From Dehalococcoidales bacterium (lineage in GTDB: Bacteria > Chloroflexota > Dehalococcoidia > Dehalococcoidales > UBA2162): a stretch of DNA of 24,827 nucleotides. Shown one piece after another: positions 1 to 24,827 of this stretch. The stretch lies in the NCBI GenBank assembly GCA_036446995.1, contig JAZFUC010000020.1, positions 1-24,827 on the forward strand, in the 5' to 3' direction. Every line of letters starts with the position of its first letter. The first letter of the stretch is position 1. The notes below the pieces were generated by a model. The model worked only from the letters and a program-made list of their open reading frames with translations, did not search any database and was not told the origin of the DNA. The translations under genes and the position numbers were made by a program.

Positions 1-734
1 GTCATCAGGTAGGCCGGGGCGGCCCCGCTGTTGAGGAGACGCTGGAGCAGTTGTTCCGCCTGTTCGGCCCTGAACTCCATAATGGCATCCACCATGGTGA
101 AAACGTTAGCCTGCTGGGTGTAGCTCACAACTGAGTGGACGTCATCTTCCTCAATACCGCTCCCGGAGGTGAAGAGGAGCAGTTTATCTATCTCGCTGGC
201 CATTATCCACAGATTGCTGCCCACCATGCGGGTTAACAGATTAGCCGCTCCGGGGGAGATACCGGCGCCTGCCTCTTTTACCCGTTTCTGCACCCATTCA
301 CGCAGTTGCGGTTCCCTGAGCAGGGGAAAGCTCTTTACCGTCGCCCCGGCGGCCAGGTCTTTCAAAAGAGGATTGCCGCCTTTTACTTCACTGTCTATCA
401 ACACCAGTACAGTTGTTTCCGGTATCGTTTTAATATAATTACTGAACTCGGCGTGCTTGTCCGCCTGGTTTTTTGATTGCCCGGCCTTGCCCTGGCGGCG
501 GGGACGGCGCTGGGGGCCGAACCTTTCCAGCAAACCGCTGACGATGACCAGGCGCTTGCCGGAAAGAAAAGGGACCGTCTCGCAGACTGTTCTCAGTTCA
601 TCCAGGGTCAGCTTCTGTCCCTCAAGGGTGGTCGTGCTGGAAGACAGGTCGAACTGGTCTCCAACGTCACTTTTAACTGCGTCAAGTGACTGGTGAAGGG
701 TAAAATCGTCCTGGCCGGATAATATGTACAGCAA
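1..734 (-). CDS. holA: DNA polymerase III delta subunit (clamp loader), 3' end runs off the window
   Basis: Manually translated; absent from the ORF track because there is no stop in the window. A TTG at 734 with AAGG about 7 nt upstream gives MLYILSGQDDFTLHQSL...LDELRTVCETVPFLSGKRLVIV..., matching the HolA N-terminal pattern (hYhhxG-D/E ... PFhxxxRLVhV). The frame is also open at the window edge (AEQLLQRLLNSGAAPAYLM). Confidence 0.88.
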   Translation of the reverse strand, partial: MLYILSGQDDFTLHQSLDAVKSDVGDQFDLSSSTTTLEGQKLTLDELRTVCETVPFLSGKRLVIVSGLLERFGPQRRPRRQGKAGQSKNQADKHAEFSNYIKTIPETTVLVLIDSEVKGGNPLLKDLAAGATVKSFPLLREPQLREWVQKRVKEAGAGISPGAANLLTRMVGSNLWIMASEIDKLLLFTSGSGIEEDDVHSVVSYTQQANVFTMVDAIMEFRAEQAEQLLQRLLNSGAAPAYLM

Positions 735-762
735 AGTCTGCCTTTCGATTAAAACTCCCCCA

Positions 763-771
763 ATTTTATCA
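763..771 (-). promoter_or_regulatory. Putative extended -10 promoter element (TGaTAAAAT) for holA
   Basis: Reverse complement of 763-771 is TGATAAAAT, about 30 nt upstream of the holA start, in AT-rich intergenic DNA. Confidence 0.45.
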
Positions 772-808
772 TACTTAGTAGTCATATTGTAAAAGATTAT
801 TGATAAAA

Positions 809-925
809 CCTCACCCCCTTTATCCCCCTCTCCCCGATTCTATCGGGGAGAGGGGGAAGAAAAAGAAGAGGGGCTGGCGCCCCTCTTAAACTCCCCTTTG
901 TTTTACTTCTTCCAAAATAGGGGAG
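809..925. repeat. Composite intergenic palindromic (REP/BIME-like) element with three tandem hairpins
   Basis: Perfect 16-bp inverted repeat at 823-838/842-857 (3-nt loop), 9-bp at 866-874/879-887 (4-nt loop) and 7-bp at 891-897/919-925. All arms are built from CCCCT(CT)/(AG)AGGGG. Repetition elsewhere in the genome cannot be seen from this window. Confidence 0.6.
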
Positions 926-989
926 GAAATATAAAAGAGAGATGAGTTACGATGAATGGATTATGAAATAGACCCCTGCGACGCAAGAA

Positions 990-2552
990 TTAAGTCGGGA
1001 TGATGCCGTGTTTCTTGTCAGGTCTGCTTTCAACTTTATTGATTACCATTTCCAGGGCTTCTATCAGGCGGGGGCGCGTCTCAGCGGGGTCGAATATGTC
1101 ATCCACATGGAGGTGTTCGGCCGCCTTGTAGGGATTGGCGAATTCCTCCCGGTATTCGGCAATTTTGTCCCGGAGCATTTTATCGGGGTCGTCGGCTTTT
1201 TCCAGGTCCCGCCTGAATATAATCGGGGCGGCCCCTTCCGCTCCCATTACCGCCAGTTCCGTGCTGGGCCAGCAGAATACGAAATCAGCTCCCAGGTCCT
1301 TGCTGCACATCCCCAGGTAGGAACCGCCGTAAGCCTTCCTGATGGTCAGGGTTATCTTGGGCACCGTCGCTTCTGAGTAGGCATAAAGCATCTTGGCTCC
1401 GTGTCTGATAATCCCGCCCCATTCCTGGTCGGTGCCGGGCAGGTAACCGGGCACATCTACCAGGGTGATTATGGGTATATTGAAGGCATCACAGAAGCGG
1501 ATAAACCGGGATGCCTTGTCGCTGGCATCGATATCCAGGCACCCGGCTTTTGACATTGGCTGGTTGGCTATTATACCCACGGACTGACCGTTCAGCCGGG
1601 AGAAACAGGTGATTATATTGGTGGCGAACAGGGGGAAGAGCTCAAAATAGTTTTTGTCATCTTTCCTCTGGTCAAAGACATTTTCTATTATCTTATGCAT
1701 GTCATAAGGCTTGTTGGGAGCCGCCGGGACGATATCAAAGAGAGAGTCATCACGCCTGTCGGGTTTGTCTCCCCAGTCCCGCACTTCCGGCTTTTCCCGG
1801 TTGCTGGAAGGCAGATAGCTCAGCAACTCCCTGATGTTCCGGAAGCACTCCTCTTCGCTGTTTTCAGAGCGGGCGGCCACCCCGGCTTTTTTCTGGGCGG
1901 CTACTGCCCCGCCGAGGTCTTCTTCACTGACATCCTGCCCCATGGTTGCCTTGACTACCCTCGGCCCGGTGATAAAGGCGTGGCTTATCCCTTTTACCAT
2001 AAAGACGAAGTCCATCAGGGCCGGAGAGTATACTGCTCCTCCCGCATTCGGTCCCAGGATAGCGCATATCTGGGGAATCAGCCCGGAAGCCCGGGTGTTC
2101 CTGAAAAATATCTTACCGTAACCGGAGAGGGCATCCACCCCGTCCTGTATTCTGGCCCCGCCTGAATCATTCATCCCGATAATGGGGCAGCCTTCCCGGG
2201 TGGCGCTGTCCAGCACCCGGCATATCTTTTCCGCGTGTATTTCTGATAATGTGCCGCCGGTGCTGGTGAAATCCTGGGAATAGAGGTACACCTTCCGACC
2301 GTCTATTTTCCCGTAGCCGGTAATCACGCCATCGGCCGGTATGTCGGCGATTGAACCCCGGCTGGTGGCAAAGGCGCCGGTTTCCCGGAAAGTGCCCTCG
2401 TCAAGCAGGGCATTTACCCGTTCGCGGGCATTAAGCTTGCCCCGCTTCTTCTGGGTGGCCAGACGGTCGCTGCCCCCCATCAGACTGGCTTTATCCCGGC
2501 GTTCTTTTAAAATGGCTAACTGTTTTTTCTTTATTTCTGCGTCGTCAGTCAT
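990..2552 (-). CDS. Acyl-CoA carboxylase/decarboxylase carboxyltransferase subunit (PccB/MmdA family)
   Basis: Motifs GKLNARERV..LLD, DGVITGYG, SQDFT..GGTL, NDSGGARIQDG, GPNAGGAVYSPALMDF, DVPGYLPG.DQEWGGIIRHGAK, RKAYGG and KKHG.IP. ATG at 2552 is preferred over GTG at 2564 because GGAG lies 6 nt upstream. Substrate is not determinable from sequence. Confidence 0.93.
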   Translation of the reverse strand: MTDDAEIKKKQLAILKERRDKASLMGGSDRLATQKKRGKLNARERVNALLDEGTFRETGAFATSRGSIADIPADGVITGYGKIDGRKVYLYSQDFTSTGGTLSEIHAEKICRVLDSATREGCPIIGMNDSGGARIQDGVDALSGYGKIFFRNTRASGLIPQICAILGPNAGGAVYSPALMDFVFMVKGISHAFITGPRVVKATMGQDVSEEDLGGAVAAQKKAGVAARSENSEEECFRNIRELLSYLPSSNREKPEVRDWGDKPDRRDDSLFDIVPAAPNKPYDMHKIIENVFDQRKDDKNYFELFPLFATNIITCFSRLNGQSVGIIANQPMSKAGCLDIDASDKASRFIRFCDAFNIPIITLVDVPGYLPGTDQEWGGIIRHGAKMLYAYSEATVPKITLTIRKAYGGSYLGMCSKDLGADFVFCWPSTELAVMGAEGAAPIIFRRDLEKADDPDKMLRDKIAEYREEFANPYKAAEHLHVDDIFDPAETRPRLIEALEMVINKVESRPDKKHGIIPT

Positions 2553-2625
2553 TTTGCTCTCCACAATTCACCGGATAAGTTTCCGGTACCATTCTCAGGG
2601 CGGATGGAGTACCCCAAAACCCCGC

Positions 2626-2934
2626 CTATTCTTCCTGGCTCCAGTTCTGCATCATATCCTTAATCCGCTTGGCCAGACCGGGGCTGGTGCGGAGGCGTTC
2701 GATGAAAACGGGACAGCCTTCAAGCAGGGAGTTCTGAGCGGCCGTGGCCATGTTGGACAGCAATTCCTGCATCCCGATGTCAGCCTGGGGGGCGGCTCCC
2801 ATACCACCGGGGGCAGACTCCATCTGGCGGCGGAGGTCTTCAACAGTGAACCGCATAGGCATGGTGCAGGACTTGTACCAGGGACATTCCTTGCACTGGA
2901 CTATCCCATAAGCTTCATTTAAAGCGTCCGTCAT
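2626..2934 (-). CDS. Hypothetical 102-aa protein with C-x2-C-x5-C ... CP motif
   Basis: Good RBS (AAGGAG) before ATG 2934. It fills the gap between neighbouring genes on the same strand. Cys14, Cys17, Cys23 and Cys74. Confidence 0.75.
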   Translation of the reverse strand: MTDALNEAYGIVQCKECPWYKSCTMPMRFTVEDLRRQMESAPGGMGAAPQADIGMQELLSNMATAAQNSLLEGCPVFIERLRTSPGLAKRIKDMMQNWSQEE

Positions 2935-2981
2935 ATCTTAATCTCCTTCAACTCTCTTTACTGTTATATCCAGTCTGTAAA

Positions 2982-3506
2982 CTAAGGTGTGACTTGAATA
3001 AGCTTTTTAAGGCCAACTTCAATACTTTCGGTATTCGGGAAGGCCCCAATTTGCTTTCCCTGGATTATACCATTCTTATCTATGAGGAAGGTAGTGGGGT
3101 ATCCGGTGATGTTATATATTCTGGCGACTCCCATATCCCCATCCAGTAGTACCGGCAGGGTAAGATTAAACTCCCGCATGAAATCTTCTACCTGAGGAAT
3201 GGTCTCTCCGACATTAATGGCCAGTAATGCCAGTCCCCGGTCCGTCCACTCCCGGTGCACTTCTTCCAGGTAACCCATTTCATCACGGCAGGGGCCGCAC
3301 CAGGTTGCCCAAAAGTTAAGCAATACTACTTTTCCACGGAGATCGCCAAGGTTGACCATCTCTCCCTCCAGAGACTGCAGACGGAAATCCGGCGCTATCT
3401 CCGATACCCTGGTACCTGTTTCCCCTGGGGATGAAGTAGTGCAGGCTGAAATCAATAATACAATAGTTAATAACACCGCCGCCGCGGTTGACACCACTTT
3501 ACTCAA
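2982..3506 (-). CDS. TlpA/ResA-like thiol-disulfide oxidoreductase, predicted lipoprotein
   Basis: Signal peptide with lipobox LISA-C22, APDFRL, LLNFWATWCGPC, YPTTFLIDKNG. TTG start with GAGGG RBS. Confidence 0.9.
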   Translation of the reverse strand: MSKVVSTAAAVLLTIVLLISACTTSSPGETGTRVSEIAPDFRLQSLEGEMVNLGDLRGKVVLLNFWATWCGPCRDEMGYLEEVHREWTDRGLALLAINVGETIPQVEDFMREFNLTLPVLLDGDMGVARIYNITGYPTTFLIDKNGIIQGKQIGAFPNTESIEVGLKKLIQVTP

Positions 3507-3536
3507 TAAATGCCCTCTTTCCGAGTAAGTCTAACA

Positions 3537-4241
3537 TTAAATCGTCGCCAGTAGAATCAGCTTGTTCATAATAACCAGAATACCCAGGGCTATCATTAAG
3601 AGGCCGCTGAAGATATAGATTATCCGGGAGTAGCGCTGGATGCGCTTCAACAGCGGGGTAACGGCATCGAAGGCAATTCCCACCACCAGGAAGGGAAGCC
3701 CCAGCCCCAGAGAATAAATGGCCAGCAGGTAAGTACCCTTCCAGACCGTCGCGGTACTGCCGGCCAGGGAGAGAATAGCCGCAATCTGCCAGCTGAGACA
3801 GGGTATCCAGGCAAAACAAAAGATAGCGCCGATAAGGAAGGAGCGCGAGTAGCTTCTGCCCGAACCGGAGGATATATTCAGATGTCTTTCATAATTCAGC
3901 CAGGGGACTTTCAGGGCCGCCAGCATTACCAGGCCGAATATTATTAACAGGCTGCCGACAATATACCGGATGACGACGGTATAAGAAATGAGGACCGAGC
4001 CGAGGAGACCGGCGCCGGCGCCCCATAAACTGAATATGATAGAGAAACCAACGACAAAACTAAGCGAGTGGAGGAATATCCGGAGCCGTTCCTTCTTGAT
4101 TTCAGTATCCAGTATCTCCGGTCCGGCCATGCTGGCAATGTAGACCGGCACCAGTGGCAGAACGCAGGGGGAAAGGAAGCTGGCCAGCCCGGCGACAAAA
4201 GCAAAACCTAAAGCGGCTAAAAGTGACGCATTTTCAATCAT
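3537..4241 (-). CDS. ccdA: CcdA/DsbD-family transmembrane disulfide reductase
   Basis: AFVAGLASFLSPCVLPLVPVY motif, about six hydrophobic segments, second Cys in WIPC, YSLGLGLPFL; adjacent to a TlpA-like gene. Confidence 0.9.
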   Translation of the reverse strand: MIENASLLAALGFAFVAGLASFLSPCVLPLVPVYIASMAGPEILDTEIKKERLRIFLHSLSFVVGFSIIFSLWGAGAGLLGSVLISYTVVIRYIVGSLLIIFGLVMLAALKVPWLNYERHLNISSGSGRSYSRSFLIGAIFCFAWIPCLSWQIAAILSLAGSTATVWKGTYLLAIYSLGLGLPFLVVGIAFDAVTPLLKRIQRYSRIIYIFSGLLMIALGILVIMNKLILLATI

Positions 4242-4255
4242 TTATCTCTATATTA

Positions 4256-4284
4256 ATAGTAATTGATACGGGCTTTGATATCAA
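4256..4284 (-). promoter_or_regulatory. Putative sigma70 promoter for ccdA-tlpA (TTGATA-N17-TACTAT)
   Basis: -35 at 4279-4284 and -10 at 4256-4261 on the minus strand, with an exact 17-nt spacer. Confidence 0.55.
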
Positions 4285-4338
4285 GTTCAGAGAGCAGGGA
4301 GGAATGCCCTGAGGGGGATTTCTGCCGGGAAAATATAC

Positions 4339-4941
4339 CTACCGGACGTTTTTAGAGTCCAGGGCGATTGCCCTGTCCAGGTCCGACGGGTAGTTTATAT
4401 TAAAAAAGGAGAGGAGTTCCGGGTCCAGTTTCCGACTTTCCTCAGGTTGGACATATCTGACGCGAACATTGTCCAGGAACGGGGCGACTCCCAGCTGGTT
4501 GCTCTCCAGCAGTTCTTTCATCTCAGGCAGGCAACTCCTGGAGTAAATGGCGTGGAGCGGTTCTACCATTCCGTTCTCAAGTTTGGGGACGATTACATCA
4601 ACCTCATAAGACAGCCCCAGCATATAATTAAGCAACTCCTCATTCAGGAAAGGCATGTCACAGGCGACTACTATGTTGAGGGGGGATTCAGATGCCTGCA
4701 GGCCCGTGTATATGCCGCCTAACGGGCCGGATCCGGGGTAAAGGTCCGCTATAATCTCTGCCTTGCCGGCAGGAAAGTCGGGCAGGTCAGGGGCGGTTAC
4801 CACCAGAAACCGTTCGGTAAGCGGTGTAAGACGCTCCATGACCCGCTCTATCATACTCTGACCGCCGATGGTTATTAAGGCTTTATTCCGTCCAAAACGC
4901 TTATTCCGGCCGCCGGCCAGAATTATTGATGTTGCCTTCAT
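4339..4941 (-). CDS. mobA: Molybdenum/tungsten cofactor guanylyltransferase
   Basis: IILAGG.NKRFG.NKAL, GPLGGI, ACDMPF, EPLHAIYS and FFNINYPSDL motifs; 200 aa. Confidence 0.92.
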   Translation of the reverse strand: MKATSIILAGGRNKRFGRNKALITIGGQSMIERVMERLTPLTERFLVVTAPDLPDFPAGKAEIIADLYPGSGPLGGIYTGLQASESPLNIVVACDMPFLNEELLNYMLGLSYEVDVIVPKLENGMVEPLHAIYSRSCLPEMKELLESNQLGVAPFLDNVRVRYVQPEESRKLDPELLSFFNINYPSDLDRAIALDSKNVR

Positions 4942-4948
4942 TTACCGC

Positions 4949-5605
4949 TCACCCCAGTTGCCTGATTAATTTCCAGGTGATTATCTCACAGAGAACCGTT
5001 ATGTCCTCCGTGGCCAGGTAATCCGTGATTGTGGCATCAAAGAGAATATTCCCCTGGGGCGTCAGTTCCTCGTCACCCTTCCAGAATAATATCGTTATCG
5101 GAACATGGCTGAAGGCATTTATCGTCACGGCTACATCGCCAAAGTTCGTCTTCTCTCCGCCCAGGTCCCGGCTGACCTCGGGTAGTTTGTCAGGGTCATC
5201 ACCGAAGTACCTGGTCAGCGGATTGATGGTCCTCTGGGCAAATGTCGGCGAGTACATACTTCCCTCGGGCAGCTCCTGAAACGTAATTAATTTGTTGCCG
5301 GGCGGGGTGCCTTTGGCTGTTGTAAAGTAGTGAAGAATGAGCAGTTTATCCCGCATCGGAATCTCGTCATCGCTGCCAACCAGAGAAACTTCAGCTTCAG
5401 GCAGGCTGATTTCGTATGGCCGGTTAAGATAGCTGATGATAATTGCCCGCCTGTTGCCGGTTACCTGGTATCGGGCGCCGCTCTTCCGGCATTGTTCCTC
5501 GATGTCCCCGGTGGCGGCAACCTTTTCACGGACAAGCTGGTAGGCAAGCCCATAGGCTTCTTCATAATTCTTCTGTTCCGGTACTGGGATATTTCTGTTT
5601 TCCAT
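4949..5605 (-). CDS. DUF3786-like protein
   Basis: Resemblance from memory to DUF3786 proteins (LLILHY, LITFQELPEG..Y..TF..R.I.PL, ..WKGDEE....NILFD....DYL.TED); 218 aa; no HMM was run. Confidence 0.7.
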   Translation of the reverse strand: MENRNIPVPEQKNYEEAYGLAYQLVREKVAATGDIEEQCRKSGARYQVTGNRRAIIISYLNRPYEISLPEAEVSLVGSDDEIPMRDKLLILHYFTTAKGTPPGNKLITFQELPEGSMYSPTFAQRTINPLTRYFGDDPDKLPEVSRDLGGEKTNFGDVAVTINAFSHVPITILFWKGDEELTPQGNILFDATITDYLATEDITVLCEIITWKLIRQLG

Positions 5606-5658
5606 CAGGCAACCGGTATCGTCAGTATTTAAGGGTTAAAATATCAGTTTGTTCGGCA

Positions 5659-6543
5659 TTACAGCCCGGCGGCGGCCAGGATATCAGGCACTCTTTCCTC
5701 TCTACCGATAGCCATAATATGGACGCCGTCACAGATAGACTCTTCCTTGATGGCTTTTATCATCCGGCCGGCAATCTCGATGCCGGTTTGTAAGGCTTTG
5801 CCTTTTTCGGCCCCGGCCATTTCATCGATAAGCGCCTGGGGAACAAAGATACCGGGGACATTCTCGTTCATAAACCGGGCCATCCTGGCTGAAGTCAGCA
5901 CCACTATTCCGGCCAGGATTTTAGTGTTAAGCGGGCGGGCATATTCCATGAATTTTTTAAGGTTATCTATGTCGTAGACCGCCTGGGTCTGGAAAAACTC
6001 GGCTCCGACGGCCACTTTTTTCTTGAATTTAAGCAGCTGGGGTTCGATTGGGTCCGCTTCAGGGGTGACAACAGCTCCGGCGCAAAACTCAAAGGGGCCG
6101 TCAAGGTCATTGCCTCCGAGGTCTTTACCTGATTCCATCAGACGCACCGTTCTGAGCAGCTGCACCGAATCGAGGTCGAAGACCTGCTTGGCCGCCTTGT
6201 GGTCGCCGACTGTTATCGCGTCGCCCGTCAGGCAGAGCACATTCCTTATCCCTCTCTCGTAAGCGAAGAGGAGGTCAGCCTCCAGGGCCATCCGGTTGCG
6301 GTCCCGGCAGGTCATTTGCAGAATGGGCTCCCCGCCCTTTTCCTTGATTGCCAGGCACACACCCAGCGAAGGATAACGCATCTTCGAGCTCTGGTTATCG
6401 GTGGCGTTAAGGGCGTCAACCTTGTCCTTGAGCAAATCGATGTGATGGAGAGTCTGCTCCATGTTGGTTCCCTTGGGGGGACCAATCTCTGTGGTAGTTA
6501 CGAATTTACCGGAGTTTAAAACTTCTCTAAAAGGTGTAGCCAT
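5659..6543 (-). CDS. metF: Methylenetetrahydrofolate reductase, FAD subunit (MetVF type)
   Basis: EIGPPKG, ATDNQ, QMTCRDRNR.AL, LCLTGD, FFQTQ and HIMA motifs; directly follows metV. Confidence 0.95.
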   Translation of the reverse strand: MATPFREVLNSGKFVTTTEIGPPKGTNMEQTLHHIDLLKDKVDALNATDNQSSKMRYPSLGVCLAIKEKGGEPILQMTCRDRNRMALEADLLFAYERGIRNVLCLTGDAITVGDHKAAKQVFDLDSVQLLRTVRLMESGKDLGGNDLDGPFEFCAGAVVTPEADPIEPQLLKFKKKVAVGAEFFQTQAVYDIDNLKKFMEYARPLNTKILAGIVVLTSARMARFMNENVPGIFVPQALIDEMAGAEKGKALQTGIEIAGRMIKAIKEESICDGVHIMAIGREERVPDILAAAGL

Positions 6544-6556
6544 TGTTCCTCCCCCG

Positions 6557-7201
6557 TTACTTGATAGCGAGTTTTCCGGGTTTCACTACTGCCTGATAAT
6601 TTTTAGGCGGTTGTTCTTTTTCAATAAGGTCAAGCCTGTCCTGTTTTTTCAGGCGGTTATATATCAGCGTCCAGGCGCAATCCTTGTCCGGGTCCACCTC
6701 ACACTTGCCCTTATTTGTGCCTCCGCAGGGGCCGTTCAGCAGGCCTTTGGCGCAGGAAGTTACCGGGCAGATGCCGCCGGTCCAGGCCAGGACGCATTCT
6801 CCGCACTGGGAGCAGACTTCGTCCAACACGCCCTCCAGATTTTCCTTGCCGATAAAGAGAGTATTCAATGCCGGAAAAACCGGTTTTTCATTGAATTGCG
6901 CTACCTGATGCACTCCGTAAGAGCAACTCATCACCAGCAGGCAGTCGGCCTGCTGTATTTCTTCGTCGCTCGCTTCGAGGGCGTACTTGGTTAATTCATC
7001 ACAGGCGGTGGGGATGACCATCCAGCCGGGCACCGTCTTACCTTCGGCTTCCAGCTTGTCCTTCATCTCAAGGACCTCGGCTTTGCCGCCGGTGTGAAGT
7101 GCCGTGGCGCAGGTACCGCAGCCGATAATATATACGGACTTGCACTTGCCCAGGAATTCCTTTATCTCTTCAAACGGTTTTTGTTCCGTAACAGATAGCA
7201 T
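6557..7201 (-). CDS. metV: Methylenetetrahydrofolate reductase Fe-S subunit
   Basis: N-terminal GCGTCAT..TGG and SCSYG; C-terminal CSQCGEC..GGICP..CAKGLLNGPCGG...CEV....CAW Cys-rich domain; 214 aa. Confidence 0.93.
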   Translation of the reverse strand: MLSVTEQKPFEEIKEFLGKCKSVYIIGCGTCATALHTGGKAEVLEMKDKLEAEGKTVPGWMVIPTACDELTKYALEASDEEIQQADCLLVMSCSYGVHQVAQFNEKPVFPALNTLFIGKENLEGVLDEVCSQCGECVLAWTGGICPVTSCAKGLLNGPCGGTNKGKCEVDPDKDCAWTLIYNRLKKQDRLDLIEKEQPPKNYQAVVKPGKLAIK

Positions 7202-7213
7202 TACTTCACCACC

Positions 7214-8413
7214 TTAATCTACTCTAATTCGTTCTTCAAAAGCGTTCCTGAAATGCTGCAGGCTGTCCATCACCGGGTTGGGGGCCGCCTGTCCCAGACC
7301 GCACAGCGAGGAGAGCGTCATCGCGCTGGATAATTGTTCCATGACCGTAATATCACTCTCTTCACCCTGACCGCGGGTAAACTTTTCCAGTATTGTGACC
7401 ATAGCGGCAGTGCCTTCACGGCAGGGAGAACACTTGCCGCAGCTTTCCTCGGCCAGGAATTCCATGGTGCGGTAGAGGATATCAACCACATCCCGGCTCC
7501 GGTTAAATACGGTAACTGCCCCGGCGCCGAGGATAGTCTCAAATGAAAGTTCCGTGTCCAGCATTGTCTCCGGCACGATTCTGCCGGTGGCCCCGCCAAT
7601 CTGGACCAGCTTAACATTTTCCCCGCCGGCCAGGTCCACCACCAGCTCTTTCAGGGTGCTGCCCAGCACAAGTTCATAGACGCCGGGCCTGGTTACATCC
7701 CCGCTGACGGAGAAGACCTTGGTGCCCTTGCTGCGCTCGGTGCCTTCCCGGCTGAACCATTCTCCGCCGTTCCGGATGATGGGGGGGATATTCATCAGCG
7801 TCTCTACATTGTTAATGATCGTCGGTTTGGCTCTCAGCCCCTGGGTCGGAGGGAACGGGGGGCGGGGACGCACTTCTCCCCGTTTTCCTTCTATAGAGTC
7901 CATCAGGGCTGATTCCTCACCACAGATATAAGCGCCGGCTCCTTCTCGGACCTCGATATTTATACCGGCCAGGAAACCCCTTTCCCCGGCTTGCTTAATA
8001 GCCTGATTCAGAAGGTCCAGCAGGTAATGGTATTCAGCTCTAAGGTAGATATAGCTCTGTTTGGCCCCGATGGTCAGGGCGGCGATAGCCAGTCCCTCAA
8101 CGAGACTGAACGGGTCATTCTCCAGCATATACCTGTCCTTGAATGTCCCTACCTCGCCTTCATCAGCGTTGCAGATGGCGTATTTTTCGTCACCCGGCGC
8201 CTGGTAGGCCATCTCCCATTTTACTCCGCAGGGGAAGCCGGCCCCTCCCCGCCCTCTCAGGCCGGAAGTTTTAAGTTCTTCAATTACCTGCTCCGGGGTT
8301 AGCTCGTCACGGACTTTCCGGAGGGCCTTGAAGCCATCCTGTTCCAGGTAGCTGTCAATATTCCCGGGATCGACAATTCCGCAGTTTTTTAATACTATCC
8401 GCTTTTCCGGCAA
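7214..8413 (-). CDS. NuoF/HydB-like FMN/NADH-binding subunit, short form
   Basis: SGLRGRGGAGFP, CNADEGE.GTFKDR, GAGAYICGEESAL, INNVETL, SLBB domain and ESCGKC.PCREG...SLCGLG [4Fe-4S] (C325, C328, C331, C371). 399 aa; TTG start with AGGAG RBS. Confidence 0.93.
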   Translation of the reverse strand: MPEKRIVLKNCGIVDPGNIDSYLEQDGFKALRKVRDELTPEQVIEELKTSGLRGRGGAGFPCGVKWEMAYQAPGDEKYAICNADEGEVGTFKDRYMLENDPFSLVEGLAIAALTIGAKQSYIYLRAEYHYLLDLLNQAIKQAGERGFLAGINIEVREGAGAYICGEESALMDSIEGKRGEVRPRPPFPPTQGLRAKPTIINNVETLMNIPPIIRNGGEWFSREGTERSKGTKVFSVSGDVTRPGVYELVLGSTLKELVVDLAGGENVKLVQIGGATGRIVPETMLDTELSFETILGAGAVTVFNRSRDVVDILYRTMEFLAEESCGKCSPCREGTAAMVTILEKFTRGQGEESDITVMEQLSSAMTLSSLCGLGQAAPNPVMDSLQHFRNAFEERIRVD

Positions 8414-8434
8414 CGATAATCTCCTGCCCTGTGG

Positions 8435-8866
8435 TTATTTGTACTCTTCAAGAATCTGTGATATTTTCCCGGGGGTCAGATTCCCGTGAACATCATCATT
8501 AATCAGCATTGCCGGTGCTTTATCACAGGCGCCGATGCAATTGGTCAGCTCAAACGAGAACCGCCGGTCGGCCGTGGTCTGGCCCGGTTTAATGCCGATT
8601 TCCTTTTCTATGCTTTCAGCCACCGATTCGTAGTTTTTCAGGTGACAGGGAAGACTTTTGCAAATTCTGATTATATTCCTGCCCTGCGGTCTGGTTGAAA
8701 GGAATGAATAAAAAGTGGCCACCCCGTACACGTCACTCCGGGACATATCCAGGGTTTCAGCCAGTTCTATCATCGTTTCTTCGGAGATATAGCCTTCTTC
8801 ATCCTGGGCTTCTTTTAACAGCACCAGCAGGTCTTCAGGAGTTTTGCCTTCAGCAATATTAGTCAT
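8435..8866 (-). CDS. NuoE/HydC-like [2Fe-2S] subunit
   Basis: LKEAQDEEGYIS, VYGVATFYS, ICKSLPCHLK and TNCIGACDKAPAMLIN (four Cys ligands); 143 aa. Confidence 0.93.
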   Translation of the reverse strand: MTNIAEGKTPEDLLVLLKEAQDEEGYISEETMIELAETLDMSRSDVYGVATFYSFLSTRPQGRNIIRICKSLPCHLKNYESVAESIEKEIGIKPGQTTADRRFSFELTNCIGACDKAPAMLINDDVHGNLTPGKISQILEEYK

Positions 8867-8888
8867 TTAATCTCTCTTAATAAGTATA

Positions 8889-9566
8889 CTATCCCTTGAT
8901 AATCAGGGGAGGCCCTTGCTTTTTCTCACCGATTGCTAGCGGTGTGGTCAGGGCGCCGGTGGGACAGACGGGAATACATTTTCCGCAGTCCCTGCAGACC
9001 TCTTTGTTCAGCATCTCGTCGAAATCAACCACTACCCTGGAATCAAAACCCCGGTAGGCGGTACCGAATACCCGTTGTCCAACTACCTCGTTACAGACCC
9101 GGATACAGCGGCGGCAGAGAATGCACTTGGTCATATCGCGGGTAACATAGGGGCTGACATCTTCGATTTGAGAATAGCGTTTCGCGGTCCGGAAGCGGGA
9201 CAGTCCCACATCCAGGTCGGCTGCTACCTTGCGCATTTCACAGATATTGGCTTTTTCACAGAGAAAGCAGGAACCGCAATGGCTGGCCTGGAGCAGTTCC
9301 ATTATCACTCTCCGTGTCTCGAGCACCTTGGGAGAGTGGGTACTGATGACCATCCCCTGGCCCACAGGAGTATGACAGGAGGCCGCCAGCAGTCTGGCGC
9401 CCTCCACCTCGACAACGCAGACCCGGCAGGCACCGGTGGGGGCCAGGCCCTTGATGTAGCACAGTGTGGGTATATCTATGCCCCGGTCCTGGGCTACCTC
9501 AAGGATGGTTTTGCCTGAATCGGCGGTTACTTCTTCGCCGTTTAATGTAAAAGTGACATCGCTCAT
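8889..9566 (-). CDS. Stand-alone NuoG/HydA/FdhA N-terminal Fe-S module, no catalytic domain
   Basis: [2Fe-2S] C36/47/50/64; His-ligated [4Fe-4S] H96/C100/C103/C109; two [4Fe-4S] from CILCRRCIRVC and CRDCGKCIPVCP. Stops at 225 aa (TAG), with an in-frame TAA four codons later. Confidence 0.9.
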   Translation of the reverse strand: MSDVTFTLNGEEVTADSGKTILEVAQDRGIDIPTLCYIKGLAPTGACRVCVVEVEGARLLAASCHTPVGQGMVISTHSPKVLETRRVIMELLQASHCGSCFLCEKANICEMRKVAADLDVGLSRFRTAKRYSQIEDVSPYVTRDMTKCILCRRCIRVCNEVVGQRVFGTAYRGFDSRVVVDFDEMLNKEVCRDCGKCIPVCPTGALTTPLAIGEKKQGPPLIIKG

Positions 9567-9600
9567 CGCTTGTAACTCCAGTCAGGAATGGTAATAGACA

Positions 9601-10479
9601 TTATATCTCCAGCCATGAATGGGAATAAAGAGATTCGCCGGTAAGGACATTGACTGTTTTTACGTACTCAACTTCTTTCTGGTTCAGTGAGGACATATCC
9701 GGTTTCTCTCCGTCCATCACCCGGTGGACCAGGTCAATAATTTCCGGCATTTCTCCCCTGGCCAGGCTGACCAGCTCCGGGTCGAAGGCATCGACGATAG
9801 CCGAATACAGCCCGTATCTCATCAGCATTATCAGGTAAGTCCGGTTTAATTGAGGCCTCAGATGAGCCGGAGTGCCATTGGAGATATTGGACAGTCCCAC
9901 CGTGGATTTGCAGCCGGGAGCGATGTCTCCCAGCATACTCATAAACTCAACGCAGGATTTCACCTGGTTGATTTCCACGGATACCGGACTGGCGATGGGG
10001 TCTATCCAGATATTCTCGGTGGGGATACCGGCCTCGTTCGCCTGGTAAATCAGGTCCACAGCCAGCATACACCTTTCATTAGCGTCCCGGGGCATTCCTT
10101 CTACACCCCAGAGCAGTCCGATCATATCGGCATTGTAATTGGCCGCCAGGGGAAGCCCCTTCTCAAGCCGGTCCGGCTGAAGGGAGATTGAATTTATTAA
10201 AGCCCGGCTTTTACAGACCTTCAGTCCGGCTTCCATAGCTATCGTATTGGTGGTATCCAGTGACAGCGGTTTATCGGTAACCTCCTGCACCGTATTGACC
10301 ACCCATTCCATCAGTTCATCCCCACCCCGGCGGGCCGGGCCGATGTTAATATCAAGATAATCCACCCCACCTTTAAGCTCGGCGAGGGCCATTTCCTGAA
10401 CGGGTTTGGGGTTTCGCTCCTTGAACGCCGGGCCGATGGTCCTGGACATTATATTGATACTCTCGCCAATGAGAATCAT
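9601..10479 (-). CDS. acsE: Methyl-THF:corrinoid Fe-S protein methyltransferase
   Basis: Pterin-binding barrel: MILIGESIN, YLDINIG, LSLDTTN, LINS, IWIDP, GLSNISNG and SAIVD; directly after acsC. Confidence 0.93.
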   Translation of the reverse strand: MILIGESINIMSRTIGPAFKERNPKPVQEMALAELKGGVDYLDINIGPARRGGDELMEWVVNTVQEVTDKPLSLDTTNTIAMEAGLKVCKSRALINSISLQPDRLEKGLPLAANYNADMIGLLWGVEGMPRDANERCMLAVDLIYQANEAGIPTENIWIDPIASPVSVEINQVKSCVEFMSMLGDIAPGCKSTVGLSNISNGTPAHLRPQLNRTYLIMLMRYGLYSAIVDAFDPELVSLARGEMPEIIDLVHRVMDGEKPDMSSLNQKEVEYVKTVNVLTGESLYSHSWLEI

Positions 10480-10489
10480 CTTTATCTCC

Positions 10490-11833
10490 TTAGGGTGTCC
10501 ATGATTTCAGATATGCCGGGATGAGGGAACCTTCCCGGGGGCCGATCTGAATCTCAAAGTCGGGTAATTCCTCTTCCAGCCCGCCGCTTTCGGCGGCGGC
10601 GTAGCCGGGTATAATCAGTTTGCGGTGCTTGATCTTGTCCGTAAGGCCGCTCTTTTTGACGAAGGGGCCGATTGCGTCAGCGACAAACTTGCCGGCCGCC
10701 CAGGCCGTCATAACCGAGAGCCCTTCCGTATCCATAACCAGCAGGTAAGTAGGGACCTTGCTGCTCTCTATCTCGCCGGAGACTATGAAGTAGGTGAGCG
10801 AGAAGTTACTGGTCAGCACCACCGGGGAATTTTCATCAGGATTGTTAATCTCGTATATGCCTTCGGCAGTTGCCAGGGGCCGCTGGGGATCGGTAAAGAT
10901 GTTCATTCTTTCTACCAGCAGAGGGAACAGCGCTTCTCCCTGGAAGTCCGACATTACGATGATACCGGCATATTTGGCGACAAACATTGAAGCGATGACC
11001 GCTTCTTTCATCGGGTCATCGGTCATCTCGGCGGGGAAAGTAATCGTCGGGTAGCCGAGGGGCTTGAACTTCTTAACCAGGGCGGAGCTTCTGATGCCTA
11101 GCTGGTCTTCAAAGGCCTGGCGAACGGTTCTGGCTCCTGAATCGATGACGATGTCTTCGACACCGGCCCCGGCCAGTTTACCGGTCAGGTCAGCGGCTTC
11201 CTCGAGTCCGGAGGCTTTTACGGCCACCGGGCATGAGTTTTCTTTGGCCAGACCGGCTACCGCATCAATATTGGCAGCCGTGGCCGCGTAAATAAGAGGT
11301 TTGCTTCCGGCGCAGGCTTTCAGGCCGGCAGCCAGGACGTCTGTGTTTTCACTCATCAGAATGATGGCGCAGTTAACTTGTTTGGCTTTGTTGACCAGCG
11401 CTTCGAATTTAGCGGCGTCCCCTGATTCCGATTTCAAGGCCACCAGTTCGGGGCGCAGGACAAGTCCCACCCTTTCGTACTGGAGCTCTTCAAATTTCTT
11501 CAGCCTGGCGCCGATTTCAGCATCGTCCATAGTATCGGATATAAGGATAGCAAAACCGGGGGGATTCTCGAACCTTTTTTCGTGACGGAACATCACCGTC
11601 TCGCCGCCCACTTTCAAAGCGGAATCGCCGGTGCCGATGACAACCTGCCTGATGGGCGGGGCAGAGGCTACCAGGAGTTGTTCCTTGGACTCTTCGGAGA
11701 CATAGGGGCAAGCGGTCAGTTCCGCTTTACCCGCCGCCAGGCTCATAGCGAAGGCGAGGCAGGTGGGCACACCGCACTCCTTGCAGTTTGTCTTGGGCAG
11801 TAACTTGAATATTGCTATCCCCGTAAGCGCCAT
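10490..11833 (-). CDS. acsC: Corrinoid Fe-S protein large subunit
   Basis: LPKTNCKECG.PTCLAFA...CPY, GGETVMFRHEK.F.NPP, IFTDPQRP, TSNFSLTY, GLSVMTAWAAGKF and IIPG. Confidence 0.97.
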   Translation of the reverse strand: MALTGIAIFKLLPKTNCKECGVPTCLAFAMSLAAGKAELTACPYVSEESKEQLLVASAPPIRQVVIGTGDSALKVGGETVMFRHEKRFENPPGFAILISDTMDDAEIGARLKKFEELQYERVGLVLRPELVALKSESGDAAKFEALVNKAKQVNCAIILMSENTDVLAAGLKACAGSKPLIYAATAANIDAVAGLAKENSCPVAVKASGLEEAADLTGKLAGAGVEDIVIDSGARTVRQAFEDQLGIRSSALVKKFKPLGYPTITFPAEMTDDPMKEAVIASMFVAKYAGIIVMSDFQGEALFPLLVERMNIFTDPQRPLATAEGIYEINNPDENSPVVLTSNFSLTYFIVSGEIESSKVPTYLLVMDTEGLSVMTAWAAGKFVADAIGPFVKKSGLTDKIKHRKLIIPGYAAAESGGLEEELPDFEIQIGPREGSLIPAYLKSWTP

Positions 11834-11946
11834 TTGTTAATCTCCCTTTTCAGGCTTTATTTACGGTAATGACGAGTCTTTTTCAACCGGGTAATTACCG
11901 CGCCGAGCCGTAAAGCCCCTCCCGGGTTTTATTCCCGTGATAAACC

Positions 11947-11976
11947 ATTATACCGGTGTGTTCAGTATCCTGTTAA
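11947..11976 (-). promoter_or_regulatory. Putative internal sigma70 promoter upstream of acsC (TTAACA-N18-TATAAT)
   Basis: Perfect TATAAT at 11947-11952 and TTAACA at 11971-11976 on the minus strand, inside the 159-nt acsB-acsC gap. Confidence 0.55.
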
Positions 11977-11992
11977 ATTCCGCTAAGTATTT

Positions 11993-14200
11993 CTATTCGA
12001 GAATCGGGTCCATTGTGAGAGCCGGGTGCCCCTTCTCTTCCAGGAAAGGCAGAATCTCTTCCTCGGTAACGCCTATCGTTTCATCGGCAATCATATCCAG
12101 CAGGTTGGGCACTCCCATTTCCGTTGCTCTTTCCGTAAAACGTTCGCCGATTTCTTCCTTGAGCATCTTGGGCATCCAGACCAGCCTGAGCAGGCCACCG
12201 TCTCCGGCGACGAACTTTCTCTGGCTGATGTTGTACTTGCCGTGTCCCACGAATCCGGGCGTACTCAGGCCGCCTCCGATGGTGCCTGCCAGGGTAGTAA
12301 ACTTCATTCCGGAGGGCGTCTCTGCAGTATACTCCCTGTTTACGGTCATAATGCCGTTACACAGGGGGAGAACAGCCGCGATACACTCACAGCAGCCGCA
12401 GGTGGTCATCGGGTCATTTATCAGACTGTAGAAGTTATAATGGTCAATCTTGCCCCGGGAGGTCTTGGTGACAAAATCGTTGACCCCTTTCCACTGACCC
12501 AGCTTGGCATCAATTACTTCACCTTTGGGTACCGGCTGGTTGGGTCCGGTGGGATTAATCTCAAAGGACGCTTTGCAGTCCATCCAGTTATAGGAGCCGC
12601 AGAGGCCGGTCCTTTCCGGGCTGATAACGCAGACATGGCTGGGGGCGAAGGACTGGCACAGGGTGCAGGAGTAGTAAGTGTCCGTAGTTTCATCCGTCAT
12701 ACCCTCAATGCGGACATCCCTGATTCCGTACACTGCTTTGGCTTGTTCAGCTATTTCTTCTACTTTTTCCAGCTCGGTATAGAGCTTTATCTGTACTTTA
12801 TCAAATATCCGTCCGAAATCCTGGTGGAATTTGGCATGGAGAACGGTGCCGATGTGACTAAGCTGGAATCCTTTTTCCACCGCCTGTTTGCTGACTCGTA
12901 TCCAGGCGATATCTCTCTGCCCGATGTGCATCACGCCCTGGATGTAGTTTACAAGGTGATGAATCTGCCGTTCCAGAATCGGTTCGTAGTCGTCCTGGAA
13001 GGCCCGTCCGGCCACCTCGACGGCTATAGCAAAAGGCAGTTTAGTGCCCGGCTCGATTTCAGACAGCTCCGGACCGATGACTTCAATCTTGCCGTCCTCG
13101 ACTTCATCCATCGGCTTGCTGGTAACCCATTCCACCATGGCCGTGCGGCCTCCGCCGCACTCCAGGTATATATCCTCCCCCCTGACTCTTTCACCCTCGA
13201 AGGCGGCTCCGAAGGCCACCGGGATTGGCACTTCCGCCACGGCTACTTTCAACCCCCTGACCTCCACGGCTTTGGCCACCAGCTGGTCGTGAGGGATATT
13301 GGAGACGACATGCTCGTAGGTGCAGATTCCGGTGGGCAGTATCTCCGGAATCGGGGTATCGGCAATGACGGGGAAGCCCCAGTTAATGGCTCCGGCGGCA
13401 TTGGCGTACCATTCGTCGGTTACATAGCCCATCGGCAGAACGAAGGCGAATACGCGGTCTTTGTTATAGATCAGGATTTTTCTGAAATCGCCGGGTTCGA
13501 TTCCGCCGAAGGACATGGCCGCCCTGGTGGCGAAACCCATGGCGAATACGGTAGCCGATACGTCCGGGCCGAACGATACCAGGCGGGTCGGCCAGCCTAT
13601 CTGGACTCCCGCTTCGATAAGCTGTTCGGAAAACCTCTTGCCGTTATAATCAGCGGATATGAAGACATAGAGGTTTTTCTGCTGGAGTTCCTGGGCTATC
13701 TGGGCGGCTATCTCCGGAGAAGGGGCCGCGCCCAGGATAGCGGCGAATCCGGGGGCCGTGCCGTCAACGAACTCAATGCCCCTCTTGCGGAGGATAACGT
13801 CATCGGCGGCGCCCAGCCAGATATTTTCTTCTGTTATATCTTCAGTCTTGGTATAGAAATTTGGTTCTTCCAGGTATCTTATCGCTTCGGTGACTTCCTC
13901 GGCGAAAAGGGTAGCCATACCAGCGTCAAGGGCCGGTGCCAGGTAAGGCAGAGGATGTATTTCCTTTACCATTGGCGGCAGTAGCGCTTTGCATTTTTTC
14001 AGCACCGATTCCATATCGCCGAGTTTTTCCACCTTGGTGCCCAGTATTCCATAAATTACCGGCAGATAATAGGCGGTATTGGGAAAGCCGACCGGTTCGT
14101 TGGCCCCGTACTTGTCCATTGTCTGCTGCCATTTCTGGTCGGCTTCATTCACTATCTTGTGGGCGCCTCTGATTGCTGCCGATGCAATTATCTTTGACAT
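11993..14200 (-). CDS. acsB: Acetyl-CoA synthase, bacterial type with N-terminal domain
   Basis: FPNTAYYLP, TAPGFA, A-cluster ligands YSCTLCQSFAPSHVC...PERTGLCG and DPMTTCGC, HIGQRD; 735 aa. Confidence 0.98.
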   Translation of the reverse strand: MSKIIASAAIRGAHKIVNEADQKWQQTMDKYGANEPVGFPNTAYYLPVIYGILGTKVEKLGDMESVLKKCKALLPPMVKEIHPLPYLAPALDAGMATLFAEEVTEAIRYLEEPNFYTKTEDITEENIWLGAADDVILRKRGIEFVDGTAPGFAAILGAAPSPEIAAQIAQELQQKNLYVFISADYNGKRFSEQLIEAGVQIGWPTRLVSFGPDVSATVFAMGFATRAAMSFGGIEPGDFRKILIYNKDRVFAFVLPMGYVTDEWYANAAGAINWGFPVIADTPIPEILPTGICTYEHVVSNIPHDQLVAKAVEVRGLKVAVAEVPIPVAFGAAFEGERVRGEDIYLECGGGRTAMVEWVTSKPMDEVEDGKIEVIGPELSEIEPGTKLPFAIAVEVAGRAFQDDYEPILERQIHHLVNYIQGVMHIGQRDIAWIRVSKQAVEKGFQLSHIGTVLHAKFHQDFGRIFDKVQIKLYTELEKVEEIAEQAKAVYGIRDVRIEGMTDETTDTYYSCTLCQSFAPSHVCVISPERTGLCGSYNWMDCKASFEINPTGPNQPVPKGEVIDAKLGQWKGVNDFVTKTSRGKIDHYNFYSLINDPMTTCGCCECIAAVLPLCNGIMTVNREYTAETPSGMKFTTLAGTIGGGLSTPGFVGHGKYNISQRKFVAGDGGLLRLVWMPKMLKEEIGERFTERATEMGVPNLLDMIADETIGVTEEEILPFLEEKGHPALTMDPILE

Positions 14201-14240
14201 ATCTCTTCACTCCTCCCTGCGCTGCCAGGCTAAATAATGT

Positions 14241-16208
14241 TTATACCTTGTCCAGTTCCCGTCTCATTTCCATATCGTAAAGCACCCTTTCTCTGGCCTT
14301 GTCGATGCCGAGAGCCTTGCGCTTTTCATCAATGTGCTTAATTGCCATTTCGGCCATTTTGAGGGGGTCAACCTCAAAGTCCCATTTGCCACCGTAAAGA
14401 CCTTCCATTTTGTTGAAGAGGTAATCGGTAACCTCTTTACTGCCCAGTGTCGGCCAGGTGGCTCCGAATATGGTGTACACACCCGAGCTGACAAAGTACT
14501 GGCCGATGGCGATAGCCTTTTCGCTCATCCATTCCGGGGCAAGTCCCACGGCCGGCAGGTCGCTGATATCGTCGCCCAGGCCGCCGTCTTTCACCATGGC
14601 GGTGGCGGCTATCAGGATGCGGCTGTTATCAATGCAGGCGCCCATGTGCAGCACCGGGGGAATACCCACCGCTTCACATACCGAGCGGAGACCATCTCCG
14701 GCGTACTGGGCTGCCTCCGGCACCAGAAGTCCGGCTTTAGCGCAGGCCATGGCGGCACAGCCGGTCTCCAGGACCAGCACATCATTCTTGATAAGTTCCT
14801 TGACCAGGGTAACGTGAATGTCATCATGGGTGACCCTGACATTGTTGCAGCCGACTACGCCGGCCACGCCCCTGATGCGTCCGTTGATGATGTTGTCGTT
14901 CAGGGGGCGGTATGACGCCCGGTACAGCCCGCCGAGCAGGTAGTTGATTGTCTCATGGCTGAACCCGGCAATCAGGTCCGTTTTCTCATCAGGGATACGC
15001 ACGTTGTCGCCCCTGTTGGGGTAGTTATCGATGGCCATCCTGAGAATGTCTCTGCCTGATTTCAGTGCGTTGTGCTCGTCGAATTCCATGTGGATGGCCC
15101 CTCTGATTTTGGTCCGTCTGTCGGTGGTAATCAGCTTGGTGTGATAGCAGTTGGCCACTTCAGCCAGTCCCTGCATAATGCACTGCACATCAACCACCAT
15201 TGCCTCCACGGCCCCGGTTACTATGGCCAGTTCCTGCTGGAGGAAATTCCCGGCAATGGGTATTCCGTGGCGCATCAGTATCTCGTTGGCGGTGCAGCAC
15301 ATTCCGGCCAGGTTTATCCCCTTGGCCCCTTTCGATTTAGCGTAGGCTATTATTTCAGGGTCCTCGGAGGCTACGGCCAGCATTTCGGCCACATAGGGTT
15401 CGTGGCCGTGGATGATTACATTCACCTCGTCCGCCTTAAGCACCCCCAGGTTAATCTGGCTGGCGGCCGGTGAAGGGGTCCCGAAGAGGATGTCCTGGAG
15501 TTCCGTGGCAATCATACTGCCTCCCCAGCCATCGGCCAGGGCGGTCCTGGCCCCGTGGAGCAGCAGGTCTTCATAGTCCTGATCGCAGCCCATGTGGGTG
15601 CGGTGCATCGCTTCGGTGACTTCCCTGTCAATACCCCTGGGTTTGATTCCCAGGTTATCCCAGATTGCCTGCCTCTTGAGGGGGGCCCGTTTCAGGAAAC
15701 GGATTTCTCCCTCCTGCCGGCCGAAATCTTCCATCAGTATTTCACCGACTTCAACAGCTATCTCTTCATTACTGCGTTCGCCTATTTCAACGCCAAGTTC
15801 CAGGGCCAGTTGGAGCAGTTTCTGCTCATCTTTAATTGCGAAGCCTTCGAGTTCCCCTTTGGCGGTCTCGATAAATATTTTGGTTACTTCACGGCCGTGG
15901 TCGCCGTGAGAAGCGGTACCGGCGGCGATTTTACGGAGAAAATTACGGGCGGCGATAGTCTCCGAGGTAGCCCCGCAGACGCCTACTCGTTTTTTCTTAT
16001 CCTCGGGAGTTTCCTCTTTTCCCTTGGGTAAAGGTACCCGGCATGGTCCCATGGCGCAGATGCTGCAGCAGCTGCCTTCATCGCCTATCGGGCAAGGCCG
16101 CATTTTCGCAGCCCTTTCGAAAACAGTACTGACCCCATCCTGGGTCGCCTTCTCTATCATTTCGAGTGTTGCCGGGTCACTGCTGACCACTTTCTTCTCT
16201 TCTGGCAT
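14241..16208 (-). CDS. acsA: Anaerobic Ni-CO dehydrogenase of the CODH/ACS complex
   Basis: D-cluster C-x7-C (CPIGDEGSC), B-cluster CSICAMGPC...VCG, C-cluster GHEP/GMCCT/DVQC/VGCNN/TGCA/GACIDN and WMSEKA. ATG 16208 is preferred over TTG 16217 because AGGAGG lies 9 nt upstream. Confidence 0.97.
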   Translation of the reverse strand: MPEEKKVVSSDPATLEMIEKATQDGVSTVFERAAKMRPCPIGDEGSCCSICAMGPCRVPLPKGKEETPEDKKKRVGVCGATSETIAARNFLRKIAAGTASHGDHGREVTKIFIETAKGELEGFAIKDEQKLLQLALELGVEIGERSNEEIAVEVGEILMEDFGRQEGEIRFLKRAPLKRQAIWDNLGIKPRGIDREVTEAMHRTHMGCDQDYEDLLLHGARTALADGWGGSMIATELQDILFGTPSPAASQINLGVLKADEVNVIIHGHEPYVAEMLAVASEDPEIIAYAKSKGAKGINLAGMCCTANEILMRHGIPIAGNFLQQELAIVTGAVEAMVVDVQCIMQGLAEVANCYHTKLITTDRRTKIRGAIHMEFDEHNALKSGRDILRMAIDNYPNRGDNVRIPDEKTDLIAGFSHETINYLLGGLYRASYRPLNDNIINGRIRGVAGVVGCNNVRVTHDDIHVTLVKELIKNDVLVLETGCAAMACAKAGLLVPEAAQYAGDGLRSVCEAVGIPPVLHMGACIDNSRILIAATAMVKDGGLGDDISDLPAVGLAPEWMSEKAIAIGQYFVSSGVYTIFGATWPTLGSKEVTDYLFNKMEGLYGGKWDFEVDPLKMAEMAIKHIDEKRKALGIDKARERVLYDMEMRRELDKV

Positions 16209-16236
16209 TTGTATCAACCTCCTCCCGATTTGATTG

Positions 16237-17184
16237 CTATGAAGCTGTCAGTTCAGCTATCATTTCCCGGACCAGCTTAATGGCATCCGGGTGTCTCATT
16301 ATCAATATATCGGCCCCGGCTAACAGCAGGGTAGTAGCCGACATTGCTTCCATTAAAATGCCCCTCTTGCCGGTGTCACCGAGCTTGGGGTCTTCCGCGG
16401 TGGGTAACTTGGCTTCCTTGGTCTTCCAGACTTCCTTGGATATATTGCAGATGATTGGAGACTGGAGTTTGTCGTCCTGCTGGGTAAGCCCGGCCATACG
16501 TATCCGCTCCATCACCGAGTAACAGTACTCAATACCGTAACCGATGCTGCTGACGGTGGGGTCAATCAGGATTGACTCGTCGGTCACTCCCAGGTTGCCC
16601 AACAGAATATTCAACTGCTTGGCCAGGTTTATATCAATAGGCGATGAGGCGATTACCGTGTGGTGATAGGCCAGAGCCGCGGCTCCAATCTTCTTGTGGT
16701 CCCCTTCCTCCACCGGCCCCAGAATCAGGCTTTTATCCTGGCAGAGTTCCGCCGCCAGCCTGAGCACTTCCGTGTCTTTATCGTGGCTGGCCGTCCCCCA
16801 GACTATCAGAGGGACATCTATGGCGTCCGCCACTTTTTTAACTATGGCGGCTGCCTCTTCAGGGGCGCGGTCGATGCCATTGGGGTCCGTGCTTATCATC
16901 TGGAGGCAAATCATCTCCGCCCCGTAATCATCAACGCATTTTTTTGCCCAGGCGACAGGGTCATCAGTCACTCCGGCAAAGGGTTCCAGGGCGGCTTCCG
17001 GCCAGTCATCGGGCGGGCAGTCCCAGACCTCCATGGCTATTTTAGGCAGGTTGGGCATTTGGCCTTCAAAAAGATGGAAAGGATATGAAGTTTCCTGTCC
17101 GACCGTGACCGCTTTGCTTCCCTTGCCCAGGGTTACTTCTTTAACCTTGCCGCTGTAGGCTGTCCTGGGGATATCAACTTCCAT
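16237..17184 (-). CDS. acsD: Corrinoid Fe-S protein small subunit
   Basis: YSGKVKEVTLG, VGQET.YPFHLFEG..PN.PKIAMEV.D, SSPIDINLAKQLN, IDP...IGYGIEY, QQDDKLQ.P and LLAGADILIMRHP. Confidence 0.96.
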   Translation of the reverse strand: MEVDIPRTAYSGKVKEVTLGKGSKAVTVGQETSYPFHLFEGQMPNLPKIAMEVWDCPPDDWPEAALEPFAGVTDDPVAWAKKCVDDYGAEMICLQMISTDPNGIDRAPEEAAAIVKKVADAIDVPLIVWGTASHDKDTEVLRLAAELCQDKSLILGPVEEGDHKKIGAAALAYHHTVIASSPIDINLAKQLNILLGNLGVTDESILIDPTVSSIGYGIEYCYSVMERIRMAGLTQQDDKLQSPIICNISKEVWKTKEAKLPTAEDPKLGDTGKRGILMEAMSATTLLLAGADILIMRHPDAIKLVREMIAELTAS

Positions 17185-17198
17185 CTGTTCAGTTCCTC

Positions 17199-17417
17199 CT
17201 AGGCCGGGGTCTTTCTCTTCTCACTGCCGTACCAGTCATCGCTGTAATAGTATCTTTCACCGGTTTCGAGATATTTCAGCTTCTCAGCCCGGGTGCCCAG
17301 TTTCTGTCTCCATTTACCGACCTGGGTGCCTTCCGGGGTGCCTTCCTCGTAGGTGGCCCCCAGTACCTCCACCTCATCACGGCCGGGAGCGCTCTTCTTC
17401 TCCACCTGATATTCCAT
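17199..17417 (-). CDS. Hypothetical 72-aa hydrophilic protein between folD and acsD
   Basis: Strong AGGAGG RBS 7 nt before ATG 17417 (MEYQVEKKSAPGR...). It fills the folD-acsD gap with 16/14-nt spacers. The track start at 17441 overlaps folD and is less likely. Confidence 0.8.
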   Translation of the reverse strand: MEYQVEKKSAPGRDEVEVLGATYEEGTPEGTQVGKWRQKLGTRAEKLKYLETGERYYYSDDWYGSEKRKTPA

Positions 17418-17433
17418 CCGCTTTCCTCCTTGT

Positions 17434-18321
17434 TTATGCAAGCCCGGCAGCCACTTTGGCCGCCTTAACGGTATTCATCATAAGCATGGTTATGGTCATT
17501 GGCCCCACTCCCCCGGGAACCGGGCTAATGGCGGCCGCTTTTTCACTGACCGATTCGAAATCAACATCTCCGACCAGGATTCTCTTGCCTTCCGCCGTGG
17601 TGCCGATCTGGTTGACGCCGACATCTATAACCACCACGCCCTCCTTGACCATGTCTCCGGTGATGGCTTTGGCCTTGCCGGCGGCGACGATGAGAATATC
17701 GGCCCGCCTGGTATGAAAAGCCATGTCTTTTGTACGGGTGTGGCAGATGGTTACGGTGGCGTTAGCCCCCGGCGCCTTCTGCATCAGGATGTTGGCGATT
17801 GGCTTGCCGACGATATTGCTCCTGCCGACGACGACGACCTCGGCCCCCTCAATCCGGGTGCCGGAGCGAATCAGCAACTGCTGGATGCCGGCCGGGGTGC
17901 AGGGCAGATAATCAGGCTCACCTATCATTAGTTTGCCCACGTTAACCGGGTGAAAACCGTCAACATCCTTTTTGGGGTCGATTGCGTAGAGGACTTCCGT
18001 TTCATTAAGGTGTTTGGGCAGAGGCAGTTGTACCAGTATGCCGTTTATTTTGGCGTCTTTATTTAATTTATCGATAAGTTTCAGCAGGTCTTCCTGACTG
18101 GTGTCTTCGGGCAGGTCGTGTCTTTCCGAATAGATGCCCAGGTTATGGCAAGTTTTTTCTTTAGAGCCGACATATACCTGGGAGGCCGGGTCCGACCCGA
18201 CCAGGACGGTAACCAAACCGGGTACTAGGTTATGTTTTTCTTTAAGATTGGCGATTTCTTCTTTTAGTTCCACCCGAATTTGCTTGGCGGTTTCGGTCCC
18301 GCTTAAAATCTGGGCTGTCAT
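17434..18321 (-). CDS. folD: Bifunctional methylene-THF dehydrogenase/methenyl-THF cyclohydrolase
   Basis: PGLVTVLVG.DPAS..YV..K, GILVQLPLP, KDVDGFHP.N, PCTP.GI, GRSNIVGKP, DVGVN, GDVDF and PVPGGVGPMTI.ML. Confidence 0.98.
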   Translation of the reverse strand: MTAQILSGTETAKQIRVELKEEIANLKEKHNLVPGLVTVLVGSDPASQVYVGSKEKTCHNLGIYSERHDLPEDTSQEDLLKLIDKLNKDAKINGILVQLPLPKHLNETEVLYAIDPKKDVDGFHPVNVGKLMIGEPDYLPCTPAGIQQLLIRSGTRIEGAEVVVVGRSNIVGKPIANILMQKAPGANATVTICHTRTKDMAFHTRRADILIVAAGKAKAITGDMVKEGVVVIDVGVNQIGTTAEGKRILVGDVDFESVSEKAAAISPVPGGVGPMTITMLMMNTVKAAKVAAGLA

Positions 18322-18337
18322 ATTACTACCCCTTTCT

Positions 18338-19111
18338 CTATACCGTGGCTCCCTGTTTGTTGAGTATTCCGTTCATTAAACCATCGATAGCCTTCACTGC
18401 CACGGAGCTATCCGGTAAATCAAGCAGTGATTTAGCCTCCAGGTCGTATTGATAAACCTCTTCGTCCCGGGGGATGATGATGGGGGAACTAATTTCCAAC
18501 CGGGCTATTTCATCTTTAACCATTGGCGCCAGCTCGGGAGGAGCGAAATTCACGATTACGGACTGCTTGGTGACATTCAGTTTAAGTTCCGTAACCAGGT
18601 CTCTTATCCTGGCAACCGTCCGGATGCCCTTAACCGAATGGTCGGAAATTATCAGCAGGTGGTCAATGTTCTGGGTAGTTCTCCTGCTCAGATGCTCCAG
18701 CCCGGCCTCATTATCCATCACCACATAACCGTAATTACCGGCCATCAGGTCAGCGAATTTCCTCAGCACGGTATTGGGGTAGCAATAGCAGTCCGGACCC
18801 TCTCCCCTTCCCATGGTTATCAGGTCAACTCCCTGGCTCTCTACTACCGCATCGTTTAACCGGAACTCCAGATAGGCTTCCTTGGTCATCCCGGCGGGAA
18901 TATTCAGCTTTACCTGATTGAAGGTAGCTATGATTGAGCCGACCGTGTCTCTTACCACGAGTCCGAGTCCCTCACCCAGATTGGCGTTTGCGTCCGCATC
19001 TATAGCCAGAATGGGTCTGGGGTCATTCTTTTTCAGATAGCGTATTATCAGACTTGATATTGAAGTCTTTCCAGTGCCGCCTTTTCCGGCGACTGCTATT
19101 GAGAAACTCAT
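18338..19111 (-). CDS. cooC: CooC/AcsF-family nickel-insertion ATPase (probably ACS maturation)
   Basis: GKGGTGKT, DADAN.NL, MGRGEG.DCYC and DNEAGLEHLSR. Confidence 0.93.
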   Translation of the reverse strand: MSFSIAVAGKGGTGKTSISSLIIRYLKKNDPRPILAIDADANANLGEGLGLVVRDTVGSIIATFNQVKLNIPAGMTKEAYLEFRLNDAVVESQGVDLITMGRGEGPDCYCYPNTVLRKFADLMAGNYGYVVMDNEAGLEHLSRRTTQNIDHLLIISDHSVKGIRTVARIRDLVTELKLNVTKQSVIVNFAPPELAPMVKDEIARLEISSPIIIPRDEEVYQYDLEAKSLLDLPDSSVAVKAIDGLMNGILNKQGATV

Positions 19112-19146
19112 ATAACTATCCTCCCCTCCACAAGTAAGTTTTCAGG

Positions 19147-20910
19147 CTAGAAAAGCCCCTGTACCTTTCCGGTGTTAACATCTACATCTATTTTCCTGAA
19201 GGCGGGACTTGAACTGGTGCCCGGCATCAGGGTAATAGTACCGGCGCAGGGGCAGAGGAATTTGGCCCCGGAATAAACCAGGATATCCCTTATCGGCAGT
19301 GTCCAGCCTTTGGGTACGCCTTTAAGAGTCGGGTCGTGTGTAAGACTCAGATGGGTTTTCACCATCATGGTGGCGTAATCGTCATACTGGGGGTCGGCTT
19401 CCAGTTTCTTGGCCTTGGCTTCAGCCTCAGCCGTCCAGGATACGCCATCGGCCCCGTAGACCACCGTGGCAATCTTTTCTACCCGGTCTCTCAGCTTCAT
19501 CTCCATCGGATAGAGGAAGTGGAAGTCATTCTCTTCTTCGCAGGCGTCAATCACTGCATCGGCCAGTTCCAGGGCGCCGTCTCCGCCTTTGGCCCAGTGG
19601 CTGCTCTCGGCGCAGCGGGCTCCGGCTGCCTCGGCCGCTTTCTTGACTATGGCAACTTCGGCATCGGTATCTGTATGGAACCGGTTGATGCATACTACCG
19701 GGTTGATGCCGGATGCCCTGATTACGTCAATGAAATGGAGCATATTGGGCAGGCCCTTCTCCAGCAGCCCCAGGTTCTCTTTGGTGTATTCTTCGGAGAG
19801 GGGTAATCCGGCCACTACCCTGGGTCCGCCGCCGTGCATCTTGAGGGCGCGGATGGTAGTGGTCAGCACGGAAACATTCGGTTTCAGTCCGCTGTAGCGG
19901 GATTTAACATTCCAGAATTTTTCAAAGCCGATGTCGGCGGCAAAGCCGCTCTCGGTGACATGATAATCGAACATCTTAAGGCCGATGCGGTCGGCGATGA
20001 TTGAAGACTGCCCCACGGCGATATTAGCGAACGGCCCGGCGTGTACCAGGCAAGGCTGATACTCGGCCGTGCACAGCAGGGTCGGGTTGATTGCATTCCG
20101 CATCCAGGCGGTCATCGCGCCGCCTACCTGAAGGTCGCCGGTAGTGACCGGTTTACCCTTTTTGTCATAAGCGACGGTTATGTTGTTCATTCTTTTCCGG
20201 AGGTCGGCCAGGTCTCTGACAATGGAGAGCATGGCCATCAGCTCCGAGCTGACGGCGATGCCGAATTTTGACTGCATCGTAAAGCCGTCTGTCTTGCCGC
20301 CAAGGCCGATAACGATGTTACGCAGGCTCTGGGCGCAGAAATCGATAATCCAGCCCATTTGCACGTTGGTCGGGTCTACATCCAGGCGGCGCATCCCGGT
20401 TAATCTCTCGAGACGGGCGTCATCATAGTTGCGCTCATGCTGCATTCTGGCAGTGAGGGCAACCATGGCCAGGTTGTGTGCATTCATAATGTCATTAATG
20501 TCACCGGTCAGGCCCATGGAGAATTCGGTCATCGGGATAAGCAGGGCGTTGCCGCCGCCGGCAGCCGTTCCCTTAATATTCATAGTTGGACCACCCGAGG
20601 GCTGGCGGAGCGCTCCGCCGACATTCTTGCCCCGCTTGCCCAGGCCTTCCATCAGGCCGCAGGAGGTGGTGCTTTTCCCTTCGCCCAGCGGCGTGGGTGT
20701 AATTGCTGTAACTTCAATATACTTGCCGTCCGGTTTGTCCTTGAGCCGGTCTATAACTTTCAGGAAATCGATTTTAGAGATCCTTCCGTAAGGAAGCATC
20801 TCGTCTTTCTTTAATCCTAGTTTCTCTCTCCAATCATCGGGAGTCGGCATGTTTTCTTCCGCTGCCTCGGAAATCTGCCAGTCCTGCATTTTTATCGCAT
20901 CGTAAGCCAT
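19147..20910 (-). CDS. fhs: Formate-tetrahydrofolate ligase
   Basis: [22 protein letters not shown]...[48 protein letters not shown] and MPGTSS.PA; AGGAGG RBS. Confidence 0.98.
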
Positions 20911-20964
20911 AAAACCTCCTCAAGTTTATTTCTACTCCGGCGTTCATTATTGGCGCCGGTAAAT

Positions 20965-20989
20965 AAAGAGGCAATCGCACTGCCTCTTT
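20965..20989 (-). terminator. Intrinsic terminator-like hairpin between cooC and fhs
   Basis: 9-bp stem AAAGAGGCA/TGCCTCTTT with a 7-nt loop. On the minus strand the GC stem is followed by TTTATTT; a T-run also follows on the plus strand. Confidence 0.6.
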
Positions 20990-20998
20990 TAGTGCAAA

Positions 20999-21790
20999 TT
21001 ATAAACGCGCGCCGGCTGTTTTTTCGGTCGATGCTACCAGGTCCCGGTATATTTCCTCCACCGCCATCCTGACCTGGGGGCTGGAGTCCAGCGGTGACAT
21101 ATTAGCCTGGTCTGCTTCAACCACCGCCTGGTCGTAGGGGATAAATCCCATAAAATGAAAATCGGGCAGGTTCTCGATGAGGAACTCCCTGTCCGATTCG
21201 TTTCTTACTTTATTGCCAACCACGGCAATGTTTTTTATTCCAATCTCCGCGGCCAGCTTCCGGATGTTCAGAGCAGTTTCAAGGCTCCGTCTGCCCGGCT
21301 CGACAACCACAATAAGTTTGTCCACCATTGAGGCGGTTCCCCGGCCGAAGTGTTCCAGTCCGGCCTCCATGTCAAGTATTACCACTTCATCCCGGGCAAT
21401 CATCAGGTGGTTCATCAGGGCCTGGAGCATGCTGTTTTCCGGACAGTAACACCCGGCGCCGCCTTTCTTAATTCTGCCCATCCTCATCAGCCTGATGCCG
21501 TCCTGTTTCAGGGCATACTTGTCAGGTATATCGTCAACCTTGGGATTCAGCTTGTAGAATGGGGCTGACTGACCCGGTTTTGCCCCGGTCCTTTCCTCGA
21601 TGAGGTCGCTCATTTCTGAGATAGGAACCACTTTTTCGGGGTCGGGGAAGCCGAGGGCGGCGGCCAGATTTGCGTCGGGGTCTGCATCTATAGCGATGAC
21701 AGAATAGCTCGATTGAGAAAACAATTTTGAAAGCAGGGAGGCTAATAAAGTCTTACCTACTCCACCTTTACCACTAATGGCAATCTTCAT
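20999..21790 (-). CDS. cooC: CooC-family nickel-insertion ATPase (probably CODH maturation)
   Basis: MKIAISGKGGVGKT, DADPDANLA.ALG, GGAGCYCPEN, DMEAGLEHFGRG and VGNKV. Confidence 0.94.
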   Translation of the reverse strand: MKIAISGKGGVGKTLLASLLSKLFSQSSYSVIAIDADPDANLAAALGFPDPEKVVPISEMSDLIEERTGAKPGQSAPFYKLNPKVDDIPDKYALKQDGIRLMRMGRIKKGGAGCYCPENSMLQALMNHLMIARDEVVILDMEAGLEHFGRGTASMVDKLIVVVEPGRRSLETALNIRKLAAEIGIKNIAVVGNKVRNESDREFLIENLPDFHFMGFIPYDQAVVEADQANMSPLDSSPQVRMAVEEIYRDLVASTEKTAGARL

Positions 21791-21896
21791 CTATACTCTT
21801 ATCAGGCGTAATCATATCAGACAATATTAAAGCTGAGACTTCCGTGGGAAAGCACTCAGCTCTTGAGAGAACTAATAATCTTTGCTTACCCTAATT

Positions 21897-21925
21897 AGTA
21901 TATATTATGACCGTAAACAAGTCAA
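21897..21925 (-). promoter_or_regulatory. Putative sigma70 promoter heading the Wood-Ljungdahl cluster (TTGACT-N17-TATACT)
   Basis: -35 at 21920-21925 and -10 at 21897-21902 on the minus strand, exact 17-nt spacer, each one base from consensus. Confidence 0.7.
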
Positions 21926-21977
21926 ATAATAAATAGCGGTAAACAAAGGTAATAATTATATATTGGCGTCCTGTTTT

Positions 21978-23762
21978 TTATTCAACCGTCAGGGTTTTAG
22001 CCAGGTGCCGGGGGTTGTCTATGGGGCAGCCTCTCTCTTTGGCCGTGTAATAAGCCAGCAACTGGAGGGCTATCACATTGACCACCGGTGAAAATAAAGT
22101 ATCCACCCGGGGCACCGGAATAATATAATCTGCTACTTCTTCAATCACCGTATCGCCTTCTTCAGCCAACGCAATGATCGGAGAGCCGCGGGCTTTAATC
22201 TGTTTTAAGTTATTCATCAGCGGTTCGTAGGTATTGTCCCGGGCGGCCAGGGCTATAACCGGGGTGTTGGGGCCGAGTAAGGCATACGGGCCGTGCTTGG
22301 TCTCTCCCGCCGCATAACCCTCTGCGTGAATGTAGGAAATCTCCTTCAGTTTGAGGGCACCCTCAAGGGCTATTGGATAATTAATCCCCCGGCCGACGAA
22401 GAAGGCGTTCTCAAACCGGGAGAGGAATTTGGCCTGCTCCATAATCTGGCTTTCATTATCCAGCACCTGCTGCGCTTTGTTAGGCAACTGTCTCAGTTCC
22501 AGCAGCAGGCTGGCCACGCGGCGGGAATCTCCTTTTGAATGCGACATAGCCAGCCAGTACAGGACCATCAGCTGGGCGGTGAAAGTTTTGGAAGCGGCCA
22601 CGCTTATTTCCGGCCCCGCCCTGGTATAGATAGTCTGGTTGGCTATTCTGGTGGCGGTGCTGCCGACCACGTTGGAAATAACAATCACCCTGCATCCGGC
22701 TTCTCTTAGTTTTTTCATTGCTTTAAGCGTATCGGCCGTCTCGCCTGACTGACAGATTGCGATAGCGACGGTTTTAGCCAGCGTGTGGCTGTAGTAATTG
22801 AACTCGGAAGATATCTCCACTCTGACCGGGATTCCAAGTAGTTCCTCTATAATATATTTTCCGGTCAGGACGGCGTAGTACGATGTGCCCGTGGCTATCA
22901 TAAGCACGGATTCAACGCCTTCTTCCTTCATTCCAGCCAAATCAGCCACCGGTTCCATTTCCCGAGTGTATTCGGCCAGGGTATTTCTGATGACCTTGGG
23001 GGTTTCGTGAATTTCCTTGAGTAAAAAGTGCTCGTAACCGGACTTTTGGGCTTCCTCAACGGTCCACATCACCTTCTGCTCGTCCGGTTTGATTTCAGCC
23101 CCGTTTCTTTTTATCTTTATTTCATTGGAGGTGATAGCCCCGATATCACCATCCTCCAGGTAGATGACCCTGTCCGTATAATCGAGAATTGCCGGCACGT
23201 CGGAGGCGATGAAATTCTCCCGGTCGCCAAGGCCGATAATCAGGGGGCTGTCCTTACGGGCGACGACCAGTTTAGGTTCGCCTTTGGCTATAACAATAAT
23301 AGTGTAGGAGCCTTCGACTTTTTTCAGAGCCGCTTCGGTCGCCTCTTCCAGGTTGCCTTTATAGTACTTTTCAATGAGATGGGAAAGTACTTCCGTGTCC
23401 GTTTCTGAAACAAAGTTATGACCTTCTTCGATAAGAAGATCTTTTAATTCCTGGTAGTTGTTAATTATCCCGTTGTGCACCACGGCGATATTGCCCGGGC
23501 AATCTATTTGGGGATGGGCATTGATCTGGGAAGGCGGTCCGTGGGTGGCCCATCTGGTGTGGCCGATTCCGGCCGTACCTTCCAGTCTGGGCGAGGAATC
23601 AGCCATCGCCTTGACTCTGATAGTGTCTTTGATAACCTTGATATCATCGGACGCAATAGCGATACCGCAGGAATCATAACCCCGGTACTCCAGTTTCTCC
23701 AGACAGTTCAACAGTATCTGATGAGCCTGCTTATCTCCGATATAGCCTACGATGCCGCACAT
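21978..23762 (-). CDS. glmS: Glutamine-fructose-6-phosphate aminotransferase (isomerizing)
   Basis: N-terminal MCGIVG (catalytic Cys), LEYRGYDS, GIGHTRWATHG, HNGII.N, SETDTEV, QSGETADT, EGALKLKEISYIHAEGY and LAKTLTVE. Confidence 0.97.
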   Translation of the reverse strand: MCGIVGYIGDKQAHQILLNCLEKLEYRGYDSCGIAIASDDIKVIKDTIRVKAMADSSPRLEGTAGIGHTRWATHGPPSQINAHPQIDCPGNIAVVHNGIINNYQELKDLLIEEGHNFVSETDTEVLSHLIEKYYKGNLEEATEAALKKVEGSYTIIVIAKGEPKLVVARKDSPLIIGLGDRENFIASDVPAILDYTDRVIYLEDGDIGAITSNEIKIKRNGAEIKPDEQKVMWTVEEAQKSGYEHFLLKEIHETPKVIRNTLAEYTREMEPVADLAGMKEEGVESVLMIATGTSYYAVLTGKYIIEELLGIPVRVEISSEFNYYSHTLAKTVAIAICQSGETADTLKAMKKLREAGCRVIVISNVVGSTATRIANQTIYTRAGPEISVAASKTFTAQLMVLYWLAMSHSKGDSRRVASLLLELRQLPNKAQQVLDNESQIMEQAKFLSRFENAFFVGRGINYPIALEGALKLKEISYIHAEGYAAGETKHGPYALLGPNTPVIALAARDNTYEPLMNNLKQIKARGSPIIALAEEGDTVIEEVADYIIPVPRVDTLFSPVVNVIALQLLAYYTAKERGCPIDNPRHLAKTLTVE

Positions 23763-23788
23763 AATTTAAGATAACCGACCTTTCCGAT

Positions 23789-24827
23789 TTAATAGACCGA
23801 ACTCTTGTCCGGTAAACTGCCGCTGAGCAGTTTCATTGCCTGTACCTGGCAGTAATTACCCAGTATTAATCCCGGCTGTGCGGTTACGCTGTTGCCCAGA
23901 TTACAGCCGACCCCCAGCATCGCTCCCACATTAACCTGGTGGAAGGAGTCATTGGCCCGTATTTCAACGTCTCCGCTGCAGGCGGTAAAGTGTCCCTTGA
24001 TAACGCAGCCCTGGTCAACTACCGAGTCCTGGATAATGGAGCCCGGTCCGATGTTTGTATCCGCCCCGATGACACTGTTTTCAATTTCAGTAAAAGGGGC
24101 GATAACCACATTATCACCGATGCTGGTTGATGGCAGGATGCAGACATTTGGTCCGATGTCACAGTTTTCCCCGATAATTATGGGGCCGACCAGATAGGTG
24201 TTCGAACGTATAATCGTGTCTTTACCGATTGTCACCTGCCCCTTCAGGGTAACCCCGGCTTCTATTGTCCCTCCCTGGCTGGGTGACAGCTGCTGCAGGA
24301 TGGCATCATTAAGACTCAGCATATCCCAGGGGTAAACGACATCGAGCCAGGTGCCCTCTGTTTCCCGGGCGCTGACTGTCCGCCCCTCGATAATCATATT
24401 GTTTATGGCATCGGGAATTCCCAGCTCCGCGTCCATATAATCATAAACGCTGTCCGTAAACGAATATATGCCTGTATTGATAACATCGCTTTCGGACTCC
24501 GGGGTCTTTTCTATAATTTCCCGGACTTTATTGCCTTCGGTGCTGACTATCCCGTACCTGGCCGAGTTTTCCATTTTCTTGACCAGTACGGCGTCAGGTC
24601 CGGTATTTACAAACTGCTTTATAGTATTTGCGTCGATAAGGTTATCGCCGGGCAACACCAGAAACTCGCTGCCGGTTAACTCCCTTACCTGCATCAGGGC
24701 ATGGGCTGTGCCCAATTGTCGTTCCTGTATTTTATAAGTTATGTCTACTCCAAAACGCTCCCCGTTACCCATATAGTCAAAAATCTGTTCCCGCCTGTAG
24801 CCCACCACGATAATGATATCCTGAATT
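23789..24827 (-). CDS. GlmU-like sugar-phosphate nucleotidyltransferase with C-terminal left-handed beta-helix; 5' end outside the window
   Basis: The frame is open to the window edge (IQDIIIVVGYRREQI...), so the track start at 24808 is not the true start. QLGTAHAL, GDNLI, YGIV....IIEK, W.DV.YPW and hexapeptide repeats; adjacent to glmS. Resembles the archaeal-type bifunctional GlmU family. Confidence 0.85.
   Translation of the reverse strand, partial: IQDIIIVVGYRREQIFDYMGNGERFGVDITYKIQERQLGTAHALMQVRELTGSEFLVLPGDNLIDANTIKQFVNTGPDAVLVKKMENSARYGIVSTEGNKVREIIEKTPESESDVINTGIYSFTDSVYDYMDAELGIPDAINNMIIEGRTVSARETEGTWLDVVYPWDMLSLNDAILQQLSPSQGGTIEAGVTLKGQVTIGKDTIIRSNTYLVGPIIIGENCDIGPNVCILPSTSIGDNVVIAPFTEIENSVIGADTNIGPGSIIQDSVVDQGCVIKGHFTACSGDVEIRANDSFHQVNVGAMLGVGCNLGNSVTAQPGLILGNYCQVQAMKLLSGSLPDKSSVY

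Follow-up and report, generated by a model that had tools for sequence, protein, structure and literature searches.

The five genes nuoG', nuoE, nuoF, metV and metF, which sit as a block inside the Wood-Ljungdahl operon of an uncultured Dehalococcoidia bacterium, probably encode the five subunits of one soluble enzyme, an NAD(H):methylene-THF oxidoreductase that does not bifurcate electrons and is an analogue of RnfC2-MetVF in Acetobacterium woodii. The whole stretch of DNA analysed, here called the window, is 24,827 nt long. ORF calls placed acsE, nuoG', nuoE, nuoF, metV and metF head to tail on the minus strand, and recomputation from the ORF coordinates reproduced exactly the gaps of 34, 22, 21, 12 and 13 nt given in the original prediction. 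The acsE gene (9601..10479 (-)), encoding the methyl-THF:corrinoid/Fe-S protein methyltransferase (Pfam Pterin_bind; NCBIfam PRK07535, 233.6 bits), lies directly upstream of nuoG', and AcsE is the consumer of the MetF product. The window also holds, upstream, cooC, fhs, acsF, folD, acsD, acsA, acsB, acsC, glmS and glmU and, downstream, a DUF3786 gene, mobA, dsbD, a peroxiredoxin gene and mmdA. The DUF3786 gene (4949..5605 (-); Pfam PF12654) lies 53 nt past metF and is followed after 7 nt by mobA; among the loci compared it adjoins metF only in L015, L017 and L033, and it may be an accessory gene outside the conserved core. The best sigma-70-like promoter match (TTAACA-18-TATAAT, 11/12) was located by consensus scan only at 11947..11976 (-), ahead of acsC, and such a scan of the minus strand returned no terminator-like site within the acsE-to-metF gaps; a transcription unit acsC-acsE-nuoG'EF-metVF(-DUF3786-mobA) is predicted. 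This arrangement did not arise in assembly, since contigs from other genomes (L015, L017) carry the genes from acsB to mmdA in the same order and GC content is uniform along the window.

NuoG' (8889..9566 (-), 225 aa; Pfam Fer2_4, NADH-G_4Fe-4S_3 and Fer4_Nqo3) is a stand-alone polyferredoxin, the equivalent of the N-terminal Fe-S domain of NuoG, HydA, FdhA and HoxU, and contains no catalytic or Mo-pterin domain. PDB alignments covered only residues 1-208, with residues 1-207 matching HydA1 1-207 of 7q4v (E 1e-53). Ligands are present for a [2Fe-2S] cluster (C36, C47, C50, C64), a His-ligated [4Fe-4S] cluster (H96, C100, C103, C109) and two further [4Fe-4S] clusters (C148/151/154/158 and C191/194/197/201), and all 16 of these residues (15 Cys and His96) are invariant across 18 orthologues. 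NuoE (8435..8866 (-), 143 aa; Pfam PF01257, 2Fe-2S_thioredx, E 9e-50) is a thioredoxin-like [2Fe-2S] subunit with all four Cys ligands (C69, C74, C110, C114), and it scored above the NCBIfam NuoE cut-offs (NF005722, 160.2 vs 141; TIGR01958, 147.4 vs 142.4). NuoF (7214..8413 (-), 399 aa; Pfam Complex1_51K, SLBB and NADH_4Fe-4S) is a minimal NAD(H)/FMN/[4Fe-4S] flavoprotein in which the four Cys of the N3 site are present. MetV (6557..7201 (-), 214 aa; Pfam PF12225, DUF5981, 'MTHFR C-terminal', E 1.5e-37) is the Fe-S/Zn subunit of a MetVF-type methylene-THF reductase (MTHFR), carries an NGPCGG motif and has 12 Cys conserved over about 145 homologues (C28, C31, C67, C93, C130, C133, C136, C145, C150, C159, C167, C175); its homologues are annotated as 'MTHFR C-terminal domain-containing protein'. 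MetF (5659..6543 (-), 294 aa; Pfam PF02219, MTHFR, E 1e-39) is the catalytic (flavin) subunit, and a search of the organism's own genome found metF as the sole MTHFR-family gene in the assembly.

This domain content makes a continuous wire of the form NADH-FMN-[Fe-S]n-MetV-MetF, as originally predicted, plausible. In the five-subunit complex that we infer, NADH as electron donor would bind to NuoF and its hydride would be taken on FMN, after which single electrons would exit through the NuoF [4Fe-4S] cluster into the cluster chain of NuoG', with the NuoE [2Fe-2S] cluster next to the flavin, its position in complex I, HoxEFU and FdsGB. The distal cluster of HydA, FdhA and NuoG faces the catalytic domain, and the distal [4Fe-4S] cluster of NuoG' would likewise pass electrons to the MetV clusters, so that NuoG'EF would take the role of RnfC2 with MetV, not MetF, as its docking partner. 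The MetF flavin would be the end point, where methylene-THF would be reduced to methyl-THF for AcsE.

The original prediction had proposed a survey of synteny between metVF and nuoEFG-like genes, and the adjacency proved to be specific and to be conserved in numerous genera and also in another phylum, independently of acs genes. A NuoG' orthologue (56-68% identity, frames of ~225-255 aa) was found in 19 of 40 relatives, and the nuoG'-nuoE-nuoF-metV(-metF) block is shared by about 18 genera that belong to the same Dehalococcoidia family and order. At 18 NuoG' loci all genes fitting on the contig keep the order nuoG'-nuoE-nuoF-metV-metF, with all five visible at 13, and a Poribacteria MAG has the same five-gene set (225/148/401/221/296 aa). 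In 10 of the 18 loci the end of nuoF runs 4 nt into metV, an overlap that suggests translational coupling, and a histidine-kinase gene can separate metV from metF; given these overlaps and this splitting, the link of metV to nuoF is tighter than its link to metF. The position of nuoG' within the acs operon of the window, 34 nt after acsE, could instead be taken to mean that NuoG'EF feeds the upstream CODH/ACS or the corrinoid Fe-S protein, for example in reductive activation, and not MetVF. We regard this as highly improbable, since the five-gene block occurs without a nearby acs gene at no fewer than eight loci (at L016, L018, L019, L024, L028 and L034 acs genes are absent within 4-7 kb) and NADH is too weak a reductant for the needed steps: at about -320 mV it cannot drive Co(II)/Co(I) activation or the CO2/CO couple without extra energy.

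It is also conceivable, though we consider it unlikely, that NuoG'EF is a free-standing diaphorase co-transcribed with Wood-Ljungdahl genes (an NADH:ferredoxin/viologen-type oxidoreductase, a detachable N-module of an 11-subunit-type complex I, or an electron source for some other enzyme) and that MetVF is a ferredoxin-dependent heterodimer as in Clostridium ljungdahlii, whose MetVF alone is active with reduced ferredoxin (PMC8515935). The same clade partners other enzymes elsewhere: sister diaphorases, consisting of a NuoG'::NuoE fusion and a short NuoF, adjoin a [2Fe-2S] subunit and a xanthine-DH-family Mo-hydroxylase in Acidobacteriota and in an Olavius symbiont. NuoG'-like proteins also occur beside BCR/HGD-type genes, and one genome (G023) has an orphan NuoG' beside an activase, so adjacency alone could mislead where a module clade is this promiscuous. 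The genome, an incomplete MAG, contains complex I-type NuoL/M/N genes but yielded no second short NuoEF, so NuoG'EF may have a second role as complex I N-module. Against a free-standing diaphorase, the adjacency to metV holds in about 18 genera and in Poribacteria whatever the acs or nuo context, often with the 4-nt overlap, and the block was never beside nuoA-N genes in the loci read. NuoG' also lacks the large C-terminal domain of NuoG, which is the part that builds NuoG into complex I. As for a rival catalytic partner, the original prediction, which noted none in the window, was upheld: domain annotation of the window revealed no hydrogenase, Fdh, Hdr, Mvh, Rnf (RnfC2 included) or complex I membrane gene, hydrogenase and Rnf were not found in the genome (72.6% complete), and its Sec-Fdh has its own bifurcating-type NuoE/NuoF pair on another contig (contigs C45 and C30). 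The reuse of the module beside a different catalytic pair in the sister diaphorases is why we describe NuoG'EF as behaving as a plug-in NAD(H) coupler for an enzyme encoded next to it, here predicted to be MetVF.

The architecture had been put forward as a candidate new type, but Yi et al. 2021 (PMC8515935, section 13, Fig. S6 legend) already described a "hypothetical pentamer" MTHFR, a MetFV-NuoEFG complex termed 'X type', which they called widespread in Desulfobacterales and Chloroflexi and unstudied, and which they guessed to bifurcate electrons. The further statement that no characterised example is known agreed with the literature searched, in which none was found. Their X type (group III) of Dethiosulfatarculus sandiegensis resembles the window in having NuoE/F/G-homologue genes directly upstream of metV-metF, in its five predicted subunits and in its occurrence in Chloroflexi (PMC8515935). 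Our comparison adds that NuoEFG-MetVF operons come in two forms, long and short. The long form, read from Desulfarculales/Desulfobacteraceae MAGs (L053, L044) and Dehalococcoidia operons L121-L125, all X-type-like, encodes a NuoG of 850-905 aa whose Fdh-type Mo-pterin domain is dead (it lacks the Sec/Cys-His and its Arg motif is altered), together with a NuoF::GltD fusion of 1024-1065 aa that bears bifurcating (Bfu) signatures. In the short form of the window NuoG' has 225 aa and NuoF 399 aa, and every Bfu hallmark is absent. The short NuoF proteins form a single clade (SH-aLRT 99%) apart from the bifurcating clade. MetF lineages vary among short operons, the window MetF grouping with MetF of long-type operons (support 100/99; 73-77% identity, and 64-77% against MetF of X-type-like operons as a whole), and forcing monophyly of short-operon MetF cost 289 lnL units (p-AU 0.037). 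We also add that operon types have swapped MetF around a constant NuoG'EF-MetV core.

An electron-bifurcating or confurcating MTHFR, in which oxidation of NADH would be coupled to the reduction of both methylene-THF and ferredoxin or, in reverse, methyl-THF and reduced ferredoxin would together reduce two NAD+, is the function speculated for the X type (PMC8515935) and would solve the problem of wasted energy or that of an endergonic reverse reaction. Long-type operons of the same family bear bifurcating signatures, and in PDB the window NuoF is most similar to HydB proteins of bifurcating enzymes (428 bits vs 365 for Nqo1; residues 3-397 aligned with HydB 115-526 of 7t2r and 7q4v). We nevertheless judge this function improbable for the window. 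Two domains that hold sites B2-B5, the N-terminal [2Fe-2S]/Zn domain and the C-terminal 2x[4Fe-4S] domain, are absent from its NuoF, no ferredoxin-binding domain is evident, and the non-bifurcating residue is found at all three diagnostic motifs, with T and K in GTFKD, Y in GAGAYICGEE (GAGAY.CGEE) and GGATG in place of GGPSG. The T, K and Y residues, the lack of GGPSG and the domain absences recur in all short NuoF orthologues and in the Poribacteria copy. The window NuoF thus carries all four signatures by which Losey et al. 2020 (PMC7311640) separate non-bifurcating from bifurcating beta subunits, criteria that are empirical and were drawn from 17 hydrogenase and complex I sequences with no MTHFR among them. 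According to Li et al. 2025 (PMC11829005) sites B2-B5 are missing from non-bifurcating homologues, and deletion of B3/B4 in HydABC abolishes bifurcation. The window version looks like a plain NADH-driven enzyme and not an energy-saving bifurcating one.

Several known systems resemble the proposed non-bifurcating enzyme. RnfC2-MetV-MetF of A. woodii, an NADH-dependent '3S' MTHFR (PMC8515935), likewise joins a MetVF core to an added NADH/FMN/Fe-S input protein for what in the window is predicted to be the same non-bifurcating NADH:methylene-THF reduction. Its input, however, is one RnfC-type protein with a MetV-like N-terminus, whereas the window has three NuoEFG/HoxEFU-type proteins that are not homologous to it at the subunit level (the RnfC model gave the window NuoF only 36 bits against a cut-off of 246). 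HoxEFU/HoxFU of NAD-reducing [NiFe] hydrogenases and FdsGB of NAD-dependent formate dehydrogenase, which are non-bifurcating (PMC11829005), share with the window a stand-alone HoxU-like four-cluster protein plus NuoE-/NuoF-like subunits and connect NAD(H) with a catalytic module that has genes of its own, as the window proteins are predicted to do. The window differs in its predicted partner, MetVF in place of hydrogenase or Fdh, in a NuoF without the HoxF N-terminal extension, and in scores below the NCBIfam cut-offs for HoxU (200.6 vs 333) and HoxE (110 vs 224); NuoG' scored 220 bits with the FeFe-A6 N-terminus. The non-bifurcating NADH-dependent [FeFe]-hydrogenases Hyd1ABC of Syntrophomonas wolfei and HydAB of Syntrophus aciditrophicus (Losey et al. 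2017, 2020) have a short beta subunit that likewise shows the T/K, Y and non-GGPSG signatures and is free of additional Fe-S domains, and Syntrophomonas short NuoF copies are 49% identical to the window NuoF. In these hydrogenases one polypeptide contains both the N-terminal Fe-S domain and the H-cluster domain, whereas in the window the Fe-S domain is a separate protein predicted to partner MetVF. The BfuABC family (HydABC, NfnABC/Stn, Fdh-Bfu), which supplied the best PDB matches, is homologous to the window in its B and C subunits and the N-terminal domain of A, but neither sites B2-B5 nor the bifurcating motifs occur in the window; the Bfu survey paper nowhere mentions MetF or MetV.

The NAD+/NADH couple has an E0' of about -320 mV and the methylene-/methyl-THF couple one of about -200 mV. 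Methylene-THF reduction by NADH would be exergonic by about 23 kJ/mol, with no energy conserved at this step. If the pathway runs oxidatively in this organism, methyl-THF oxidation with NAD+ would be endergonic, which would argue for a coupling beyond the genes visible in the window.

The genes acsE (9601-10479), nuoG' (8889-9566), nuoE (8435-8866), nuoF (7214-8413), metV (6557-7201) and metF (5659-6543) were found contiguously and in this order on the minus strand, and recomputation of the intergenic gaps returned the 34, 22, 21, 12 and 13 nt of the original prediction. The five genes that follow directly on acsE form a compact cassette of approximately 3.9 kb. Pfam and NCBIfam assignments gave the minus-strand order glmU, glmS, cooC, fhs, acsF/cooC, folD, an 80-aa ORF, acsD, acsA (CODH), acsB and acsC before acsE, and DUF3786, mobA, dsbD, peroxiredoxin, a 102-aa Cys protein and mmdA after metF. 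The 80-aa ORF (17199-17441) between folD and acsD contains no cysteine. DUF3786 (4949-5605) and mobA (4339-4941) follow metF with gaps of 53 and 7 nt, and the 102-aa four-Cys protein (2626-2934) is 76% conserved in two loci fetched from relatives (L015, L017). Consensus scans, which are weak evidence, placed the best promoter-like match at 11947-11976 on the minus strand ahead of acsC and detected nothing terminator-like on this strand in the spacers from acsE to metF. A search of the window with Rfam returned no family at its threshold.

The 225-aa NuoG' carries ligands for four clusters, a [2Fe-2S], a His-ligated [4Fe-4S] and a further two [4Fe-4S], and every ligand is invariant in 18 orthologues. 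A PDB sequence search matched its residues 1-207 to residues 1-207 of HydA1 (7q4v), and the protein ends where HydA, FdhA and NuoG go on into a catalytic or Mo-pterin domain. Cluster ligands are intact in NuoE and NuoF, as is the FMN loop of NuoF. MetF is an MTHFR TIM-barrel protein (PF02219, E 1e-39), its residues 6-292 spanning 3-286 of the 287 profile positions. MetV, encoded directly upstream with a 13-nt gap, contains the DUF5981 domain (PF12225, E 1.5e-37), an NGPCGG motif at residues 156-161 and 12 cysteines conserved at 99-100%, with Cys sets for two [4Fe-4S] clusters and Zn. On these features the pair is predicted to be a MetVF-type methylene-THF reductase (MTHFR). MetV had no match in the PDB by sequence at E 0.01 or better. 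An AlphaFold2 model of MetV built from a 52-sequence alignment had a mean pLDDT of 71, with a confident alpha/beta domain at residues 1-120 and a Cys-rich C-terminal half below 50. Foldseek comparison of this model with the PDB returned no more than generic alpha/beta lobes, of the periplasmic-binding-protein type or from Dph2 and NAD kinase, at TM of about 0.3, and the search gave neither a functional lead nor support for a dinucleotide site.

Yi et al. 2021 (PMC8515935) distinguished an E. coli type of MTHFR, a 2S type consisting of MetFV alone (ferredoxin-dependent, C. ljungdahlii), a 3S type (RnfC2-MetFV, A. woodii) and a 6S type (HdrABC-MvhD-MetFV, Moorella). They also described an X type in which genes for NuoE/F/G homologues lie right upstream of metVF, termed a "hypothetical Pentamer MTHFR" in the legend to their Fig. 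S6. The window has the same arrangement, conserved in relatives. The proposal that this was a new, undescribed architecture does not hold, since the pentamer had already been published as a hypothesis (PMC8515935), whereas the adjacency on which that proposal was built proved to be conserved. The accompanying statement that no characterised example exists agrees with the literature searched, in which a biochemical or structural study of a NuoEFG-MetVF pentamer was not found. MetF and MetV are unmentioned in the survey of the HydABC-like electron-bifurcating (Bfu) family, and the NuoEFG-MetVF arrangement is unmentioned in studies of Chloroflexi/Actinobacteria single cells, Carboxydocella, haloalkaline syntrophic acetate oxidation and an acetate-oxidising consortium.

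The short diaphorase differs from each of the better known systems it resembles. In the complex I N-module NuoG is full-length and carries a Mo-pterin-like domain at its C-terminus, whereas NuoG' has only 225 aa. Scored against complex I models, NuoG' reached 165.6 on TIGR01973 (cut-off 470) and NuoF 430 on TIGR01959 (cut-off 558.65), NuoE alone scoring above its cut-off. Genes for complex I membrane subunits are absent from the window, as had been noted, and from the related loci read, while NuoL/M/N-type genes are present elsewhere in the genome. Against the HoxEFU models of bidirectional [NiFe] hydrogenase the window proteins scored 200.6 for HoxU (cut-off 333) and 110.1 for HoxE (cut-off 224), and a [NiFe] large subunit (hoxYH context) was not found in the 72.6%-complete genome. 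RnfC2 of A. woodii is a flavoprotein that resembles RnfC and whose N-terminal domain is MetV-like; the rnfC model gave 36.4 against a cut-off of 245.95, and the window has no gene of this kind. NuoG'-NuoE-NuoF might instead be a free diaphorase or a complex I N-module that is merely co-transcribed with metVF. We regard this as unlikely, given the missing C-terminal domain of NuoG and a synteny that is specific to metV in two phyla.

This synteny was surveyed in 40 relatives (same family, 24; same order, 16), where a NuoG' orthologue was present in 19 (56-68% identity, frames of approximately 225-255 aa). Window proteins were placed by tblastn on 20 fetched loci, and the order nuoG'-nuoE-nuoF-metV-metF was held by every gene fitting on the contig at 18 of them, with all five genes present in 13. 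A Candidatus Poribacteria MAG also encodes the five proteins (225/148/401/221/296 aa, 53-72% identity to those of the window) among unrelated neighbours, so that the conserved metVF-nuoEFG adjacency, which had been named as a check on the prediction, extends to this MAG in addition to the 18 loci. The arrangement is conserved and appears to be translationally coupled as well: the stop of nuoF overlaps the start of metV by 4 nt at 10 of the 18 loci, metV starts in this count having been inferred by alignment to the window protein. At four loci (L018, L022, L024 and L029) a gene for a histidine kinase of roughly 475 aa separates metV from metF (region 8284-11483 in L018, 8347-9780 in L024 and 1804-3336 in L029), and metV is therefore tied more tightly to nuoF than to metF. 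Downstream of metF in L018, the locus where this stretch was scanned, lie two genes for single-domain response regulators. These kinase and regulator genes suggest dedicated control of the MetVF reductase in some genera.

Searching genome contigs with a NuoG' alignment profile matched at least 600 stretches; 80 loci were kept, the majority of them ordinary HydABC or Fdh operons. Among the matches listed, the best relatives with a name were Dehalococcoidia MAGs. Of 300 Chloroflexota genomes sampled evenly, only three had a NuoG' orthologue, all three of them Dehalococcoidia; within this phylum it is a lineage-restricted trait rather than a phylum-wide one. AcsB is present in 38 of the 41 order-level genomes (the 40 relatives and that of the window). 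As in the window, acsE lies directly upstream at seven loci, and at no fewer than six others (L016, L018, L019, L024, L028, L034) the surrounding 4-7 kb are free of acs genes, which indicates that the five-gene unit travels independently of the acs operon. These loci without acs genes, together with the redox potentials, leave very little room for the idea that NuoG'EF serves as electron donor to CODH/ACS or to the corrinoid protein, which we consider extremely improbable.

A second, long form of NuoEFG-MetVF operon was read in Desulfarculales and Desulfobacteraceae MAGs (L053, L044) and in five genomes from the family or order of the window (L121-L125, from genomes G003, G030, G023, G019 and G011). 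It encodes an 850-905-aa NuoG-like protein, a NuoE of about 160 aa and a NuoF of 1024-1065 aa that includes a fused GltD-like NAD(P)H/FAD domain, followed by MetV and MetF. One genome (G030) contains both forms, and in a Bacillota MAG the form is intermediate, its NuoF being 545 aa long. Compared with the selenocysteine (Sec) FdhA of the window genome, the Mo-pterin domain of the long-form NuoG has no Sec/Cys-His, its Arg motif is altered and it is judged catalytically dead; a working formate dehydrogenase was rejected for the long-form NuoG on the basis of these missing motifs.

To place these forms, an alignment of 22 NuoF homologues was scored on the four criteria by which Losey et al. 2020 (PMC7311640) separate bifurcating from non-bifurcating beta-subunits, with motifs read at the NADH site, the FMN loop and the SLBB domain. 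The split was clean. All long-form NuoF, ordinary HydB and the second NuoF of the genome (contig C45) have GAFMD, GAGAF.CGEE and GGPSG, in that order of sites, together with an N-terminal extension and a C-terminal Fe-S domain. NuoF of the window, the aligned short Dehalococcoidia orthologues (except that of locus L029 in genome G008), the Poribacteria copy and two sister sequences have GTFKD, GAGAY.CGEE and GGxxG, never GGPSG, and no extra domains. The window NuoF itself reads GTFKD, GAGAYICGEE and GGATG, so that the bifurcating A/E-x-M, F and GGPSG are all missing. It matches only residues 115-526 of HydB, and none of the at least 116 N-terminal and at least 68 C-terminal additional residues of bifurcating-type homologues in the first alignment are present. 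The N-terminal thioredoxin-like and C-terminal 2x[4Fe-4S] domains of the Bfu family, with cofactor sites B2-B5, are thus absent. Non-bifurcating homologues (5XF9, 6TGA, complex I) likewise lack sites B2-B5, and HydABC no longer bifurcates once B3/B4 are deleted (Li et al. 2025, PMC11829005). The suggestion of Yi et al. that the pentamer bifurcates would fit the long form and not that of the window, for which, with both the B2-B5 sites and the motifs missing, we consider a bifurcating enzyme distinctly improbable.

In the NuoF tree the short forms grouped in a single clade (99% SH-aLRT), separate from the bifurcating clade, to which the long forms belong. Recent truncation, in place, of the local long form was therefore rejected as the origin of the short form, whose NuoF is moreover only 45-48% identical to the long type. 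NuoEFG-linked MTHFR occurs in one bacterial family in two forms predicted to differ in mechanism.

Outside Dehalococcoidia the nearest kin of the short diaphorase were found in an Acidobacteriota MAG and an Olavius-symbiont MAG (L035, 6938-12572; L036, 4502-10149), where a NuoG'::NuoE fusion of 387-389 aa and a short NuoF lie directly ahead of a [2Fe-2S] subunit plus a Mo-hydroxylase of the xanthine dehydrogenase family. The short NuoF at these loci is of the non-bifurcating type. Here the diaphorase may stand in for the usual FAD subunit of the Mo-hydroxylase, and from such gene neighbourhoods the short diaphorase looks like a portable NAD(H) coupler for the enzyme encoded beside it.

MetF is exchangeable as well. 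Window MetF, with those of L013, L014 and L017, joins MetF of the long-form operons (100/99 support, 73-77% identity), while MetF of most other short operons is only 41-44% identical to it and related to an Hdr-linked copy. Constraining all short-operon MetF to one clade cost 289 lnL units (p-AU 0.037, for a group named after inspection of the tree). Short-operon MetF represents no fewer than three lineages, which share 80-84%, 50-53% and 41-44% identity with that of the window, while NuoF identity between the window and L013-L034 is 66-76%. MetF has been replaced within a constant NuoG'EF-MetV frame, and this constant core suggests that MetV would be the docking and electron-entry subunit. 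Yi et al. assign the X type to phylogenetic group III, with the Desulfarculales-type enzymes. In the MAGs compared here, window MetF joins the long-form MetF and window MetV is 55-58% identical to Desulfobacterota copies; the window pair may belong to that group.

Several variants were seen among relatives. In G008 (L029, contig C26, 890-8103, minus strand) the NuoG' position is held by a full-length FdhA with Sec355 in a CARL-U-HAP motif; across the Fe-S domain this FdhA shares 57% identity with NuoG'. Next comes a NuoF with GTSKD and a degenerate FMN loop (GSAPYVTGDE) and, with NuoE missing, MetV, the histidine kinase and MetF. This operon may encode a formate-linked variant of methylene-THF reductase, and the locus hints that the N-termini of NuoG' and FdhA interconvert. 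Single proteins of 521-673 aa with an MTHFR and a C-terminal DUF5981 domain, natural MetF::MetV fusions, are encoded at L118 (1081-3102), L119 (1127-3106) and L120 (1540-3105), a complete 1.5-Mb genome being among the relatives that have them.

In the source MAG of the window (1.27 Mb, 72.6% complete) the window metF is the sole assembled MTHFR-domain gene. A second MetV paralogue, 43% identical, lies at 1-630 of contig C254 (L113), clipped by the contig end, and a second MTHFR may lie in the unassembled part of the genome. Contig C45 (L115) carries NuoE, a 643-aa bifurcating-type NuoF and a NuoG-like start at its end, and C30 (L116) opens with a NuoG-like domain running into a Sec (TGA) formate dehydrogenase FdhA. 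The two are probably one Fdh-NuoEF operon broken by assembly, and the formate dehydrogenase therefore has its own NuoE/NuoF flavoprotein pair. Genes for Rnf and for [NiFe]- or [FeFe]-hydrogenases were not found in the genome, weak evidence in view of its completeness. A NuoG'-like polyferredoxin also occurs beside genes of an ATP-dependent BcrAD/HGD-type reductase/dehydratase on C168 (L114, 2-5570) and, in G023, beside a 1319-aa BcrAD/DUF2229 activase without NuoEF (L023, 5486-10464).

Judged from gene content and motifs, the window is best assigned to the NuoEFG-linked X type of MetVF reductase, itself uncharacterised, as the short and non-bifurcating variant. We think it reasonably probable that its product is a soluble NAD(H):methylene-THF oxidoreductase of five subunits that works independently of ferredoxin. 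Electrons from NADH would enter at the FMN and [4Fe-4S] cluster of NuoF, pass through the cluster chain of NuoG' to the clusters of MetV and from there reach the MetF flavin and methylene-THF, and the product of MetF would be taken up by AcsE, encoded just upstream. Gene content, cluster ligands, the conserved arrangement and the non-bifurcating signature are observed in the sequences; the complex, the electron path, the donor and the direction are what we infer here, with RnfC2-MetVF of A. woodii as the proposed functional counterpart. Whether the short cassette of Dehalococcoidia and Poribacteria should count as a distinct, streamlined MTHFR type, ferredoxin-independent, with a portable HoxEFU-like diaphorase on MetV, an origin separate from the Bfu-type long form and an exchangeable MetF, seems to us evenly balanced.

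The electron donor of MTHFR is a long-standing question in Wood-Ljungdahl bioenergetics. This very exergonic step can be coupled (Hdr/Bfu), wasted (NADH) or driven by ferredoxin, and which of these applies determines how much ATP acetogens gain and whether the pathway can feasibly run in reverse. The NuoEFG-linked enzyme is a fifth MTHFR type known from genomes alone; the general NuoEFG-MetVF idea was already in the literature and the evidence presented here is sequence-based. The short cassette lends itself to direct expression and assay, and, if it is indeed a distinct, streamlined type, no NADH-driven MetVF enzyme would be simpler to study or to transplant. Our results suggest an NADH-linked methyl branch in abundant subsurface Dehalococcoidia lineages, and if the cassette is such a type, these widespread subsurface bacteria would operate an energetically "wasteful", A. 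woodii-like methyl branch in their Wood-Ljungdahl pathway.

Follow-up and report, generated by a model that had tools for sequence, protein, structure and literature searches.

The electron donor of MetVF-type methylene-THF reductases, and energy conservation at the step that they catalyze, form a long-standing question that bears on acetogen and subsurface bioenergetics (PMC8760232; PMC8515935). In clostridia, MetVF alone was reported to accept reduced ferredoxin, with a micromolar Km (PMC8515935). The RnfC2-MetV-MetF MTHFR of Acetobacterium woodii ('3S type') is NADH-dependent and non-bifurcating, as summarized in PMC8515935. A further kind, the 'X-type' (group III) MetFV-NuoEFG MTHFR, was predicted from genomes, with Dethiosulfatarculus sandiegensis as the type organism, and was described as widespread in Chloroflexi and Desulfobacterales (Yi et al., 2021; PMC8515935). 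These authors treated the X-type as one type and speculated that it bifurcates, the pentameric complex being hypothetical. A literature search for a biochemical study of a NuoEFG-MetVF enzyme found none, and returned just this 2021 mention.

Published criteria separate bifurcating from non-bifurcating flavoproteins of the NuoF kind. Losey et al. (2020; PMC7311640) assign to bifurcating beta subunits A or E at position 232 of Thermotoga maritima HydB, M at 234 and F at 367, together with GGPSG at 427-431 and additional Fe-S domains, and to non-bifurcating beta subunits T/S, K/S/A and Y, without GGPSG; these discriminating residues are correlative and were drawn from 17 sequences. The Bfu family, in turn, was defined by the extra clusters of BfuB (Schut et al., 2022; PMC9304861).

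The window analyzed here (the whole stretch of 24,827 nucleotides from a Dehalococcoidales bacterium) carries a NuoG'-NuoE-NuoF module located between acsE and metV, within a 17-kb Wood-Ljungdahl operon. All features described below lie on the minus strand. The first gene of the module encodes a truncated Fe-S subunit similar to NuoG or the N-terminal part of HydA (NuoG', 225 aa, 8889-9566), which contains a [2Fe-2S] region, a NuoG-type 4Fe-4S region and a 2x[4Fe-4S] ferredoxin-like domain, without a catalytic domain. It is followed by a NuoE-like thioredoxin-fold [2Fe-2S] subunit (143 aa, 8435-8866; PF01257, 168.7 bits) and by a NuoF-like flavoprotein (P0001, 399 aa, 7214-8413) composed of an FMN/NADH domain, a shortened SLBB domain and an N3 [4Fe-4S] domain. 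Downstream are MetV (214 aa, 6557-7201), containing the NGPCGG motif described in PMC8515935, and MetF (294 aa, 5659-6543), a member of the MTHFR family and the sole MTHFR match in the genome. The intergenic gaps of the module are 12-22 nt: the NuoE-like gene ends 21 nt before the NuoF-like start, and metV begins 12 nt past the NuoF-like stop. The start codon of the NuoF-like gene is TTG, with GGAG 8 nt upstream, and homologues share this start site, beginning MPEKR.

In the 399-aa NuoF-like protein, Pfam matched only Complex1_51K (PF01512, residues 48-210, 144.9 bits), with the glycine-rich loop GAGAYICGEE intact, a partial SLBB (residues 233-266; profile positions 1-33 of 55, 27.0 bits at a cut-off of 27) and NADH_4Fe-4S (PF10589, residues 311-394, 105.8 bits). 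No Pfam match to a C-terminal 2x[4Fe-4S] domain was found beyond NADH_4Fe-4S, which ends at residue 394 of 399. An N-terminal [2Fe-2S] domain is also absent, the alignment with BfuB beginning at BfuB residue ~115 and at residue 3 of the query. Because the open frame is at most 406 aa and the neighboring genes are 21 and 12 nt away, there is no room for extra cluster domains at either terminus. Pfam, frame length and gene spacing thus bear out the preliminary description of this DNA, which had noted a 399-aa protein lacking an N-terminal thioredoxin-like [2Fe-2S] domain and a C-terminal 2x[4Fe-4S] domain. The three motifs that it named, for which it gave the coordinates 7583-8146 (residues 90-277), are likewise all present at the residues given. 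GTFKD occupies residues 89-93 (8135-8149), where T90 and K92 correspond to T. maritima HydB positions 232 and 234 in their non-bifurcating states; GAGAYICGEE occupies residues 158-167 (7913-7942), where Y162 is the non-bifurcating state of position 367; and GGATG (residues 273-277, 7583-7597) stands where bifurcating beta subunits have GGPSG.

Residues were compared among four solved bifurcating B subunits (A. mobile 7t2r_B, A. woodii HydB 7q4v_B, C. saccharolyticus Nfn 9bov_B and S. ovata Stn 8oh5_B), E. coli NuoF and the T. maritima positions listed in Losey et al. (2020). HMMER alignments placed GAFMD, GAGAFVCGEE and GGPSG at the motif positions in all four B subunits, including A. woodii HydB, an alignment suggested in the preliminary description. 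At the same columns, E. coli NuoF has GTYKD, GRYIC and GGAGT. The NuoF-like protein shows the non-bifurcating state on five of the five criteria of Losey et al. (2020), and the discriminating features named for it in the preliminary description match those of that paper (PMC7311640). A fungal hydrogenase-NuoEF complex, whose NuoF has the same features, was found experimentally to be non-bifurcating in a 2026 study (PMC13556243). By overall score, the solved bifurcating B subunits reached up to 428 bits, versus 365 for Thermus Nqo1 and 326-340 for FdsB.

These states are stable among relatives: all 121 homologues (71-99% identity) share T90, K92, Y162 and GGATG, except that G273 is found in 120 of them. 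A wider family alignment comprised 156 sequences, namely 150 cluster representatives and added rows (the query, four close homologues, E. coli NuoF and the genome's own BfuB), with one fragment dropped. The N3-type [4Fe-4S] ligands (7301-7441), consisting of C325, C328 and C331 (7421-7441) and C371 (7301-7303), are invariant in two alignments (A1 and A2). Across the 156 sequences, the bifurcating signature co-varies with the C-terminal ferredoxin domain. Where a C-terminal extension of at least 60 aa is present, 33 sequences have the full bifurcating signature, 14 a mixed one and 2 a non-bifurcating one; where it is absent, the corresponding numbers are 3, 42 and 62. Mixed signatures were thus observed in 56 of the 156 family members, among them the MetV-linked P0128 with its A at position 90. 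The compact clade that includes the NuoF-like protein is well supported in both FastTree and IQ-TREE (SH-like 95-98). The query falls outside a 58-row clade in FastTree (local support 99) and outside a 30-row clade in IQ-TREE (SH-aLRT 95), and both of these clades hold all full-signature rows as well as the genome's own BfuB. All of the published discriminators (Losey et al., 2020; Schut et al., 2022) and the tree position agree with the non-bifurcating signatures first ascribed to this subunit.

The SLBB region had been thought to be a few residues short. The shortening is real and wider than claimed, since there are three loop deletions (span 7537-7966), of 8 aa after G150 (junction 7963/7964), 4 aa after G264 (junction 7621/7622) and 6 aa after E292 (junction 7537/7538), as seen against BfuB-type proteins and against E. 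coli NuoF alike. Neither E. coli NuoF nor almost any other family representative has these deletions. An AF2 model of the protein (pLDDT 89.3; TM 0.89-0.96 to the NuoF/BfuB core) has an intact core, with the three deletions falling in loops between secondary-structure elements. The fold itself was rejected as a discriminator, as bifurcating and non-bifurcating cores were matched equally over this range of TM values. Judged from the alignments and trees, the compact module NuoG'-NuoE-NuoF forms a clade of its own, for which the three deletions are the markers.

The same genome encodes a canonical BfuB paralogue of 643 aa, with N- and C-terminal cluster domains and the motifs GAFMD, GAFVCGEE and GGPSG. 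Its gene is located after a NuoE-like gene and before an FdhA-like gene, and the paralogue probably serves formate dehydrogenase. PF01512 matched two genes only in this genome. Two assignments of the compact module were considered and rejected. Against a pairing with formate dehydrogenase, FdhA of this genome brings its own NuoG-like N-terminus and follows BfuC-BfuB. As the N-module of complex I it would have a NuoG-like protein of only 225 aa, and a search of the genome (72.6% complete) gave no NuoD to go with it. Searches for the complex I/Ech large subunit (PF00346, NuoD), RnfD and MvhD found none in this assembly, which is 1.27 Mb in size and 72.6% complete, so that its apparent lack of Rnf, Ech and Hdr is weak evidence.

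The order NuoG'-NuoE-NuoF-MetV(-MetF) is kept in 10 other loci with unrelated flanks (L001-L004, L009, L011, L130-L132 and L134). A NuoE-like gene lies upstream of the NuoF-like gene in every orthologous locus examined except L125, which gave no NuoE match. A motif-pattern search of genome contigs with the generic patterns [IL]CNADEGE and GAY[IV]CGEE yielded, among the matches listed, one true orthologue (L011) and 79 distant NuoF genes. The compact module adjoins MetV-MetF in Dehalococcoidia and a xanthine-dehydrogenase-family enzyme elsewhere. Of 301 Desulfobacterota genomes, 6 have the latter arrangement, as does one Chloroflexota genome. The modules linked to xanthine dehydrogenase are 54-67% identical and share the three deletions and the same motifs, except for A at position 90 in one of them; this different partner fits a generic NAD(H) diaphorase.

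A long form was also found, in which MetVF follows an FdhA-like NuoG (848 aa), NuoE and a fusion protein (NuoF::GltD, ~1043 aa) that carries the bifurcating signature, as at L126 and L185. It is present in all 30 of the 30 best Desulfobacterota MetV loci and in 4-5 of 30 Chloroflexota loci, including other Dehalococcoidia, so that the two forms are genuine alternatives. One genome (G522) contains both forms, L186 being short and L209 long. The window's MetF is 69-76% identical to the MetF encoded beside NuoF homologues in Desulfobacterota and Dehalococcoidia, and belongs to the subtype otherwise found with the long module. Going by gene content and order, the 'X-type' reductase of Yi et al. 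(2021) comprises at least two architectures.

The reading favored here, and held to be likely, is that the 399-aa protein is the NADH-oxidizing flavoprotein of a compact, non-bifurcating three-subunit diaphorase that feeds MetV-MetF. The diaphorase would consist of the truncated NuoG-like subunit as an Fe-S wire, the NuoE-like subunit and the NuoF-like subunit, and would deliver electrons to MetV-MetF. A hydride from NADH would be transferred to the FMN of the NuoF-like subunit, from which single electrons would pass to the N3 [4Fe-4S] cluster, then along the four clusters that the NuoG-like subunit contains, and on to the two [4Fe-4S] clusters of MetV. The MetV clusters would then reduce the MetF flavin, at which methylene-THF would be reduced to methyl-THF. 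Gene content, motifs, domains, tree position and conserved gene order are observed here, and complex formation, this electron path, NADH specificity and ferredoxin independence are predictions. Because the module appears to have neither a second exit to ferredoxin nor HydB/BfuB-type bifurcation features, this step would be plain NADH:methylene-THF oxidoreduction without energy coupling, at about -23 kJ/mol under standard conditions. Methylene-THF reduction, the carbon-fixation step, would probably be driven by NADH alone, and the suggestion of the preliminary description that no energy would be conserved here through HydB-type bifurcation is supported to that extent. The E0' of NAD is -320 mV. 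Because that of methylene-THF is about -200 mV (PMC8515935), such an uncoupled NADH-linked step would favor the reductive direction of the pathway in Dehalococcoidia in sediments, and would make the oxidation of methyl-THF with NAD+ hard.

Could energy nevertheless be conserved by other means? The complex might bifurcate or confurcate by a mechanism unlike that of HydABC/Bfu. The reduction of methylene-THF by NADH would then be coupled to that of ferredoxin or of a different low-potential acceptor, in the case of ferredoxin as 2 NADH + Fd(ox) + methylene-THF -> 2 NAD+ + Fd(red) + methyl-THF. Bifurcation by NuoEFG-MetFV enzymes was a speculation of Yi et al. (2021; PMC8515935). For example, the [4Fe-4S] clusters of MetV would act as the ferredoxin port and either the NuoF-like FMN or the MetF flavin as the splitting site; with splitting at the FMN, the NuoE [2Fe-2S] cluster would be the low-potential branch. 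Since clostridial MetVF alone takes reduced ferredoxin with its micromolar Km (PMC8515935), MetV could be such a port, one not visible to the present analysis. Moreover, the sequence resembles the Bfu clade more than it does complex I NuoF, and without coupling an organism that lives close to the thermodynamic limit would waste the 120 mV between NADH and methylene-THF. However, none of the known bifurcating enzymes has a NuoF-type subunit that lacks the extra clusters (PMC9304861), and each signature position is both non-bifurcating and invariant among the 121 homologues, apart from the single exception at G273. The same and sister genomes also keep true Bfu-type modules where bifurcation is expected, even beside a second MetVF copy (in G522), which suggests that the compact and Bfu-type modules differ in function. 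Such coupling appears unlikely; if real, it would add a fifth kind to the flavin-based bifurcating systems and answer the question of energy conservation by MetVF-type reductases.

The choice of partner and of nucleotide can be weighed in the same way. The compact diaphorase may be a free-standing NAD(H):Fe-S module for several partners (MetVF, CODH/ACS and molybdoenzymes), or its adjacency to metV may reflect co-regulation only. Orthologous modules that adjoin a xanthine-dehydrogenase-family enzyme instead of MetVF are consistent with this, as is the location between acsE and metV in a Wood-Ljungdahl operon, a neighborhood that by itself names no partner. It is considered rather unlikely, given that the module-MetV adjacency is kept without acs genes and with differing flanks (L001, L004, L009 and L131), that NuoG' ends where the catalytic domain normally begins, suggestive of docking to a partner, that the short gaps suggest co-translation, and that FdhA in this genome is already supplied with a NuoG-like N-terminus and with BfuBC partners. 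The module may also be NADPH-specific or dual-specific, the step then drawing on the NADPH pool, which would be compatible with non-bifurcation. Nucleotide preference in this family is not settled by sequence, and some relatives originally received NADP-reducing names (HndC annotations among the matches), but the glycine-rich loop with Y162 and E166/E167 matches that of NADH-using NuoF (E. coli NuoF GRYICGEE). In mutagenesis of E. coli NuoF, the second Glu of this loop reportedly excludes NADPH, and use of NADPH here seems quite unlikely.

For this one uncharacterized enzyme type, the sequence-level answer would be a plain NADH module feeding MetVF, contrary to the sole published guess (PMC8515935). 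The contrast between the compact and long forms is a more useful result than this reading of the window: closely related MetVF genes wired either to a compact module with a non-bifurcating signature or to a long NuoF::GltD module with a bifurcating one constitute a natural paired system.

How does the compact form compare with known systems? The BfuB/HydB proteins (of HydABC, NiFe-HydABCSL, Stn/NfnABC and Fdh-Bfu; PDB 7p5h, 7q4v, 7t2r, 8oh5 and 9bov) are the best match to the NuoF-like protein, with 42-48% identity and TM 0.93-0.96 over the core, yet the query lacks their N-terminal [2Fe-2S] domain, their C-terminal 2x[4Fe-4S] domain and all four signature states, and falls outside their clade. 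With S. wolfei Hyd1B and S. aciditrophicus HydB (Losey et al., 2017, 2020) and with NuoF/Nqo1/FdsB/HoxF it shares the FMN/NADH domain, the N3 cluster and the T/K/Y signature, and likewise has neither GGPSG nor a C-terminal ferredoxin domain; the adjacent NuoE-like [2Fe-2S] partner (8435-8866) is also common to the query and NuoF-type flavoproteins. These non-bifurcating NuoF types pair with a hydrogenase, Fdh or a membrane arm, whereas the adjoining genes here are those of MetVF. The A. woodii RnfC2-MetVF enzyme resembles the predicted complex in combining MetVF with a dedicated NADH-binding flavin/Fe-S subunit. Its NADH module, however, is a single MetV-RnfC fusion, in contrast to the three-subunit NuoG'/NuoE/NuoF module here; no RnfC2 gene was found in the window, and both PF01512 matches of the genome are NuoF-like. 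As in the X-type of Yi et al. (2021), genes for NuoE/F/G homologues lie directly upstream of metV-metF in conserved order, but the X-type was guessed to be bifurcating, whereas the compact form described here carries a non-bifurcating signature.

The Wood-Ljungdahl genes form a single long minus-strand cluster in the window, in the 5' to 3' order fhs, cooC, folD, acsD-like, acsA (CODH), acsB, acsC, acsE, NuoG', NuoE-like, NuoF-like, MetV, MetF, DUF3786 and MobA. NuoG' is a NuoG-N-terminal-like Fe-S protein (8889-9566, minus strand, 225 aa), and is followed on the same strand by the NuoE-like protein (8435-8866, 143 aa), the NuoF-like protein (7214-8413, 399 aa) and the methylene-THF reductase subunits MetV (6557-7201) and MetF (5659-6543). 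Downstream of mobA, at 2982-4241, are DsbD-like and thioredoxin/AhpC-like genes; the corresponding place in the closest syntenic relative (L003:12356-16801) holds methylmalonyl-CoA mutase, a B12-binding protein and a glyoxalase-family (epimerase-like) gene, and then comes a carboxyltransferase common to both. Homologues of the NuoF-like protein with a named source are Chloroflexota/Dehalococcoidia MAG proteins, and complete single-contig genomes (1.4-1.9 Mb) from the order to which the window's MAG (1.27 Mb) belongs lack the gene.

The NuoF-like protein contains Complex1_51K, partial SLBB and NADH_4Fe-4S domains in Pfam, and nothing else. Its TTG start, preceded by GGAG 8 nt upstream, agrees with the MPEKR start of homologues. 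The gaps to the neighbouring genes measure 21 and 12 nt, and the open frame cannot exceed 406 aa, which excludes extra N- or C-terminal domains; thus, the preliminary description of a 399-aa protein lacking the N-terminal [2Fe-2S] and C-terminal 2x[4Fe-4S] domains agrees with Pfam, start site and gene spacing. The motifs that it listed are all present, namely GTFKD (T90, K92), GAGAYICGEE (Y162) and GGATG (273-277); its coordinates 7583-8146 correspond to residues 90-277. Four solved bifurcating B subunits have GAFMD, GAGAFVCGEE and GGPSG in the equivalent alignment columns. The short SLBB region is also real, but is one part of a wider pattern of three deletions relative to both BfuB-type (electron-bifurcating, HydB-type) proteins and E. 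coli NuoF: 8 aa after G150, 4 aa after G264 and 6 aa after E292. All three fall in loops between secondary-structure elements of the AlphaFold2 model (pLDDT 89.3, pTM 0.88). T90, K92, Y162 and GGATG are invariant (G273 in 120 of 121) across 121 homologues of 71-99% identity.

According to Losey et al. (2020; PMC7311640), bifurcating beta subunits are discriminated by additional Fe-S domains and, in T. maritima HydB numbering, by A/E rather than T/S at position 232, M rather than K/S/A at 234, F rather than Y at 367, and a GGPSG motif at 427-431 limited to bifurcating enzymes; the criteria used in the preliminary description match this list exactly. Extra BfuB clusters likewise define the Bfu family, whose non-bifurcating homologues are without them (Schut et al., 2022; PMC9304861). 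Every one of these published criteria is in the non-bifurcating state here, in keeping with the signatures first noticed. Judged from sequence, the protein is therefore non-bifurcating by all criteria of both studies, with the proviso that residue criteria are correlative and mixed-signature sequences common. A fungal hydrogenase-NuoEF complex whose NuoF was reported with the same features is non-bifurcating by experiment (2026; PMC13556243).

The predicted fold fits the bifurcating and non-bifurcating classes alike, and similarity to solved bifurcating B subunits reaches 428 bits, versus 365 bits to Nqo1. The family comparison covered 156 sequences. Clustering at 50% identity contributed 150 representatives, from which one fragment was dropped; the query, E. 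coli NuoF, the BfuB of the window's genome and four close homologues were added. Among the sequences extended by at least 60 aa at the C-terminus, 33 carry the full bifurcating signature, 14 a mixed one and 2 a non-bifurcating one; among those lacking the extension, the counts are 3, 42 and 62, respectively. In the FastTree phylogeny, a single 58-row clade (support 99) takes in every full-signature row and is enclosed by an 80-row clade (support 97), outside which the query and its kin fall. IQ-TREE (75 rows) is concordant, with SH-aLRT values of 96-98 for the compact clade and 95 for the Bfu clade, which includes the genome's own BfuB. The query, rather than being a complex I NuoF, is a close outgroup to the Bfu clade.

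The genome's own BfuB is the product of its second PF01512 gene (contig C45). The protein has 643 aa and shares 45% identity with the query; it is extended by 136 aa at the N-terminus, carries a 2x[4Fe-4S] domain at the C-terminus and has the motifs GAFMD, GAFVCGEE and GGPSG. In L005:54-2644, a NuoE-like gene (152 aa) precedes it and the first part of an FdhA-like gene comes after it. Contig C30 (L136/L140) begins with an N-terminus near-identical, not identical, to that of this FdhA-like protein and runs on into a molybdopterin domain that contains a single in-frame TGA, which likely encodes selenocysteine. The two are strain variants or, alternatively, paralogues. The organism thus has a canonical Bfu-type module in addition to the compact NuoG'-NuoE-NuoF module that adjoins MetVF, and these genes probably encode a Bfu-type bifurcating, selenocysteine formate dehydrogenase.

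The NuoG'-NuoE-NuoF-MetV(-MetF) order was found again at 10 other loci, whose flanks are unrelated; several of these have a sensor kinase between metV and metF. In three short-form loci outside an acs cluster (L001, L002, L004), this is a HisKA/HATPase kinase of 475-489 aa, and two response-regulator genes follow metF. Among 301 sampled Desulfobacterota genomes, the compact NuoF has six clear orthologues (L120-L125; 54-67% identity) that keep all three deletions and the query's motifs, except for A at position 90 in one. Directly 3' of these modules are a xanthine-dehydrogenase (XDH)-family [2Fe-2S] subunit (~199-216 aa) and a molybdenum subunit (817-848 aa where read), with an FAD-binding subunit following in the two loci checked; in L123, NuoG' and NuoE are apparently fused (390-aa ORF). 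Chloroflexota genome G380 has two XDH-linked loci (L133, L135), which fall in the same identity range and share the three deletions, with the large subunit alone immediately after the NuoF-like gene. The compact module is thus not exclusive to MetVF and seems to be a portable NAD(H) diaphorase; in IQ-TREE, the MetVF-linked proteins nest inside the XDH-linked ones.

Gene content, gene order, motifs and phylogeny are observed directly; from them we infer an NADH-specific, ferredoxin-independent complex. NADH would reduce the FMN of the NuoF-like subunit, and electrons would pass through N3, the NuoG' clusters, the MetV clusters and the MetF flavin to methylene-THF. The E0' of NAD is -320 mV. With that of methylene-THF at ~-200 mV (PMC8515935), ~23 kJ/mol would be released and none conserved, so that the reaction would tend to run reductively. 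To oxidise methyl-THF with NAD+, the cell would require a very low NADH/NAD+ ratio or some other driving force; the preliminary description likewise inferred a reductive preference or a need for another driving force. MetVF alone can accept electrons from ferredoxin (PMC8515935), which leaves room for coupling of the compact complex by a non-Bfu mechanism, although this is rather unlikely. No RnfD, NuoD/Ech large subunit or MvhD genes were found in the window's genome, which is 72.6% complete. NADH-driven methylene-THF reduction, with no energy conserved at this step, is the most likely function.

A long form also adjoins MetVF. MetV orthologues were detected in 36 of the 301 Desulfobacterota genomes, and in each of the 30 best loci the gene immediately before metV encodes a protein with a C-terminal GltD/NfnB-like domain. 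All 10 such genes checked encode NuoF fusions (1037-1056 aa) with an N-terminal extension of 135-152 aa, containing a thioredoxin-like [2Fe-2S] domain in the one run against Pfam, and GAFMD, GAFVCGEE and GGPSG motifs. NuoE lies upstream, preceded by an 848-aa FdhA-like NuoG in the one cluster viewed in full (L126, on contig C49 of Desulfobacterota genome G001). Long-form loci comprise L126 and L144-L173 in Desulfobacterota, and L185, L187, L188 and L209 in Chloroflexota, including Dehalococcoidia. The 30 Chloroflexota MetV loci divide into 5 with short NuoF (the window counted), about 5 with the long fusion and 20 with other genes. G522 (1.4 Mb), from the same order as the window's genome, has both forms (L186 short, L209 long) and is a natural pair for their comparison. 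In G001, each of three sets of MetVF has a redox partner of its own. The first is the NuoF::GltD form, the second combines a 642-aa BfuB, an HdrA-like/NuoG-like fusion (1083 aa) and an FAD-domain::NuoE fusion (303 aa), and the third is a multi-domain GltD/HdrA-like protein of 1480 aa (the latter two at L127/L128).

When the window's metF (5659-6543) was compared with L003, L130, L132, L134, L001, L004, L011 and L185-L188, MetF of the window and of its nearest relative L003 was found to be 70-76% identical to long-form MetF and 41-53% to other short-form MetF, whereas NuoF (58-77%) and MetV (~53-62%) are similarly identical to both groups. This split gives the window's operon a mosaic look and suggests that short-form and long-form operons have exchanged metF.

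No biochemical study of a NuoEFG-MetVF enzyme was found in the literature searched. Yi et al. (2021; PMC8515935) flagged the NuoEFG-MetFV arrangement as X-type MTHFR, treated it as one type and guessed at bifurcation. In contrast to this single type, short and long forms with opposite signatures both occur next to MetVF, and the X-type thus spans at least two architectures.
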